A stretch of DNA of 64,000 nt, taken from positions 608,001-672,000 of the forward strand of contig CAVTQK010000015.1 of the NCBI GenBank assembly GCA_963736855.1, in the 5' to 3' direction. Position 1 is the stretch's first letter. Every line of letters begins with the position of its first letter. The notes under the pieces are model-generated. The model searched no databases and was not told the origin of the DNA. It worked only from the letters and a program-made list of their open reading frames with translations. Of this stretch, positions 1 through 64,000 are shown piece after piece. The translations under genes and the position numbers were made by a program. The DNA comes from an uncultured delta proteobacterium (GTDB lineage Bacteria; Desulfobacterota; Desulfobacteria; Desulfobacterales; UBA2156).

Positions 1-915
1 CTACCTGAAAAGCATTGGATGGATCAGTCCAGCCAGGACTTCCAATCCTTCCACCAGGCGTGGGGAGGCCCGATCCACCAGGTCGGAATCGATGAGGTGA
101 ATCCGGTTGTTTTTCACCGCCGGCATCTGGGGCCAGCGCTGCCACTCGGCCTTGATTTGATCAAAACTTGCCCCTCGGGTCATGCTGGTGATTATGAAAA
201 CCTCCGGAGACAGGGAAAGGATCTGTTCCCGACTGAATCTCGGATACGGGACGGGCCCCTGGGCCAGATTGATCCCCCCGGCAAGGATGATGAGTTCATG
301 AATGAAGGTATCGGTGCCTGCAGAAACGATGGGGGTGATTCCGATCTGGAAGAAAACAGTGGGTCTTTGGGTTGCTCCGGCGATTTTGGAGGTAATGATG
401 CGGGTTTTTTCCTCCATTTGTTTAACCAGGCTTCTTGCTTTTGGTATAACATCGAGAAGGTTTCCGATTTCCAGTATCGTCCCTGTCAAAGCGTGCAGGT
501 TCCGAGGATCCACGGCATAGACCGGAACTCCCAGGTGGTCGAGACGGTCGATGACTTCCTTGGGGTTGCCGTCTTTTACGGCGATGCACAGGTCCGGCTG
601 GATAGCCATGATCTTTTCCAGGTCCAGTTGCACGTAGGAGCCCACCTTAGGAAGGTTCTCGGCTTGAGGCGGGAAGTTGCTGAACCGGGTTACACCCTTG
701 AGACGGTCGCCGGCATCCAGCGCAAAGACAATCTCAGTAATGCTGGGCGCCAGTGCCACAACGCGGATGGGATGCTCCGGAACCCGAACCCTGCGACCCA
801 GTTGATCCACAACTTCTTTTGCCGAGACCGGAAAACTTGCAAGCAAAAGGACTCCCATCAGGATAAAGGGCAGCGTCGGCATCCATTTGTAACACATATG
901 ACGCCTCATGTTCAC
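1..915 (-). CDS. btuF: Cobalamin ABC transporter periplasmic binding protein (BtuF-like)
   Basis: Signal peptide, then DQLGRRVRVPEHPIRVVALAPSITEIVFAL and C-terminal DLVDRASPRLVEGLE typical of TroA-like Fe/B12 binding proteins; lies at the end of the cob cluster. Confidence 0.8.
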   Translation of the reverse strand: MNMRRHMCYKWMPTLPFILMGVLLLASFPVSAKEVVDQLGRRVRVPEHPIRVVALAPSITEIVFALDAGDRLKGVTRFSNFPPQAENLPKVGSYVQLDLEKIMAIQPDLCIAVKDGNPKEVIDRLDHLGVPVYAVDPRNLHALTGTILEIGNLLDVIPKARSLVKQMEEKTRIITSKIAGATQRPTVFFQIGITPIVSAGTDTFIHELIILAGGINLAQGPVPYPRFSREQILSLSPEVFIITSMTRGASFDQIKAEWQRWPQMPAVKNNRIHLIDSDLVDRASPRLVEGLEVLAGLIHPMLFR

Positions 916-1087
916 CTAACTTCTTAATAGCGATATGAAAGTCGATCCCCGGTGTTTGTAATCATTTTTCCTATCACCTCAGGCTTATATTAACAATGCC
1001 TCGAAAGGGACGGAACGAAATTTCGTTTGTTCCTTCGTGACCATTCGAAGCTCAATTGGCGCCTGGGTTCTTTGGTTTCAAATGGGT

Positions 1088-1579
1088 CTATTGGACTGAA
1101 AAAACCAGTTCCCGAAAGGAATAATTTCCCCGGCTGTCTGCAATCCGGATTTCGATCTTGTGATTGCCTTTGGGGATATCAGCTTCCGGGATATAAATCC
1201 CTTTTTCCGTCGCGTAGGGCCGGATACGATCGGTGATATCGATAGAAATAATTTTCCTGTAAAGTACTTTCAAGGTTTCAAGATCCACGGCGGAATCCGG
1301 CCGCGTTTCAAAATGCAGGTCCACCATCAGGGGCGCCCGGTAGCTTTCTCCATCCTTGGGATTGTTGACGATGATCATCGGTCCTTTCATAGGATCCACC
1401 TGTGAAATTTGGCTGCCGGGGGCTTTCATCGGCGCATCTTCCATGGCCGCCTCTTTCTCGGTGATCAGAAGTACTGCCATGCCGGCATGGGCCCAAGGCA
1501 GAAACACGGCAAACCAGACCCATACCCAAATCAACCGCCAAACCGTTTTAAAGTCGTCGTGTTTTCTGAGCTTTTCCAT
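1088..1579 (-). CDS. Exported hypothetical protein, probable beta-sandwich fold
   Basis: 163-aa ORF with N-terminal hydrophobic segment ending AHA; co-oriented with cob genes. Confidence 0.6.
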   Translation of the reverse strand: MEKLRKHDDFKTVWRLIWVWVWFAVFLPWAHAGMAVLLITEKEAAMEDAPMKAPGSQISQVDPMKGPMIIVNNPKDGESYRAPLMVDLHFETRPDSAVDLETLKVLYRKIISIDITDRIRPYATEKGIYIPEADIPKGNHKIEIRIADSRGNYSFRELVFSVQ

Positions 1580-1613
1580 CGTTTTCTCCCTTGATGTCGG
1601 AACCGCCCGACCG

Positions 1614-2703
1614 CTAGAAACCCTCCTTCATCAGGTAATCCAGCATATGTCGGGCACATTTTCGGTTGTATGGCCGGGTTTTTATGGAAATGCGCACATA
1701 TTGATCCGAAAGCCCCAAAAAATTCTTGCAGTTGCGAATCAGAATCCGGTGCCGCGCCAAGTGGCTGCAGATCCGGGTGGCTTCATGACGCTTGGCAAGA
1801 CGTCCGATTATAAAGGCGGTCTGGCTCAAAAAGAAGCGGATTTCTTCAATGGGATCAAACTGCTTCAAGAACCATGCCTTTTCCTTTTGTAGGAAGCGCC
1901 TGCTTTTTTCAATGAATTTTTGGGATAATTCCGGATGGTTCATCAGGAATAAGACGGCGGACTGAGATAAAGTGTTGGCGCTCCAGGGTACAAGCCTCCG
2001 GTAAACCGCCTTTTTCAGCCGGGAGTGGAAAAACATCAATCCCGCACGGAGGCCGGGGATTGAGAAGATCTTGGAGAGAGAATATAGAACGACCCGGTTT
2101 GGAGCGTTGAAAGGGATGAGGCTTTGGGTTTCACCGCCTTCCACGAAGGGCAGATACGATTCGTCGATGATAAAACGGGTTTTCGGAAAATCGGAAAGAA
2201 GGGATTCCACCTCTTTTTTAGGGATGAGGGTTCCTGTGGGATTGTTGGGATTGCAGATAAAGACCGCATCGAAGCAAGGCGCCATGAACTGGATTCGCGA
2301 CACGTTCGGGATAAAGGCGTCTGTTGCGTGTCCGATGAGATGATGAACTTCGGCCCCATGCCGGAGGCAGGCGTCCTCATAGTCGGCGTAGGTTGGGCCG
2401 AGAATCAGGGCTTTCCGGATGCCCAGTATTCCCGGAAGGGCGTAAATGAACTCGGTGGTGCCGTTTCCGGCGACGATGCCGTCAGCATCGATCCCGAACC
2501 GTGCGGCAGCAGAAACAGCCAACGCCCTGGCATCGACTTCAGGAAGTGCGGAGATGGACCGGAGGGCTTCCTGAAGATGCGCCATCAGTTCCGGCATCGG
2601 CCCAAGGGGATTGATATTACTGCTCATATCCAGGATCTCTCCGGGAGGCGCATCCGATTTGCCGGGCCAAGGAATGAATGTTGCCTCCGTGTCCGACGAT
2701 CAT
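1614..2703 (-). CDS. cobD: L-threonine-O-3-phosphate decarboxylase (CobD-type PLP enzyme), apparent frameshift near 2640
   Basis: MIVGHGGNI start at 2703 overlaps the cobS stop (ATGA); continues in another frame as DMSSNINPLG, CNPNNPTG, DESY, SLSKIFSIPGLRAG. Confidence 0.85.
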
Positions 2704-3428
2704 CCGAGATCTCCCATGGAAAGGATGCAAAAGAGCCCGGATTCCATGATTTCCACCATGGCGCCCATCATATCCCCGGTAATACAGCCCATCCGCCTGC
2801 GGTAAAAGAACACCAGCGCCGAGCCGATGCAAAGAAAGGCGCTGTTAACCCAGAAGGCCCGGTCACCCAGCTGCAGGGAGGCGATGACCGGAATCAGAAC
2901 CCCCGAAAGGATCCATGGCCGCAGAGGTTTTTCAAAAAGAAAGGTTCCTGTTCCGCCTTCCGGGCGACCGTAGGGCAGAAGAAATAGGGCCGGAATGATT
3001 ACGGCCCTGGCATAGGCCGGGACGATAAAAAGACAAAGGTTGCGATGCATCTCCAAACCCATCAGGCCCGACCATTTGATCAGGAGCGCACAGATCGTTA
3101 CCACAAGGCCCATGGCGCCGACCCGGCTATCCTTCATGATGGTCAGCGCCTTTTCCCTTTCCCGGTGTGCCAGAAGACCGTCTGCGGTATCGGCCAGTCC
3201 GTCCAGATGCAGCGCACCCGTGACCAGAGCCAGGAGGGCCACATCAAGGGATGCGGCGGTAACAGCGGATCCGAAATGTAAAAAAAGAAGGTCGAAGAAG
3301 ACCAGCACACCCCCGATCACGAAGCCGGCCACGGGAAAAAAGAACACCAGCTTTTCGGGATCGGTCTCTCGGGGCTTTCCGAGGGGCAATAACGTTAGAA
3401 ACTGCAGTGCGGCAATCAGGGGTGTCAT
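2700..3428 (-). CDS. cobS: Adenosylcobinamide-GDP ribazoletransferase (cobalamin synthase)
   Basis: ALQFLTLLP, TGALHLDGLADTADG, IMKDSRVGAMG, GCITGDMMGA; start MTPL at 3428 overlaps the cobU stop. Confidence 0.95.
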   Translation of the reverse strand: MTPLIAALQFLTLLPLGKPRETDPEKLVFFFPVAGFVIGGVLVFFDLLFLHFGSAVTAASLDVALLALVTGALHLDGLADTADGLLAHREREKALTIMKDSRVGAMGLVVTICALLIKWSGLMGLEMHRNLCLFIVPAYARAVIIPALFLLPYGRPEGGTGTFLFEKPLRPWILSGVLIPVIASLQLGDRAFWVNSAFLCIGSALVFFYRRRMGCITGDMMGAMVEIMESGLFCILSMGDLG

Positions 3429-3961
3429 AGGGCATCCGGCGACTTGACGGGGACCGGAATGCCAGCCACCATCCATAAAACACGGGAGCAGGCGGCCGCC
3501 GCCTGCTGATTGATCCGGCCTGCCACATCCCTGAAGCGCCGGGCTAAGGGGTTTTCCGGAACGATGCCGGTTCCAACCTCGTTGGTGACAAAAATGAGAG
3601 GGCATTGCGCCGTTTCAATGGCTTCGGTAAGCGTTTCGACGTACCGATCGATCTCAGCCTCGTCTTGGGTTTGGCAGAGGAGGTTATTCACCCACAGGGT
3701 GAGGCAGTCCACCAGGATCATCTCTGCCCATCGGCTCGATTCCAAAACTGCTTCCGCGATGTATAGGGGGACTTCAAGGGTTTTCCAGGATGGGCCTCTT
3801 TCGCGTCGGTGATGAGCCACACGATCCCGCATCTCCTCGTCGGTGGGGATGCAGGTCGCCACGAAGGCTTTCTCCCCCGAGGTGCGTTTTTCAGCCATTT
3901 TCAGGGCAAAGCGGCTTTTTCCGCTCCGGGCGCCCCCGATGATCAGAGTCGCGTCTTTCAT
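3425..3961 (-). CDS. cobU: Bifunctional adenosylcobinamide kinase / phosphate guanylyltransferase
   Basis: GGARSGKS P-loop, DCLTLWVNN, VTNEVGTGIVP, RFRDVAGRINQ. Confidence 0.95.
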   Translation of the reverse strand: MKDATLIIGGARSGKSRFALKMAEKRTSGEKAFVATCIPTDEEMRDRVAHHRRERGPSWKTLEVPLYIAEAVLESSRWAEMILVDCLTLWVNNLLCQTQDEAEIDRYVETLTEAIETAQCPLIFVTNEVGTGIVPENPLARRFRDVAGRINQQAAAACSRVLWMVAGIPVPVKSPDAL

Positions 3962-5481
3962 TTCAAGTTTTGATTCAAAGGGTTCACGAAAATGGATGAT
4001 AAACGATCCATGTCCACATGCCGTTGAAAATGCTCAGCCAAGAGATCGTATTGTTTGTCTCTTGCGTCCGGCCCGGCTTTTTCGGGGACTTTCAGATGCG
4101 AAAGCCCCAGGGTTTTAAGCCACCGTCTGGTGATTTCCGGGGTATCGAAGAGCCCGTGGATATAGGTTCCCAGGATTCGATGGTCGTTGGACGCACATCC
4201 GTCTTCATCATGACAGGTACGGTCATTTCGCGCATAGATTCTGAAGAGGGCTTTTCCCCCAAGCCGCCGGGTTTTTCCCATATGGATCTCATATCCGAAG
4301 GCCTCGGCGTCTTTCCAGCAAAACCGGGTGCGCGTTGTTTGTTTAAAGGTCCGAAGATGAGTTTCGACGGGAAGGAAGGATAATCCTCGAGTCGATCCCG
4401 ATTTGCCTTCCAGCCCCTTTTCATCACGGATGTTTTGACCCAGTATCTGATATCCGCCGCAGATCCCGAGCAGGTGGCCGCCGGCTTTCACATAGGAGCA
4501 AAGAGCTTCACGGAATCCGGTTTCGTATATCCATCCCAGATCGCTTCGGGTGTTCTTGGACCCCGGTAAGATGACGGCTCGAAACGAAGAGAGATCTTGC
4601 GCTTTTTCAATGAAAAAAACATTCAGGCCGCGGATGTCAAAAAGGGGCTCAAAATCGGTGAAGTTAGAAATATGGGGGACACGGATCACGGCGATGGAAG
4701 CCTGTTTGGAGGATTTCCGTGATGTTGGTCTGGGATTTTCGAGCACCACCGAATCTTCCGCATCGATGCGGATTCCATCGTACCAAGGGAGCACCCCGAG
4801 GACCCGTTTTCGGGTCCTTTTTTGAATCCATGCCACGCCCTCGGAAAAAAGGTCCGGATCTCCACGAAACCGATTGATGAGGATTCCGGCGATGCGGTTT
4901 CTGTGCTCTCGGGAGAGGCATTCCAAGGTTCCCACGATTTGCGCAAATACCCCGCCCTTGTGGATGTCGGCCACTAAAATCACCGGGGCGTCGGCGATTT
5001 CCGCAATCTTAAAATTAACGATATCGCGGTCCATCAGGTTGACCTCGGCACAGGATCCGGCACCTTCGATGAGCACACCGTCGTAATGCGTTCGCAGTCG
5101 GTTCAGTGCTGACTTGGCTTTATCGAAGAGGGCCTTGTTGTGCCGGTAGTACCGGCGTGCGGAAAGGGTACCGACGGCCTTTCCCATGAGCACCACCTGG
5201 GAACCGGTTTCACCGGTGGGTTTCAATAGAATGGGATTCATGTCCACGTGAGGAGGGATGCGGGCCGCTTCGGCCTGGACGATCTGAGCGCGGCCCATCT
5301 CCAGGCCTTCGGGTGTGACACCGGAATTATTCGACATGTTCTGGGACTTGAAAGGCGCCACGCGGATTCCGCTATTGACGAAAAACCGGGCCAGCGCTGT
5401 GACGACAATACTCTTTCCCACTTCAGAGCCTGTCCCGAAAACGGCAAGACAGGATGCTTTGTTCTCATTTTTCGATGCCAA
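3958..5481 (-). CDS. cobQ: Cobyric acid synthase
   Basis: GTGSEVGKS, PFKSQNMSNNS, EGAGSCAEVNL, ISNFTDF, GICGGYQ, GTYIHGLFD. Confidence 0.96.
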   Translation of the reverse strand: MASKNENKASCLAVFGTGSEVGKSIVVTALARFFVNSGIRVAPFKSQNMSNNSGVTPEGLEMGRAQIVQAEAARIPPHVDMNPILLKPTGETGSQVVLMGKAVGTLSARRYYRHNKALFDKAKSALNRLRTHYDGVLIEGAGSCAEVNLMDRDIVNFKIAEIADAPVILVADIHKGGVFAQIVGTLECLSREHRNRIAGILINRFRGDPDLFSEGVAWIQKRTRKRVLGVLPWYDGIRIDAEDSVVLENPRPTSRKSSKQASIAVIRVPHISNFTDFEPLFDIRGLNVFFIEKAQDLSSFRAVILPGSKNTRSDLGWIYETGFREALCSYVKAGGHLLGICGGYQILGQNIRDEKGLEGKSGSTRGLSFLPVETHLRTFKQTTRTRFCWKDAEAFGYEIHMGKTRRLGGKALFRIYARNDRTCHDEDGCASNDHRILGTYIHGLFDTPEITRRWLKTLGLSHLKVPEKAGPDARDKQYDLLAEHFQRHVDMDRLSSIFVNPLNQNLK

Positions 5482-5977
5482 GTCGGGCTCTGACCCCTTT
5501 ATCGAAGTAATGCTTGATGGATCTTCATTTCGGTGACGAGGTCTGCGGCGTCGATGATCCGGCGGGAGGCATGTCTTCCGGTGATGACCAGTTCGACATC
5601 ATCAGGCTTGGCCTCGATGACGTCCAGAATGTCTTGGACCGTGATGAGGCCCAATTTTGCCGCCACGTTGGCTTCTTCCAGGATGATCATTGATAGTCGG
5701 CCGCCGCCATGACCTCACGAATCCGGGCAAGCCCTTTTGCGCCGCAGCGATATTCTTCGGAGAAGGGGGCCCTCCACGAAACGTCCCAGACCGAATTGCT
5801 CCACTGAATTTGGTCCGAAAATCGGTCGAGCGCCTTGATTTCGCTGTAGTCTCCGAGTTTGATGAACTGTCCGATGAAGACTTTCAGGCCCGCACCGACA
5901 GCCCGTAACGCCAGTCCCAGGGCGGCGGTGGTCTTTCCTTTTCCGTTTCCCGTGTAGACCTGAACATATCCTCGCAT
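5465..5977 (-). CDS. cobO: Cob(I)yrinic acid a,c-diamide adenosyltransferase (BtuR/CobO), split by several apparent frameshifts
   Basis: VYTGNGKGKTTAALGLALRA, ELVITGR, ADLVTEM and C-terminal KHYFDKGVRARLGIEK found in different frames. Confidence 0.88.
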
Positions 5978-6027
5978 TTCGAATTCTTCCTTGGTCGTCG
6001 ATTAGAAAAAGTGAAAGCGGATTCCTT

Positions 6028-6930
6028 TCAATGTCCAAAAGTCTGAGCGTCGTTTTTGAAAATTCGATCGATGGTTTCTTTAAGGCTCTCCTGCCACGGC
6101 CGAGGCACGATTCCCCAGTGTCGCCGGATCAGGGAGCAATCTAAGACGCTGTATTTGGGCCGTATCGCCGGCGTCGGATATTCCTCGGTGGATATCGGGT
6201 GTAATCTTGCCACCTTCAGAGGAGCGTATTTCCTGGCCAACTCGAATACGGTTTCAGCGAACCGATGCCATGTGGTAACGCCATGGCCGGAAAAATGATA
6301 GATTCCCCACTTGAGGGTCTTTTCCTTATGGATGAGTCTGATGATTTCAAGGACAGCTTTGGCCAGATCGGCGGCACAGGTGGGAGAACCGTATTGATCG
6401 GCAACCACGCGCAGTTCCTCTTTTTCTTTCCCCAGGCGGAGCATGGTCTTAACGAAATTATGCCCGAACGGGCTGTAGAGCCATGCAGTGCGAATGATGA
6501 CATGGGAATCTAAAATGGAGCGAACTTTTTTCTCTCCTTCCTCTTTGCTCCGGCCGTAAACGCCCAGAGGGTTGACGGGATCGGACTCCCGGTATGGAGT
6601 CTTGGCTTTCCCGTCAAAAACATAATCGGTGGAGATGTGAATCAGGGGGGTGTTCAAACCTTTACAGATCCGGGCCAGTATTTCAGGACCCTGGCTGTTG
6701 ACGGCAAAAGCCATTTTTGCGTCGGATTCCGCCTGGTCCACGTTGGTGTAAGCCGCCGCATTGATGACGACGGAGGGTCGGATACTTTTCAGAAATTTTT
6801 CCGCTGAAAAAGCGTCTGTGATGTCCACTTCGGGTAAGTCGGCCGCCACCGCATCCATGCAACGGGATCGGGCCGAGTCCGCCAGTTCATATCCCAGTTG
6901 TCCTTTTGATCCGATGATGGCAATCGTCAT
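6028..6930 (-). CDS. rfbD: dTDP-4-dehydrorhamnose reductase
   Basis: GSKGQLG, NAAAYTNVDQAE, HISTDYVFDG, YGRSKEEGE, DQYGSPT. Confidence 0.96.
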   Translation of the reverse strand: MTIAIIGSKGQLGYELADSARSRCMDAVAADLPEVDITDAFSAEKFLKSIRPSVVINAAAYTNVDQAESDAKMAFAVNSQGPEILARICKGLNTPLIHISTDYVFDGKAKTPYRESDPVNPLGVYGRSKEEGEKKVRSILDSHVIIRTAWLYSPFGHNFVKTMLRLGKEKEELRVVADQYGSPTCAADLAKAVLEIIRLIHKEKTLKWGIYHFSGHGVTTWHRFAETVFELARKYAPLKVARLHPISTEEYPTPAIRPKYSVLDCSLIRRHWGIVPRPWQESLKETIDRIFKNDAQTFGH

Positions 6931-7490
6931 GATGCATCTTTCAGCAGAGGAAGGGTTTCTTTGGGTATTTGTGAAAGAATGGGGTAATGGCTGTCTTTTT
7001 CAGAGATCAGCGGGTTCTTAACCGGCCAATCGATTCCCAGGTCAGGATCGGACCATAAGATACCCCCCTCGTCATTGGGGGCATAAAAAGCCGAGCATTT
7101 GTAAGAAAAAAACGCAGTTTCACTGAGAACACAAAAGCCGTGGGCGAAGCCTTCCGGAATGAAGAACTGTTTTTTGTTTTCCCCGGAAAGGAAGACACCG
7201 AGCCATTTTCCGAAGGATGGAGATCCCGGTCGAATGTCCACCGCCACATCGTAGATCTCCCCAGAGATCACCTGGACCAGTTTTGCCTGGGGATGCCGAC
7301 TCTGATAGTGCAGGCCCCTCAGGGTACTCTGAGTTGATTTGGAAAGGTTGTCCTGCACGAACACCGTTTGGATGCCGTATTCCTGGTACCGTTTTTGGTG
7401 ATAGGTTTCCATGAAAAAGCCTCGATGGTCTGAAAAGACATCCGGCTCGATGATCAGGGCGCCGTCAAGCGCCGTTGAAAAAATGTTCAT
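6927..7490 (-). CDS. rfbC: dTDP-4-dehydrorhamnose 3,5-epimerase
   Basis: DHRGFFMETY, FVQDNLS, LRGLHYQ, IPEGFAHGF. Confidence 0.96.
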   Translation of the reverse strand: MNIFSTALDGALIIEPDVFSDHRGFFMETYHQKRYQEYGIQTVFVQDNLSKSTQSTLRGLHYQSRHPQAKLVQVISGEIYDVAVDIRPGSPSFGKWLGVFLSGENKKQFFIPEGFAHGFCVLSETAFFSYKCSAFYAPNDEGGILWSDPDLGIDWPVKNPLISEKDSHYPILSQIPKETLPLLKDAS

Positions 7491-7713
7491 GGTACCGTTT
7501 TTCTCCCTTGAAGAATTTCAATTAGAATCCGGATCCATCGGCCATACCTTTTTTGAGGATGATTTATCAACTGCTTTAAGATGACTCAAAGGGCGCTCAT
7601 GTTACGGGAAAAGAGCACCGGTTCCATTTTCACGGATTTTTCCAGGCGATCTAAAGACAGGAGTTTGATTTTGACAAATCAGGATGATAAAAACCTAATA
7701 GTTTTTCAAAGAA

Positions 7714-7868
7714 TGATGAACTCGTAAAAAGTCGAAAATCAGATGGCAAAGTAAAAAGTTCAAGTTCAAGGCGTCGCGAATCCCGTGTGATGAGGCGTAC
7801 TTATCGTACGTCGAAATCGCAACGGGATGAAGCGCAACGCAGAAATTGGACTTTTTACGAAGCCATCA
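7714..7868. mobile_element. MITE-like element, ~155-bp family, copy 1
   Basis: Imperfect TIRs TGATGAACTCGTAAAAAGT ... ACTTTTTACGAAGCCATCA; interior nearly identical to 8600-8752 and related (inverted) to 55860 and 60685. Confidence 0.8.
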
Positions 7869-7909
7869 AAGAATGTTTATCGCATTTTAATGGACAGGAA
7901 ACGCATTTC

Positions 7910-8473
7910 ATGTTCGATTGGCATACGTTATGGGTCGGCCTTCTCATTTTTGTAGCACGGGTGGGAGATGTCTCCATCGGAACTATCCGCACCATCGTTA
8001 CGGTCCAGGGAAGGAGTGTCGTTGCATTTTTCCTGGGGATCTTTGAACTGCTTATCTGGATCACCGTGGTCAGCACCGTGATCCACCAGATTAAGGACCA
8101 ACCGCTTCTGGCGCTTTTTTATGCATTCGGGTATGCCACGGGAAACGTGGTCGGCATTGCGGTAGAGCGGCGCCTGGCTCTCGGGATCGTCGTTTTGCGC
8201 GTTATTACCCGGACCGTGGGGAAACAGTTGGCCGACCGGATCCGGGATTTGGGACAGCCCGTCACCATCTTTCGGGGAGAGGGGAGAGACGGCCCTGTGG
8301 ACGAATTGTATATTGCCTGCCGGAGAAGAAATCTCGTCAAAATTCTGGATATCGTTCGTAAAGAGGATCCGGAAGCCTTCTATGTGACGGAGATGGCGAG
8401 GGACGTGCGAAAAACCGTAGGCCCGCCGATATTTTCGCCAACCGGATGGCGAGCTGTCCTGAAAAAGAAATGA
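7910..8473 (+). CDS. DUF2179/DUF5698 (UPF0316-like) membrane protein
   Basis: IFVARVGDVSIGTIRTI, AFGYATGNVVGI, GEGRDG; the upstream ORF extension lies inside the MITE, so ATG 7910 is preferred. Confidence 0.8.
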   Translation: MFDWHTLWVGLLIFVARVGDVSIGTIRTIVTVQGRSVVAFFLGIFELLIWITVVSTVIHQIKDQPLLALFYAFGYATGNVVGIAVERRLALGIVVLRVITRTVGKQLADRIRDLGQPVTIFRGEGRDGPVDELYIACRRRNLVKILDIVRKEDPEAFYVTEMARDVRKTVGPPIFSPTGWRAVLKKK

Positions 8474-8599
8474 TCCGCGCCTCCCTCTATTAATCACGTT
8501 TAATTCCGGTATAACACTGAGGTATTAATTAAAATAAGTAAAAACGATCTAATTTTGTAACGTGATTTTAATTGACAAATTTTTATCCCATGTATAAAA

Positions 8600-8752
8600 T
8601 GATGATCTCATTAAAAGATCGAAAATCAGATCAAAGTAAAAAGTTCAAGTTCAAGGCGTCGCGAATCCCGTGTGATGAGGCGTACTTATCGTACGTCGAA
8701 ATCGCAACGGGATGAAGCGCAACGCAGAAATTGGCTTTTTACGAAGCCATCA
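8600..8752. mobile_element. MITE-like element, copy 2 (degenerate left end)
   Basis: Core AAGTTCAAGTTCAAGGCGTCGCGAATCCC...GCAGAAATTGG matches copy 1; ends TTTTTACGAAGCCATCA. Confidence 0.8.
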
Positions 8753-8849
8753 TAAAAATAAGTCTATCCATTTGATCCACAGATCTTGGGCCGATGGAAG
8801 GACGCCCAAGGCCGAGAGGGCCACTTATCAATCAATAAGGAGGGAAAAG

Positions 8850-9644
8850 ATGAGAATTCTGATCATTTTTCTGACACTGTTGGTCAGTGCGGCTCCGGCT
8901 TTGGGACAGTCGATGACACTGGTAACTCTCGGAGACAGCCTTACCGCCGGAGACGGGGATGAGGTGGGGGGTGGGTATCCGGTCAGGCTTCTGGCAAGGC
9001 TTCAAATCACTTATCCCGGCTCGACACTCAACAATGTGGCGATATCGGGATTTACTTCGGCGGATCTGATTAATACTCAGCTAGGTCCGGCGGTGGATTT
9101 CCTGAACACTGCTCCGGCCGGCAACGTGCGAATGGCGATCGTCTGGGTCGGCAGTAACGATTTATTCGGTCTCTACAATTATGTTTGCGATTTTGATTAC
9201 GGAAACGACTATTCGTTATGCGAAACCTATGATCTGCAGAATTTTACGAACAACATCGCGACTATTTTAGACTCGTTGCAGGCAACCGGTGCAAGAACCT
9301 ATATCGCCTTGCTTGATGATCAGTCCCGGAGACCGTTCATGACCGATCCGGCCAGGCGTTTCGCAAGCTATGAGCGGATCAGCGACGTTGATCTTTCTCG
9401 GATGGCCCTTCAAGTCAGAAATTACAACAACTCAATTTTAGCCGCGGCGTTAGTTCGCGGTGTCGGCGTTGCCGATTTTTTCAATACCATCATTTTTGAA
9501 GATTGGGCCACGTTGAGTGAAGATGGAAATCATCCCAATGCAGCAGGCTATGATGTCATCACCGAGATCTGGTATCAAGTCGTCACAGCCAGCGGAACAG
9601 CGAAAACGGTCTCGGGTGTCAATTTAAAACCTCCTCGAAAATAA
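8850..9644 (+). CDS. Secreted SGNH/GDSL hydrolase
   Basis: Signal peptide, LGDSLT block I, GSND block III, DGNHPN block V; AGGAGG RBS upstream of ATG 8850. Confidence 0.88.
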   Translation: MRILIIFLTLLVSAAPALGQSMTLVTLGDSLTAGDGDEVGGGYPVRLLARLQITYPGSTLNNVAISGFTSADLINTQLGPAVDFLNTAPAGNVRMAIVWVGSNDLFGLYNYVCDFDYGNDYSLCETYDLQNFTNNIATILDSLQATGARTYIALLDDQSRRPFMTDPARRFASYERISDVDLSRMALQVRNYNNSILAAALVRGVGVADFFNTIIFEDWATLSEDGNHPNAAGYDVITEIWYQVVTASGTAKTVSGVNLKPPRK

Positions 9645-9710
9645 AAAATGGAGGGTTAAGAAAGTTTCTAACATTTTGGGCCTAAACGGATTGAGTCAGA
9701 AGATCCCACT

Positions 9711-12700
9711 TTAATCCAAGACATTTCGAACTGCTTTTGCCAGTTCAATCCGGTCGAGAGGCTTTTCGATATAGTACTTGATACCGATCTGAGAGGCGGA
9801 GAAGGCATCGATCTTCTGGCTATACCCCGTGCAAAGGATGACCGGCATATCGGGGCGAACGGAAAGGATTTCCTGAGCCAGGCGGTCTCCGGTCATATAG
9901 GGCATCGTCATATCGGTGATGACGACGTCAAAATGATGGGGGTCTTGTAAGAAAAGGGATAGGGCTTCAATCGGGTTTGTCTGTCCTTCTACACGATATC
10001 CCAGCCGTTCCAGTAATTGACAGCCGATTCCCACGATGAGTTCTTCATCATCGACAAACAGAATCCGTTCCGATCCGGTAGGAAGCGTCTCCTTTTTTTC
10101 AACCACCGATTCCACTTCTCCTTCGTAAGCCGGAAAATAAATCGAAAAATCGGTCCCTTCACCCAGCGTGCTCTCGACCGCAATCGACCCCTCATGGTTT
10201 TTGACGATCCCGTGTACGACGGAAAGCCCCAGCCCCGTTCCTTTGCCGACTTCCTTGGTGGTAAAATAAGGATCGAATATCCGATCCAGGTATTTTGCCT
10301 CTATTCCGGATCCGGTATCGCTGACCAGCAGTTTAACGTATCGGCCTGGAGTCAGAGAAACGGAGCCGATCGACATCTGAGCGTCAACGACGTGGTTGCC
10401 GAGGCCGAGAGTCAGGGTACCCCCGGTATCCTCCATGGAATGGGAGGCATTGGTGCACAGGTTGATGAGGACCTGGTGCATCTGGGCAGGATCCGCCAAA
10501 ACGGGATCTACGTCTTCTTCGATTTGCGTGATCATGGCAATGTTGGATGGGATGGAAGCCCTCAGCAGCCTGAGGGATTCCGTGATGAGGAAGGACAGTT
10601 TCAGGGGTTTGCGCTTCTGCTCGGTTTTCCGGCTGAAGCTCAAGAGCTGTTTGACCACGTCCCTGGCTCTCAGGCTGGCCGTCTGGACTTCCTCCAGATG
10701 ATGCTTGACCGGGCTCCATTCTTGCACACTTTCCAAAGCCAACTCCGCATTTCCGAGTATAATCCCCAGGATATTGTTGAAGTCGTGGGCAATGCCGCCG
10801 GCCAGCGTTCCAATGGCTTCCATTTTTTTTGACTGTAAAATCTGCTCCTGGAGGCCTTTGATCTTTCTTTCCGAAAGGATTTTCTCCGTAACATCCCGAC
10901 CGATACCGCTGATGAAAGGGTTTCCATCTTCGGGTCGGACCATAACGCTTCGGTATTCCAGATAAACTTTGCGGCCGCTTTTGGAACAGTAGACCGTAAC
11001 GCCTTGATGGCTTCCCTTTTCAAGGATTTGTTTGAGATATTCTTCTTGGAAAAGGGTTTTCAATTCGGGTTTCATGAAATCCGAAGCCATTTGTCCGATC
11101 AGCTCTTCGGGCTCATACCCCAGAATATGGGCGAACGAGGGATTAAAGGAAAGAAGTCGTCCTTCCAGATCATGGGTGTATACAAGGTCGCTGATGGCGT
11201 TAAAAAGGTCCCTGAACTTTTTTTCGGATCGATAAATTGATTCTGCGATGCGTTTTCGCTCGGTGATATCCTCGGCGACGCCGTCGAAATACTCTATTTT
11301 CCCACGGGAATTTTTAATGGCCACAATGGATGTGGAGGCGACAAAGGGGGTTTTGTCTCTTTTTAAAAGCTTGAGTTCTTCATTGCGTACCTGGCCTTGG
11401 GCGGTCAGTTTGGCGATAAGCCGGGTCAGGTCTTCAGGATCCTGAAAGGTGTCCGATGGTTTGACTGCAAGGAATTCCTTCAGTGTCTCATATCCGAACA
11501 TGCGGGCCATGGCGTAATTAGCCTCGAAAAATTGATTCTTGGAGAGGGTAGAGGTCCGGTATACGCCGATATTAAGGTTTTCCGTGAGTCTTTGATATCG
11601 GGTCTCCCTTTCATGAAGCTTTTCCTCCGCTTCCTTCCGATCCAGGATGTTGCCGATGATCCGGCTGCAGATTTTGAGGAGCGTAACGGTGTCTTCGGAC
11701 CAGAATTTGGGTTCTTGTACCGAGTCAAAACCCAAAAAGCCTTTGATATTTCCGCCGCTTGCAACCGGGATGACGATCAGGGATCGGATGCCCAGCGTCT
11801 TGAAGTAATTCTGTTCGAGCTGCGCTTCCATGGATAAATCATCGACATCCGAAAAATGGAAGGTTTCCATGGCGAGCATTTTCTCCCAAAACCATGGCAA
11901 TTCTTCGTTTGCCGATATTCCCTGGAGACTGGCGATCTGCGGTTCTATTCCCGGGGCACACCATTCATGAGTATTGTCGATCAGCCGCCGGTCCGGTCTG
12001 ACCTGGAACAAATAGGCTCGATCCACCCCGGAGAATTTCCCGATAGCTTCCAGGGCCTGGTTGATCTTGACATCCGTTTCTCCGGCCTCTACAAAATTTG
12101 CGGAGAGCCGGGTGATGATTTGCTGAAACCGAATCCGGGACTCGAGGGCCTCTTCGGCATTTTTACGCTTGAAGAGGTTCTGGATCCAGTTGTCGAGGAT
12201 GGTGTCTTCCGAAACAAACCCCAGGCGCTCCGTTGGCGGAATGTGATAGAAATTATCAAATACCTGCGAGCCGATGATGACGACCGCATGGGCGGTCAGG
12301 GCGTGCAGGAGATAGACGGAAGCCATTTTACGCCGATCGAACTGGCACAGACAAAGGACCTTGTTGTTGAGCACCCAGGTGTCAAGGAGGTCCCCAAATC
12401 GTCTGAAGGCATCAGATTCGGATATTTGGGAAACCCACGTAACCTCCATGGTTATCCGAAGCGCTGAATATCCGGCATCCAACGCTCTCTGCATCTGATC
12501 TTTAAGCCATTCTATGGCGGTTTCCGGATCGAACTTGTTGCTTTTAAGGAGGGCTTCCTCGGCTTTGACGATGGAAAACCGGCCGTTTTCCGCCAGCGTC
12601 ACAGGATCCAGTCCGTCATCGGCAAGATAGGACAGGATCATTTCAGGGGTCTGGTCGTGGGTGATATAGAGCATTTTTTCGCCCCGTTCCAGGCCAAGGC

Positions 12701-12824
12701 GAATGAACGGAGTGAGCACCGCCTGGTGCTCGACATCGTTTTCATAAAGGAAACAAAGGTGGGCACCATGCCTCAAGTCGGCAAGGGTCTCCTTTAACGA
12801 TATCGTTGATTGGGGGTTATTCAT
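9711..12824 (-). CDS. Hybrid sensor histidine kinase (MEDS-GAF-PAS-PAS-HisKA-HATPase-REC)
   Basis: N-terminal HLCFLYE...FIRLGLERGEK (MEDS); NTHEWCAPG (GAF); AGGIAHDFNN H-box; GKGTGLGL; C-terminal ILFVDDE...TDMTMP. Confidence 0.92.
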   Translation of the reverse strand: MNNPQSTISLKETLADLRHGAHLCFLYENDVEHQAVLTPFIRLGLERGEKMLYITHDQTPEMILSYLADDGLDPVTLAENGRFSIVKAEEALLKSNKFDPETAIEWLKDQMQRALDAGYSALRITMEVTWVSQISESDAFRRFGDLLDTWVLNNKVLCLCQFDRRKMASVYLLHALTAHAVVIIGSQVFDNFYHIPPTERLGFVSEDTILDNWIQNLFKRKNAEEALESRIRFQQIITRLSANFVEAGETDVKINQALEAIGKFSGVDRAYLFQVRPDRRLIDNTHEWCAPGIEPQIASLQGISANEELPWFWEKMLAMETFHFSDVDDLSMEAQLEQNYFKTLGIRSLIVIPVASGGNIKGFLGFDSVQEPKFWSEDTVTLLKICSRIIGNILDRKEAEEKLHERETRYQRLTENLNIGVYRTSTLSKNQFFEANYAMARMFGYETLKEFLAVKPSDTFQDPEDLTRLIAKLTAQGQVRNEELKLLKRDKTPFVASTSIVAIKNSRGKIEYFDGVAEDITERKRIAESIYRSEKKFRDLFNAISDLVYTHDLEGRLLSFNPSFAHILGYEPEELIGQMASDFMKPELKTLFQEEYLKQILEKGSHQGVTVYCSKSGRKVYLEYRSVMVRPEDGNPFISGIGRDVTEKILSERKIKGLQEQILQSKKMEAIGTLAGGIAHDFNNILGIILGNAELALESVQEWSPVKHHLEEVQTASLRARDVVKQLLSFSRKTEQKRKPLKLSFLITESLRLLRASIPSNIAMITQIEEDVDPVLADPAQMHQVLINLCTNASHSMEDTGGTLTLGLGNHVVDAQMSIGSVSLTPGRYVKLLVSDTGSGIEAKYLDRIFDPYFTTKEVGKGTGLGLSVVHGIVKNHEGSIAVESTLGEGTDFSIYFPAYEGEVESVVEKKETLPTGSERILFVDDEELIVGIGCQLLERLGYRVEGQTNPIEALSLFLQDPHHFDVVITDMTMPYMTGDRLAQEILSVRPDMPVILCTGYSQKIDAFSASQIGIKYYIEKPLDRIELAKAVRNVLD

Positions 12825-12931
12825 CCATCATCCGCCAGGAAAGAAATTTTTTTTGCTTGGATCCATTGGATCTTTATGCTTTATTGACTATTCGGAATCC
12901 CGAAAATTGTCAATGTTAACCCTGTTGTTGC

Positions 12932-12978
12932 AAAAGTCAGAGGCAAAGTAAAATGTCCCAGATCCAAGGCGTCGCGAA
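12932..12978. repeat. Truncated, degenerate fragment of the 155-bp MITE
   Basis: AAAAGTCAGAGGCAAAGTAAAATGTCCCAGATCCAAGGCGTCGCGAA resembles the left third of copy 1. Confidence 0.55.
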
Positions 12979-13136
12979 CTTTTTTCTAATGATTGTCATG
13001 CTTATTTACGCGAACTGCACGGGTTGAACGAACTGCATAAAAGGACTTGTTGCTGGAACGGTAACGTGAAAAGCCTTCCTGTTAAAACTGCTAACTTCCG
13101 GTCGGAAACGTCGGAATTTTAAAGCGAGGCGCTTTA

Positions 13137-13547
13137 ATGAAAATTGCAAATGCTCTTGAATGCGAAGATGTTAAAATCGATCGATTCCCCTTTAAAGGGA
13201 AAATGCACCCCGTCATCGGTACAAGCATCCGTTGGCTTTCCCGCCATGGAGACGACGGGACCGGATACCCGGAATACGGGTTGCGCTATTTCACTATCCA
13301 GCCCGGCGGACAGATTCCGATCCACAACCATTTTTATCACCAGACCATGTTCATTTTGACCGGGACGGCCGAATGCCTCCAGTACGATCTGGAAACGGAA
13401 CAGATTGTCCAGCAGAAAGTGACCGGGCCCGGTGACTTCATCTACATCCCGAGCATGGAGCCCCATGGCATGAAAAATATCGGGGACACCCCCCTCACTT
13501 TTCTGTGTTGTATTGCCAATGTGTACGAAGAAAAACCGCATGCTTAA
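13137..13547 (+). CDS. Cupin domain protein
   Basis: PGGQIPIHNHFYHQTMFILTG and GDFIYIPSMEPHG cupin motifs. Confidence 0.88.
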   Translation: MKIANALECEDVKIDRFPFKGKMHPVIGTSIRWLSRHGDDGTGYPEYGLRYFTIQPGGQIPIHNHFYHQTMFILTGTAECLQYDLETEQIVQQKVTGPGDFIYIPSMEPHGMKNIGDTPLTFLCCIANVYEEKPHA

Positions 13548-13578
13548 GGATTTCACTGTGAGCTCAAGGCTTTCGGTT

Positions 13579-14292
13579 TCAGAAAGTCAATCCGACATCC
13601 GGGGATTCCCAGGAGATGGATGCGGTTGTGGCCTGGATGACTAGTCGGGCCAGGATCTCGCCGAAAAGAGTATGCTTGCCGCAGTACCGGATCCGGTGCT
13701 GATCTTCTCCACATGCCAAAGCGATGGCATCGGTGCCGGTTCCGGTGGCGATAGCGTCGGAAATCCGGCTTCGAACTCCGCAGGCCTGCATGGCGACCGC
13801 CTTGGCCTCAGTGGCGAGTGTGATCGTCTCTACCATTGCCGCAGGCGTTAACGCCGCCGAGGTGAGGATAGCCGTGTTGATGGTCCCGGCTCCGGGTATG
13901 GTGTTGTCGAGGCTTCGGTATTCGGAAAGATCCCCCGCTCGCATGGGATTGGAGAGTCCCGAAGTCACCAGTACGATCGTTTCTATGCCATGCACACGGT
14001 TTTGAGCAATTCTTAGGGAGTTCATCGATGCAGCCGTCATCATACCTACTGTTACCCCCTGCCATCCGAAGCGGTCACAATACTCAGTCAGGGTGTTTTC
14101 CGGCGGCTCCAATGGCGCGTTCGGATTTTTGGGGTGTTTGGGAACCCTGAGGTTTAAAATGGCATCCGCGTGCACCCAGCCGCCATTGAGCACAGCCGAG
14201 CTGAGCACCGGAAGGGGTTTTTCGAAGACAAGGCGGATATGGTCTTCGGTCCGTTCGAGTTGAAGGTAACAGTGCGTAATAATTGGAGTCAT
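13579..14292 (-). CDS. cbiZ: Adenosylcobinamide amidohydrolase
   Basis: LSSAVLNGG, VGMMTAA, GTIN, ATEAK, ATGTGTDA motifs of CbiZ. Confidence 0.88.
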   Translation of the reverse strand: MTPIITHCYLQLERTEDHIRLVFEKPLPVLSSAVLNGGWVHADAILNLRVPKHPKNPNAPLEPPENTLTEYCDRFGWQGVTVGMMTAASMNSLRIAQNRVHGIETIVLVTSGLSNPMRAGDLSEYRSLDNTIPGAGTINTAILTSAALTPAAMVETITLATEAKAVAMQACGVRSRISDAIATGTGTDAIALACGEDQHRIRYCGKHTLFGEILARLVIQATTASISWESPDVGLTF

Positions 14293-14458
14293 GGTTTACC
14301 TTTAGAAATCATAACGGTCAAAAAAACAGAATGCGATGGGCAACGCGAACCTTTTTCCAGAACGTATGCTTCGCCCAGATCTTATGATCGACATCGCACC
14401 GGTGGTTTTTTTACATTGAAACTCATTTAATTTTCCCATAGATTATGAGTGAAAAGTC

Positions 14459-15364
14459 ATGAAGATACGGCAGAAACACTCGGATGAATCCATTCCCAAG
14501 CCTTCGTGGCTGCGCCTTCGACTTCCCTCCGGAGGGGTATACGAGCAGGTGCGGTCCCTGGTTTCCGACGGCCGGCTTCATACGGTCTGTCAGGAGGCTC
14601 AATGCCCCAATATCTGGGAGTGCTTTTCTCACAGAACGGCAACTTTTCTGATCCTTGGAAATCACTGTACGCGAAACTGCCGGTTTTGCGCAATTGAACC
14701 GGGTCCCGGAGACCCTTTGCAAGCAGATGAGCCTCAACGTGTCGCCGAAGCAGCCCGGAAGCTTAATCTGAATTATGTCGTCGTCACATCAGTGACTCGC
14801 GACGATCTTCCGGACGGGGGTGCAGGTGTTTTTGCCGAAACGATTCATGCGGTCCGGAAAAGCATTCCGGATGTTAAGGTGGAGGTTCTGGTTCCGGATT
14901 TCAAAGGATCCAAAGAAGCCCTGATGACGGTTCTGAAAGCGATCCCCGATGTGCTTAACCACAACATGGAAACAGTCCGCAGGCTGTACCCCAGGGTCCG
15001 TCCCGAAGCTGACTATCAAAGATCTCTGCAATTGATTCGGCGCGTCAGCGAGAATGAGCCGGCCATTCAATCCAAATCAGGATTGATGCTGGGATTTGGT
15101 GAAACCGCTAAGGAGATCCGGGAAACCCTTACAGACCTCAGGTTCGCGCAATGCCGCATCCTGACTCTCGGTCAATACCTGTGTCCCGGCAAAAATCATC
15201 TTCCGGTGAGCCGTTTTATTCCCCCGGAAGAATTTGAAGAGTGGCGGAAAACCGCATTGCAAATGGGGTTTGAAGAGGTGGCCAGCGCGCCGTTCGTGAG
15301 AAGCTCCTATCGTGCGGATGCTTGTATCGGAAAGCAGCAAATGATCCAAAGCAGGGCGGTCTAG
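14459..15364 (+). CDS. lipA: Lipoyl synthase (radical SAM)
   Basis: CQEAQCPNIWEC plus CTRNCRFC, VTRDDLPDGGA, VRSSY. Confidence 0.96.
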   Translation: MKIRQKHSDESIPKPSWLRLRLPSGGVYEQVRSLVSDGRLHTVCQEAQCPNIWECFSHRTATFLILGNHCTRNCRFCAIEPGPGDPLQADEPQRVAEAARKLNLNYVVVTSVTRDDLPDGGAGVFAETIHAVRKSIPDVKVEVLVPDFKGSKEALMTVLKAIPDVLNHNMETVRRLYPRVRPEADYQRSLQLIRRVSENEPAIQSKSGLMLGFGETAKEIRETLTDLRFAQCRILTLGQYLCPGKNHLPVSRFIPPEEFEEWRKTALQMGFEEVASAPFVRSSYRADACIGKQQMIQSRAV

Positions 15365-15653
15365 GGAATGGAACGTATAAACGACAAATAATTCTCCGGT
15401 CGATTGCGTTGATCGCGATGTCGCCCTACTGGATTTGCAAAAATTATCCAAACCGGCTCGTCCCTGATTGCAAATTAATTTGGGAAAATACTCCCGGTTT
15501 TTCTCTTATAAAAGGAGAGCAGCATCGGGTCCGATGCCAGTTTTTAGCCTCTTCTTTGGCGATCTCTTTTGCTTTGGATAAATCCAGGTCCTTTTGGTTT
15601 ATGGTGATTTTGATGTGGTTTCCCCAAAACGAATCGAGTGCTTCGGGTGTCAT
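15361..15653 (-). pseudogene. Degraded AF1514/DUF5619-like small protein
   Basis: Fragments DLDLSKAKEIAKEEA, DPMLLSFY, EPVWIIFA and GDIAIN lie in different frames. Confidence 0.45.
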
Positions 15654-15765
15654 GGTTACAATCTCCTGTTTAGTATCTGCTCTCGAAAAGCACATTACCT
15701 GTCCTTCTGAATTCAATGCGGCTTCCACAGGAACACGGAAATCATTAAAGTAGGGATGGATCCAA

Positions 15766-16461
15766 TTGAAGGATATCATTGATTTGCCGGAATTCAAGGA
15801 CCGGATCCATGTTTTCAGTGACCGTGCCCATGCCGGAAAAATTCTGGCTGATATGCTCAAATCATATAATGATCCAGCATCCCTGATCTTAGCAATTCCG
15901 GCCGGCGGCGTTCCGATAGGTTATGAGGTTGCAAAAAGATTGAAGCTTCAATTGGATGTTGCTGTGGTAAGCAAAATAACGCTTCCATGGAATACAGAGG
16001 CTGGATACGGCGCGGTCGCCTTCGATGGAACCGTTCAGTTGAATCAAGCGCTCATAAAAGGATTGGGTTTAACCCAAAAAGAGATTAAAAAAGGAATCAG
16101 GGAGACCTCTGAAAAAGTACGGCGTCGCGTATTGAGGCTCAGGGGTTCCCGGCCTTTTCCGGATCTTAAAGGGCGAAAAATCCTCCTGATTGACGATGGG
16201 CTGGCTTCAGGATTTACCATGATGGTGGCCATTGAGGCGCTCCGAAATGCAGGAGCTGAAAAGGTCATCGTAGCCGTCCCGACAGCTCATTTGGAATCCG
16301 CACAAAACGTTCTTAGAACAGCCGATGAAATGTTTTCCCCCAATCTCAGGAGCGGCCTGCGATTTGCTGTTGCCAGCGCCTATGTTAGATGGTCGGATGT
16401 AACAGAAGAAGAAGCCATCTCCATCCTGGAGAGATTAGCTGCATACCCTCCAGCGGGATAG
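15766..16461 (+). CDS. Phosphoribosyltransferase family protein
   Basis: FSDRAHAG, LAIPAGGVP, LLIDDGLASGFTM PRPP-binding motif. Confidence 0.88.
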   Translation: MKDIIDLPEFKDRIHVFSDRAHAGKILADMLKSYNDPASLILAIPAGGVPIGYEVAKRLKLQLDVAVVSKITLPWNTEAGYGAVAFDGTVQLNQALIKGLGLTQKEIKKGIRETSEKVRRRVLRLRGSRPFPDLKGRKILLIDDGLASGFTMMVAIEALRNAGAEKVIVAVPTAHLESAQNVLRTADEMFSPNLRSGLRFAVASAYVRWSDVTEEEAISILERLAAYPPAG

Positions 16462-16564
16462 ATCCCCTTGCGGCTTTTTCATCGAAGCGAACAATTAAAA
16501 GTCCCGGCATTTTGAATTTTCTCAAACAGGCTGAGTGAAAATGGGAATCTTTAAGCGGCCCCGA

Positions 16565-17353
16565 TCACTCCGGCCGCTTGTTAATACGTTCTGCTTCAAT
16601 CAGTATGACTGCACTCATTGATCGCGGCATGATTTTCGCATCCAAAAGGGCGAACAGAGAAAAGATCCGATTACACCACTGAAAGAGGGGCACATAGATC
16701 CATGCCGGAACCGATGTTATAGCCGGTAATGACCGAGGTCGCTTTACCCTGCCGGTCAGGGTTATCAGGGAGATCGCCGTGATCATGGATATTTTTTCAA
16801 GCGGGCCCAGAACCTTTTCAAGTCTCCGGGGGGATAGCCCCGCCAGGTTCAATTTATGGCTGATATCCTCCAGGTTATATCTCCGGTAGTGATTGACATA
16901 GACATCGTCAAGTGCGAAGTAGGCGGCTCTGTGGGGAAATGTGATAACACAGCACCCTTCGGGCTTCAACACTCTTGCCATTTCCCGCAGTGCTGAAACA
17001 TCGTTTTCTATATGCTCGATGACTTCCGAGCTGACACAATGTAAAATTGTCCGGCTTTTAAAAGGGAGGGCGGTGCCGTCCGCGACAACATAATTCCCTT
17101 TGCCGAACACGCCTTTTAATATTTTTAATCCGGTGAGCGACACATCAGTATAGACGGTTCTCCAGGTTATGGCAGATACCGGCGAGATGCCGGAACCGAC
17201 CTCCACTACCCATCCGGAAGGCTTTTTTGCCAGAATGCCGGCGATGGCTCTTTTACGAAGAAGGTAGTTATAGAGATGATTTTTCAGAAAAATGTAGACA
17301 CTAGCCGAGAAAAAATCCTGGAACCTGTTGGATGGCCGTGCTGACGCATTCAT
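16565..17353 (-). CDS. Class I SAM-dependent methyltransferase
   Basis: VVEVGSG, ADGTALPF, SEVIEH, RVLKPEG, HYRRY; ATG 17353 overlaps the GT2 stop. Confidence 0.85.
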   Translation of the reverse strand: MNASARPSNRFQDFFSASVYIFLKNHLYNYLLRKRAIAGILAKKPSGWVVEVGSGISPVSAITWRTVYTDVSLTGLKILKGVFGKGNYVVADGTALPFKSRTILHCVSSEVIEHIENDVSALREMARVLKPEGCCVITFPHRAAYFALDDVYVNHYRRYNLEDISHKLNLAGLSPRRLEKVLGPLEKISMITAISLITLTGRVKRPRSLPAITSVPAWIYVPLFQWCNRIFSLFALLDAKIMPRSMSAVILIEAERINKRPE

Positions 17354-18135
17354 GTATTTTTTCGGATCGAGGGGAAGATGGCTGTTGAGAGCAATCCTGT
17401 TTTTGCCAGCCTGAACAGCATCGCTGTTTTCAGGCAACCCAGGCCGTAGATTATGCTGGGCCATAGCGAAATGGAGGATGCCTCCGCGAAATAGCGGGTA
17501 GGACAACTGATCTCGGCTACGGTGTATCCCGCCCAGATGACCTGGGCGATCATCTGGTTGTCAAACACGAACCCGTTATTGTTTGCATCCAGGGGCAAAG
17601 ACTCCAGAAGGCTCCTGGAGAAGGCCCGGTAACCGGTATGGTATTCCGACAGTTTGGCGCCGATAAGTATGTTTTCGGTAAGCGTCAGAAATCGGTTGGC
17701 GATATACTTCCAGAACGGCATGCCGTTTTTTAAGGCATATCCGCCAAGGATTCTTGAACCGAGGACACAATGATAAAGTCCATTGCCGATCAGGGAAGCC
17801 ATGGCTGGAATGAGCAACGGTGTGTACTGGTAGTCCGGATGCACCATAATGACGATATCGGCGTCGTTTTCAATAGCCAACCGGTAGCATGATTTCTGGT
17901 TGCCGCCATAGCCCAGATTATTTTCGTGGGTGTAGACAATCGTTTGGGGGAGTGTGCGGGCGATGGCGACAGTCTTGTCCGTACTGCAGTCATCAACGAT
18001 AATGACCTGATCGACAACTCCCTGGGCCATGACCTCTTCGAATGTCCGTTGAAGAGTTGCAGCCGCGTTGTATGCAGGCATTACGACGATGACTTTCCTG
18101 TCCTTATACATCAGGCAGAACCTCTTATTGCACAA
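17350..18135 (-). CDS. GT2 glycosyltransferase (polyprenol-phosphate sugar synthase-like)
   Basis: VMPAYNA, IVDDCSTD, NLGYGGNQK, HPDYQY, EYHTGYRAF. Confidence 0.9.
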   Translation of the reverse strand: MCNKRFCLMYKDRKVIVVMPAYNAAATLQRTFEEVMAQGVVDQVIIVDDCSTDKTVAIARTLPQTIVYTHENNLGYGGNQKSCYRLAIENDADIVIMVHPDYQYTPLLIPAMASLIGNGLYHCVLGSRILGGYALKNGMPFWKYIANRFLTLTENILIGAKLSEYHTGYRAFSRSLLESLPLDANNNGFVFDNQMIAQVIWAGYTVAEISCPTRYFAEASSISLWPSIIYGLGCLKTAMLFRLAKTGLLSTAIFPSIRKNT

Positions 18136-18388
18136 ATATCTTTAATCGGATTATGATTCAGCCGTTTGGGTTGTTCCCTTTTTCAAGATTATAGAATAGC
18201 AAATTGAAATGAAAATGACCACTGGTAATAGGTATTAGAAGGATCGAGGCTTTTTATCCCTCAAAATTCGTTGATTCGTCAATCCGCCGGCAACAGGATC
18301 GATTGCAGCATAACGATTTATTATTGAAGACGACCAAAAGATAGATTAAGCTTTGCTTTGATCTTTTTCCATGTGATGATCAAGCACT

Positions 18389-20242
18389 ATGATGAATGTA
18401 TTTCCGATAGCAAAGGGAGAGGTTTGCTCCCGCCTATACCTGACAATTCTGCTGCTGATTGTCGGCAGCTTTTTTGCTGTTTTTCTCGGGACCCAGCTTA
18501 ACCCGGACGGTATCTTATACTTTTCTTATTTGCGATCCGCGTTTTTCGACCGGGATATTCTGCTTGTCAATGAATTCAACGAACTGCAGTTATTGCCTTT
18601 GTCGCGCCATCTTTCTGCGACGGGACTGGAGGGTAACCCGGTAGCGATCGGGACCTCCATCCTGATGTCGCCTTTTTATGCAACCGCATTTTTAATTGAC
18701 CGACTTTGCGGGCTAATGGGCATTGATATCGGAGATCATGGATACTGGGGCATTTATCTTTACGTATTTCCTTTCGGATCGTTGTTTTACGGCTGTCTGA
18801 CAGGATGGATGATTCTGGGAATCTTGAAAAAACAGTATCAGCTATCCCATGCTGCACTTTCCCTCATGCATATCGTACTGGGTACGCCATTTCTCTTTTA
18901 TTTGGCTGTTCATTATCATGTTTCCCACCTGTGTTCGGCGTTCAGCGTGACGCTGTTCCTTTATCTATTTGAGACGGTCAGGAACGATGCAAGTCTGGCT
19001 GATCGCTATTCGACGCATTTTTTTCTTGGCGCGTTGAGCGGTGTCGCCATCCTGGTCCGGACCCAGAACGGATTATTCTGGATCATTCCTTTTTGTTTTT
19101 TATTATCCCGGTTATGGCATACCGGCAATTTTGGGCGCGTTATGATTCAAGGGATCTCTTTTCTTGCCGGCGCCATCATTGCGGTGTCCCCCCAGTTGAC
19201 GGTCTGGAAAATACTGCATGGAAGCTGGGTACATGCTCCTGAAGCCGCCAATGTTAATCTTTTTCAGCCCCGCCTGCTGGAAGTTCTGACGTCTTCCTAT
19301 CATGGTCTTTTTTTCTGGTCGCCCATTCTTATCATCAGCATTATCGGCCTTTGTTTTTTGGTGCGGATGGATGCAGATCGAGGTATTCCTTTACTGCTCG
19401 CGGTACTGCTGCAATTGATCATCAATGGCTCCATGCGCATGTGGTGGGAAGGGGCTTCATTCGGTTTGCGCCTGTTTATGAATTGCACTCCGATTTTTTG
19501 CATCGGGCTGTCTGTTGCATATACCCAGGTCAAGGCTTCATGGATCCGTATCCTGGGCAGTCTGCTTGTCTTCTGGACCTTCCTGCTGTATCTGAATGTG
19601 GTAACAGCCCGAATTGATCTTAACCGGTTTTATCCGGCCATGGAACTGATCCGGCTTCAAGCACGGCAATTTACCGGTCTGCTGTTTCTGCAGAAACCGG
19701 ATGCATATCTGGCCTTTTTAAAATCCCTGGGGGGTTCGGCGATCCTGGTAGCAGGAGTCGGCATCACGATCATGGCCATAATGCGCCTTCGGAAAACCCT
19801 AATCGCTATTATTGACCATAGACAGTTATCGACTTTTGGCGTCATGGGGGTGCTGATCGCCGGTATGGGCCTGTCCGGCCTGATTTATTTTCTGGGAATC
19901 AACAGTCAGCATCACAAGCGTTTCTGGCAGGACGACCTGAAAAGAATTGAAAGCGGCATGAACAGCTATTCTTTGTTTTATATCGACTATTGGTTTTACG
20001 TCATGCACGCCGAATATTTAGCCGCCCTCGGCCGGGAATCGGAAGCGATTCATGAATACTGGAAGGCGCTTCAAATATATCCGACTCCAGGGCTGTATCG
20101 GAATTTAACTTATCTGCTGGCAAAAAGGGGCCGCCATAAAGAGGCAGGGGATGCTATTCGGCAGGCGCTGGCACGCTGGCCGGATGATCCTCATTTGATC
20201 AAGCAGGAAAAATGGCTGCACGCCATAAGACCGGTGCCATAA
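18389..20242 (+). CDS. Polytopic membrane protein, probable GT-C glycosyltransferase with C-terminal TPR
   Basis: N-terminal DGILYFSYLRS loop, many TM helices, HGLFFWSP, WWEGASFGLR, C-terminal TPR-like helices. Confidence 0.65.
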   Translation: MMNVFPIAKGEVCSRLYLTILLLIVGSFFAVFLGTQLNPDGILYFSYLRSAFFDRDILLVNEFNELQLLPLSRHLSATGLEGNPVAIGTSILMSPFYATAFLIDRLCGLMGIDIGDHGYWGIYLYVFPFGSLFYGCLTGWMILGILKKQYQLSHAALSLMHIVLGTPFLFYLAVHYHVSHLCSAFSVTLFLYLFETVRNDASLADRYSTHFFLGALSGVAILVRTQNGLFWIIPFCFLLSRLWHTGNFGRVMIQGISFLAGAIIAVSPQLTVWKILHGSWVHAPEAANVNLFQPRLLEVLTSSYHGLFFWSPILIISIIGLCFLVRMDADRGIPLLLAVLLQLIINGSMRMWWEGASFGLRLFMNCTPIFCIGLSVAYTQVKASWIRILGSLLVFWTFLLYLNVVTARIDLNRFYPAMELIRLQARQFTGLLFLQKPDAYLAFLKSLGGSAILVAGVGITIMAIMRLRKTLIAIIDHRQLSTFGVMGVLIAGMGLSGLIYFLGINSQHHKRFWQDDLKRIESGMNSYSLFYIDYWFYVMHAEYLAALGRESEAIHEYWKALQIYPTPGLYRNLTYLLAKRGRHKEAGDAIRQALARWPDDPHLIKQEKWLHAIRPVP

Positions 20243-20249
20243 GGAAGCA

Positions 20250-20345
20250 AAACGCCCCTGCCGCATTCAAGCAACAGGGGCGAAAGATTCTCCACCATCA
20301 ATTGATTTTCGGCAGCTACCCTGCCGTATACTTGGCGCGTAATGA
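20250..20345 (+). pseudogene. Internal remnant of an AAA_14/DUF4143 ATPase
   Basis: RKILHHQLIFGSYPAVYLARND matches RKIMQHQLIFGSYPAVYIAQSD of 25605-26951. Confidence 0.7.
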
Positions 20346-20406
20346 TGATGTTATCATTTCATTAAATTCTCGATATGGTGTAAAAAAATCCCACCTCTGT
20401 GAAAGA

Positions 20407-21918
20407 TCATCTCCCTCTTCCCAAAAGCATAACCATCAAGGTATTCAGAAAAATATTGGCATCCAGCGCCAGAGACCAGGTGTCGATATAAAATAAATCC
20501 AGCCGCATCCATTCATCAAAGCTCATATCATGTTTTTTTTGGCCGATTTGCCACAGACAGGTCATCCCCGGTTTCATGGAAAGGCGACGTCGTTGCCATA
20601 TTTCATATCTCTCCACCTCAGACGGTATGGGAGGTCTTGGACCAATAAGACTCATTTCTCCCTTTAAAACATTAATCAGCTGAGGCAACTCATCGATGAA
20701 AGTCCTTCTTAAAAAAGTTCCCACATAAGGAACAATGCGCGGGTCCTTTTTCATCTTGAAAACCGGCCCCTCGGCTTCATTGAGAGCATCAAGGTCTTTT
20801 TGCATTTTATCCGCACCCTCAATCATGGTCCTGAATTTATAGACGTCAAAGATCCGTCCATTCCGACCACAGCGGCGTTGTTTATAAAAAACCGGTCCAC
20901 GAGATGAAATTTTAATGGCAATCGCAATCAGTAAAAACAAAGGAAAAAGAAAAATGAGAATTACTGCCGCAAAAACATAATCGATGCCGCTTTTGATCAG
21001 GAGTGCTTCCCGGCTTGGCGGTACGGCACTCAAGATAATCGTGGCAAGACCGGAGAAGACTTCAAATTCGATGAATGAAATGGCAGGATTATAAATGAGA
21101 TCCTTGATCTGCCAGTCCGGAATGATTCGTACAGGAATCCCGACTTTTCCGGCAAAGGCGATGTGTTGCTCTATCTTTCTTATGAGGTGAAGCGGCATGG
21201 CGATAAAAATTTCGTCTATGGGGTTTTCAAGAACGATATTCTGAAAAGAATCCAGAGTGGCCAGGACTTTATAGCCATTAATTACTGTTTTGCCGATCGC
21301 TTCATCATCTACGTCGATGCAACCGAAAATCTTGTATTTCGGCATTGCCTTCTTAACGACAGGAAGGTGAGAGCAGGTCGCATCCGTCTGCCTTTTGTTG
21401 TCCCTTTCTCCCTCTATTGCACAAATGACATCTTTTGCCCTTTCCCTGCTTCCGACAATTAAAATATTATGCAAACGATACTGAGTCTTTGGGGGATTGG
21501 TTAATTTTCTATATATGATATATTTACTGACCGTAAGAAAACCAAAATTCAAAAAGAAAAAAATACCCATTAGTATTCGGCTTATGTCCTTAATGCCTAT
21601 TAAAAACACAATCAATATCAATATTAAATTGCTTGTTGAAATCGCCTTCAGGATATTAAAGAAGATGGTTGAAAATGACTGTTTGAGATAGGAACTATAT
21701 AAGCCGAAAGCTTCAAAAAGGATGTACCAAATGATAATTATCAGCAAGAGAACGATATAATAATTCGGAGATTCGGCCAGACCTTGAAACGGTCCGGGAA
21801 GGAAATATTTTTTAATAAAATATGCCCATATAAAAGCGGCTATGGTCAAAAAAAGGTCAAGAATGCCGTGGAGTCTTAAAGATAATGTATTTCTTCTGAT
21901 ATCATCCATATGATTCAA
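20407..21918 (-). CDS. Priming polyprenyl glycosylphosphotransferase (WcaJ/CpsE-like)
   Basis: N-terminal TMs, CoA-binding-like region, FYKQRRCGRNG..FDVYKFRTM, DELPQLINVLKGEMSLIGPRP. Confidence 0.92.
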   Translation of the reverse strand: MNHMDDIRRNTLSLRLHGILDLFLTIAAFIWAYFIKKYFLPGPFQGLAESPNYYIVLLLIIIIWYILFEAFGLYSSYLKQSFSTIFFNILKAISTSNLILILIVFLIGIKDISRILMGIFFFLNFGFLTVSKYIIYRKLTNPPKTQYRLHNILIVGSRERAKDVICAIEGERDNKRQTDATCSHLPVVKKAMPKYKIFGCIDVDDEAIGKTVINGYKVLATLDSFQNIVLENPIDEIFIAMPLHLIRKIEQHIAFAGKVGIPVRIIPDWQIKDLIYNPAISFIEFEVFSGLATIILSAVPPSREALLIKSGIDYVFAAVILIFLFPLFLLIAIAIKISSRGPVFYKQRRCGRNGRIFDVYKFRTMIEGADKMQKDLDALNEAEGPVFKMKKDPRIVPYVGTFLRRTFIDELPQLINVLKGEMSLIGPRPPIPSEVERYEIWQRRRLSMKPGMTCLWQIGQKKHDMSFDEWMRLDLFYIDTWSLALDANIFLNTLMVMLLGRGR

Positions 21919-22014
21919 TATCCTGTCGACAACTCACTTTACAGTTTTTGGTTAATAGAGTGATATCGCCACATTTTTTGAGATGGAAAAGTCTGCAAAA
22001 AGGATGCAAAAGAT

Positions 22015-22090
22015 TGGTCTGTCCGGCCCCGTCAAAATGGGCTTTGCCCTTCGCTGCGCGAATTTCACGGGGTAAATCTGTTTGTTCGGG
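22015..22090. repeat. Cassette boundary P1: 9-mer GGTCT(A/G)TYY repeats with an inserted palindromic element
   Basis: GGTCTGTCCGG|CCCCGTCAAAATGGGCTTTGCCCTTCGCTGCGCGAATTTCACGGGGTAAA|TCTGTTTG; related copies at 22846, 24169, 24931. Confidence 0.85.
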
Positions 22091-22179
22091 AGGATTGGAG
22101 AGAGAGAAAGAGTCATAAAAGACGCGGAAGAAGAGCACGTGATCCGAGTATCTAAACACAAAATGGGTGGGAATAGGGG

Positions 22180-22494
22180 TCAATCGATTCCATAAGCGGC
22201 ATCATGCGGTCCAAGCAGTACAAACTTGACGGTTGCGCCGGGTGTTTCCCGACAATCTGAACATCGGATGGCCACATCGTCCCCTTTTTTTCGGCAGGTT
22301 TCGCAAAACAGGTAAATGATGATGAAATTCCGTTTTACCGGGCAGGAATAAAAACCTTGCCAGTTCCCCTTTAACGGTTCCCCCATGGCGATGGGGTTCT
22401 GAAGAATCATGTCGACTTTGTTTTTAACGAGTTTCTTGATGGACGAGTATTTCTTTACCGATTTCAGGAAGGCGGCTTCAAATCGGGCTTCCAT
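22180..22494 (-). CDS. RelE/ParE-like toxin with two CxxC motifs
   Basis: FEAAFLKSVKKY...ILQNPIAMGEPLKGNWQGFYSCPV...IIY; directly downstream of an RHH-like antitoxin. Confidence 0.7.
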   Translation of the reverse strand: MEARFEAAFLKSVKKYSSIKKLVKNKVDMILQNPIAMGEPLKGNWQGFYSCPVKRNFIIIYLFCETCRKKGDDVAIRCSDCRETPGATVKFVLLGPHDAAYGID

Positions 22495-22751
22495 CAGTCG
22501 CCGAAGACCTCTTCATAGGAGTGCCATACAGCCGTTCCTTTTTGAAGTCGGACCAAAACGTCTTTCATCGCCGCATGGAAGACAGGATCGCTTAGAATGA
22601 CCTCCGTGTCTCTTCCTTCCGCTTTTCGTTTCAAGGTGAGCATGTATTGAGTCACGACATCGGCCACAGTGGTTCGGTTTTCAGCGGCGAACACCTTGAT
22701 GAAATCGGCAAGATCCTGATCGAGGCTGATGTTTATGCGTGTTTTTGGCAT
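22494..22751 (-). CDS. Ribbon-helix-helix antitoxin-like protein
   Basis: MPKTRINISLDQDLADFIK; C-terminal SYEEVFG; GGAGG RBS. Confidence 0.7.
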   Translation of the reverse strand: MPKTRINISLDQDLADFIKVFAAENRTTVADVVTQYMLTLKRKAEGRDTEVILSDPVFHAAMKDVLVRLQKGTAVWHSYEEVFGD

Positions 22752-22777
22752 AACGAACCTCCTTTCTGTATGTTCCC

Positions 22778-22806
22778 ATCATACACACGAAAGGAATCAA
22801 TGTCAA
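22778..22806 (-). promoter_or_regulatory. Sigma70-type promoter of the RHH-RelE pair
   Basis: Minus strand TTGACA (22806-22801), 17-nt spacer, TATGAT (22783-22778). Confidence 0.6.
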
Positions 22807-22845
22807 TCAACTCTTTGATCCCGATATAATAAATATGAATCTGCA

Positions 22846-22908
22846 TTGGTCTATTTGGTCTACCTGCCCCGGTGAAATGGGCTTTGCCCTTCGCTATGCG
22901 AATTTCAC
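22846..22908. repeat. Cassette boundary P2 (right-truncated)
   Basis: TTGGTCTATTTGGTCTACCTG|CCCCGGTGAAATGGGCTTTGCCCTTCGCTATGCGAATTTCAC. Confidence 0.85.
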
Positions 22909-22917
22909 TATGTGACT

Positions 22918-24102
22918 CTATTTGGCCGGGAGGGTTGAGATAAATCCATGAATCATAATGTTTTGTATAGAAATGTCATCAAGTTGATACCTTTCTTCGC
23001 CGTCATATAGGACATATCCGTTCCGGCATCTGTCTTTGGTGAGATTCCTGAAATGACCGATTCCTTTTAAAAAATCTTTTGTAAAGGTGGATCCCGATTT
23101 GATTTCAATAGGTATGAGTTGTCTTTGCTTTTTGATTAACAGATCCACTTCGTTTCCATGGGTGTCGCGATAAAAAAACAATTGGGGACGTATTCCAAGA
23201 TTGTATTGGGATTTTAAAATTTCAAGTATCACGAAGTTTTCATACAACCCTCCCCGGAGAGGATCCCGTTTGGCCTGGTTTGAAGTTTCAATCCCCAGCA
23301 GATGAGAAACCAGGCCGGTGTCAGTAAAATAGATTTTTGGAGATTTGACCACCCGCTTGTTGATATTTTCAAAAAACGGCTGCAATTCAAATATGACAAA
23401 TGAGGCTTGTAACACACTGATCCAGTTTTTGATGGAAGTGCCGGAAAGGCCGATATCATTGCCAAGGGATGTGTAGTTGACAATCTGGCCGATGCGTCCT
23501 GCCAGCAGGCCAAGGAATTGTTGAAACAGATTCAGGTTTTTGACATTGATAAGCGTTCTTACATCCCGTTCCACATAGGTTTGAACATATCCATTGTAGA
23601 AGCGGCCGGGGCTGAGGCCTTTATGATGCAGGCGAGGGAAGGACCCTTTGACTATGATCTCAAATGCATCCCATTTTTTTTTATAACTGAAAAGTTCCGA
23701 CAGGGAAAAAGGGAGCAGGGTCAGCAGGGCTGTCCTTCCTGCCAGGGTCTGGCTGATTGCCTGATGGACATCTGGCTGATGGCTGCCGGTAAGAATGAAC
23801 ATACCGGGTTTTTGTTTTTCATCGACAATCCCCTGGATATAGGACAACAATACGGGCAGGCGTTGTATTTCATCAAGTATTGCGCCGTGAGGGATATTTT
23901 TCAGGAATCCCCGGGGATCGGTTTCCGCAGCCATACGTACGTCCGGATTTTCCATGGAGTAGTATGGTTTATCAGGAAATGTCATTCTGACCAGAGTGGT
24001 TTTTCCGGATTGCCGTGGCCCAAAAACAGTGACAATCGGATATTCTGCTGCGGACTCAGTCAGTTCTTTTGTTATCTCGCGAATGATCATGGACGGGATC
24101 AT
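22918..24102 (-). CDS. AAA_14 ATPase with DUF4143 (PD-(D/E)xK-like C-terminus)
   Basis: GPRQSGKTT, LDEIQR, ILTGS, KSPKIYFTDTG, EVDLLI...PIEIKS. Confidence 0.9.
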   Translation of the reverse strand: MIPSMIIREITKELTESAAEYPIVTVFGPRQSGKTTLVRMTFPDKPYYSMENPDVRMAAETDPRGFLKNIPHGAILDEIQRLPVLLSYIQGIVDEKQKPGMFILTGSHQPDVHQAISQTLAGRTALLTLLPFSLSELFSYKKKWDAFEIIVKGSFPRLHHKGLSPGRFYNGYVQTYVERDVRTLINVKNLNLFQQFLGLLAGRIGQIVNYTSLGNDIGLSGTSIKNWISVLQASFVIFELQPFFENINKRVVKSPKIYFTDTGLVSHLLGIETSNQAKRDPLRGGLYENFVILEILKSQYNLGIRPQLFFYRDTHGNEVDLLIKKQRQLIPIEIKSGSTFTKDFLKGIGHFRNLTKDRCRNGYVLYDGEERYQLDDISIQNIMIHGFISTLPAK

Positions 24103-24168
24103 ATCTTTATTTGTGAAAAAATCAAGTTGTATTTTATATTTTCACAAAAATCAGGAGTGGGATGGAGA

Positions 24169-24275
24169 GGTCTATCTGGTCTATCCGGCCCCGGTGAAAT
24201 GGGCTTTGCCCTTCGCTGAGCGAATTTCAAGGGGTGAATCTGTTTGGTCGGCGGATGGTCTGTCGGTTTCCCCAG
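24169..24275. repeat. Cassette boundary P3
   Basis: GGTCTATCTGGTCTATCCGG|CCCCGGTGAAAT...ATTTCAAGGGGTGAA|TCTGTTTGGTCGGCGGATGGTCTGTCGGTTTCCCCAG. Confidence 0.85.
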
Positions 24276-24623
24276 CTATATTCTCAGGTGTTGTTCATCT
24301 AACCCTAAGGCGGCGCCGATTTTTATCAGGGTCGCGATATGCAGCCGGGCACGAGGACGCTCGTATTTAACAACAGCCGCCTGAGAAACGCCCAATCGTG
24401 AAGCTAATTCCTTTTGGGTGATACCGAGATATTCCCGCCACGCCCGGATCATTGAATCATTCCGGAGAACGTGTGCTTCAACAACTTCCTGAGGAATGCC
24501 TGCGGCACGCGCTTTTTCAGCATCCAGAAGGGGCTTGATTCGGCACCATTCATCCCATGGGATCAGAACATATGCAGGTTTTCCGCAATATTCGATTTTT
24601 TGGTATTCAATAGGTGTGCTCAT
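24276..24623 (-). CDS. XRE-family HTH antitoxin (HigA-like)
   Basis: IRAWREYLGITQKELASRLGVSQAAVVKYE; downstream of a RelE-like toxin. Confidence 0.85.
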   Translation of the reverse strand: MSTPIEYQKIEYCGKPAYVLIPWDEWCRIKPLLDAEKARAAGIPQEVVEAHVLRNDSMIRAWREYLGITQKELASRLGVSQAAVVKYERPRARLHIATLIKIGAALGLDEQHLRI

Positions 24624-24861
24624 TACGCTTTCTTACCTCCTCGATACTGACAATGTTGACTTCCTCAAAAACGTTGAACAGAACCCGCCAATTACCGACT
24701 CTAAGGCGATAACCATATTCATGGATCACCAACCTTTTCATGTTGGGTCCATCAGGGAAGGCAGACAATCCCCGAGTCGCATCAAGAATCCGTTCTTGAA
24801 TCGTACGATCACCAATCTTTGTTAATTGTTTTAACGCCTTGGGTTGCCATATAACTTTCAT
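24607..24861 (-). CDS. RelE/ParE family toxin (HigB-like order)
   Basis: VIWQPKALKQL...YRLRVGNWRVLF...EEVRKRNEHTY. Confidence 0.88.
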   Translation of the reverse strand: MKVIWQPKALKQLTKIGDRTIQERILDATRGLSAFPDGPNMKRLVIHEYGYRLRVGNWRVLFNVFEEVNIVSIEEVRKRNEHTY

Positions 24862-24870
24862 TTCACAGCT

Positions 24871-24914
24871 ATTTTAACTTAATATAACCTTTTGTCAATA
24901 TGAAAGGTTATATT
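24871..24914 (-). promoter_or_regulatory. Promoter with overlapping 12-bp inverted-repeat operator
   Basis: AATATAACCTTT (24881-24892) / AAAGGTTATATT (24903-24914) enclose minus-strand TTGACA; TAAAAT at 24876-24871. Confidence 0.7.
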
Positions 24915-24930
24915 TGATCAATTCGACTCT

Positions 24931-25010
24931 GGCGAAATGGGCTTTGCCTTTCGCTGCGCGAATTTCACGGGTAAATCTGTCTGGTATGGATGGTCTGTCG
25001 GTTTCCCCAG
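24931..25010. repeat. Cassette boundary P4
   Basis: GGCGAAATGGGCTTTGCCTTTCGCTGCGCGAATTTCACGGGTAAATCTGTCTGGTATGGATGGTCTGTCGGTTTCCCCAG. Confidence 0.8.
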
Positions 25011-25055
25011 CTAGATTTTCAAGCCATGGGATCAGAACATATGCAGGTTTTCCGC

Positions 25056-25119
25056 TTGACAAGCTTTTAATCAAATGTATACTATATGTACAAAATAAAC
25101 AATTTGATTATCATGTACA
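25056..25119 (+). promoter_or_regulatory. Promoter and TGTACA operator sites of the Phd/YefM operon
   Basis: TTGACA at 25056, TATACT at 25078, TGTACA at 25087 and 25114 (same core hexamer as the E. coli yefM-yoeB operator). Confidence 0.6.
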
Positions 25120-25134
25120 AAAGGAGATCACTGA

Positions 25135-25386
25135 ATGATAAATAAAGTAACAACGGCTGACGTAAGAAAAAATTTATCTCATATTATCAATAAGGTGGCA
25201 TATGGAAAAGAATCCTTTGTGCTGACCCGAAGAGGCCAAGCGGTCGCTGCGCTCGTCTCCATCGATGATCTGAAACTCATTGGGGACATTGAAGAGCTTC
25301 TAGATATCGAAGATGCTTGGAAAGCCCGAAATGAAACGGGTGAAAACATCCCTTGGGAAACGCTAAGAGCGGAGCTTAACCTTTGA
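25135..25386 (+). CDS. Phd/YefM family antitoxin
   Basis: VTTADVRKNLSHIINKV...FVLTRRGQAVAALVS. Confidence 0.88.
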   Translation: MINKVTTADVRKNLSHIINKVAYGKESFVLTRRGQAVAALVSIDDLKLIGDIEELLDIEDAWKARNETGENIPWETLRAELNL

Positions 25387-25571
25387 AATACAGGGTTGAA
25401 TTTAAACAATCAGCAGCAAACGCCTTAAAAAAGCTGCCAAAATCAGAAAAGAAGCGTATTGGGGAAAAAATAGACTCGCTATCAGAAGCACTTCCGGACA
25501 GCAGATTGACAAAAATGAAAGGGGAAAACCCCTCGGTTTTAATCCAAATAAACCCGGCTGATTATGATTGA
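25383..25571 (+). pseudogene. RelE-family toxin, C-terminally truncated
   Basis: YRVEFKQSAANALKKLPK...KMKG then diverges; lacks the YRLRVG segment. Confidence 0.7.
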
Positions 25572-25604
25572 CAATCGATTTTAGATGGCTTAATAACCAT
25601 TTTC

Positions 25605-26951
25605 ATGCTGGATAAAGAAGTTGAAAACAGACTTTTTTTGCTGAATCCTTGGTTGACTCACCCTAAAGAGGCAGAGAAGATCTCATCGCGCTTTTTACCG
25701 CCGGTATATGTAAAACGACAAATCGAAAACCTGCCAATGAGCCCAAATAGGGCTATCCTGATCATCGGCCCAAGGCAATCCGGAAAATCAACCCTTGTGT
25801 GGCACCAGCTTCTTCCATTGTTACCGGGCGTTCTTTTTATTAACATGGAAGATCCTCAGCTTCGCTTAGGTTGTCAAAATGCAATTGAATTGGCCGCATA
25901 CATCAGGGCAAATCTTCCATCTCTTAAATCCGTATTTATTGATGAGATACAGCACCTGGATGAAGGAGCGCTTTTTGTTAAAGGACTGGTTGACAGCCGA
26001 TTGGACTTGCCGATCTGGGTGACCGGATCAGCTTCATTCCACTTGCGAAGCCGCACTCGGGAGTCCCTTGCCGGGAGGGCAACTCGCCGGTTATTACTAC
26101 CCTTTAGCCATTCAGAATTATTGACCTATCAAAAGGAATCCGACGACCCCGCTGCCTTGAGGCAATATAGCCGAAAAATTATGCAGCATCAGTTGATCTT
26201 TGGCAGCTATCCTGCGGTATATATTGCTCAGAGTGATACTGAAAAACGATTCCTGTTAAGTGATTTGGTTGAATCCCTTATCCTCAGAGATGCCTCAGAT
26301 ATCTTCAGAATCAGGCGGGTGGACGCATTTCGGAAATTGCTCTCTTTACTGGCAGGTCAGATTGGCCAATTAATTAATTTATCGGAACTGGCATCGATCT
26401 GCAACGTGGATGTGGGAACGGTGAGTTCCTATATTGAGATCCTGGATGAAAGTCACATCATAAAAAAGATCAATCCGTTTGCTGCGGGGAAACGTCGTGA
26501 AATCACGACAAATCCAAAAGTCTATTTTATGGATAATGGAATTCGCAACCAACTGCTGCAAAATTTTGAAAAAGCCTGGGAAGTCAGAGTTGATAAAGGT
26601 CAGCTATTTGAAAATTGGGCTTTTTCAGAAATATTAAAGCGATTGCCATTTCAGAGCGATCTCAAGTTTTGGAGGAGCAAATCCGGGGCAGAAGTTGATG
26701 CAGTAATTGAGCATTCCGGGAAAATTTTTATTTTAGAAATCAAGGCATCGCAATTAAAAATACCCGCTATTTCGAGATCGCTACGAAGTTTTATTGATGC
26801 TTATCAACCGAAAAATGTTGCCGTCCTTAATTTTGGGCTTGAAACGACCAAGGACATCGGAAAAGCACGGATTCATTTCTTAACGCCTGTTTCTTTCCCT
26901 TTCTGGATAGAGGGCATCTTTTCAAGTATTTTTTCATCTTCCAGTGCCTAA
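25605..26951 (+). CDS. AAA_14 ATPase with DUF4143
   Basis: GPRQSGKST, FIDEIQ, VTGS, PKVYFMDNG, EVDAVI...LEIK. Confidence 0.9.
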   Translation: MLDKEVENRLFLLNPWLTHPKEAEKISSRFLPPVYVKRQIENLPMSPNRAILIIGPRQSGKSTLVWHQLLPLLPGVLFINMEDPQLRLGCQNAIELAAYIRANLPSLKSVFIDEIQHLDEGALFVKGLVDSRLDLPIWVTGSASFHLRSRTRESLAGRATRRLLLPFSHSELLTYQKESDDPAALRQYSRKIMQHQLIFGSYPAVYIAQSDTEKRFLLSDLVESLILRDASDIFRIRRVDAFRKLLSLLAGQIGQLINLSELASICNVDVGTVSSYIEILDESHIIKKINPFAAGKRREITTNPKVYFMDNGIRNQLLQNFEKAWEVRVDKGQLFENWAFSEILKRLPFQSDLKFWRSKSGAEVDAVIEHSGKIFILEIKASQLKIPAISRSLRSFIDAYQPKNVAVLNFGLETTKDIGKARIHFLTPVSFPFWIEGIFSSIFSSSSA

Positions 26952-27395
26952 AATCATCACTTTAAGTGTGTTTAAAAGAATCTTTGCATCCAACTTCGGC
27001 GACCAGTTATCAATGTAAAAAAGATCCAGCTTAATCCACTCATCAAAACTTATATTATGCCTGTTGGGACTTGTTTGCCACAGGCAGGTCATCCCCGGTT
27101 TCATGGAAAGGCGCCTCTGTTTCCATATTTCTTATTTTTCCACCTCAGATGGTATGGGAGGCCTTGGACCGATGAAACTCATTTCGCCTTTTAACATATT
27201 AACAAGCTGAGGAATTTCATCGATAAAAGTTCTCCTTAAAAAGGTTCCGACATAAGGGACGATTGCGAGGGTCTTTTTTATCTTGAAGACCGGTCCCTTA
27301 GTCTCATTGAGCGATTCCAATTCCGTTTGTTGTTTATCGGTATCGGCAACCATAGTGCGGAATTTATATACATCGAATATGCGGCCGTTTAACCC
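26934..27395 (-). pseudogene. 3' remnant of a second WcaJ-like sugar transferase with in-frame stop
   Basis: GLNGRIFDVYKFRTM...EVEK*EIWKQRRLSMKPGMTCLWQ...GTGR; paralogous to the 3' end of 20407-21918; 5' two-thirds absent. Confidence 0.85.
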
Positions 27396-27508
27396 GAAAT
27401 TCTGGAAATTTGAGATCCATCCCTCTAATCCATAAACTTACTGATTTGAGCCGTTTGATCATAGACTTCCGAAAAAACCACCAACTCCCCAGATTAGGGC
27501 CAATTTCA

Positions 27509-28264
27509 TTATCTGACCTCCTTCAATATCAAAGGTATCAGTGCTAATCCTTTCAAGTATCTTGGGACGAACCGTCTTGGATCATGAATACATCGTAACA
27601 GCCATCCCAAATGGAAGGCATCGAAAATAGAAGGTATGGACGCCTGCTTTCCAGTTAGGAAAGCAATGGCGGCTCCTGTGCAGATGATTCCGGTTTTAAA
27701 AGAAAGATTGCTTTTCAGGTAAAATCCAAGCTTTTCCTGGATACCACCACCTAGGTTGATGAGTACATATTTGGGTTTTCTCTTTTCCAGGGTCTCTAGC
27801 AGTTCAGTATCTTCAATATTTTTTGAAGAATAGATCGGCGCTACGTAGTGGTCGGAAAGACTGATTACTATTCCCATTGATTTCAAAAGGTTGTGATTCA
27901 ACATCATCTCTTTTTCTTCTGGGTCGACCAAAAAAAGGCATCTTTCCTTTCTCAATATCTCCTCTGCGAGAAAATGCCGCAGAAATGTGAGGCCGCTTAA
28001 TTTCCCTATCTTGATTCCCTTGAAATATTTTAAAAGCAGGATGAGGAAACCACTGTCTGGTATTGCGAAATCGCTTTTCATTAGTGCCAAATGGTGCTCT
28101 GCGTCTTTGGAAATGGCCGATAGGACAGGTGCTGATGGTACCACCATTAGTGCTCCATTGTCTAGGAGGTTTTTTACAGATGGGTAACCTTCTGTAAGAA
28201 ATCTTATGCGCAGTATATTACAAAATCGTAAACCATTAACCACGGTCGTTTCTTTGAGTGGCAT
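27509..28264 (-). CDS. WecB/TagA/CpsF family glycosyltransferase
   Basis: SDFAIPDSG, LSGL, INLGGGIQEK, GAAIAFLTG, WLLRCIHDPRRFVPRY. Confidence 0.8.
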   Translation of the reverse strand: MPLKETTVVNGLRFCNILRIRFLTEGYPSVKNLLDNGALMVVPSAPVLSAISKDAEHHLALMKSDFAIPDSGFLILLLKYFKGIKIGKLSGLTFLRHFLAEEILRKERCLFLVDPEEKEMMLNHNLLKSMGIVISLSDHYVAPIYSSKNIEDTELLETLEKRKPKYVLINLGGGIQEKLGFYLKSNLSFKTGIICTGAAIAFLTGKQASIPSIFDAFHLGWLLRCIHDPRRFVPRYLKGLALIPLILKEVR

Positions 28265-29011
28265 CGACTTCTCTTATACTCTCATTCTTTTTTTGTGAAT
28301 AAAAATCCCCTTGAATTGTCCGTCCATGTTTATCACAAACCAAATTGTTAACCCCGCTAAGATGGAAACCCCGATTGCTGAGCCAGATAGTGATGTCATG
28401 GGCCAAGGTTTGACCGGAATATAACTCCACAAAAGAGCATTCGGCATACACGTAAGAAAAACGTTCCAGAAGTTCCTCGCATCCCCGAAGCGCTTCCAGT
28501 TCGAAACCTTGAACGTCCAATTTGATGAGTGCTGGTTGAACGATTTCATCGGCTGTAATAAAATCAGACAATCGACCTATGCTGACCATTTCAGTGCGGA
28601 CCTCTCTCGTTTCCGGAGAGAGGTTCTTGTGCATGTTAGAAATTGGAAGGAGTGAGAAAGAATCGTCTGCTGCTGTGATATGAAGAGTTGCCATTCCCCT
28701 TTTCGGCCCGATGGCTGAAGTATAAAGAGTGACATTAGGTTCTAAATGAAATACCTTTCGGAAATCAGCCGCAGCATGGACAAGCGGTTCAAAACTGATA
28801 ATGCGGGCTGTTGACGCCCATTGGCGTACTGCTAGGGCAAATTGCCCGCGATTGGCACCGATATCCACCACCGTTTGAAAACAAGAAAAAAGATCGCTCG
28901 ATGCTCGGCGCCGGCAAGCACACGGTGAAAAACCAGCGCCCTCAGCAACCGAGGTGCTCGAATCACCTGGGTCAGCTTATCCAGCCGGGTGAGGAAAAGC
29001 TGGAAGTTCAT
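28236..29011 (-). CDS. FkbM family methyltransferase (apparent frameshifts)
   Basis: VDIGANRGQF, ISFEP, LIKLDVQGFELEAL; N-terminus MNFQLFL in another frame. Confidence 0.82.
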
Positions 29012-30228
29012 TTTTCAGTCTCCCAGCCGCCGCGTAGCAGTCGCCCCTTGGATAATTTCTTGATAAACCTTTGTGAGCTGTTCCACGATGCGTGTCCAGG
29101 AGTAGCGGTCCCTCGCAACCTGCCGCCCCCGCATCCCCATGTCACGGGCTCAATTTCTTGTCTGAAAGCACACGGCAAACTGCATCCGCAATCTCTAGAG
29201 GATCGAGCTTCACCACGAGCCCGGCCCATTGCGTCCTGAACCTCGCGCCAGATTTTCACCTGGTCCGAAATCACCACCGGACAGCCGCAGGCCATAGCCT
29301 CCACTATCGTCATGCCGAAATTTTCCGTGTAAGAAGGCAGAACAAATACATCCGCATCTACATAGGCTTGAGTTAAAGTAGTACCTTCGAGATGCCCCAC
29401 AAATTCTACTGCGTCACCCAACCTCCTTTCCCGTACCCAAGTGCGCACCCTTTTTCCATAATCGTCGTTCTCCGGTCCAACAAGAGCAAGCTTTGCCTCC
29501 GGGAATCGTTGCCGGATTGCAGCAAATGCTGGAATTAACAAATCCAGTCCTTTTACCGGATGCAGCCGGCCGACAAACAACACCAGTGGTATTTGTGCCT
29601 CAAGGCCAATGCGGCCCCGAAAGCCACCCGGTTGCGGTAGTAGGTCATACTGCTGCCATTCAATTCCGTTGGGAATTATGACGGCCGGAGCTCGAAGCTT
29701 CAAGAAAGCCGTTCGCTCCATTTCCTCTTTTGCCGTATAGTGGATAGCCGAGGCATGGTTCAGGTTGGGGATGTCAAACAGCCGCTCGTAGAGACGCTTT
29801 AGTGGTAGCGCCCATTTCCCGAACCGGCTTTGTTTATAAAGAAACGGATCCAGCGAACCATGCGGACTTATTATATAAGGCATCCCCGTTTTTCGAGCCA
29901 GCCATGCAGCATAGGTCATCGGGAAGCGATAAAGTCCGTGGATGTGGACAAGATCGAAAGAGCACAACTGATTTTTAAAATAATCCTGTAATTGCCATGA
30001 AAAAAGAATTGGGCGAAACTGTATGGGAAAATAATGTATAGGCACGCTGTTTACGGAAACAGCTCGATCAGTTGGAACATCCAGCAAACCTCGTGGTGCA
30101 TCTATATTAGTCGTCGCAACTTCTACGTTTAAACCCGCTTCTATTTGATTTCTTGCCAAACCATGAAGCACGGCCTGAACGCCCCCGAACTTTCGGGACA
30201 TGGCCTGAACTACGTGCAAAATACGCAT
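29008..30228 (-). CDS. GT4 glycosyltransferase (C-terminal frameshift)
   Basis: MRILHVV, LFVGRLHPVKGLD, PSYTENFGMTIVEAMACG. Confidence 0.9.
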   Translation of the reverse strand: MRILHVVQAMSRKFGGVQAVLHGLARNQIEAGLNVEVATTNIDAPRGLLDVPTDRAVSVNSVPIHYFPIQFRPILFSWQLQDYFKNQLCSFDLVHIHGLYRFPMTYAAWLARKTGMPYIISPHGSLDPFLYKQSRFGKWALPLKRLYERLFDIPNLNHASAIHYTAKEEMERTAFLKLRAPAVIIPNGIEWQQYDLLPQPGGFRGRIGLEAQIPLVLFVGRLHPVKGLDLLIPAFAAIRQRFPEAKLALVGPENDDYGKRVRTWVRERRLGDAVEFVGHLEGTTLTQAYVDADVFVLPSYTENFGMTIVEAMACGCPVVISDQVKIWREVQDAMGRARGEARSSRDCGCSLPCAFRQEIEPVTWGCGGGRLRGTATPGHASWNSSQRFIKKLSKGRLLRGGWETEK

Positions 30229-30231
30229 AAA

Positions 30232-31206
30232 TCATTTTCCTTGACGAAAAATATAATCTTTGTACCACTCGACAGACCTCCGCACACCTTCAGCCAAACG
30301 TACCTGTGGGCTGCCTACAAGTGATATCGTTTTTTCATGAAATACAGACTCATTAACTGTCAATCTAAATAACCTTTCTGTAGACATAGGAAATGGAATG
30401 TTTAATCTTTTTATTTTATCCCCAATTATTGCAAGAACCCTCCAGATAGTTATTGGAATCCTGCGAACAGGCTTTCCTGATAACAGCAAGGAAAAACTGT
30501 TCATCCATTCTGCGTTATCAATAGGGGGATCAGTGATGTAAAAAACCTGTTCCCGGACTTTTTCTGGAACTGCATTCAGCCCGATGGCGACAATCTGATC
30601 TATAGCGTTTTCGATATACCCGTAATATTTGATAATTGGCTTGTAACCGGGGTGCATATAATACCGTTTGTGAAGGTAACGCCACAGCTCGCCAGGGAAA
30701 AACGGGTGCATCGGCCCCCATATATTCGTGGGTCTGAGTATGGTCCAACATTTCGTACATTCTTTTCGCACTAATGTTTCGCCCATAGCCTTGCTTTCGC
30801 CATATGCAGTGTATGGCATCAAAAAATTTTCACTCGGTGGGAAAATCCCCGGTCGTACAACATATTGAGTAGAAACATGGATAAAGCGCTTCACAGATTC
30901 AGTATTGTTAACGGCTATGATTACGTTAGCCGTACCAACGACGTTATCAGGGAAATCCTCAACAGTTTTTCCATTGAGATCGGCTTTGGCTGCTAGATGA
31001 AAAACATGGGTAGGATTAAATTCGAAAAAAATATTCGCGAGATTATGTGTATTCTTTATATCCCATTGCTGCCAGAACGTGTTTTGCGACGGCAACCTTG
31101 GAGGATTGATGTCAACATTTTTAATTTGCTTTCCTGTACGTTCAAGTCGGTTTATAAGGTGCGTTCCTATAAATCCTGACCCTCCAGTGACCAGCACTCT
31201 ATCCAA
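30232..31206 (-). CDS. NAD-dependent epimerase/dehydratase
   Basis: VLVTGGSGFIG, HLAA, YGESK; TTG start after GGAGGG. Confidence 0.88.
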   Translation of the reverse strand: MDRVLVTGGSGFIGTHLINRLERTGKQIKNVDINPPRLPSQNTFWQQWDIKNTHNLANIFFEFNPTHVFHLAAKADLNGKTVEDFPDNVVGTANVIIAVNNTESVKRFIHVSTQYVVRPGIFPPSENFLMPYTAYGESKAMGETLVRKECTKCWTILRPTNIWGPMHPFFPGELWRYLHKRYYMHPGYKPIIKYYGYIENAIDQIVAIGLNAVPEKVREQVFYITDPPIDNAEWMNSFSLLLSGKPVRRIPITIWRVLAIIGDKIKRLNIPFPMSTERLFRLTVNESVFHEKTISLVGSPQVRLAEGVRRSVEWYKDYIFRQGK

Positions 31207-33039
31207 AGTTATTCCCTCCACAGGCCTTGCCCTTTGGCAGCAGGCAATGCGTCGCTGCCCGATACACCACTTTTGCCCAGGCGCGATGGCCTCTTTCGCC
31301 GGAGTCGGCACCTGAGTGAAGCCACTGACGGACCGGGATGGAAAAACCGGTTTTTGGCCGGTCGATGATCGTCTCGGGTGGGGCTCCGGCCCAGGCTGTT
31401 TCGGCCATCAGGCGTTTGTCCGGTCTCGGGTATTGCTGCATCAAAGGTATCATCGCTCTCCTCAAGTCCAGGTCCACCAACGGGACCCGAATCTCCAAGG
31501 AATGCGCCATGCTAGCCCAGTCGCTGTCTCTGAGAAGCATGTTGCGCATGAACCAAGTGGTTTCCAGGGCCGACACCGACGCAAAACTCCCTGTTCCCGG
31601 TTGGACTGTTCGATTAAGGTGAGAAAGAGACGCCAGATCCCTCCAGCCATCGCGCACCATATCGGGGTCCAAAAGCCTTGGCAGTTCCCAGGGCATATAT
31701 AGGTCCCACCTCAAAAGATAGGCTCCGCCGACAGTTGCGCCATATTCGAATACTCCTGCATACTTGGGTGAGGTAAAATGCTTGATGAGGGGCTCTGTGA
31801 TAATCCGAAATGCCTTGCCGAATGCCCTGAATGGGGCGGCAACTTTCATCAATCTGGGGATATGCTGGAATGAAGGATAGCCGCCGAATATTTCATCACC
31901 GCCCAACCCGGAAAGCACCACTTTAAGGCCGCTTTCCGCCGCGGCCTTGCTGACGAAATATGTATTGACACCATCGATGGTCGGCTGATCCATAGCGGTA
32001 AAAATTTTCTCTATGTCCTGTGTAAAGTCTTTCCCGCGCACCCAGCCTGTTTCATGGACCGTGCATAGCTTGCGAGCCACCATCTCGGCAAAGGGACTTT
32101 CATCATTTTGGGTGCCGCGATACTCTTCAAAGCCCAGGGTGAACGTGCGAAGCGGTTTATCGGAGCACCCGACCGCCAGGGTCGCTATTGAGGTCGAGTC
32201 CAGGCCAGCCGAGAGGAATACCCCAACCGGCACATCAGAAACCATGTGGCGCCGCACGCTCTCCTGCAATGCTTGGCCCAGAGCTATTCGGCGACTTTCT
32301 CCCGGGTCATGCTGAAATTCGGACTGCCCGGCCGGGCGATTTCCTGCGCCACATCACAGAACATTGTCAGTTTCGGTTGTGTGTCGCCTCGCGCCACCCA
32401 TAGGGTCGTGCCTGCCGGCACGCCCGTATTCGCTTGTAAAGCGTAAAGGGTTCGGGCACATAGCCCAGAGAAAGAATCCCACATGCCCGGCCGGTTCAGG
32501 TGCGGTGTCCGAGCATCCGGCCGCCAGCAACGTCTTCACCTGGCTGGCCACCCGTATCGTGCGCCCATCATTCGATTAATACAGAGGTTTTATACCAAAG
32601 GGGTCCCGGGCCAGAAAAAGACCGGACTTCTTTTGGTCCCAGCAGGGCAAAGGCGTACATGCCCCGCAGATGTTCCACCATCGCCTGATCGTATTCACGA
32701 TACAGATGGAGCAGAACTTCCGTGTCGCTGCTGGACCGAAACCGGCAGCCCCGTGCCTCCAGCCCTGAGCGCAAGGTTCTGTAGTTGTAGATCTCCCCAT
32801 TATACGTAATCCGCAGGAGACCGTCTTCAGTCGCCATGGGCTGTGCCCCGGCAGACGACAGATCGATGATGGCAAGACGCCGGTGCCCCAAACCTACGGC
32901 CCCGTCCTCAGATACCCAAAACACCTTCGCCGTCCGGCCCCCGCGCCCTCTGCGCCCGATTGGCAACACGGAGCCAGTTCACCGCAACGTTGTGTTCTGG
33001 CCTATCATTGTAGTAAAACAATAAAGCGATTCCGCACAT
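31199..33039 (-). CDS. asnB: Asparagine synthase (glutamine-hydrolysing)-like amidotransferase, several apparent frameshifts
   Basis: MCGIA, RGPDG, LGHRRLAIIDLS, YNGEIYNY, ARDPFGIKPLY, FLSAGLDS, SGLGGDE, SMAHSLEIRVP across frames. Confidence 0.88.
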
Positions 33040-33171
33040 ATAACGTCTATCCCGTTTCGCTATAAGATGGTAAGGCCCGAAAGAAATGCCTGACAAGGAG
33101 ATACACCATCCCGCGCCATATTTCACTCGGGAGTGATATCCGGGTAATTTGAAGCATTTTGACCACGATTG

Positions 33172-34241
33172 TTAAACCCTTCGAGTCTCGTACAGTTCCT
33201 TCATTGCCAAAAATACTTCATCAACGGTAATCGAGCGGATGCACATTTTGTCAAAATGGTTGCAGACCGTTAGTCCGCACCCATAGCAGGGTGTCTGGTG
33301 ATAGAGCACGCGGTGTTGAGATCCGAATGGGTACCATTTCCCTGCCTTGTTTCGTGCACTGAAAATGGCGATGCATGGCGTACCAACAGCGGCTGAAAGA
33401 TGCATGGGACCGCTGTCGTGCCCGATAAAGAGCGCCGCTCTTTCCAGCACCGCAGCAGTTTCACGCGGGGTCAGCCTGCCACATAAGTTGAGCCTGGGTC
33501 CCTTCCAGCGTTCGGCAATCTTCCCGCTAAGGCCATACTCGTCGGCCGAACCCACCAGCGCCAGCCCCAGGCCAGCGTACTTTCCACTCAATTTAGCAAA
33601 CAAAGCCTTCCAGTTCTCTCTGCCCCAGTCGTTTGCGTCCGCTTTCGTACCGATGCTGGCCGCGATAAATTGATGGTTTCCTTCCCATGACTTGATCTCG
33701 TCTTCCGCCTTTTGGCGCTCTACCAGCGTAAGGTTCAGATCGTAGCTTTCAGGCTCATTCGTCTCGGCATCACCCAGCTTTGCAATGCAGCGTGCCATCC
33801 GGCATGCTTCCGCTTCCCACAACTCGCTGTCGGCTGGTTTTCTGATGCATTGTCGGTCCCGGTTCCAGGGCACACCGATGAATTTAGGAATTCCACAGGT
33901 TTTGAAAAAAGTGCATCCCGAAAAGCCTTTATGCTGCCCCTGGGCTCGGCAAGGTAAACCAGCACCTCGGGACCCCAAAACGGATCTGCCGTGATAAGCG
34001 CCAAAGCGTTTTTGGGTTATGGGTGTTGAGGGGGTATCGGAAATACCCGTGCACAAGATTCATAGGGCCGAGAATGGTGTCAATGGGTAGGCTTCTCTTT
34101 CGCCCCTTCGGGAAAATTGGCGAGCACGCACCGTTCCGCCTCAGGGAAAACCCGTGCGATGAGCTTGAAACAGGGCAGGGCCACCACCGTGTCGCCGATG
34201 CTGCCGAGGCGGTAGATGAGCACTCTTTTAGCTGATTTCAA
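33172..34241 (-). CDS. GT9 (heptosyltransferase-like) glycosyltransferase, apparent frameshifts
   Basis: IYRLGSIGDTVVALP at the 5' end; NLCGRLTP...IGHDSGPMHLSAAVGTP. Confidence 0.85.
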
Positions 34242-34338
34242 GTTCTCTTTTCACCTGTAATATCCAATTTTCGATTACACCATTGTCACATTTTATTGCC
34301 CGTATCCTTCAAACTTGTCGATTCCAAAATATGAATCT

Positions 34339-35072
34339 TCACTTGACGGCCATGCAAAGCAGGTTCTGGCTGAAGATCGCGTCACGATCCAAATCGCCGG
34401 TTTCCGCTGCCATGTAAAGGCGCAGCATGTTGCGAAACACCTTCCACAGCAGCCAGCGGACAGCGCTTTTCAAACCATGGGGCACGGGGTGCTCCTTGAA
34501 ACATCTCACCTTTGAGAAACCCGAAGACATCAGAAGCTGGGCAAGCGAGGTTCGCGTAAAGGCCAGTTCGTGGGTAAAGTCCCAAAAAAGCATGCGATTT
34601 CCGAATGGCGATTCCGCGTTGGGCGTGTGGATGATCCATCGCCCGCCGAACTTCAAAACCCGGCAAACTTCATCAACCAGCCCGATCAGCTCGTTTTTGG
34701 TGAAATGCTCGATCAGGTCGAAGGCGACGACGCAATCAATAGCCCCTTCCACCACATTAAATAGGGTGTCCATCACATCCCCCTGTTCAACCCCGTCAAT
34801 GCCAAGGCGCCTGGCCGTCTCCACCTGTTCCGGGGAGCCGTCCACGCCGTGCATATTCCGGAACCCCATTTGCCGGGCCACATGAATCAATGCGCCATGA
34901 CCGCAGCCAAGGTCCAGGACAGCGGCGTCCTGGTCCATCGGAAAGTGCAACCGCACCAGCTTTCGCAAGCCGGCAAGCCGGGCTTCAGCCCCTCCAACGT
35001 TTCAGGCGCAAGCGTCTTTTGCCTGCCTGTTACGTAAGCGTTGTAGATGCGGGAACGGTATTCGGATAACAT
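34339..35072 (-). CDS. Class I SAM-dependent methyltransferase (apparent frameshift)
   Basis: VLDLGCGHG, FDLIEHF, HTPNAES, DFTHE; start MLSEYRSRIY in another frame. Confidence 0.85.
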
Positions 35073-35121
35073 GATTGGGTAATCCTTTCCTGGGATCTTG
35101 ACGATAAGAACTGTCTTTTGC

Positions 35122-36551
35122 TTAGGATTTTGAATAGCCATAAGAGAATAAAATCCTGGGGAAGGCTCCTGAATATATAAAGTAAATAGGCGTCGGACGA
35201 CCCTTCCACAAACTGATTATGGATACGAGAAGCAAATATATTGCCCAGATATTGGCATGAAGATCAAATCCCGAAATTTTCTTAACCAACACCAGCCAAA
35301 TCAGACCCAAAACACCGGGATAGAAAAAGGCGCCAGTCCATCCGAAAGCCGAATATCCATTTCCAATCAGGGCGACTGTTGCATACCCTTCCCTTATATT
35401 TCTTGCGCGGAAATGATAATATAACCAGTCACCTTTACTATATCCTCTTGGCTTGTCCGGCGCCAACACCCTCGGCATGGATCTATAGATACTATCGGTG
35501 AGATCTTTTACCCCAACTTTGCCGTGAAAATCGGTCCCGGTTTTTAGTACATCCACATGGTTGATGTTGCTCATTCGTTCTAATACATTTTGCGGTTTGC
35601 CATAGTAGTTGAGATACCATCCGTAGCGTGCGCTCAGGTTCCTCTCTTTAACAAAGGCGGAAAATGCATCGGTCGAATTGTAAAATGCATCGATGGTTGC
35701 ATCGATGCGCTGGGTCCAGGACAATTTTCCGCGAAAGGCGCTGCGCACATATAAAAAAACCGGGGTGATGAAAACAACCATCACCGCTATTAATGTTGAT
35801 ATAATAACAAGCTTGCGCCACCTGATTTTATATTCGAATGCGGAAACAGTGGCCACAAAACACAGAAGCGTTTCCATCAAGGCCATGGGGAATTGCTGAC
35901 CATTGCAGAGGCGAGTTCAGCGATTAAAATGGCCAGGACCCAAATGTTGAGGCTTCGCTTGTGGTTGGACCTGATCAGGACACGGGCAATGGCAGCGATG
36001 AGCGATAGGTGCAAAAAAGGTGTAAAAAACGTTGCTACGGTGATCCCAGTATAGGTTTCTCCCGCTCGAAAGGCCACGGCTGTATTGGCGGTAATCCCGA
36101 CAACCCCTGCCAAAAAGGAAATGCGACCTAAAGCTGTCGGGTTGGATGTCGGCGCCAATAGAGGACGACCTATCGGTATCCTTGAGGACATAATAAGCGC
36201 AATGCTGTAGCCGATGACCCCCACCAGAACCACGCCGAAAGAACCGGTGGGATCCTGAAGGTATTTATTCAGGACCTGGCCCATGGCCAGCTTGGCGAAA
36301 AAAGGGAAGCCAACGTAACGGAACCCCACCAGGGCAACCAATACCGCTGCAATGTTAAAAGGGCCGAAATAGGCCAAAGGCAAAAGGCTCAAAATGATGG
36401 AAGCCGCGCAGAAAAGCACCGCTGCAGAACTGGCCCCCATGATCAAGTGGCACCCGGTGGCAAGGACCACCAAAATTGAGGCAATTTTAAGAAGTGTGCG
36501 TCCCTGGCTGGTATCCGGGGCAAATTCCTTTACTCGTTGATTAAGCATCAT
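35122..36551 (-). CDS. Polytopic membrane protein, putative Wzy-like polymerase (apparent frameshift near 35880)
   Basis: Two consecutive hydrophobic ORFs with a large periplasmic loop (SMPRVLAPDKP) inside the polysaccharide operon. Confidence 0.55.
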
Positions 36552-37636
36552 GATACCGCTATTGTTTCAAGTCCTGTTTTATCTGTAATGCCCGGATTGC
36601 CATTCAGTAAAACATCCAGAATGTGTTTCATCACCGGCTCGTTGAGATAGCCGCTGTTTATGCAGCGTTTGCGGCCGGCTTCGGCAATGCGGCGCCTTTT
36701 TTCTTCATCAGCCAGCATGGCGAAGCAATTTTCAGCGCACTCCTCTGGTGTATCCCAGAAAACCGCCTCTTCATCCGCTTTGTACATGGCCAGGTGCTCT
36801 TCGGTACGCTCGGCGCATAGCAAACTGCCGATGTAAGGGATTTCCGCAGAACGAGTCGTATGCAGATCTCGATTGCCTTTGGAAAGAAGTCCCAGGCAGA
36901 TTCTGGCGCATTGGATCGCTTTCACGTAGTCCGGCCCCACAAGCTCAGGGCCGCTCCAAATATTTTTAATGACCGGCCACTCAGGGGCCTTTTGCCATCT
37001 GTCGCCGTAAAGCGTAAGGGGTACGCCAAGCTGGATCAGGCGTGAAATAAAAGGCCCGCGCTCGGGCATCCATGTGCCGATGAAGGCCACCTTGCTTGCC
37101 CACCTGGCTTTTTCTTCGGAGGTCAGATCAAGAGGCGCATGGGCAATTTCGTCGGCTGATCTAAAAACCAAGACCACTTTTGGAACACCCAAAGAATATG
37201 CTTCTTTCACGTTTGGCCGCCGAACAACAGCCGTCAAATCAAAGTGCTTTATGGATTTTCGGAAGATGGAAAACCGATTTTTACCCCTTGGGCCGAAGGG
37301 ATCGTCAATCACATAGCTCAACAACCATTTTCCATATTCCTTCAAGGCAAGCGATGTGTTTGGGCCTATCAGGTTGCATTGATCACTCCAGATCACGTCG
37401 AAGCGCTTGCCGTTCATCATAGCCAGCAGACGCCTCCGCACATAGGGCTCCATCCAGGCCGAACCGATCTCAAAGACCAGTTTGACGATCACTTTTTTAA
37501 TAAAAAGATGCTGGGGCAAAAATGCCCAGGTGTCGATCAATTCCACGCTGTGCCCAAGCCGGCGCAACGCATCGGCCCGGTGCCGGGAGGTGCCGTGATT
37601 ATGTCCCAGATAAAGAATATTGAGGTTTCGGTTCAT
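36548..37636 (-). CDS. CgeB-like glycosyltransferase
   Basis: VAFIGTWMPER, NRDLHTTRSAEIP, ERTEEH, IAEAGR. Confidence 0.8.
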   Translation of the reverse strand: MNRNLNILYLGHNHGTSRHRADALRRLGHSVELIDTWAFLPQHLFIKKVIVKLVFEIGSAWMEPYVRRRLLAMMNGKRFDVIWSDQCNLIGPNTSLALKEYGKWLLSYVIDDPFGPRGKNRFSIFRKSIKHFDLTAVVRRPNVKEAYSLGVPKVVLVFRSADEIAHAPLDLTSEEKARWASKVAFIGTWMPERGPFISRLIQLGVPLTLYGDRWQKAPEWPVIKNIWSGPELVGPDYVKAIQCARICLGLLSKGNRDLHTTRSAEIPYIGSLLCAERTEEHLAMYKADEEAVFWDTPEECAENCFAMLADEEKRRRIAEAGRKRCINSGYLNEPVMKHILDVLLNGNPGITDKTGLETIAVS

Positions 37637-37827
37637 TCCGAATCTCCTATCGATTCCATCAAGAAGAACAGCTTTAGCCCTACAGTTCCCTGATGATGTC
37701 GACCATGTGGTCGTCATATTCAGCCTATCCGCTCAATTTAACCCCGAATTCAAACGTTGCCACGATCAAGACCTATAGATCAATGTAATCTGCAGGGAGC
37801 TATAACGCAATTCCCCCATGATCTGGG

Positions 37828-39229
37828 TCATTGGTTCAGAAACGCGTCGGTATGCTTAGCGGTAATGTGCTTTTTCCAAACCAACCTGAAACCTACCAAA
37901 GGATTAAGGGCCAACATAAGGTTTGAACCCGGATGGGTGCCTATGAGGCGGGATGCCGCATGCAGAGCATACAATGTCATAGCGCTGTCCGTCAACAGGA
38001 GAGCCAGCCCGGCGTTTGCGACGTTGCCAGTCCATGACATGAGAAAAAGTCCGAAGCCTACTGCTGCTGCGGAACTCAAGACGAAAACAAAAGCTGCTCG
38101 CAGGTGCCGGTTGGCCGCTTTGAGAACGACCAGACCTTCATACCACAACGCGCTTGCAGCTGCTGAGGCAAGAAGCCAGGCAAAGAGCGTGGGGTGCATC
38201 AACACCCTACCGTGTGTCCAAATAGCAAGAATGGAATTGCCGAAAAAAGCCAATCCTGCAACGGCAATCAGGGCAAGCCACAGGCCGGCACTCAGCATAT
38301 GGACGAAAAGGGAATTGCAAAGAGAGGTATTCCTGACACCGTAAGCGGCCGCAAGTTCAGGCTCGACGGCCCAGCTTATTGAATAAACGAGCTGCACGAT
38401 CAGACGAGTCAATGTGCGTAAGGTGGAAAAGACAACCACTGCCACGGAACCAAGCACACCGCCCACCGCCAACACCATGCCTTGGATATTCAGCCCATCG
38501 GCAAAAGTAATGGAAAGGTTTGCCAACGCGGGTTTGAACAACCTGTAAAGTTCGGCGCGATCAGCGTGCTTGAAGCCGAAAGAAAGCCAGTGGTAGCGAT
38601 GCACCAATATGAGCGCAATTGCTGGAGTAGCTATGCGCACGCACTCCGAAAAAGGCCCCGGCCGCTGCGATCGGTCCGCCGCCACTGAGCGCGGCGATCC
38701 ATATGGCGGTAAATTGAACCAGTCGAATCGTTGTGTTTAGAATCAGATGCAGGCTATAATTGCCTGTAGCGCGGAAGCCTGCGTGGTTGATTCCATCGGG
38801 AAGTTGGGCGAATATCCCGGCAGCAAGCAGAAAAAGAACCCACCGCACTTCGATGACGCGCATCGCACTAAAATTCATCCAATTTTCGAGATGCAATCCG
38901 AATATCAAGAAAGAGGTCAGTATAAACATGGAGACGGTAGCAAAAAAAACAAAGGCCATAAGGCTCTGAAAAATAACCAGGGCACCTGCACGATCTCCAC
39001 GTGCGACCCGGGCGGTCATGTCGTTTGCGGCGGATTGGGATAATCCAAGGTCTGTTAAAGACAGATACACCGGAATCGCAAACAACATGAGCCATTCACC
39101 GTAGAGCTGCGTGCCCCAAGCATGCAACAGAATGGGAACGCCGATCAACTGGATGACTACGGTGACGACCTGATTGCAGATATTGGCGCTGAAACCTTTG
39201 CGCAGGCGACTTCGTACCCCTAAATCCAC
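37828..39229 (-). CDS. Wzx-like polysaccharide flippase (apparent frameshift near 38640)
   Basis: WGTQLYGEWL...DLGLSQ N-terminal motif, many TM helices over two ORFs. Confidence 0.78.
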
Positions 39230-39299
39230 ACATTTACTCCTGGAAAAACAGCGTTCAAATTATTTTTACTAGGAGAGCCAAGAGAAAGTTTTGAGAGAG

Positions 39300-40115
39300 T
39301 CATCTCCAAATTTGTTGAAAAAAATTATAACAGCCATGAATTTCGGCAATAAAGTCAAGTTTCTTCCAATAATTATGTACGGATACCCTGTGCAAATCGT
39401 GAAAATCGATATTGCTTAATTTAATAATTCCTCTAAAGCAATTGAAAGAATAATCAAAATTATTCATAACAAACTCTTTAAGAGCTTTATTATAGCTATC
39501 CTTCCCACCAAAGGGATAGGCAAAGGTCTTGACGGTAATTCCAGTCTCCTTTTCTATATCAGCCTTTGACTGAGCAATTTCTTTTTTGGCAGCGTCAATA
39601 TCAATTGATGATAAAAAAGGGTGGGTTTGCGTATGGGCACCGATTAAGTGCCCTGCTTTAAGAAGTTTCCTTGTATGATCCCATGTCATCATTGGATATT
39701 TAACACCAAAGTTGGAGTATAGATAAGGCGAGTAATGTTGATCAAGGAATGAAGTGGTTATAAAAAAACACGCAGGGATTTTATAACGCTGAAGGATCGG
39801 AAATGCAGTCGTAAAATTGTCAAGATAACCATCGTCAAATGTCACTGCGATGTTGATTTTTCCAGGTTCGTTTTTTAGTTTTTTTAGATTATCAATTCTA
39901 ACAACAGAAAACCGGGAGGCAATATAGGACATCTGCCAGGAAAATTTTTCAATTGAAACAGAGAGGTTGCTTTGATCAATTTTGTTGCTGATACTGTGAT
40001 AAGTTAAAATTACTAAAGAAGCATGATTAAATTTATTAGAAATTGCCTTAAACGGAAGTAAGAGACCCCCTAAGACTAGCCGTAGAAAAGAATAATATAC
40101 TTCTTTATGGTTCAT
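39300..40115 (-). CDS. Polysaccharide deacetylase (NodB-like)
   Basis: LTYHSI, VTFDDGYLDN, GAHTQTHP, FAYPFG; visibly AT-rich. Confidence 0.9.
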   Translation of the reverse strand: MNHKEVYYSFLRLVLGGLLLPFKAISNKFNHASLVILTYHSISNKIDQSNLSVSIEKFSWQMSYIASRFSVVRIDNLKKLKNEPGKINIAVTFDDGYLDNFTTAFPILQRYKIPACFFITTSFLDQHYSPYLYSNFGVKYPMMTWDHTRKLLKAGHLIGAHTQTHPFLSSIDIDAAKKEIAQSKADIEKETGITVKTFAYPFGGKDSYNKALKEFVMNNFDYSFNCFRGIIKLSNIDFHDLHRVSVHNYWKKLDFIAEIHGCYNFFQQIWR

Positions 40116-40353
40116 CTGACTGAAGGAAACTTTTTGTCATGAAACGAGAAATATTGAAGATAATCGAAACCACGAACACTTGGAAAAACTAAAAAAACCA
40201 TCAATTGGTCCCGTATCGAATCCATTCTATCGAGCCATTATGTCGTAGGCACCATCGGGGAAGGCGCCGACGTCTATCCGTTGCTGCTGTATAAGTGCCT
40301 GCTCCTCCAATAATGGTTCTGGATTTCCTCTTATCCGGAACTGGAAAACCAAA

Positions 40354-40637
40354 TTCACCCGGTTAAATAAGATTTGAGTCTCCTTCTTAAAAAACATCCG
40401 GCCATGGTATGATTTTAAATATTTTTCACGCCTTGACGCGTCTTCCTGATGAATACAGGCTTCATAATAAATCAACTTCAATGGCCTCCTATCCTTGGTG
40501 GATTCCACAAGGCCTTTTTGATGCTGCTCAAATCTTTGCTTGAGGTTTTTCGAAATCCGACATAAAAATCACCGTCTTTTTCGCTTTGGAGAACGTATGT
40601 AAAAACCATCAAACCTCAAGCAATTTAACCGGGTAAA
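40354..40637. mobile_element. Putative GIY-YIG element bounded by 15-bp inverted arms
   Basis: TTCACCCGGTTAAAT (40354-40368) and ATTTAACCGGGTAAA (40623-40637), 14/15 complementary. Confidence 0.6.
40355..40609 (-). CDS. Small standalone GIY-YIG nuclease (two compensating apparent frameshifts)
   Basis: MVFTYVLQSEKDGDFYVGF, NLKQRFEQHQKG, STKDRRPLKLIYYEA, ASRREKYLKS, ending RLKSYLTG*. Confidence 0.82.
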
Positions 40638-40777
40638 AAGAACTTCGAGAAAAAAGCCAAACCCCGGAAGGAAACTCGATAAAAACGGCAAGCCAAAAAA
40701 TTATACTCGAGATCTGGAATCCGGCTGGAATGCCAAGGATGAAAAGAATCCTCATTATGGGCTGAAAGAGCATACCT

Positions 40778-40885
40778 CGGTTTGAACGAAAAAAGGGTTA
40801 CATTGCACAAATCCGACCTCAAAATTTTCTGAAAAATTTTCCAAAAAGCTAAAATCCGAAATCCAGGTGATTTTTCAAACCTCTC
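40778..40885. mobile_element. Isolated IS terminal segment
   Basis: Similar to 42759-42866; ends TTTTCAAACCTCTC. Confidence 0.55.
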
Positions 40886-40944
40886 AGCCTAAAAGAAACT
40901 GCCTCTACAGTGCCTCACAGAAATGAAATCTACGTCAAAACAAA

Positions 40945-42115
40945 TTAATAGCAATACTGCAGCATGTTTTCAGCCCAAGCCGACTCTGTTGGGAGCGGAG
41001 GGAGCGGTCTTGAAAAGAAATTTTCCCCTCGGACTCTTCTTAACATATCTATGACCGCCTGATAAAAACCTTGCTGACCATCGTGGGCAACTGTGACCCA
41101 TTCGGTATCATTTAATATCTCAACGACACCCGACTCATCACTCAACACAACACCCATTCTCCGATAGAGCGCTTCTATGGCGGGCAAGCCATACCCTTGC
41201 CGAGCCGGCATCAAGAACACATGACATTGATCATATAACTGGTTTAATATCTGGTTCGAAACAAAGCCGTGGAATCGAACCCGGTCGCTGATACCCAGGT
41301 TGCGGGCGTAGTTTTCGAGCTTTGATTTTTCCGGCCCATTTCCTACGATATTTAATCTCCAATTTTGGAATTCAGAACCACCTGAATTCCTAACCTCAGC
41401 TAACGCACCCAGAATCCAATCGATACGTTTGCTCGCCTGAAGCCGCGAAACGGACAGCAACTCAATCGGGTCATCCGGTCTGTCCGGTGCCTCATCTTAG
41501 AGGGGAACCAAAACCACCCAAATACATTACTTGGGCATCACGCCCATAGATGGCCTTCATTTCAGTCTGAAGGGCTTTTGTATTCGTAACGAACCGCTGA
41601 GCCCTCAATATTCCTCGCCTTGTTGCGAAATGCCTAATAGCCATAAATATCCTTACCCGCAATCGGGACAGCTTTGACCTACCACACGATATTTGCCCCA
41701 ATAAGCTATAAGTATCGGGTATTCTAATATGGTATGGCACATCAACCGACAATCCGGCATGGTAGGCCGATTGAATATTAAGTAGCAAGGGAGGAGGTGA
41801 CCCTTTTTTATGAAGACTATGCAGCGCCCGCCTGAGTGACAAACTTTTACTGAGAAAATTTCTCCTAGGCGTCAATTGATGAACCTGAACAGGCCACGAA
41901 GCATATTTATCGAGCCCTATATCATCGAAATAGCACAATATTGAATGAGAGCGCTCCGATTCATGTAACGCCTTAGATAAGGCCAGAATCACTCGCTCCT
42001 CCCCTCCAAATTCGATAAATTCAGGCTGAAATATTACAACATCGTCCGAGTTCGGGAACAATCTCGCAGATGCCTGTTTACTGAATAAGAACTCATGAGC
42101 AATCCTGGTGTTCAA
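40945..42115 (-). CDS. GT4-like glycosyltransferase (apparent frameshift near 41490)
   Basis: FGGEERVI, LSVSRLQASKRID, GNGPE, QGYGLPAIEAL. Confidence 0.8.
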
Positions 42116-42169
42116 TCAAAGCAATTTAGTAGTGGAGCAAGCATCCGGCTCGCTTGCCGTAAGAAATTT

Positions 42170-42866
42170 CGGTGATCAGACTACGTAGCCGTCAGGCGTC
42201 GCCAGACACCCATAACGGCTTCATCCTGGCTGCCACTTTGCCCTGCCTCGGAACACGATACCAATTATTTCCAATATTGCACCGCTTTCTCTCGGCCGAT
42301 ACGAAATGGCCGATTATAAAGGCGTACGCCGACAAGGCATATTTTGGAGAGCCAAAACGGCGCTTTCTTCTGCACAAAACAATTCGAAGACGGCATCATG
42401 AGAAAAGATACGACGACGGCCAAGTGACTCCCTATGAGAAAGCAAGAAACAAAAAGATTTCCAAAATCCGATACATCGTTGAAACGATACTTTGGACTGA
42501 GTCATCTTCACGATCATGCCTATCGGGCAAGGTTTACTACCATCGTTAAAAATAACCTCGACTGCTAGTGCAGACAGGTTTACCCCGTTACATTCCGAAG
42601 GACTATTAACCGGGGCAGGATTCAACATAAAACGAGGATTGAGAATTCTAAAGCTGGCGTTCATATAAATACAGCAGAGGTGTGTACAAAGAATAAAATC
42701 AAAAGAATTAAACATCGAAAATGATGAAATCGAAACGAAATAGAACCGCCATCTCTTTCGGCTTGAACGAAAAATTGGTCAAACCGGATAAAACGGCAAC
42801 AAAATTTTTCTGAAAAATCTCCTAAAAAGTTAAAATCCGAAATCTGAGTAAATTTTCAAACCTTTC
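42170..42866 (+). mobile_element. Degraded IS5-like transposase 3' half and right end
   Basis: YADKAYFGEP, RNKKISKIRYIVE, RARFTTIVKN, FNIKRG in broken frames; terminal TTTTCAAACCTTTC. Confidence 0.7.
42579..42615 (-). repeat. 37-bp palindromic element inserted in the transposase remnant
   Basis: Reverse complement CCCCGGTTAATAGTCCTTCGGAATGTAACGGGGTAAA has the same ends as the P1-P4 palindromes. Confidence 0.65.
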
Positions 42867-43044
42867 AGATTCCGGAGGACGTTCGAGTTTGCTTTGAGGC
42901 TGTAAATAATCGTATCGGTGTCGAGCAAAAACATCACAAACCTTTTCGGAGCTTGTGGGAAGCGCGGCGTGCATTTTTAAGTTCCGAAACGATTTGCGCT
43001 GCGGTCCGGGAATCTTCCCAAGAGCCTGCGAGAGAAAGAAGGGC

Positions 43045-43122
43045 TTGGAAAGACGGGAATCCCGAGCTTGCTCCAAATCTCGTTCCGCCTGACGGAACCA
43101 GTCATGTGAACGATTCGGAATA
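43045..43122 (-). pseudogene. 5' remnant of the HEPN gene at 45769-46158
   Basis: CGTTCCGCCTGACGGAACCAGTCATGTGAACGATTCGG is near-identical to 46118-46155; ATG replaced by ATT. Confidence 0.8.
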
Positions 43123-43127
43123 TGTTT

Positions 43128-43156
43128 CTCACAGAGCCCATAGAGGGCGCAGAGGG
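43128..43156. repeat. Cassette boundary R1 (three CRYAGAG units, 9-bp period)
   Basis: CTCACAGAGCCCATAGAGGGCGCAGAGGG. Confidence 0.9.
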
Positions 43157-43309
43157 TTTTTCAGATTCGCAGGCTGCGCATTACATATTCGGCCAAATCC
43201 ACTCGTGAAACATCTGGGTTTTAGGCTATCATGTCGAGATAGAGAATCGATCAAGTAGCTTCATTATAAGACGTATAACGACGATGGATCATGTTCGGGG
43301 AAAAAGGTT

Positions 43310-43696
43310 TTACTTTTTGCCATTCCTTATTTCCGAAAGTTCGTTGCTCATTTTTTGAATGGCTTCTCTTAGCCTTGGGATATGGTTCGCACAGATGTCA
43401 AAAATAATTTCATGGTCAACATGCTCGTAGTGGTGAGAAACCAGATCTCGAAACCGTGCAATCTTATCCCATTCGATCTCAGCATAACGGTTTAAAAATG
43501 GTAAATCCTTCTTCTGTATTTTCTTCACCGACTCACCGATGATTTGGAGCCTCATTGAAATTGCATCCAACAGTGTGACCCCATCCGATGTTGACACAAA
43601 ATCTCCAGATTCAGCGATCTTTGAAAATCGTTCCTGCACAAGGCTGATTGAGTCGAGCAAAACATCCAGAATCTCAACAATTTCATCTTCAGACAT
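43310..43696 (-). CDS. HepT/DUF86 HEPN ribonuclease toxin
   Basis: LQIIGESVK, IEWDKIARFRDLVSHHY (Rx4H), VDHEIIFD. Confidence 0.88.
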   Translation of the reverse strand: MSEDEIVEILDVLLDSISLVQERFSKIAESGDFVSTSDGVTLLDAISMRLQIIGESVKKIQKKDLPFLNRYAEIEWDKIARFRDLVSHHYEHVDHEIIFDICANHIPRLREAIQKMSNELSEIRNGKK

Positions 43697-43979
43697 AGTG
43701 GATATCTCTCTCAATTCGTTTTAAAAAGCGTTCGCTCAGCCCCTTCCTCTTACGAATTAGCTCGACCGGTTTCCCCAATCTGTTTTCGAGATATATATGC
43801 AGTCCGGCTAGGTAATCAAAACGAGCTTCGGTTAGTTCAACAAGCAAATCGATATCGCTATCGGGTTGGTGTGTTTCTTTCGCGTGGGAACCGAAAAGCC
43901 CGATGGCCAAGAGACCGTATTTATTCCTAAGATATTGCTTTTCTGAACGTAAAATATCCAATATTTCTTTGCTGGTCAT
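43689..43979 (-). CDS. MntA-like minimal nucleotidyltransferase antitoxin
   Basis: IGLFGSHAK...DSDIDLLVE; overlaps the DUF86 gene. Confidence 0.9.
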   Translation of the reverse strand: MTSKEILDILRSEKQYLRNKYGLLAIGLFGSHAKETHQPDSDIDLLVELTEARFDYLAGLHIYLENRLGKPVELIRKRKGLSERFLKRIERDIHYV

Positions 43980-44002
43980 GATTTTTTTCGTAAGAGGGGC
44001 AT

Positions 44003-44031
44003 CTCACAGAGTTCGCAGAGGGCGCAGAGGG
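44003..44031. repeat. Cassette boundary R2
   Basis: CTCACAGAGTTCGCAGAGGGCGCAGAGGG. Confidence 0.9.
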
Positions 44032-44059
44032 TTCAAGTGTTTGGAGAGAATCGATATCC

Positions 44060-44638
44060 TTATTTCTTCGACAAAGAAAGGTTTCGGAAATGCGTGTTCC
44101 ATTCTTTCAGGAGTCCTTTATTGTCGATTTTTTCCATCAGGACCCTGAAATCGATTTGATCTCCGGAGAGCTCAAGGATACCGCCGATATCGTTTAAATG
44201 TTTTTCTGAACCGCCTTCATGATAATATTCCAGCTTGCGCAGAATAACATATTCAATGGGGGCGATCCAGATCGATTCCCCTTCAAAACGGATCTCTTTG
44301 CGCTTGTTGAGTGCCCACTGGTGAAGCTTGCTGTTGCCCATTGGGTAAATGTCGGCCTTGAAACCCGTTGTATGATGAATCAGGTTGAAGTGACCGCCTG
44401 ATGGCCTTGAAATTTCGATTTTGATGATTTCCGGTGGCGGGCAATAAAATTCTGAAAGAGGAAAGACTTCGGTAAAGCTTCCGATATTAAAGGGTTCCAG
44501 ATCGATCACAAGATCGAGGTCATGGGTTAAGCGGGGTTTACCGTATATAATGGACGCCATTGCCCCGGTGACCATGTAGCGAATTCTCAATTGGTTGAAC
44601 CGGGAGATGAATATTTTCAGAAGATCAAGTTCGGGCAT
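44060..44638 (-). CDS. Nucleotidyltransferase-fold protein (AbiEii/DUF6036-like)
   Basis: YMVTGAMASIIYGKPRLTHDLDLVI; ILRKL...SEKHLNDI. Confidence 0.75.
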   Translation of the reverse strand: MPELDLLKIFISRFNQLRIRYMVTGAMASIIYGKPRLTHDLDLVIDLEPFNIGSFTEVFPLSEFYCPPPEIIKIEISRPSGGHFNLIHHTTGFKADIYPMGNSKLHQWALNKRKEIRFEGESIWIAPIEYVILRKLEYYHEGGSEKHLNDIGGILELSGDQIDFRVLMEKIDNKGLLKEWNTHFRNLSLSKK

Positions 44639-44816
44639 AGAGGAATATTTCCTTGACCTTGTTTTGGATTTGTTCGTCCGTCCAATCGGGATGCTGCAGA
44701 CGCAACCCCGCTTCTTTCAGTTTATGTGCACAAGAATACAGATCCAGAAAAAGCCTTAGTTTTTGTTCCGGATTTAATTTTTTTAGGAAATCATTTTGAG
44801 ATGGATTTTCTGTCAT
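44625..44816 (-). CDS. Small partner protein upstream of the nucleotidyltransferase
   Basis: LKKLNPEQKL...AGLRLQHPDWTDEQI; overlaps the downstream gene start. Confidence 0.65.
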   Translation of the reverse strand: MTENPSQNDFLKKLNPEQKLRLFLDLYSCAHKLKEAGLRLQHPDWTDEQIQNKVKEIFLYART

Positions 44817-44844
44817 TCCAATGGCTCTAATTTTTCTTCGGTCC

Positions 44845-44873
44845 CTCATAGAGTTCACAGAGGACGCAGAGGG
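44845..44873. repeat. Cassette boundary R3
   Basis: CTCATAGAGTTCACAGAGGACGCAGAGGG. Confidence 0.9.
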
Positions 44874-45061
44874 TTTTTCAGATTCGCAGGCTGCGCATTA
44901 CACATTCGGCCAAATCCACTCGTGAAACATCTGGGCTCAGGCTATCGCGTCGGGATAGTGAATCGATCAAGTAGCTTCACTATAAGATGTAGAACGACGA
45001 TGGATTATGTTCGGAGAAAAAGGTTTTACTTTTTGCCATTCCTTTGATGTGTTCTCCGCGT

Positions 45062-45388
45062 TCACGACCTGTGTTTATTCGGGTTTAATCCCTTTGTTGA
45101 AAATTTAAGCAACAAAACCGACTCTCGCGCTTTTTCCACCAAGCGGACTTTTTCTGGCCAAGTGAGCGCACGGAGGTTTTTTTGCCGGAGGGCATACCGA
45201 TTCAGCAAAAACGATATTTCATTTAATACATAAAGCCCTTCTGACTCTGGCACCCCAACCAAAACATCAATATCCAAAGTTGCTACCGGTTCGGCATACC
45301 GTATCTGCGCCATTGCGCCAAATATGGCGTAATTGATGATCACCTCCTTCTTGACCATCTCATTCAGCAATTCAGCTAGTTCTTTCAC
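45062..45388 (-). pseudogene. Probably deleted/fused nucleotidyltransferase-partner remnant
   Basis: N-terminal YAIFGAMAQIRYAEPVATLDIDVLV motif but only 108 aa; C-terminus LTWPEKVRLVE resembles small partner proteins. Confidence 0.5.
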
Positions 45389-45446
45389 ATCACCTCTCTT
45401 TAAGAAAGATAGGTATTGCGATTAAAGGTATCTTGCTGTCTATTTA

Positions 45447-45812
45447 TCACTGGTCACGCTCATAGACCCAGTTTACCTCTTCAAGCAGCATTCGGCTGAA
45501 GCGAGTGTTCGGATCCATTGCTTTCCACTCTGAAAGGGTATAGACTAGCACATCTGCAGGAACCGGCAGCTCGGAAGTGTCCCAGGCGATCCCTCGGCGC
45601 ACAAAAGGTTCATTGGACTTTTCCACAATAATAATGAGATCCAGGTCGCTTCCCACGCCCCAGTCACTTCGTGCCAAAGAGCCAAAATACCCGATACGTA
45701 CCACTTCGGGTCTCATGGCAGCGACCTCTGCCGCCCAAGTCTCAAGGCGGCGCACCACTGTATCTTGATCAGGCCATCGCATTACGGACGAAGTCAAGGA
45801 TCTCACCGGCAT
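45447..45812 (-). CDS. MNT nucleotidyltransferase
   Basis: IGYFGSLARSDWGVGSDLDLIII, PADVLVYT. Confidence 0.88.
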   Translation of the reverse strand: MPVRSLTSSVMRWPDQDTVVRRLETWAAEVAAMRPEVVRIGYFGSLARSDWGVGSDLDLIIIVEKSNEPFVRRGIAWDTSELPVPADVLVYTLSEWKAMDPNTRFSRMLLEEVNWVYERDQ

Positions 45813-46158
45813 ATTGGATCGCCTCTTTACTTTGTAAAGGTCCATAATGTTCAAAGGGCGCCCCTTCCGGATGCCCGTTTGGGTATCGTGGCGGAATGTA
45901 ATAGGCATCGAGAACCCGGCCTTTCTCGATAAGATCTTCAGGGATGCGGATTGTTTTCGGCAGTTCGATCAGAAGTTTGGCGATCACGTGGCCCCACGCC
46001 TCTTGGCCCAACTTCAGATGAAGCGCTTTCACCACCTTTTCCGCTGACTGCTGAGCCGCAAAACATGCCCATTCATGCCGGCCGGAAAGACGAGAATCCC
46101 TGGCCTGGTCTAAATCCCGTTCCGCCTGACGGAACCAATCATGTGAACGATTCGGCAT
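45769..46158 (-). CDS. HEPN domain protein
   Basis: WFRQAERDL, ACFAAQQSAEKVVKAL, WGH, YIPPRYPN. Confidence 0.9.
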   Translation of the reverse strand: MPNRSHDWFRQAERDLDQARDSRLSGRHEWACFAAQQSAEKVVKALHLKLGQEAWGHVIAKLLIELPKTIRIPEDLIEKGRVLDAYYIPPRYPNGHPEGAPFEHYGPLQSKEAIQYAGEILDFVRNAMA

Positions 46159-46164
46159 GTGTTC

Positions 46165-46193
46165 CTCACAGAGCGCGCAGAGGGCGCAGAGGG
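46165..46193. repeat. Cassette boundary R4
   Basis: CTCACAGAGCGCGCAGAGGGCGCAGAGGG. Confidence 0.9.
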
Positions 46194-46350
46194 TTCAAGT
46201 GTTTGGAGAGAATCGATATCCTTATTTCTTCGACAAAGAAAGGTTTCGGAAATGCGTGTTCCATTCTTTCAGGAGTCCTTTATTGTCGATTTTTTCCATC
46301 AGGACCCTGAAATCGATTTGATCTCCGGAGAGCTCAAGGATACCGCCGAT
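46194..46350 (-). pseudogene. Duplicate of 44032-44188 (3' end of the 44060-44638 gene plus tail)
   Basis: 157-bp copy with no differences seen by eye. Confidence 0.9.
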
Positions 46351-46428
46351 TTTGAATAGATTCCAATACCGATGTCACTAAGACCTCGTTCCAAGTAAAT
46401 AACAAGGGACTTTTGAAATTTGATTACC

Positions 46429-46833
46429 CTAAAAAAGCTTATTGCGAACAAAGGCCAGTGTCAGATCCGCCATGCGAAGAACTTCCAGGGCAACCGGCTT
46501 GGTATAAATTTTTGCCGGAATGCTATCCGGCAATCCATTCGGATAGCGAGTTGGTATATAATAGGCGTCCAGAGGGGCAATTTTTTCTCGAAGTTCGTCA
46601 AATCCTTTATCAATTTCTGAAGCCCATCGACAAAGAGCCTCAACAGAATGGCCGACAACGAATTCTTCACCTTGCGCATAGAGAAATGCTTTGAGAGCTT
46701 TTTCGGCGATTTGTTGACCGACAAAACACGCTAAATGATAGCTGCCACCATCGAAGAGCAATTTCGCCCCTTTTCTGTCGGCTTCGGCTTGTTCTATCCA
46801 GCGGAGGCCTTCGGCCATAGCATCACGCTTCAT
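46429..46833 (-). CDS. HEPN domain protein
   Basis: WIEQAEAD, ACFVGQQIAEKALKAFL, GHSV, YIPTRYPN. Confidence 0.9.
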   Translation of the reverse strand: MKRDAMAEGLRWIEQAEADRKGAKLLFDGGSYHLACFVGQQIAEKALKAFLYAQGEEFVVGHSVEALCRWASEIDKGFDELREKIAPLDAYYIPTRYPNGLPDSIPAKIYTKPVALEVLRMADLTLAFVRNKLF

Positions 46834-47200
46834 AGAGGATTCTCCCCGTCTTCATCGCACGTTTGAGGAAAGGGTTGTCTTTCATTTTTTTTATTTCTTC
46901 AGGGGTATATACGAGCAAGTCGACTCCGATCCTCGGTTTCAATTGCCGGTAAACCGCACCTGTTCTGTCGAGAAAATCCAGTCCGCTGTCGATAACAATA
47001 ATGAGATCCAAATCACTGGAAAGGGCGGTATTGCCGCTGGCAACGGAGCCGAAAAGAATGACTTTCCGGGCTCCCATTTTCACTGCTTCAAGGGTTAACC
47101 GCTCGGCCTCTTCATGCAGGTGTTGTATATGGGATTCTTTCCGGCTTTTTAAACGATCCCTCAACTGCTTGGTCTGGTGATAGTTCATCTGACCGGTCAT
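46823..47200 (-). CDS. MNT nucleotidyltransferase
   Basis: VILFGSVASG...SDLDLIIV, VDLLVYTPEE. Confidence 0.9.
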   Translation of the reverse strand: MTGQMNYHQTKQLRDRLKSRKESHIQHLHEEAERLTLEAVKMGARKVILFGSVASGNTALSSDLDLIIVIDSGLDFLDRTGAVYRQLKPRIGVDLLVYTPEEIKKMKDNPFLKRAMKTGRILYEA

Positions 47201-47338
47201 CGGCTTTTCGATTGGATTTTATGCCGGAAACACATCGATTTGGAGAAATGAGCGCGTTCGATGCGCATAGCTCCGCTTGGTTGATATCCGAATCGATAAC
47301 GGCATAATACTTTGATTTTATATGAAATATGTTAAGTA

Positions 47339-47530
47339 TGATGAAATCGTAACAAAGCTATTTTTGCTCGCTTCGTGACCATTTTCGGGAGATGCTCACG
47401 GCTTCTCTAAATTTCAAGAACTCGGCGCAAGCGCCTCAAACAGCTTGAAATTATTAACGCTCAGCCGTTCGCATCTCTTTTTCCGAAAATGCTCAAACCT
47501 CGCTTGCAAAAGCTTTTTACGAAGCCATCA
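47339..47530. mobile_element. MITE-like element with the same TIRs but a different, strongly self-complementary interior
   Basis: TGATGAAATCGTAACAAAGC ... GCTTTTTACGAAGCCATCA; nested inverted segments inside. Confidence 0.7.
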
Positions 47531-47771
47531 AATATGAATCCGAAAAATCAGCTCAATAAAAGACGGATTGCAGTACGCTTTAAAAACAGTGCCAAGCCCT
47601 TGAATCTGTTAACAGCAAATCGCATGATTTTAAATGGATAAGCCTATCATTAAAAACTAAAGTAAGAGAAAAATATCTTAAATCGATAAAATAGGCAATA
47701 AAATAATATGGTTTCCTGTTGTTCGATCGATATGGCAAAAGAGTAGAAGGAGGGTAGAAAAAGGCAAAAAA

Positions 47772-49072
47772 TTACCGACCATGCTTAGATTCGGGGGAGG
47801 CGGCAATCGCCATGATAACCGTGAACAACAGGGCGTTGGCTGGAATATGAAGATTGAAATCGGAGATGCTGTGGACCATAATGGCGACGATGCCTGCCAT
47901 GGCCCCGGCCGTGGTTCCCAACGTCAGTCCGCTATGATTGGGTAATTTTTGAAACCCGATGCGAAATAGCAAAAACAGTCCCCAGATCACAATGGGTATC
48001 CAAAAAACGCCCAACTCAGCGGTGAATTGAAGATAATCGTTGTGCGCGTTATAAAATCGAGCCCAAAAACCCGGAGGCTGATACTGGGTAAAAATCGTTG
48101 AAAAGGTCCCCGGACCGCTTCCCAGCAAGGGATAATCGAGAATCAAATTCAGAATCCCTTTCCAGGCGGTGACGCGACTTTGATAAGAGCCGATTTTTTC
48201 TTTCTGCTCGAAAGTGAGGACCCTTTCCACGGTCGTTTCGCTGGAAAGTGTGATGATACCGAACAGGAAGATGGCAGCAATACATATCAGAAGGATCTTT
48301 TTAATGCTCAGAGACTGTTTTGCGCGCATGATAAGCAGGATAAAAAAGGCGCTCCCGGATTAATGCCCCGATCCAACCGCCCCTGGAAAGTGATAAAAGC
48401 AGGGCTGTCACCAAAAAGGTCAGGAGAACAGAAAAAAGTACAAATTGGCCTCGTTTCAAGCCTGATGCAAGCATTCCCAAGAGCAGAGGAATAGCCATCT
48501 CCATATACCCGGCAAAATGGTTATAATGAAAGTAGGTGGAAGTCAGAGCATCGTTGAGGTACTCTCCATGATGTCTCGTAGGCCCACCATGAAAAGGGAT
48601 TGGCGCCGGCCCATTTGAATAGGCCGAAGACCGCCAAGAAAGTCGCAACACTTACGATCATAATAACGAGAGTGTGGATATGTTTTTTTTGATTACAGAC
48701 CTGGATGACCAGAAAATAGATTGCAATATAATTGACCAATTCCACAACGGCCCAAAAAGAAAGACCTCGATGGACGGAATTAAGACCGGAAATGAGGCTC
48801 AGAAGCAGAATTGCTGCAATGGGTTTTGTCAGAGGGGTTATAGTCCATTTTCCATCCCACCTGAAGATCTTTTCCATAAAGAAGCTTGCCAGGGCCATGA
48901 GGGTAAGGATATGCATGAGGGTGATCGCCCAAGCCGGGACGGATCCTTTAGGAAGAGGGGTGATGATGAGCAGCAGATAGATGAGAAGACGAGGCAGCAT
49001 CCCCGGACTTATTATTTTCTTGCCGTCCGGCGAGTGCGCTGCATGATTGCTTTGAATGGAATTCACGCTCAT
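47772..49072 (-). CDS. O-antigen ligase/Wzy_C family membrane protein (several apparent frameshifts)
   Basis: YNHFAGYMEM, LSLSRGGW, YPLLGSGPGTF, AHNDYLQ, HSISDFNLHIPAN. Confidence 0.85.
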
Positions 49073-50628
49073 CAGTTACGGATTCTTTGGAGGTCCTTCA
49101 AGAGGGAATTGTATTTTTTCTGGAGTTCCGAATCTTTCGGATCGAGGCTTAAAGCCCGTTGGTAATATCGGGCGGCTTCTTCCCATCGCCCCATCCGGTG
49201 CAAGGCATCCCCGGCCCAATTCGGATAGTCCGGGTTTTTGGGGTCCAGGTTTGCCGCCTGATCCCAGTCAGCAAGTGCTCCGGGATAGTCTTCTTTTTGC
49301 CACCGGATCCAGGCCCTATGGCTGAACAGCCATGATCGTGACTCTTTGGAATGGGCAATGGCAAGGTCTGCTTCTTTTTCAGCGTCATCGATCTTTTTAA
49401 GCCTTTCAAGCACTTCGGAAAACTTGAAATGATACCAGTAACTTTCTGGATCATGGACTGTCGCCTTCTGGATGAAGCGTTCCATGGAATCCCAGTCTTT
49501 TTCATTTTCGGCAATTTCCGACAAAAGATAAAAAGCCTCACCGGAAGGAGTTTGTTGCGATAAAGATGTCAATATTTCTTTTGCCGGAATGAAGTTTTTT
49601 AACTTGATATGAACGCGTGCGGCATAAAGGTCGGCTTCCGCGAAAAGCAGTCTTTTTGTTTTGGCTTCTTTCAAGACCGATAAGAATGCTTCAAGCTTGC
49701 CTGATTCTTCGCAGATCCAATAGACCGAATCGAGTGCTTCAGCTTTATTTCTGCTTGAAAGTAATGCATTGATAAAGGCCTGTGTTGCCTTTTCGATATT
49801 TCCTGCGGCAAGGTAAAGCTTTACCAAACGGATATGGTCATGGGCGCCTATTTCGGGTTCAAGCTCCAGGCTCTTCATAAGATGGACTATCGCTTCCTGG
49901 TAATGCTTCTCTTGTTCCAGGATGTCGGATAATACAGCGTGTGCGCTTTTAGCCGTGGAGCTGTGTTCAATGGCTTTTATCACACCGGATTTAAATGCCG
50001 ACCGGATATTGTTTGACCAAAACGGTTCTTTCGTTATTCTATGATAGGCGTCAGGATAGACACGGCCAAGATCATGGATTGTTTTCTCCAATGCAGATGG
50101 TTGATTTTCTGTGTAAAGGTACTCTGCCAGGGCAAAATGGTACTGGGCGGTGTTCGGTGCGAGTTCGATCGCTTTTTGGAAATGGGAAAGAGCATTCAAT
50201 GCACCGCTTGGGAAAGACTTTCCCGTGAAAAGAGCAAGCTGTTCGAGCCGGGCTTCCGTTGATGCCAGGGAAAAGAAAAGAGAGGATTCCAGCGGATTTA
50301 AGGATGTTGCTTTTTTGAAGGACTCTTTTGCGGAAATGGTTATGGCAAAAGCGTCATTCAAGGGTTTGCTGTTTGCATACAGCCTGTATGCGTTTCCCAG
50401 GGCTTCCCAGTTCGAAGAATCCATTGGATTGAAACGAACCGCTTTTTTCAATCGAGAAACGGCCAATTCATACTGTTTGTTTTCAATGGCGTTTTTCCCT
50501 GTCAGATTAAAGAGTTGAGAAATAAAGATCTGAGAGAGGGCATAAAGAAGAATCAGGGAAATGCCGGGCACGAGAAAGGCGAGAAAAACTTTTAGAGGTC
50601 GTTTCATGGAAGCGATCGGGTGATGCAA
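49072..50628 (-). CDS. Membrane-anchored TPR protein
   Basis: N-terminal TM and many TPRs (e.g. GRWEEAARYYQRALSLDP). Confidence 0.85.
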   Translation of the reverse strand: MHHPIASMKRPLKVFLAFLVPGISLILLYALSQIFISQLFNLTGKNAIENKQYELAVSRLKKAVRFNPMDSSNWEALGNAYRLYANSKPLNDAFAITISAKESFKKATSLNPLESSLFFSLASTEARLEQLALFTGKSFPSGALNALSHFQKAIELAPNTAQYHFALAEYLYTENQPSALEKTIHDLGRVYPDAYHRITKEPFWSNNIRSAFKSGVIKAIEHSSTAKSAHAVLSDILEQEKHYQEAIVHLMKSLELEPEIGAHDHIRLVKLYLAAGNIEKATQAFINALLSSRNKAEALDSVYWICEESGKLEAFLSVLKEAKTKRLLFAEADLYAARVHIKLKNFIPAKEILTSLSQQTPSGEAFYLLSEIAENEKDWDSMERFIQKATVHDPESYWYHFKFSEVLERLKKIDDAEKEADLAIAHSKESRSWLFSHRAWIRWQKEDYPGALADWDQAANLDPKNPDYPNWAGDALHRMGRWEEAARYYQRALSLDPKDSELQKKYNSLLKDLQRIRN

Positions 50629-50679
50629 TTCAAAAATGGCAGTGGGTTGAGACCGCTTCTGGCAATCAATTAAAGCGGT

Positions 50680-51906
50680 TTATTTCTTGCCGTAGTATTT
50701 TGAATAATAATGGTAATAAGTATCTTTTTTGAAGTCCACCTGGTTTAAGACCAGTCCTAAAATGTTGGCTCGGGTGGTTTTTAAATTTTCCAGCGCTTTT
50801 TGGATGATTTTTCGATCCAGGAGGCCGGCCTTGACCACAAAGATGATGCCGTCTGCCAGCGGTGCGAGGAGAAGCGGGTCGCTGATCGGCAGGACAGGAG
50901 GGGAATCGATCACCAGAACATCGAACCGGTCCTTCAAAAAGGATAGCAGAAATGGCATCCTTGCCGAGCCCAGAATTTCCGAAGGTTTCGGGGGAATAGG
51001 ACCGGAGGGCATCAGGAACAGGTTTTCCATGCCGCTTTCGATAATGGTATCGTAAATTTTTTTCTGCAGATATGGAAGGTTTTCCCTTCCGATGATCATG
51101 TCTTCAAAGATCTGGGAGACCTTGAAGGGATGGTATGAAGGTCTTTCGAAATGGGAAACCGGCTGTTTTTCAAACAAAAAGTTTCCTTCATGGAGCTGCA
51201 TGGCCACCCGGAGTCCCTCGATGATGTGCAGCTTGATATATCCTGCCAAGGTTTCCTGACTGAGAAGGCCCATGTGTAAAAGCAGGTAGCCGATTTTCTG
51301 GCCCGTGTCCTTTTGTCGTTGAATACAGCGCTCGGCCTGTTCCTTGTTAATGACGTTGTTTTGGATCAGAAGCGATAGAAGCTTCTTCTGGCCGGGCCGG
51401 CTCAGCCAGTGGACATCCATGAGTTCGCCCTGCAGGAAGTGGATATCGACCTTTTCGTCCTTTTGGATAATATGGAGGATACCTGTTTTTTTGCGGAACT
51501 GGTTAAGACGCATCAGGTCTCCCAGGCTGTATTCCTTAAGTGTGCCGGATTGGATGTCAGCGCTGAGAATTTCGGTCAAAATGCCGCTGAGGCCATATAA
51601 ATCTAAACAAGGGGTCAATCGGCTGATCTTCGGCTTGCGCATGTCGGCATCGATTAAAAGGACGGTTTTCCCGCCCTGGGCCAGTGTATGGGCAAGGAGC
51701 ATGGAGAGGGTCGATTTTCCCTCGGATTGATCGGAGCTGGTCACCAGGAGACAATGGTATGCCTTGTCAATGAAGGAAAACTCGATGTTGGTTCGCAAGT
51801 ACCGAAGGCTTTCAGCAAGCTGTGGATCCTGGGAAAGATGATTCAGAAATTCAGCAAGGGGTGTCTGCTCTTTTAAAGAGGCTTGATCAGTATTTAACTC
51901 GGGCAT
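50680..51906 (-). CDS. CpsD/CapB BY-kinase with internal DUF4388/MshEN-like insertion
   Basis: ESLRYLRTN, Walker A SEGKST, A' IDADMRKP, Walker B VIDSPP, C-terminal Tyr cluster YYHYYSKYY. Confidence 0.88.
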   Translation of the reverse strand: MPELNTDQASLKEQTPLAEFLNHLSQDPQLAESLRYLRTNIEFSFIDKAYHCLLVTSSDQSEGKSTLSMLLAHTLAQGGKTVLLIDADMRKPKISRLTPCLDLYGLSGILTEILSADIQSGTLKEYSLGDLMRLNQFRKKTGILHIIQKDEKVDIHFLQGELMDVHWLSRPGQKKLLSLLIQNNVINKEQAERCIQRQKDTGQKIGYLLLHMGLLSQETLAGYIKLHIIEGLRVAMQLHEGNFLFEKQPVSHFERPSYHPFKVSQIFEDMIIGRENLPYLQKKIYDTIIESGMENLFLMPSGPIPPKPSEILGSARMPFLLSFLKDRFDVLVIDSPPVLPISDPLLLAPLADGIIFVVKAGLLDRKIIQKALENLKTTRANILGLVLNQVDFKKDTYYHYYSKYYGKK

Positions 51907-53457
51907 GTTTTCTTTGGACCCTTTTCCTGGAGTTCTTTGGGAATGGCGATGACAGGCACGAAAGTCAAAACGGGGATTCCCAGATACCGCTTGACTTCAT
52001 CTTCGGTGGAAATGGAGCGGTCGAAAGATTCCACCGCAAAGCTGGATCCGATCCCGATGATCAGCCCGAATATGACCCCCAATAAGAGGTTCAAAGTCTT
52101 TTTGGGTTTCACGGGATTGACGGGTACTATTGCCTTCTCGGCGATCCGGATGCTGGAGACATCGAAGTTCCCGGAAATATCGGCTTCTTTTAAACGTGCC
52201 AGAAGGACGTCATAGAGCTTCTGGTTCATTTCCACGTTTCTCTTGAGTATGTTGTACTGAAACTCTTTCTTGTTGATATCCATGGATTCTTTCTGAAAAT
52301 CGTTGACGGTCTCCTGGAGGACTTGCTCTTTGGCCAAAAGGACCGAGCGCTCCGCCTTCAGGTTATTCAGCTCCTTGCTGATTTCCATATTCAGCTTATT
52401 GCGGACGTTGCTGATCTGGGTCTGGGCCTGGATGATATTTGGATGCTTGGGCTTGAATGTTTTTTCCAGGCCGGACAATTCTACTTCAAGATTCACGAGT
52501 TGGGCGTAGAGGTCGGTGATGAGTTTGTTTTCGATCAGGGATCTCAGGTTGGGGATCCCCTTGTCGGATTTTAGCGCATCATTGATCTTGGCAAGTTTGG
52601 AGTCCAGTTCGAGGCGGCGGTTTCTGGCCTCGATATAGGTTTTGGTCAGTTCCGAGACTTTTTGGATCGTCATCCGCTGGCTTTCCTCCATGGAAATGAG
52701 CTTTTCCTGCTGCTTGTAGGCAGAAAACCCTTTCTCCGCATCCTCCAGGTTCTTTTTCACTTCGTAAAGGTTGTTGGTCAGATAAGAAATGGTGTTCTGG
52801 GAGGTTTTCAGACGGGTGTCGATGTTGTAATCGATATAGCTTTGGGCCACTGAATTGGCAATCTCGGCAGACATGTCAGGCGATGCGGAAAGGGCGTCGA
52901 TCTTTACCAGCCGGGTATCTTGAACGTGTTCCACCTTGATCACATACTTTTTAAGGGTTGCGATCAGCTCGTTGATTTTTTCCTCCGTGGGGAAGCAATT
53001 CTTTTTTTTCTCTTCCGGCGATCTTTGAAAAAAGCAGACTGATATTGGAAATCACATTGGAAAAAAGGGTTTGAAACGGGGAGAGGGGAAGAAGTCTTTT
53101 ATCTTTTTCCAAATCCATTTCGTCCAGGCGGAGGCCTTTCACGACCTTCTCAAGGACGGGTCTGGAGGTGATGAGTTCAAAGTGGGAAAAGAAGGTCAGC
53201 GATTCCGACTGGGTGCTTTCATAATCCATCCGCTCGGAGGTGATGAGAGACTTCGGGGTTTCCTTGTCGATGATGAGGGTAGCCGATCCTTGAAAGACAG
53301 GCGTGGCGACGGCATTGTAAAAGAGAATCAGTCCCACCATGATCCCCAGAGACGCCAGTATCAACCATTTGTGGCGACGGATGATGTGGTAGTATTCTAC
53401 AAGATCGATGGTTTCTTCTGTTTCTTGCGGGGCTATTTTTTGAATTGAATTTTCCAT
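51894..53457 (-). CDS. Wzz/GumC-like polysaccharide co-polymerase (apparent frameshift near 52980)
   Basis: IDLVEYYHIIRRHKWLI, coiled coils, FKPKHP, PVNPVKPKK plus TM. Confidence 0.88.
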
Positions 53458-53481
53458 GATATATCTTTTTAGCTTAATTGA

Positions 53482-54363
53482 TCACAACCATGCTTCGGGA
53501 ATGTGGATCCGGTCGCCGGGTTTTAATTCCGCATCCGAAATTTTTCCTTTGATGACCGAATCGAGGTTGATTTTGATCACCTCCACCTCTGTTTCCTTCT
53601 GGCGGACGATCTGGGCACGGTTGGGGGCGGCAAAACGGCTGAAACCTCCGGCCCGGATGCAGGCGCTGAGGGCCGTCATGCCCTGTTGATACTCGTAGAT
53701 GCCCGGATTTTTCACTTCGCCGTCCACATAGATCTTCGATTCCGCGATGTTAAACGATTCCTTACTGGGGATATAGACGACATCGCCGGGATTCAAAACG
53801 GGATTTGCCGTCATGTCTCCCTTATCCAGAAGCCGGATCAGATCCACCTTGATCGGTTCGATCGTCGGATCTTCGGAGGGATTGGAGGAATGGCGCATAA
53901 TATAGGCGGTGTTTCCCCTTTCCGGCAGGGCACCTTCGGCTTTTGCAATCAGCTCCAGCAAGGAGGCATCGCTGGTGGTCTTGTAAAGGCCGGGCTTTCT
54001 GACCGCGCCGGAGATATAATAATGGAGGCTGTTGTATTCCTTGATACGCACCGACACCTCAGGATCGACAAAAAAATCCCTGGCAAGGATCTTGGCCATT
54101 TCCTGTTGCAATTGGTCGGTGGTGAGTCCCTTGGTGCTGAAATCCCCGATGAAAGGGGCGTTGATCTTTCCGGAAACCGAAACGGTCAAATCCGATTCGT
54201 GCTGTTTTTGCCCCCCGGCATAAATGATGATGGTCAGGACGTCGTTAGGACCTATGAGGTATGGCTTTTCCTGTGCTCCGGCAATAAAGACGGGGAGCAA
54301 AGCGCAAATGAGCAACGTATAAACCAATAGCCCCCGGATTCCCCGGTCTTTTAATTTAGACAT
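53482..54363 (-). CDS. Polysaccharide export protein (Wza-like, Poly_export plus SLBB)
   Basis: YLIGPNDVL, GKINAPFIG, ISGAVRKPG, GEVKNPG. Confidence 0.9.
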   Translation of the reverse strand: MSKLKDRGIRGLLVYTLLICALLPVFIAGAQEKPYLIGPNDVLTIIIYAGGQKQHESDLTVSVSGKINAPFIGDFSTKGLTTDQLQQEMAKILARDFFVDPEVSVRIKEYNSLHYYISGAVRKPGLYKTTSDASLLELIAKAEGALPERGNTAYIMRHSSNPSEDPTIEPIKVDLIRLLDKGDMTANPVLNPGDVVYIPSKESFNIAESKIYVDGEVKNPGIYEYQQGMTALSACIRAGGFSRFAAPNRAQIVRQKETEVEVIKINLDSVIKGKISDAELKPGDRIHIPEAWL

Positions 54364-54441
54364 GAAACTTCGCCGGAAAACATGGAATTTTAAACCATGA
54401 GTAACAAATGTATGACAGGTCTTTAAATAGCGTATCAAACG

Positions 54442-55758
54442 TCAACGATAATAGGAGGCTTCTTCGCTGAAATCCGCCCGACTTCCGATGTCGTAGTCGA
54501 AATTAAACCGAATCTGGGCATAATTGTTTTCGTAATCAAAACCGTCCAGGTTGGAATCCTGGGTTTTCTTGCCAACGGTCAAGGACACACCCATGCGCTT
54601 GGTGATGAGATACTCCAGTATCCCCTGAATATCCGTCACCTTGTCATTACGGTATTCGGTGGCTCCTTCAGGAGTCAGGCCTTCCCAGTATTTGTAGTCG
54701 TTTTCCTGGTAATAGCCGCGGATCGTCGCCAAAATCTTTTCGACAAAGACATGCCCGGCGCTGGCCGTAAAACGATTGGCGGTATACAGATCATAATAAT
54801 TGCCCACGTTGTTGAAGTTTCTTTCATAAGCCGCATAGATGTGGCTTTTGGAGCGCAGGTAAGTCCGACCCAGATATCGCGGCCCTTCTTCCGGAGGCGG
54901 ATTCTGCAAGGTGGCCGAAACTTTATAAGAGATCAGGTCTTCATCGGGAATGGTGGAGTCGTCGAAATCCCGGTTATGAAACCCGATTCCGCCTTCAACA
55001 GAAAGATAGTTGAACCGTTTTTCGGCGGTCAGGCGCAGCCAGTCTGAAGTATATTTTTGATTTTCCAGGTCATCCGGTTCGTCATAGGTCCATCGCTGAT
55101 AATCCAGGTCCAGGGTGACGGTTCTCGTCGGGCTGTAAATAAGGTCGACGATACCACGGTGCTCGATGTAGTCGTCATCGTCGGAATCGTAATAATCCAC
55201 ATCGGTACGCCGATATCGTACACCGGCCGTCAATTGCTCGGTGATATCGAAGTAAATGAGGGGTTCGAAGCGGTTGATCCAATATTTTTCCCGTTCGACG
55301 CTGTTTGAAAACTGATCCGATTCCTGGGGACGTCGGGTGATGTAAAATGAATCTTTCAGGCCGACTTTTAAGCGTTCCACCGGCTGATAGACCAAATCTA
55401 AAAGGGCGAGCGGCCCCACGTAATTTTCATCACTGGCTGCTGTAGAACCTTCCGGGACATCGGTTTTATCCTCATAAAAGTAGGCTTCCAAAATGAGGGT
55501 GACATCGGCCTTGAGCTTGGGAGTCTCCATGCCCAACAACACGCCCGGCTCCAGCAGTAACGTATAGACCTCCCGTTCATTCTCTTCGGCATAATAAAAA
55601 TTGCTGTCATAACGCCCGGAAATAGAGAACATGGGTTTAATTTTAAACTTGGCATCTGCGAAAAGAAGGCCGGGAAGGGCCAATACAAACGCACATAACG
55701 GTATCACCACCCAGAAAAACCTGGCCATGCCTTGTTTTTGTTTCAATCGTCTCATCAA
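54442..55758 (-). CDS. Outer-membrane beta-barrel protein of polysaccharide export locus
   Basis: Signal peptide, YDSN motif, alternating aromatic beta-strands; first gene of the operon. Confidence 0.75.
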   Translation of the reverse strand: MMRRLKQKQGMARFFWVVIPLCAFVLALPGLLFADAKFKIKPMFSISGRYDSNFYYAEENEREVYTLLLEPGVLLGMETPKLKADVTLILEAYFYEDKTDVPEGSTAASDENYVGPLALLDLVYQPVERLKVGLKDSFYITRRPQESDQFSNSVEREKYWINRFEPLIYFDITEQLTAGVRYRRTDVDYYDSDDDDYIEHRGIVDLIYSPTRTVTLDLDYQRWTYDEPDDLENQKYTSDWLRLTAEKRFNYLSVEGGIGFHNRDFDDSTIPDEDLISYKVSATLQNPPPEEGPRYLGRTYLRSKSHIYAAYERNFNNVGNYYDLYTANRFTASAGHVFVEKILATIRGYYQENDYKYWEGLTPEGATEYRNDKVTDIQGILEYLITKRMGVSLTVGKKTQDSNLDGFDYENNYAQIRFNFDYDIGSRADFSEEASYYR

Positions 55759-55823
55759 TATCCCTCCTCAGGTTTCAAAGGGCGGAGTCAGGGGGAAACA
55801 GCCCAATGAAAAGGACAAAATAG

Positions 55824-55860
55824 ATGGCCGGCGCACTCAAAATTCATGCCGGCCATTTTT
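55824..55860. terminator. Hairpin, possible intrinsic terminator
   Basis: ATGGCCGGC...GCCGGCCAT followed by TTTT. Confidence 0.4.
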
Positions 55861-56014
55861 GATGGCTTCGTAAAAAGTCCATCTGCTGCGTTGCACTGCA
55901 TCCTTCGTCATTGCGGCGTACCCATATGTATGCCTCATTCCTCAGGATTTGCGCGCCTTGCATCTGAAGCTTTTTACTTTGCCATCCTAATTTTGACTTT
56001 TTACAATTTCATCA
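55860..56014. mobile_element. MITE-like element, copy 3 (inverted relative to copy 1)
   Basis: TGATGGCTTCGTAAAAAGTCC ... GACTTTTTACAATTTCATCA; near-identical to 60685-60839. Confidence 0.82.
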
Positions 56015-56040
56015 TTTTTCAGGGTCATTAAAATTCTAAC

Positions 56041-56775
56041 TTACTTAATCGGACTTATATCTTGAGGTTTTTGTTTAAAATGGTCTTCCGGTGGATTTCC
56101 CTGAAGTTGCAGCAGCTCGGGTCTAAAAGGTTCTTCAAAGGCCTCCACTAAATTTTTCGGTCCGATGAGCGAGACCACGAGTTTCGTGATATTGCCCGAT
56201 AGTTTGTCACTGACATTGCAAATCTGTCCGTGTATAATGCTCGGAACCGGAAACTGCCCATTGGGAACCGACCAGTTGCCTTCCGCGAATCCCAGGCCGC
56301 TTTTAATTAATTCTTTATGTAGTAACTGAAACGGTTTATTTCCGGATGTATCCGTCCACTCATAAAAATCTTTTCCGATAAACTGTCTGAAATCCACACA
56401 GTCCAAAAGTCGCATCTGTTCGTCGAAAATATAATAGGTCAAGGCCACATTCCCCCAGTTCACCCGGACCGACTGGTTAAACTGGTAAATCTGCTGAAGC
56501 TTCCATTCCAGCGGCTGATTTTGTTTGTTGATCGATTCCACTACCGCTAAAAATTGGTTCACTGCGTCTCTCATGGCCTTTGCGTATGAAGGAATCTCTT
56601 TCTTGGGAGAGTCCGCATCTTTTTTTGCCAGAAACAGAGGTGCTTTTTCACCGATCCAGGATGGGTTTAAAGGCATTCCCCTGTCCCCCGCGAGAGTCGG
56701 CACGGCGGCAAATGTCCATACGCAACAAAGGATAAAAAATCCCGCGATTCCTATTAGTTGAATTCGTCTTTTCAT
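56041..56775 (-). CDS. Exported protein with Cache-like domain
   Basis: Signal peptide MKRRIQ; YYIFD...GKDFYEWTDTSGNKPF resembles single-Cache domains; GGAGG RBS. Confidence 0.55.
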   Translation of the reverse strand: MKRRIQLIGIAGFFILCCVWTFAAVPTLAGDRGMPLNPSWIGEKAPLFLAKKDADSPKKEIPSYAKAMRDAVNQFLAVVESINKQNQPLEWKLQQIYQFNQSVRVNWGNVALTYYIFDEQMRLLDCVDFRQFIGKDFYEWTDTSGNKPFQLLHKELIKSGLGFAEGNWSVPNGQFPVPSIIHGQICNVSDKLSGNITKLVVSLIGPKNLVEAFEEPFRPELLQLQGNPPEDHFKQKPQDISPIK

Positions 56776-57068
56776 AGTGCGTCCTCCTTGTTTATGGGGT
56801 TTCCTAAAGTCTTCCAGCATTGCAGGTCGATTCAGGCACACCCGATAAGGCTTGCAATCTGAAGTAAATTGTAGTTAAAAATAGTTGTATTTCTTTAAAA
56901 AGTCAACATTTAATTTTCCGAAAAAAATCGAACTTATTTTGCAGATGTTGGGGCTAAGGTTGATTCAAAAAATCGGCCCTGTTTCCTCTGAAAAGATATT
57001 TCGGGTCGCATCGGGCTTGCTTTTCAGGATAACACACGCCCAAAGGCCGCTGTGAAAGGATTTTTTCC

Positions 57069-57695
57069 ATGAATGATTCTCATCCACAAAGACGAAATCG
57101 GCTGCTTTTTGCCGGATTGTTTTGGGTCATATCATCGGTTTGGGTTATGGGATGTGCGGATCGGAAAATTGAAGGTGCCGTGGTGGCAACCATCAATGAG
57201 TACAGGCTCACGATAAACGAGTTTGAAACCCAACTGGCCCAGGAACTTGAGATGGACCCGGAATTTAAGCTGACTCAGGAAGCAAAGGAATCCTTTTTAA
57301 ATCAATTGGTTCGAAAGGAGCTTCTCATACAGGAAGCCATGAAGATGAAGCTGGATCGACGGGACCGGTTCATTCGGGCCATCGAAAGGTATTGGCAATC
57401 CACCCTCATCCGTGACCTTTTAGAGCTGAAAGGTGAGGAAATCGAGCGGCAGACATATATTTCCGAAGAGGAGATCGCCGATCGGTATCATCGTATGAAA
57501 GCCGAAGATGAAAACCTCCCTCCAGTGGAAGCATTGCGACAAGAAATCACCCGAAGGCTTAAAGAAGAAAAAAAGACCGAGAAACTGAAGTTATGGATCG
57601 ATGCTTTACAAAAACAAGCAAAAATTGAGATCAGCCGCGAATTGCTTCACGAAAAAAAAATAGAGGATGTGCCGTTTAAACCGAAAGCATCATGA
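57069..57695 (+). CDS. SurA N-terminal-like lipoprotein
   Basis: Lipobox VMGC; VVATINEYRLT, LNQLVRKELLIQEA, WIDALQKQAKI. Confidence 0.7.
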   Translation: MNDSHPQRRNRLLFAGLFWVISSVWVMGCADRKIEGAVVATINEYRLTINEFETQLAQELEMDPEFKLTQEAKESFLNQLVRKELLIQEAMKMKLDRRDRFIRAIERYWQSTLIRDLLELKGEEIERQTYISEEEIADRYHRMKAEDENLPPVEALRQEITRRLKEEKKTEKLKLWIDALQKQAKIEISRELLHEKKIEDVPFKPKAS

Positions 57696-57817
57696 GATTC
57701 AGGCTATTAAGAACCCCAAAAAAATCGGACCAGGCGCCTTGTTTGAAATCAGCGGTTTTTGAAAACGGGAAAGCCGGGATTTCCGGCTGTGGATAAAGAG
57801 GATCAAAGGAGTATTCC

Positions 57818-58378
57818 ATGACTCAGGATAAATCATACAAAAGGCGGAATGTTTTTATCAAAAAAAGCTACCAGTTTTATTTTATTCTGAAGTTTTGCCT
57901 GATCATCCTTTTAGGGAGTGTCATATCTACCGCGCTGGTCATTCTTTTATCGCGAGGCACGGTGACAACATCCTTTGAAAACGGGCGACTGATGGTCAAA
58001 AACACGGCCATGGCTATTCTTCCCACGGTGATTTTGACTAATGCCGTTACGGTTGCCATCGTTTTGGTGATTGCCGTGCTGACGGTACTCTATATCTCCC
58101 ATAAAATCGCGGGGCCCATGTTTCGTTTTGAAAAGGAACTGGGTGCTATCGCGCAAGGGAATTTAACCCTGCGGATTTCCCTTCGAAAAAAGGACCAATT
58201 CGTCGCCCTTTCCACCGCCTTCAACGATATGACGGACAGTCTGCGCGGCAAGGTTCTTGCTGTGGAGTCGGAGATCCTCCAGTTCCAGGAGCTGGCAAAG
58301 CAACGTGATTTGCCGGAAGATATTGCCGCGTCCTTGATGAATCTCCAGAGTTTGGTCCGCAAATATTTCAAGATCTGA
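57818..58378 (+). CDS. Two-TM HAMP domain protein
   Basis: YKRRNVFIKK, two TMs, SHKIAGPMFRF...GNL...LRKKD. Confidence 0.8.
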   Translation: MTQDKSYKRRNVFIKKSYQFYFILKFCLIILLGSVISTALVILLSRGTVTTSFENGRLMVKNTAMAILPTVILTNAVTVAIVLVIAVLTVLYISHKIAGPMFRFEKELGAIAQGNLTLRISLRKKDQFVALSTAFNDMTDSLRGKVLAVESEILQFQELAKQRDLPEDIAASLMNLQSLVRKYFKI

Positions 58379-58387
58379 GCTCTTGTC

Positions 58388-59065
58388 ATGATCAGCAATT
58401 GGCTTGCACGGATTTTTTTAACCGGGCTATTTCTTTTTTGCTCGGGCAGGCCGGATGTTTTTATTACGCACAACGCGGACGAGCCATCCCTAGAAAAAAT
58501 CCCCTTTTCGATTTCCGCTCCGAAAAATCTTCCGGAAAAAAAACAGGAGGAAAGCCCCTGGACTCGACTGGAGACCCGATATATGATTATCCAATTCGAA
58601 AAAATTGAGGATTTGAAAAAATTTGATCGAAAGGTGGATTTCTTACCGTCCGACTTCTCCTTAAAAAGCTTTCTTTCGGAAACCGCATCTCAGGAATTAG
58701 AAGGTAAAATCCGGGAAAAAATCGATGCCCTATACGAACGGGTCCAGGAGATCCTGGACATGCTCAAAAAAAGCGAAAAAAAAGTGTCCATCAATCTATA
58801 TCCCGGCAAAAAAATGCTGGCTCAAGCCTATAAGAAGATTTTCGGCGCTGAACTGAATATTCGGGCATGGTATTTATATGAAATTAACACCATTTTCATC
58901 AACATCGATGATATTGATGAAAGGATGCTGGCCCATGAAATGGCCCATGCCATTATTGACAATTACATGACGACACGTGCTCCCAGAGCCACCGCTGAGA
59001 TCCTTGCCATATATGTAGACACCCACCTTTTCAAGAAAACCAAAAAGTACGGCCCCTCTGAGTGA
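58388..59065 (+). CDS. Hypothetical exported protein with HEXXH motif
   Basis: LAHEMAHAII, downstream EILA; N-terminal hydrophobic segment. Confidence 0.65.
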   Translation: MISNWLARIFLTGLFLFCSGRPDVFITHNADEPSLEKIPFSISAPKNLPEKKQEESPWTRLETRYMIIQFEKIEDLKKFDRKVDFLPSDFSLKSFLSETASQELEGKIREKIDALYERVQEILDMLKKSEKKVSINLYPGKKMLAQAYKKIFGAELNIRAWYLYEINTIFINIDDIDERMLAHEMAHAIIDNYMTTRAPRATAEILAIYVDTHLFKKTKKYGPSE

Positions 59066-59075
59066 AAGGGGCCGT
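59049..59075. terminator. Hairpin between convergent genes
   Basis: ACGGCCCCT-N9-AGGGGCCGT. Confidence 0.55.
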
Positions 59076-59114
59076 TAAAAAGTGGTGCGGATCATTCACG
59101 ATCCGTGTTTGACT

Positions 59115-60593
59115 TTACTTGCCGGCGATCAGCGTATAAGCGGATGCTTGATAGTAAGGGTCTTCTATGAGGTCGGTCCAGAGAAGGGCCTTTTCAAATT
59201 GCCGGGTATCGGCATACCAAGAGGAAATCCGGAAAAACGCCCGGTTCCTGAATTGGTCATCTTTAATTCCTCGAGCGATGGCAAGTGCTTTTTCATGGTT
59301 ACCCAACTTTTCGTATACCGGTGAAATTTCGGCCATGGCACTGAAGCGCTGGTAATCCACCGGAATCTCTCCGGACAATTTATCGGCTTGATCCAGAAGT
59401 TGTTGAGCCTGTTCCCTCTTTCCGGATTTCAGATAAATGTCTGCCACCCGTGTTGCGGCAGAAGCCTTGTAATAACTATCCTGAATAGTGCCGATGACCT
59501 CTATGGCCTTTTCGAATTCTCCGTTTTCAGCGTAACGGCCCGCGATTCTTTCCAGGGCGTCATCCTTATTATAAATGTTTTCGATTGTCTGGGCGACTTC
59601 CACCGCCTTCTGCTGCTGGGCGGCATCGGCATATCCCCAGGCGACCCGGTCCAGAGCGGAGGTTTTTACAGACTCGTCCTGGATGGAGCGCGCTACCTCG
59701 GCCGACGAGGCCAGAACCTGGCGGGCGATGTCTTTTTTTCCTTGGTTCCAGGCTGTAAGGCTGATCCGGGATAGGGTAAAAGTCCGGGTGTAGGGATTTT
59801 CGATCGTGTTGGCGATCTCAATGGCTTTTTCATAATCTCCTAAGGAGGTGTAGAGCTGGGTTATCCGATCCGGTCCGGCGGCCTTGGTGATAGCGACATC
59901 GATGTTCTTGACGATCTCAAAGGCTTTATCGTACTGGCCGTCTTCGGCAAGAATGCTGGCGATCATGTCCATGATGGTGATTTGTTTCTCTGCGTCATCG
60001 ATATTTTCGGCTACGGAATAAGCCTCTGAAAGGACTTCCCCGGCTTTGGTTTTTTTCCCCAGTTTGAAGAAATGATGCCCGATAACCGTCAGATCAAAGG
60101 CTTTCATGCCTTTGTTTTCGACTTTATTGGCAAATGTGTAGGCTTCTTGAAGAGTTTCCGAAGCCTTTTCAGTCTCATTGATCTCGGAGTAGGTTTCCGA
60201 GAGCAGGGTCATCAGATAAGTTTTTTTATGGGGGTCTTCGATCTTTTGAATGGGGTCCTTAGATCCGGCAAGCAAAAGTAGCCCGGTTTCCTTTCGCTGG
60301 CTGTTCCACGCAATTTCCCCGGTACGGGAAAATGCATAGGTCTGTATCACGGGATCTTCAATCTGTGCGGCGACCTTGGCCGCATCTTCATACATGCCGA
60401 TCTGTGCATAGACGACGGCGATGTCTTCTTGAGCCGAAGATTTATAATAGGGATTCTCAATGATTTTGGCAGCTTTAAGGGAGCGGGATAAAATAGCCGA
60501 GTCATTTTTCTTGCCGTCGATAATCATGGGCGCAGCACATCCCACGGTCAGTACCAAGGTGAGGAATATCGGAAAGAAAAGGGATCGACGCAT
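59115..60593 (-). CDS. TPR-like repeat lipoprotein
   Basis: Lipobox TVGC; repeated A...I(E/Q)(D/N)...(K/R) helical units. Confidence 0.8.
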   Translation of the reverse strand: MRRSLFFPIFLTLVLTVGCAAPMIIDGKKNDSAILSRSLKAAKIIENPYYKSSAQEDIAVVYAQIGMYEDAAKVAAQIEDPVIQTYAFSRTGEIAWNSQRKETGLLLLAGSKDPIQKIEDPHKKTYLMTLLSETYSEINETEKASETLQEAYTFANKVENKGMKAFDLTVIGHHFFKLGKKTKAGEVLSEAYSVAENIDDAEKQITIMDMIASILAEDGQYDKAFEIVKNIDVAITKAAGPDRITQLYTSLGDYEKAIEIANTIENPYTRTFTLSRISLTAWNQGKKDIARQVLASSAEVARSIQDESVKTSALDRVAWGYADAAQQQKAVEVAQTIENIYNKDDALERIAGRYAENGEFEKAIEVIGTIQDSYYKASAATRVADIYLKSGKREQAQQLLDQADKLSGEIPVDYQRFSAMAEISPVYEKLGNHEKALAIARGIKDDQFRNRAFFRISSWYADTRQFEKALLWTDLIEDPYYQASAYTLIAGK

Positions 60594-60684
60594 GGTGCTT
60601 CTCCTTCTAATACGGGTAAAGGAAACAGGCCGATAAATAAATTAAAAGTAGCCGAAATTTCCCTCTTTGTCAACGCGTTAAATT

Positions 60685-60839
60685 GGATGGCTTCGTAAAA
60701 AGTCCATCTGCTGCGTTGCACTGCATCCTTCGTTATTGCGGCGTACCCACATGTACGCCTCATTCCTCAGGATTTGCGCGCCTTGCATCTGAAGCTTTTT
60801 ACTTTACCATCCTAATTTTGAGTTTTTACGATTTCATCA
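60685..60839. mobile_element. MITE-like element, copy 4
   Basis: GATGGCTTCGTAAAAAGTCC ... GTTTTTACGATTTCATCA. Confidence 0.82.
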
Positions 60840-61037
60840 AATTGGATATGAAGCGGATAAATTCTTTTTTTTCGGAAAGCCGTATTAGTATGGACCGGCA
60901 GGCCATAGACTTTGAAAAAACAAAAGGTGAATCCGGGACATGGATTTGGGTGTTGATTTTTTAAGCATATCGGTTCAAAGAATAGATTCGGATTTGGATT
61001 CGGATGGTCTTGACTTCTAAGGCATAAAGGAGGGGCT

Positions 61038-63776
61038 GTGACGATGCAAAAGAAGTGGGTATACCTTTTCGACGAACTGGATGAGGTACAGCGTTATGTA
61101 GGAGGCTCCTGGGAGGACATCAAAGGCCTTTTAGGGGGAAAGGGCGCTAACTTAGCGGAGATGGTTAAGCTGGGGATTCCGGTGCCCCCGGGGTTTACCG
61201 TCACCACGGAGGCGTGCAATGCCTATCTCTCCACTGGCGGTACGTTGCCCCAGGGCCTGTGGGATCAGGAACTGGAAGCCCTCCTCAAGATCGAGGAGGC
61301 CGTTGGAAAGACCTTCGGTGACCCGGAGAATCCGTTGCTGGTTTCGTGCCGATCCGGGGCCAAATTTTCCATGCCTGGAATGATGGACACGGTGCTCAAC
61401 ATCGGGCTCAATGATGAGACCGCTACGGGGATGGTGGCCCTCACCGGTGACGCACGATTTGTTTTTGACGCTTACAGGCGTTTGATCCAGATGTTCGGCA
61501 GCGTGGTGATGGGTGTTCCCGATGAGGTCTTCGAAGAGGTCATCACCAAGGCTCGCAGGCACGCCAAGGTTACCACCGATTCCCAACTCACGTCAGAGGA
61601 CTGGCAGACTGTGACAAGGGAATTCAAGGAGGTTTACCGGCATCATACCCACCACGATTTTCCCATAGATCCTTATGTGCAGTTGAAACTGACCACGGAG
61701 GCGGTTTTCAAAAGCTGGAACGGAAAAAGGGCGATTGATTACCGAAACGCGGCAGGGATTCCCCACGATTTAGGTACGGCGGTGAGCATTGTCACCATGG
61801 TTTTCGGAAACATGGGGGAAGACAGCGCCACCGGCGTGGCCATGACCCGGAACGGCTCCACAGGCGAAAAGCAGATCGAGGGAGACTATCTGATTAATGC
61901 CCAGGGGGAGGATGTGGTTGCCGGAATTCGTATGACCAAGGATCTGAAGGAATTAAAGACCGGCATGCCGGAGATCTATGCCGAGTTTGAGCAGATCGTA
62001 CAACGCTTGGAAAGGCACTATCGGGACATGCAGGACGTGGAGTTCACCATCGAAAAGGGGAAACTATGGATGCTCCAGACCCGGGATGGAAAAAGGACCG
62101 CCCAGGCTGCTGTTCGGATTGCGGTGGATATGGCTGAAGAAGGGCTCATCAATCAGGAAGAAGCTGTTCTTAGGGTTTCACCGGAGCAGGTCGATTTTTT
62201 TCTGCACCCCCAGTTCGATCCGAATGCCACCCGCGCTGCCAAGGCCGAAGGAAAATTGTTGGCAAAGGGTCTCAACGTTTCTCCCGGCGCGGCCTGTGGA
62301 ATCGTAGCCTTCGATGCGGACCTGGCCGAGACCTGGGCGAAAAAGAACGGAAAGAACGTCATCATGGTCCGACCGGAAACCAAACCGGATGATGTGCACG
62401 GCATGCTGGCGGCCAAGGGAATCCTCACGAGCCGGGGTGGTAGGACAAGCCATGCGGCCCTGGTGGCCCGCCAGTTCGGAAAACCCGCGGTGGTGGGTGT
62501 GGCAGCCTTGAACATCGATATCGCCAAACGCCGGATGAAAGTCGGAGAGACCGTGGTCCAGGAAGGGGATTGGATATCCATCGACGGGACAAGCGGCAGT
62601 GTGTACCTGGGGACGATTCCGACCACCGTTCCTGACATCAAGGATTCCTGGCTCATTAAGCTGTTATTGTGGGCGGATGGTTTTCGACGCCTGGGGGTTT
62701 GGGCCAATGCCGACTACGCCAGAGATGCCAAGCGCGCCCGGGAGTATGGGGCCGAAGGGATCGGCCTTTGCCGCACCGAGCATATGTTTTTTGAGACCGA
62801 ACGCCTGCCGTTGATCCAGAAGATGATCATGTCCGATAGACACCTGGATCAAAAGGAGGCCCTCGATGCCCTCCTTCCCTTTCAGAAAGAGGATTTTGCC
62901 GACCTGTTTCGGGTCATGGACGGTCTTCCGGTCATCATGCGTCTTCTGGATCCCCCCTTGCATGAATTCCTCCCCAACCATGACGCGTTGCTGCGGGAGC
63001 TGGCGGACTTGAAAATCCGCCTCAAACATGCGGGTAACCTCGCAGAGATTGACGATATGCTCCAAAGCATTCGAATCAAGGAAAGCATGCTGGAGCGGGT
63101 GGAAAGCCTCAGGGAAACCAACCCTATGCTCGGCCTTCGGGGGGTCCGGCTGGGAATCGTCATCCCGGATCTGACGACCATGCAGGTTCGGGCCGTGTTC
63201 GAGGCGGCCTGTCAGGTGGCTAAAGAAGGGGTATCGGTACACCCGGAGATCATGATTCCCCTGACCAGCCACGTCAATGAACTGGCCGACCAGAGAAGGG
63301 TCCTGGAGGCAGAGGGTAAAAGGGTTATGGAAGAGCAGGGCATGTCCATTGATTACAAATTCGGTACTATGATCGAGATACCCAGGGCTGCCCTCACCGC
63401 GGACCAGATGGTCGAGCATGCCCAATTTTTTTCATTCGGGACCAATGACCTGACTCAGACCACATTCGGGATATCCCGGGATGATGCCGAGGCGGGATTC
63501 CTGCTCATCTATCTGGACAGGGGAATCCTTTCGGAAAACCCGTTCACCACCATCGATCGGGAAGGGGTGGGAGAACTCATGCGCATCGCCGTGAAAAAGG
63601 GTCGATCGGTGCTTCCGGATTTGGAATGCGGGATATGCGGGGAGCACGGCGGCGATCCCAAGTCGATCCGTCTTTGCCATGAGCTGGGGCTGACCTATGT
63701 GTCGTGTTCTCCCTTCCGGGTCCCTATCGCCCGGTTGGCCGCCGCTCATGCGGCACTTAAGGATCGGGCTTCCTAG
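61038..63776 (+). CDS. ppdK: Pyruvate, phosphate dikinase
   Basis: LLGGKGANLAEM, SMPGMMDTVLN, GGRTSHAA (phospho-His), GLCRTEHMF, SFGTNDLTQ, GICGEHGG. Confidence 0.97.
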   Translation: MTMQKKWVYLFDELDEVQRYVGGSWEDIKGLLGGKGANLAEMVKLGIPVPPGFTVTTEACNAYLSTGGTLPQGLWDQELEALLKIEEAVGKTFGDPENPLLVSCRSGAKFSMPGMMDTVLNIGLNDETATGMVALTGDARFVFDAYRRLIQMFGSVVMGVPDEVFEEVITKARRHAKVTTDSQLTSEDWQTVTREFKEVYRHHTHHDFPIDPYVQLKLTTEAVFKSWNGKRAIDYRNAAGIPHDLGTAVSIVTMVFGNMGEDSATGVAMTRNGSTGEKQIEGDYLINAQGEDVVAGIRMTKDLKELKTGMPEIYAEFEQIVQRLERHYRDMQDVEFTIEKGKLWMLQTRDGKRTAQAAVRIAVDMAEEGLINQEEAVLRVSPEQVDFFLHPQFDPNATRAAKAEGKLLAKGLNVSPGAACGIVAFDADLAETWAKKNGKNVIMVRPETKPDDVHGMLAAKGILTSRGGRTSHAALVARQFGKPAVVGVAALNIDIAKRRMKVGETVVQEGDWISIDGTSGSVYLGTIPTTVPDIKDSWLIKLLLWADGFRRLGVWANADYARDAKRAREYGAEGIGLCRTEHMFFETERLPLIQKMIMSDRHLDQKEALDALLPFQKEDFADLFRVMDGLPVIMRLLDPPLHEFLPNHDALLRELADLKIRLKHAGNLAEIDDMLQSIRIKESMLERVESLRETNPMLGLRGVRLGIVIPDLTTMQVRAVFEAACQVAKEGVSVHPEIMIPLTSHVNELADQRRVLEAEGKRVMEEQGMSIDYKFGTMIEIPRAALTADQMVEHAQFFSFGTNDLTQTTFGISRDDAEAGFLLIYLDRGILSENPFTTIDREGVGELMRIAVKKGRSVLPDLECGICGEHGGDPKSIRLCHELGLTYVSCSPFRVPIARLAAAHAALKDRAS

Positions 63777-64000
63777 CGATCCTTTTTAAGGTCGTCCTTC
63801 AGTTTCTGATCGAGCTGGGCGAACAGGTCTTTTTGCTTCTGCAACTGTTTCGCCTTGAAAGACTCGAGCTGGGAATCGTAGTTTTTACGCGAAGCCTGAA
63901 ATGCCTCGATGGCGTCTTTTAAGGGTTCCCCGGTTTCTCCTTTCGGGATGGTTTCCAGAAGCTGGTGGTCCTGAACAAACAGGCGGGTGCCGAAGGGGCC
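63773..64000 (-). CDS. 3' end of an unidentified protein running off the window
   Basis: Open frame to a TAG at 63775-63773 overlapping the ppdK stop; coiled-coil-like C-terminus. Confidence 0.5.
   Translation of the reverse strand, partial: GPFGTRLFVQDHQLLETIPKGETGEPLKDAIEAFQASRKNYDSQLESFKAKQLQKQKDLFAQLDQKLKDDLKKDR

Follow-up and report, generated by a model that had tools for sequence, protein, structure and literature searches.

A broken GIY-YIG gene between inverted arms

The window (the whole stretch of 64,000 nucleotides analysed here) carries a compact element on its minus strand at 40354..40637. The core of the element, CCC...GGG, runs from 40633 to 40358 and is bordered by outer 4-mers that read TTTA (40637-40634) and TGAA (40357-40354) on the minus strand. 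As an earlier sequence-only reading of this DNA had described, inverted arms, TTCACCCGGTTAAAT (40354-40368) and ATTTAACCGGGTAAA (40623-40637), enclose a GIY-YIG gene, and the arm at 40354-40368 encodes the last codons and the stop of that gene (Y-L-T-G-TGA). The unit folds at z = -5.6, and none of 200 shuffles was as stable.

The gene (40355..40609, minus strand) had been read as 85 codons long. Its net span of 255 nt, or 84 codons plus a stop, agrees with this, but the reading frame is not intact: it lacks a base beside 40552 and has one too many in the A run at 40389-40394. These opposite 1-nt shifts cancel by length only and no single frame spans the gene, which falls into a start piece (MVFTYVLQ...), a middle piece (...LKQRFEQH...GRMF) and an end piece (LRRRLKSYLTG and the stop). 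The middle piece matches the Pfam GIY-YIG family PF01541 with 37.6 bits (E 2.8e-9; cut-off 22.6), and P0001, a close relative in which the gene is intact, scores 59.8 bits against the same cut-off.

Contigs from four studies (runs X1-X4) show no gap in the A run, and the frameshift there is therefore real; assembly error is thus ruled out for the A-run shift. At 40552, record 27 of X4 carries the missing base and X1 shows a different short form; this shift may be strain variation or an assembly error. The assembly also shows indels relative to X1 and X2 at other places. Several genes elsewhere in the window appear to be split by 1-nt indels (5687-5977, 32568-32969, 35877-35890, 38561-38685 and 41492), and one-base differences from contigs of the other runs are seen at 35887, 38635 and 41499. 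Given these contig differences, some of the window's 1-nt indels are assembly errors or strain changes. The element, being frameshifted, is dead in the sampled population as judged from the X1-X4 contigs, and is not autonomous. Neither BLAST nor Pfam found a second full copy in the window's genome (G000), so that the earlier proposal of a candidate autonomous element fails for this copy: the two frameshifts rule out an intact autonomous copy at 40354-40637, which is the sole full copy found.

The element lies in a decayed gene for an IS5-type transposase on the plus strand. The 5' part of this gene (40181..40353), 76% to a paralogue on contig C21 of the same genome, ends with E-N-Q-I (target site 1), and the gene resumes at I-K-E (target site 2; 40638..40781). 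The 231 bp between the two Ile codons are missing, the element standing in their place. The paralogue matches NF033581 and DUF772, and the IS5-type sequence is the host of the element, not part of it. Two other kinds of repeat occur in the window. MITE-like repeats of about 160 bp, a separate family, lie in both orientations at 7709-7870, 8632-8757, 55858-56019 and 60683-60839, and repeats of 90-200 bp lie between tandem gene pairs of nucleotidyltransferase/HEPN type at 43047-46361.

A widespread family under purifying selection

The middle piece of the window gene matched 624 proteins; among the matches listed, 99 of 120 end in SYLTG and most are 84 aa long. Profile searches confirmed at least 599 stretches in the genome collection and at least 480 in the metagenome collection; the analysis used the 80 top-scoring ones from each collection, a choice that favours intact copies. 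Among these best-scoring copies, which come from several phyla, arms are present in 156 of 159, confirming the expectation that homologues would be flanked by them. The left arm matches the coded right arm in all 80 genome copies (79 loci, since L083 holds two; L075, with a changed tail, was left out), compared with 1 of 76 control windows. In the metagenomes 76 of 79 copies have arms, and two further copies lie at contig edges. The titles of matched records name Desulfobacterales, Patescibacteria, Scalindua/Brocadiaceae, Bacteroidales, Cloacimonadota and Verrucomicrobiota. No family match was returned by a plasmid scan (E 1e-15) or a phage scan (E 1e-10), and viral contigs gave four distant loci, the best at 58%.

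The family protein has 84 aa in a single domain and is a member of the GIY-YIG superfamily: it scores above the PF01541 cut-off with the catalytic Tyr, Tyr-Gly, Arg and Glu conserved, the window copy being frameshifted. Y16, G18 and R26 are kept in all 135 dereplicated genes, and Y5, H30 and E62 in 133-134 of them. Outside the stems described below, dN/dS is 0.08 (144 pairs from the 135 genes), indicating purifying selection. A model of the protein (pLDDT 90) is most like UPF0213 proteins, HIGLE and Slx1 in Foldseek, weakly so, with just one match reaching E 0.001. The window copy is thus a broken member of a widespread family of inserted elements of about 280 bp whose only gene is a miniature nuclease.

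Several relatives show variations on this plan. Sister clades (L002, L003, L094, L184, L186, L187 and L090) have arm variants of their own, for example of the CCCGTTACAAAT type, and in L184 and L187 the TTTA/CAGG ends stand in reverse order relative to the gene. A separate clade of small GIY-YIG genes (L006, L007, L009, L190, L200, L207, L258 and L259) ends in a tRNA-like 3' half in which a hairpin substitutes for the anticodon arm. One genome, G120 (L178, L205 and L238-L240), has six close full copies that are merely 70-81% alike, together with 18 matches to the gene-less short elements that we call minis; it has been invaded repeatedly and independently.

Insertion sites and evidence of movement

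Among the 156 arm-bearing copies (from the best 80 of each scan), 45 split a gene for which an intact homologue was at hand, a few of these being the same site sampled twice. Empty sites, another feature sought on the earlier suggestion, exist for full and mini copies alike, in homologues and paralogues. L051 and L053 share 98% identity and have flanks that are unrelated to each other, and further copies are 96% identical with flanks that are likewise unrelated. Empty sites and copies in unrelated flanks together indicate, at the level of sequence, that the family is mobile. The idea of a minimal mobile element is thus supported for the family, with its arms, but not for the window copy, which is not autonomous.

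The target word at the left junction is TT-N-A or CYYG. At non-CYYG sites, removal of the element restores the host frame exactly in 18 of 26 cases. None of the 19 CYYG sites, mostly at N-I/L-A-E-G of four-helix PF05635 genes, is precise, the net change being -2, -1 or +1. Where the frame is restored, the host word has lost its third base to a substitute: His/Gln codons have become TAY/TAR (L019, L040 and L066), a Tyr codon CAT (L115) and an Ile codon ATG (L206). This suggests that the inserted unit is CA...TAA or TA...TGA, replacing N in TT-N-A. Direct repeats of at least 2 nt, as a target duplication would leave, are absent from 135-148 of 156 copies under five of six definitions of the ends, and from 105 under the sixth.

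The outer 4-mers are nearly always mutually mismatched, with TTCA...TAAA at 39, TTTA...TGAA at 20 and perfect pairs at 9 of 68 distinct sites of this type. Since the two main classes are reverse complements of each other, the gene lies either way relative to the asymmetry of the ends. The class of 4-mers is only partly a fixed trait of lineages; nearest neighbours agree in 69 of 122 cases (shuffled mean 42, maximum 66).

Both target sites seen in the window are used singly elsewhere, by clean insertions that retain the 231-bp stretch: L205 and L206 lie at site 1 (E-N-Q-I) and L111 at site 2 (K-E-I-K). The elements using one or other site in this way are just 73-77% alike.

A predicted three-way junction

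The ends of the element appear to belong to a larger fold made of three stems. P1 pairs the arms, its 5' strand being the arm upstream of the gene (40623..40633) and its 3' strand (40358..40368) coding for the last residues, (Y)-L-T-G; all strands are given as read on the minus strand. P2 pairs the leader, including a GAGG word that resembles a ribosome site (40611..40622), with codons 22-25, N-L-K-Q (40537..40548). P3 pairs codons 26-28, R-F-E (40527..40536), with codons 78-80, L-K-S (40369..40378). The three stems meet with zero unpaired bases.

Covariation was assessed in an alignment, made without fitting to the fold, of 77 copies (the window and 76 of the 80 genome copies; L022, L053, L057 and one L083 copy were left out). 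The three helices are paired in 98%, 93% and 96% of cells, compared with 26-50% for slid controls, and all three are kept in 73 of 77 rows. In the same alignment both sides have changed in 20 of 35 pairs overall and in 7 of 10 in P2, although the rows are related and these pairing counts are not independent events. Residue 25 varies (L, Q, S, V, R or G) in step with the leader base paired to its codon, and synonymous divergence is six-fold lower in stem codons than elsewhere (0.10 vs 0.62). By these sequence measures, the coding sequence varies together with the arms and the leader in the manner of a three-way junction, and the ends would be one stem of that junction rather than ordinary transposon inverted repeats.

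On the sense strand, G.T juxtapositions are about as frequent as A.C (29 vs 30), which favours a DNA fold over an mRNA fold. The prediction is that the element DNA, once single-stranded, adopts this three-way junction.

Gene-less minis share the ends of the element

Five minis lie in the window. The mini at 22027..22076 (plus strand, 50 bp) has both arms and two inner hairpins forming a three-way junction. Three further plus-strand minis belong to the same subfamily: one at 22867..22916 with a decayed right arm, one at 24189..24238 that is junction-type with both arms, and one at 24927..24975 (placed at 24931 in the earlier reading) with a decayed left arm. The fifth (42579..42615, minus strand, 37 bp) has a stem, one hairpin and both arms with mismatches, and is inserted in another decayed copy of the IS5-type IS (42215-42866). 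Fold z values for the five are -2.9, -4.2, -3.3, -1.6 and -1.3. The short elements with similar ends that had been noted from the sequence are thus real and related, with both arms at 22027, 24189 and 42579 and one arm lost in the other two; the description of a single tiny hairpin does not hold for the four at 22-25 kb, which have two small ones.

The 42579 mini has an empty site in the IS copy on contig C21 of the same genome and in an X2 contig. The contigs of other runs showed no empty site for any of the four minis at 22-25 kb. A first scan of the genome gave five matches, compared with one and four in shuffles, and missed the window's five degenerate copies; hence just three perfect minis were followed (C21:80823, C21:520283 and C24:145517). 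These are 43-bp insertions at I-Y-E-V-D, in the ends of IS91-type genes; six or more paralogues, 76-90% alike, lack the insertion, and the three minis may go back to a single event. The window's genome holds eight or more related minis, four of them with empty paralogues. Across the order, the exact arm pattern matches 55 of 251 genomes and the reversed pattern none.

The 36 stored minis with at least 20 inner bases comprise 20 tight junctions (1.4 expected after shuffling), 3 loose ones, 12 hairpins and 1 with neither, and the tight junctions are built from unrelated hairpins. Shorter minis are plain hairpins in 20 of 21 cases; together with the 12 longer hairpins, this means that the junction may not be required. 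The L220/L255 mini retains P2 and P3 bases of the full element and is on that account a direct internal deletion of it. This case and the shared ends support the view of the palindromes as derivatives of the element, the full copy in the window not being autonomous itself.

The four minis at 22027-24975 alternate, on one strand, with gene blocks (a RelE-like pair, an AAA-DUF4143 ATPase and a ParE-HTH pair) that share flanking 9-nt repeats, an arrangement like a cassette array. Contigs of X1 join 24251 to 22815 and 22907 to 25202, hinting at rearrangement here. A decayed mini elsewhere in the genome (L279; C15:298365-298420) sits at the IS5-type codon used by the 42579 mini; the sequence on its other side is unrelated, and it thus marks a rearrangement junction.

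Comparison with known systems

The closest published system, to judge from the available text of PMC11893778, is Ssn/SRM. Ssn proteins (cd10448) are associated with SRM hairpins, have been shown to cut single-stranded DNA and have been proposed to have an IS-like origin (Chenal et al. 2025, PMC11893778); SsnA of Neisseria meningitidis is accompanied by NTS/SRM repeats, and the authors likened NTS-ssnA-NTS to an insertion sequence. Both Ssn and the present family are single-domain GIY-YIG proteins that are shorter than 100 aa and associated with short palindromic repeats elsewhere in the genome (PMC11893778). Unlike Ssn, the family has arms that pair across the gene, one of them coding, and a putative three-way-junction fold. 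Insertion and empty sites are documented for it, whereas none are shown for Ssn in the available parts of PMC11893778. The SRM motif, as defined in the text available to us (PMC11893778), was found within 500 bp of none of 156 family copies, nor at the window; next to L010 and L272 the pattern is detected. SRM-flanked L010, our proxy for cd10448, reaches 50 bits with the family profile and groups with two similar proteins. In a tree (87 columns) these three Ssn-like proteins sit on a long branch of their own (100/99), distant from the family, which is itself a clade (99/98); they were labelled Ssn-like by SRM flank and sequence likeness rather than by CDD and include no named SsnA sequence.

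The family resembles IS200/IS605 and REP/RAYT (TnpA-REP) elements in its structure-based ends, its short target word without target duplication and its short derivatives that carry no gene and lie within genes as well as between them, as those systems are described in PMC6006769 and PMC3733652. Those systems depend on an HUH enzyme and on hairpins that bear a tag (PMC6006769, PMC3733652). The present element, in contrast, is 280 bp long with a GIY-YIG gene as its sole gene and no HUH/Y1 gene, replaces one target base and has one imprecise class of junction. It shares inverted arms with DDE insertion sequences and MITEs, but has neither a target duplication nor a DDE gene inside.

The best structural and sequence matches of the protein, Slx1, HIGLE and UPF0213 (PDB 6SEI, 7WME and 1ZG2), are 25-30% identical to it. 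Slx1 is reported to cleave branched DNA close to the branch point (PMC6902002). The family protein, unlike these, has no partner or extra domains, and its gene lies inside its own putative substrate. No DNA-binding module was found in it, TIGR01453 giving 21 bits against a cut-off of 56.

Free-standing GIY-YIG homing endonuclease genes (I-TevI and Seg types) are selfish and revisit conserved codons of multi-copy genes; a homing endonuclease typically has one cognate site, with a long recognition sequence, and a DNA-binding domain apart from the catalytic one. The family is similar in revisiting conserved codons in four-helix PF05635, GxxExxY PF13366 and ORF6N PF10543 genes. It differs in that its targets are many and unrelated, its ends are defined, derivatives without the gene exist and its 84-aa protein consists of the catalytic domain only.

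Proposed mechanism and alternatives

We think it probable that the 84-residue GIY-YIG product of this 280-bp element recognises its own junction and nicks element and target, and that host repair joins them. The element DNA, once single-stranded, would fold as a three-way junction that the protein recognises; the protein would nick the foot of the element and a short TT-N-A target, and host polymerase and ligase would complete the insertion by joining the nicked ends. We know of no joining activity for GIY-YIG enzymes. The same protein would move minis in trans. In the window, the ends of the element may have been linked to two target codons that lay 231 bp from each other, or that stretch may have been deleted later; the copy then decayed. 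The DNA fold, the cutting role of the protein, the movement of minis in trans and the finishing by the host are all things we infer from sequence.

A different enzyme, a Y1/RAYT or IS91-type HUH transposase, could instead use the arms as its substrate, with the GIY-YIG gene as cargo, perhaps a homing-type helper that would cut empty sites. We consider this unlikely. The two enzymes were compared by counting minis in 250 genomes of the order (G000 excluded), many of them kin and so not independent. Of the 11 genomes that carry a close gene (E below 1e-23; four of the matches are from sister clades and one is truncated), 7 contain minis, vs 47 of 239 without such a gene (p 0.0025); for the strict clade only, the counts are 3 of 6 vs 51 of 244 (p 0.12). 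The close gene was not found in 47 of 54 mini-bearing genomes, including the single-contig G095, and five mini-rich genomes have distant GIY-YIG genes only (best 59 bits); this persistence of minis where the gene was not found suits an HUH enzyme. So does the abundance of candidates, with Y1_Tnp in 228 of 251 genomes (227 of 250 without G000) and 13 Y2_Tnp matches in G000, although so wide a presence makes Y1 uninformative as a discriminator: minis occur in 52 of 227 genomes with a Y1 match and still in 2 of 23 without (p 0.18). The expected correlation between gene and palindromes is positive but weak (rho 0.23), and the Y1 transposase count correlates with minis too (rho 0.16). The 4-nt target without target duplication likewise recalls IS200/IS605, on the available description (PMC6006769). 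Against an HUH enzyme, no match to Y1_Tnp (PF01797) came from the 92 reading frames that were scanned, out of 145 extracted, in the 1.5 kb around each of 30 minis, and the REP tag, GTAG/GTGG or CGTC, is absent from the foot of the hairpin, where the words are TTCA, TTTA, CYTG and TRAA. It is also hard to explain why the codons of a mere cargo nuclease should build the structure. On balance, these sequence comparisons lean towards the nuclease over an HUH transposase.

That the protein serves its host as a single-strand nuclease, cutting incoming single-stranded DNA at repeats that spread passively, as in Neisseria SsnA/NTS, strikes us as improbable. The plan of a small single-domain GIY-YIG protein with hairpin repeats is shared, and SsnA cuts single-stranded DNA beside its own hairpin and lowers transformation, according to the available text of PMC11893778. 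The gene, however, is patchy (27 of 251 genomes at E 1e-15 and 7 at 1e-40), reaches six close copies at different sites in one genome (G120) and is inserted in coding sequence, and the window copy has decayed; a selfish element fits this pattern, and a fixed host gene does not. Very unlikely, in our view, is a fold that acts in RNA by hiding the ribosome-binding site, ending the transcript and limiting a toxic nuclease, with the gene moving by ordinary recombination. P2 in the window does cover the GAGG word just upstream of the start codon, and the fold may have a second role in translation control. An RNA function sits poorly with the lack of G.T excess on the sense strand, with a fold that is kept in gene-less minis and with a gene orientation that goes either way relative to the end asymmetry; Rfam, moreover, gave no match at five loci.

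The reading that we prefer, movement by the element's own nuclease, points to a family that would work like a REP/IS200-type single-strand element on an Ssn-like enzyme, while being a member of neither group. The chances seem to us evenly balanced that it represents a new class of prokaryotic transposable element, in which about 280 bp are both gene and substrate, a GIY-YIG protein is the transposase and REP-like repeats arise without HUH. Its own codons would then form the junction cut by its 84-residue product, which would move the element and junction-only derivatives of 35-60 bp. A literature search, with most subscription journals outside its coverage, found no description of such an element.

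If this is true, a third type of enzyme, beside DDE and HUH, spreads short palindromic repeats in bacteria, and the mobility of small GIY-YIG genes with hairpins, hitherto just proposed for Ssn, would have a direct test. As a structure-guided tool for DNA, an 84-residue reader of a three-way junction with two side arms of arbitrary sequence would also be very small. Uncultured Desulfobacterota, Patescibacteria, Planctomycetota and Bacteroidota commonly carry the family, and it disrupts toxin-antitoxin, four-helix and transposase genes. The nuclease is likely to move both the element and its minis, and the element would then be a jumping gene of an undescribed and unusually small kind.

Follow-up and report, generated by a model that had tools for sequence, protein, structure and literature searches.

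The array of small toxin-antitoxin genes described here raises the question of how a 29-bp repeat that recurs at gene joints takes part in the reordering of the array. A sequence-only reading of the window (the whole 64,000-nt stretch analyzed) had proposed that the segments are cassettes which excise, insert and reorder by recombination at the repeat, like integron cassettes. The four sites that it described, R1 to R4, were recovered at their positions; in shuffled sequence 0.00 sites were expected, and four sites were reached in 0 of 100 shuffles. They are best read as lying in a toxin-antitoxin island of an exopolysaccharide locus. The features of this region are as follows (coordinates in the window, strand where assigned, description).

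42215..42867, IS5-like transposase remnant at the left edge of the island (DDE_Tnp_1, E = 2e-4, below cut-off)
43047..43127, minus, C', 5' stub of a paralogous HEPN gene and outer flank of R1 (88% identity to 46084-46164)
43128..43156, plus, R1, probable solo CACAGAG-nonamer arm (pattern scan), bridged by a contig of run X20
43157..43328, A, degenerate spacer (85% identity to the congener G003 over 43201-43294)
43310..43714, minus, predicted HepT-like RNase toxin with RX4HXY motif (PF01934, E = 9e-20)
43689..43979, minus, MntA-like antitoxin with GSX10DXD motif (PF01909, E = 2e-10; NF047752 below cut-off); its 5' end is flank E
44003..44031, plus, R2, probable solo arm at the E|B junction (pattern scan)
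44032..44188, B, 3' end of the 192-aa nucleotidyltransferase gene plus 28 nt (99% identity to 46194-46350)
44060..44638, minus, 192-aa nucleotidyltransferase-like protein without a Pfam match of its own
44625..44858, minus, Rv0078B-related antitoxin (PF18993, E = 2e-8); its 5' end is flank D
44845..44873, plus, R3, probable solo arm at the D|A' junction, spanned by the X1 contig piece 44159-45019
44874..45044, A', second copy of spacer A (91% identity to A)
45062..45388, minus, 108-aa chimera of a nucleotidyltransferase N-terminus and a downstream small protein (two separate genes in G003)
45447..45845, minus, MNT of a class II HEPN/MNT pair (PF01909, E = 4e-8)
45769..46158, minus, HEPN (PF05168, E = 1e-30), ATG 6 nt from R4; its 5' end is flank C
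46165..46193, plus, R4, probable solo arm at the C|B' junction, bridged by the X1 unitig 46082-46350
46194..46350, B', orphan nucleotidyltransferase 3' end, cut at 46350 away from any repeat
46429..46833, minus, HEPN, not bounded by the repeat (PF05168, E = 1e-24)
46823..47200, minus, MNT, not bounded by the repeat (PF18765 and PF01909)
47339..47531, right-edge MITE-like repeat not related to the arms, with 38 nearly full-length matches in other parts of the genome

The cargo of the array consists of one class I HepT/MntA pair, two class II HEPN/MNT pairs and one Rv0078B-type pair. Judged by its homologues, 5 of 120 of which carried PF08843 or PF09970 among the matches listed, the 192-aa protein is likely the toxin of a pair that we take to be MenAT-like, and its partner, the Rv0078B-related antitoxin, likely starts with the ATG at 44816. 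Copies related to the IS5-like remnant occur elsewhere in the genome and at the same locus in G003. The start codon of C' reads ATT and that of its paralogue ATG, so C' is a pseudogene stub; longer versions of it are present in runs X20 and X1. The 108-aa chimera arose by a deletion whose breakpoint lies off the repeat, and loose ends of X1 at 45222/45227 match the undeleted form. The last codons of the HepT-like gene extend into spacer A. Over its first 11 nt, A is similar to the tail downstream of GxxExxY in G003 and X20. Neither A nor A' had a Pfam match in the three minus-strand frames, and a metagenome scan with a 20-nt motif of A gave two matches, both attributable to chance and on unrelated contigs. 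Within 43310-43979, adjacent PF01934 and PF01909 genes with RX4HXY and GSX10DXD motifs correspond to the definition of type VII HepT/MntA (class I) modules, with NCBIfam equivalog scores below cut-off; both motifs are defined for HepT/MntA in passages of PMC7641770.

Each of the four sites is made of three C(A/G)CAGAG units with a 9-bp period. The repeat is composed of direct heptamers and is not a palindrome; it folds weakly and forms no hairpin. A genome scan for the consensus, proposed as a check on the initial reading, returned R1 to R4 as the sole matches in 3.9 Mb with three mismatches allowed. Within the array the sites are spaced by 0.8-1.3 kb, and the longest perfect match between them is about 18 bp, which is short for RecA. 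Within 900 nt of R1, no inverted partner exceeded the level of shuffled sequence, nor did a search next to R1 to R4 reveal a degenerate left arm; the window holds only singlets. Promoter and terminator scans remained at or below shuffled levels without any match overlapping a site, and Rfam gave no match between 40 and 48 kb. All sites had been placed just upstream of minus-strand gene starts; this holds for flanks C, D and E, but not for R1, where the start is the ATT of the stub.

Three internal duplications, and no others, were found between 43.0 and 47.2 kb: repeat plus A (43128-43328 and 44845-45044, 91% identity), repeat plus B (44003-44188 and 46165-46350, 99%) and C plus repeat (43047-43158 and 46084-46195, 88%). 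The tails A and B and the head C thereby lie as first described. Read on the plus strand from left to right, the abutting junctions are C'|A, E|B, D|A' and C|B'; two of the four originally proposed, C|A and C|B, agree with this, whereas "A|B" and "B|A" name the starts of segments and not the abutting sequence. The statement that each duplicated block begins at the repeat applies to one end: all three blocks have one end at the arm edge (rough P = 3e-5 to 1e-3), but the other ends (43047/46084, 43328/45044 and 44188/46350) lie inside genes or at no repeat, so that all three are partial. In every pair of outer flanks, identity begins at the same base, and this at three different targets, C, D and E. 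Breakpoints off the repeat were found at 43047, 43328, about 45225 and 46350 in the window, at 44217 in X20 and at 45019 in X1.

Junctions were compared with those of related strains in contigs of six runs; X6-X19, X21 and X22, which share few words with the window, were left out. The junctions at R1, R3 and R4, or close variants of them, were bridged in independent runs, and therefore the duplicated blocks are not an assembly artefact. An artefact, which would fit the fact that E|B was unbridged by any piece listed in the six runs and was seen only in the window assembly, is very improbable, and this objection is largely refuted: the duplicate copies differ by 1-12%, the distal junction of B' is the same in X1, and in X1 the segment C-R-B' has about double depth. 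Run X3 shows depth over R2, yet none of its listed pieces bridges the site, and it was not counted; X4 contributed two pieces only, neither of them at an arm.

The contigs also contained alternative junctions. Full-length C was joined to full-length B and, elsewhere, to A, and an X20 contig (7x) joined E to a GxxExxY-type tail, termed flank G. The proposal that the segments reorder by recombination at the repeat is borne out insofar as junctions change at the repeat in these contigs. Run X1 is without the 875-bp unit between R1 and R2. A clean R1 x R2 excision was dropped as an explanation, since the shared unitig of X1 carries C-type and not C'-type alleles; the difference can also be explained by an exchange through the longer C and B homologies. 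The C-R-B' unitig of X1, 269 nt long, was covered 43.5x compared to about 17-28x on its flanks, and therefore a duplicated segment straddles the repeat there.

Whether any crossover fell within the repeat was addressed with a four-way comparison of two inner and two outer flanks, in which A and G are treated as one type, their homology resting on 8 of 8 bases shared at the same arm offset (chance 1.5e-5). The pairing A|C was present at R1, in X20 and in X2, B|C at R4, in X1 and in X20, G|E in X20 (7x) and B|E at R2 in the window. With all four pairings present, at least one crossover inside the 29 bp is implied. B|E and G|E are each single-source, the former from the window assembly and the latter from a single X20 contig that has 82 loose letters (30 of them shown). 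Treating A and G as separate types leaves a junction graph without a cycle, for which one-sided breakpoints alone could suffice. The position at which the spacer bases of recombinant arms switch differs between X20, X1 and X2. The A|E joint expected of an excised circle was absent among the pieces listed, which are contigs only.

In sequence, the 29-bp repeat corresponds to the right arm of a CACAGAG-nonamer element that is widespread. G003 has, at the same locus, an arm following the remnant of a GxxExxY gene with a PD-(D/E)XK fold (TIGR04256, 63.7 bits with a cut-off of 35; PF13366, E = 1e-34), located between the same ligase-like gene and an IS5 remnant. This comparison comprises one genome, as among five congeners only G003 has a close ligase orthologue (65%; 30-39% in three others, none in one). 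Searches for a GxxExxY gene in the genome studied here found none. Inspection by eye showed this arm type at most 130 nt downstream in 7 of 30 GxxExxY loci, and among 60 relatives GxxExxY was present in 13 of 15 with arms and in 20 of 45 lacking them (Fisher p = 0.006, with kin not independent). Pattern scans found GxxExxY directly inside 1 of 200 classified arms, most being empty hairpins or solo, and R1 to R4 therefore need not each derive from a gene-bearing copy; this survey covered 80 of at least 119 and 80 of at least 133 loci, set aside 25 arms near locus edges and includes about 20 hairpin counts from the single locus L070. An arm was present at none of 25 homologous toxin-antitoxin loci in the order, and both positive controls showed arms. 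Arrays of toxin-antitoxin and GxxExxY genes with related repeats between genes and duplicated modules in altered order were found in G056 (L376) and G034 (L375). CC-licensed PMC papers and bioRxiv yielded no account of the CACAGAG repeat or of repeat-joined HEPN/MNT arrays.

Taken together, R1 to R4 are probably solo arms of this element which act as short-homology crossover points alongside ordinary deletions. The full form of the element would carry the gene for the GxxExxY nuclease fold, and the arms would be its leftover ends. Since identity begins at one and the same base in all pairs, the outer end of the element would initially have become attached to three or more targets (C, D and E), each lying just upstream of a start codon, with GxxExxY as the candidate enzyme. 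The nuclease gene and the left arm might then have been lost and the arms multiplied by local duplication. Finally, host slippage, annealing or RecA acting between arms 0.8-1.3 kb apart, or between strains, could combine flanks anew, for example as B|E and A|C, a step that would require no dedicated recombinase. Passages of PMC4627823 document that host recombination acts on short direct repeats lying close together.

A different role of the nuclease would be that of a dedicated, integrase-free system, in which cleavage of the arms by GxxExxY would lead to the excision, insertion and reordering of toxin-antitoxin units bounded by arms, with the array described here as an enzyme-less relic. We consider this doubtful. 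The base-exact outer edges at three targets, the 875-bp difference of X1 corresponding to one arm-to-arm unit, and the co-occurrence of GxxExxY with arms, including its presence inside similar arrays in G003, G034 and G056, would agree with it; against it stand the partial nature of all three duplicated blocks, the lack of arm-bounded loci among the 25 homologous ones, the varying switch position in X20, X1 and X2, which indicates no fixed base, and a genome in which GxxExxY was not found, its cutting activity being putative. It is equally unlikely that the arms are recognition sites for integrase-free gene capture, where GxxExxY would cut the arm end and seed arms upstream of start codons. 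The same holds for its extension that toxin-antitoxin modules have been captured and reordered in this way across the bacterial order, leaving an enzyme-less relic in the window. Rather less probable still is that the repeat is a passenger of segmental duplication, of exchange via the A, B and C homologies and of one-sided deletions, with no crossover inside an arm. The duplicated X1 segment straddling the repeat and the many breakpoints off the repeat are what this would produce, but B|E paired with G|E and B|C has only the arm as common homology, and three outer flanks begin at the same base while all three blocks end at an arm edge.

An integron cassette array without a neighboring integrase (CALIN) that is served in trans is highly improbable. 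As had been noted, no integrase lies at the locus; four integron integrases above the TIGR02249 cut-off are encoded on other contigs (C13, C21, C22 and C24), and the small co-oriented toxin-antitoxin genes resemble cassette cargo. However, the arms have neither a GTTRRRY core nor a hairpin, and a relaxed attC scan gave no candidate in 43047-46350 but a plausible attC beside the C21 integrase, confirming that the sites are not attC. A strict scan found nothing in the window, but no convincing control site either. With many off-repeat breakpoints as well, the idea of an integron-like mobile unit goes too far, because the duplicated blocks are partial, 0 of 25 homologous loci have an arm, attC is lacking and GxxExxY was not found in the genome. 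The repeat likely reshuffles the array as a crossover point rather than as a dedicated integron-like cassette site.

Toxin-antitoxin islands cluster and turn over fast, and the passages of PMC7641770 and PMC2701414 consulted name no sequence that joins modules. Here, one repeat marks some of the module joints, and the strain data show exchange at it. The uncharacterized GxxExxY family thereby gains a testable candidate substrate and a visible effect on neighboring genes. Should host recombination alone be at work, the array would parallel PeSL- or BIME-type shuffling on a chromosome; should the nuclease prove necessary, it would represent a new way of building cassette arrays.

Among known systems, the hepta- and octanucleotide sites of Geobacter metallireducens (PMC2700814) are likewise deltaproteobacterial, intergenic and built from short tandem units, often as opposite-strand pairs at variable distance. 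Compared by passages and legends, they have a different consensus and are read as regulator sites, and those passages link them neither to GxxExxY nor to shuffling. The cargo is of the kinds known from HEPN/MNT modules and toxin-antitoxin islands, whose clustering and recent module gain and loss are described in passages of PMC7641770 and PMC2701414 that mention no sequence element at module borders. Integron and CALIN arrays share co-oriented small genes rich in toxin-antitoxin systems, a site between units, and gain, loss and reordering between strains (passages of PMC8876359), but here the GTTRRRY core, the palindrome and a linked integrase are lacking, duplicated units are partial and cargo homologues elsewhere have no site (0 of 25).

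REP, REPIN and BIME sequences also occur as short intergenic repeats in inverted doublets, singlets and clusters, repeats also flank a candidate mobilizing gene in TIR-flanked RAYT genes, and BIMEs are associated with recombination (PMC3337134, PMC3733652 and PMC3184786). The CACAGAG family similarly has hairpins and solo arms, with singlets only in the window. Unlike REPs, the arm is not a palindromic unit of 20-40 bp and has no GTAG or CGTC tag, only four copies exist, all in one island, and the linked gene is a PD-(D/E)XK GxxExxY instead of a Y1 HUH transposase; the genome has three matches to Y1_Tnp, none of them near the four arms.

The closest match for the mode of working are the PeSL cassettes of T4-type phages (Arbiol et al., 2010; PMC2839356). 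PeSLs combine a sigma-70 promoter with a stem-loop terminator in phages, whereas the arms are three tandem heptamers in a bacterial chromosome without such matches, and PeSL circles have been demonstrated, whereas the array is known from contigs alone. In both cases a short dispersed repeat is found where small accessory genes form a hypervariable region. PeSL modules are shuffled through recombination between the copies, with no dedicated recombinase named in the abstract, and gene content changes at the copies, as it does here in the form of alternative arm junctions, which rest partly on single-source contigs.

The four 29-bp sites reported by the sequence-only reading (three CACAGAG-type units with a 9-bp period) were present at its coordinates, at least four matches being obtained in 0 of 100 shuffles. 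They are the sole copies in the 3.9-Mb genome when up to three mismatches are allowed. The island that they punctuate lies within a glycosyltransferase/deacetylase/O-antigen-ligase gene cluster whose GC content is 43-48%, compared to 53% for the contig. All of its genes are on the minus strand, in the following order from right to left:

47339-47531: MITE-like repeat
minus strand: MNT-HEPN genes
minus strand: B', orphan 3' end of a 192-aa nucleotidyltransferase gene
46165: R4, 29-bp repeat (arm)
minus strand: HEPN-MNT genes (5' end, C)
minus strand: 108-aa deletion chimera
A', spacer copy
44845: R3, arm
minus strand: Rv0078B-type antitoxin (5' end, D) and 192-aa nucleotidyltransferase (3' end, B)
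44003: R2, arm
minus strand: MntA-HepT genes (mntA 5' end, E)
A, spacer
43128: R1, arm
minus strand: C', HEPN stub
42215-42867: IS5-like remnant

The MntA-HepT pair bears the motifs GSX10DXD and RX4HXY, which the accessible part of PMC7641770 gives as defining for class I pairs. The genome holds 38 further near-full-length copies of the MITE-like element (about 193 bp), which fall into two identity classes (about 93-98% and 74-81%). At 40120-40890, a weak, below-cut-off GIY-YIG fragment is surrounded by IS5-like fragments, which have further matches on contig C21 and in the 42215-42867 remnant. The short reading frames at 42860-42960, cut by the IS remnant and without a Pfam match, are presumably, judged by eye, the 3' end of an antitoxin gene and the 5' end of a PIN-toxin gene. 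The O-antigen-ligase-like gene (47772-49072) is broken up over three ORFs, and a number of polysaccharide genes nearby (28-39 kb) appear as overlapping short ORFs, reflecting either locus decay or assembly indel errors. In the congener G005, 46 nt of spacer A stand by themselves between genes (L045, 753-798), so A may include what is left of another small repeat.

When 40-48 kb was searched against itself, exactly three internal duplications emerged between 43.0 and 47.2 kb: R+A (91%), R+B (99%) and C+R (88%). The view that each block begins at the repeat holds for one end, which coincides with the arm edge; the other end lies off any repeat. The proposed junctions C|A, A|B, B|A and C|B had to be revised, the flanks abutting R1 to R4 being C'|A, E|B, D|A' and C|B', with D and E as unique starts of genes. 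Breakpoints off the repeat (43047, 43328, about 45225 and 46350 in the window; 44217 and 45019 in the public sequencing runs X20 and X1, respectively) are just as common as changes at it.

Six public runs were examined as contigs, none of which was identical to the window. That the duplicates are an assembly artefact, as the sequence-only reading had considered, is highly improbable: X1 contigs span R3, R4 and the distal end of B', R1 is bridged by an X20 contig, and the 269-nt C-R-B' segment reaches 43.5x in X1 versus about 17-28x on adjoining pieces. No bridging piece for R2 was among those listed for the six runs. The junctions at the repeat vary between strains. In X20, full-length C abuts a B that exceeds B' in length (16.5x), a longer HEPN adjoins A (4.4x), and E gives way, exactly at 44032, to 82 letters that do not resemble B (7x); in X2, C is joined to A'. 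In X1, HepT-MntA is nearly uncovered and a C-type end is joined to B, skipping 875 bp. This was not counted as a clean excision because the alleles of the shared unitig are of the C type and not of the C' type; an exchange running through the longer homologies of C and B would have the same outcome.

The looser arm pattern occurred in 16 of 61 genomes (the window's own and 60 relatives), a reversed control pattern in none, and related patterns were found across many phyla and viral contigs among the matches listed. At the same locus in the congener G003, an arm lies directly 3' of a broken gene of the GxxExxY family (PD-(D/E)XK nuclease fold), and the loose end after E in X20 resembles this GxxExxY tail (G). 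Judged by eye, the arm type lies just downstream at 7 of 30 GxxExxY loci, with related nonamer arrays at about ten more. GxxExxY was present in 13 of 15 relatives with arms, compared with 20 of 45 without (p=0.006, the kin not being independent). Only 1 of 200 classified arms has GxxExxY directly inside, most being empty inverted doublets or solo arms, which speaks against a simple gene-plus-arm picture. No inverted partner was found around the window arms, and no GxxExxY gene in the window's genome. A Terriglobia contig (L070) carries about 20 tandem arm-containing units of about 109 bp with variable spacers and a CRISPR-like period. In two Acidobacteriota genomes (L062, L080), several solo arms point the same way at distances of 1-2.4 kb and differ in their flanks; these are possibly further arrays.

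Since the inner flanks A and G both carry TTCAGATT, equally far from the arm (chance 1.5e-5), we treated them as one type. All four pairings are then present (A|C, G|E, B|C, B|E), two of them from a single source, and the flanks have no other homology in common, so at least one crossover would have occurred within the 29 bp, barring recurrent identical breakpoints. This depends on the A/G homology; otherwise, one-sided breaks alone could yield the junctions. Three different outer flanks begin at the same arm base, suggesting that an enzyme may have joined the end of an element to new targets.

We consider it probable that such an end was attached at several intergenic positions inside the toxin-antitoxin island. 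Loss of the nuclease gene and of the left arm would have followed, local duplications would have multiplied the arms, and host recombination acting on short direct repeats close to each other would have swapped the flanks; RecA-dependent and RecA-independent events of this kind are documented (PMC4627823). A cassette system driven by GxxExxY, the family found beside arms elsewhere, is unlikely: among 250 other genomes, the 12 loci with a homologue of the 192-aa protein (in 11 genomes) and the 13 with one of the HEPN (in 12 genomes) all lacked an arm within about 1.5 kb, whereas both window controls showed arms. The toxin-antitoxin cargo therefore moves without the repeat. That the repeat is passive we regard as rather doubtful, given the flanks starting at one arm base, even with breakpoints equally common off it. 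A CALIN is very hard to sustain: R1-R4 have no attC core or hairpin, the sequence-only reading having already noted that they are not attC palindromes, and a relaxed scan (attC features from PMC8876359) found no candidate in 43047-46350 but, on a different contig, a plausible attC next to an integron integrase. This hairpin (G000:C21:745920-745995) adjoins one of the genome's four integron integrases.

By eye, G056 and G034 contain similar repeat-punctuated toxin-antitoxin/GxxExxY arrays with duplicated modules in altered order. At the G056 locus (L376, C35:468000-482000), CACGAAG-type arms and tandem hairpins of 67-84 nt lie between toxin-antitoxin genes, two almost identical copies of GxxExxY and bacteriocin-like nuclease tips; a PIN module and GxxExxY are found again with their order exchanged, the ends lying inside repeats. 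In G034 (L375 12000-19000, on C32), three GxxExxY genes are interspersed with MNT-HepT, RelE/ParE and a gene for a four-helix bundle, and repeats of several types separate them.

Both islands of toxin-antitoxin genes and HEPN-MNT modules that move have been described before (PMC2701414). The proposal of integron-like cassettes was not supported, as cargo homologues lack the arm, duplicated blocks have one end off the repeat and the array falls outside integrons. No published description of the arm repeat was found in a literature search covering mainly non-subscription papers; GxxExxY is mentioned in three of these, at least two of which deal with other subjects. The feature is real, and its repeat apparently undescribed; shuffling mediated by repeats is known in kind. 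PeSL shuffling in T4-type phages (PMC2839356) and REP/BIME-linked recombination (PMC3184786, PMC3337134, PMC3733652) resemble the shuffling here in how they work, but the window repeat belongs to neither class.
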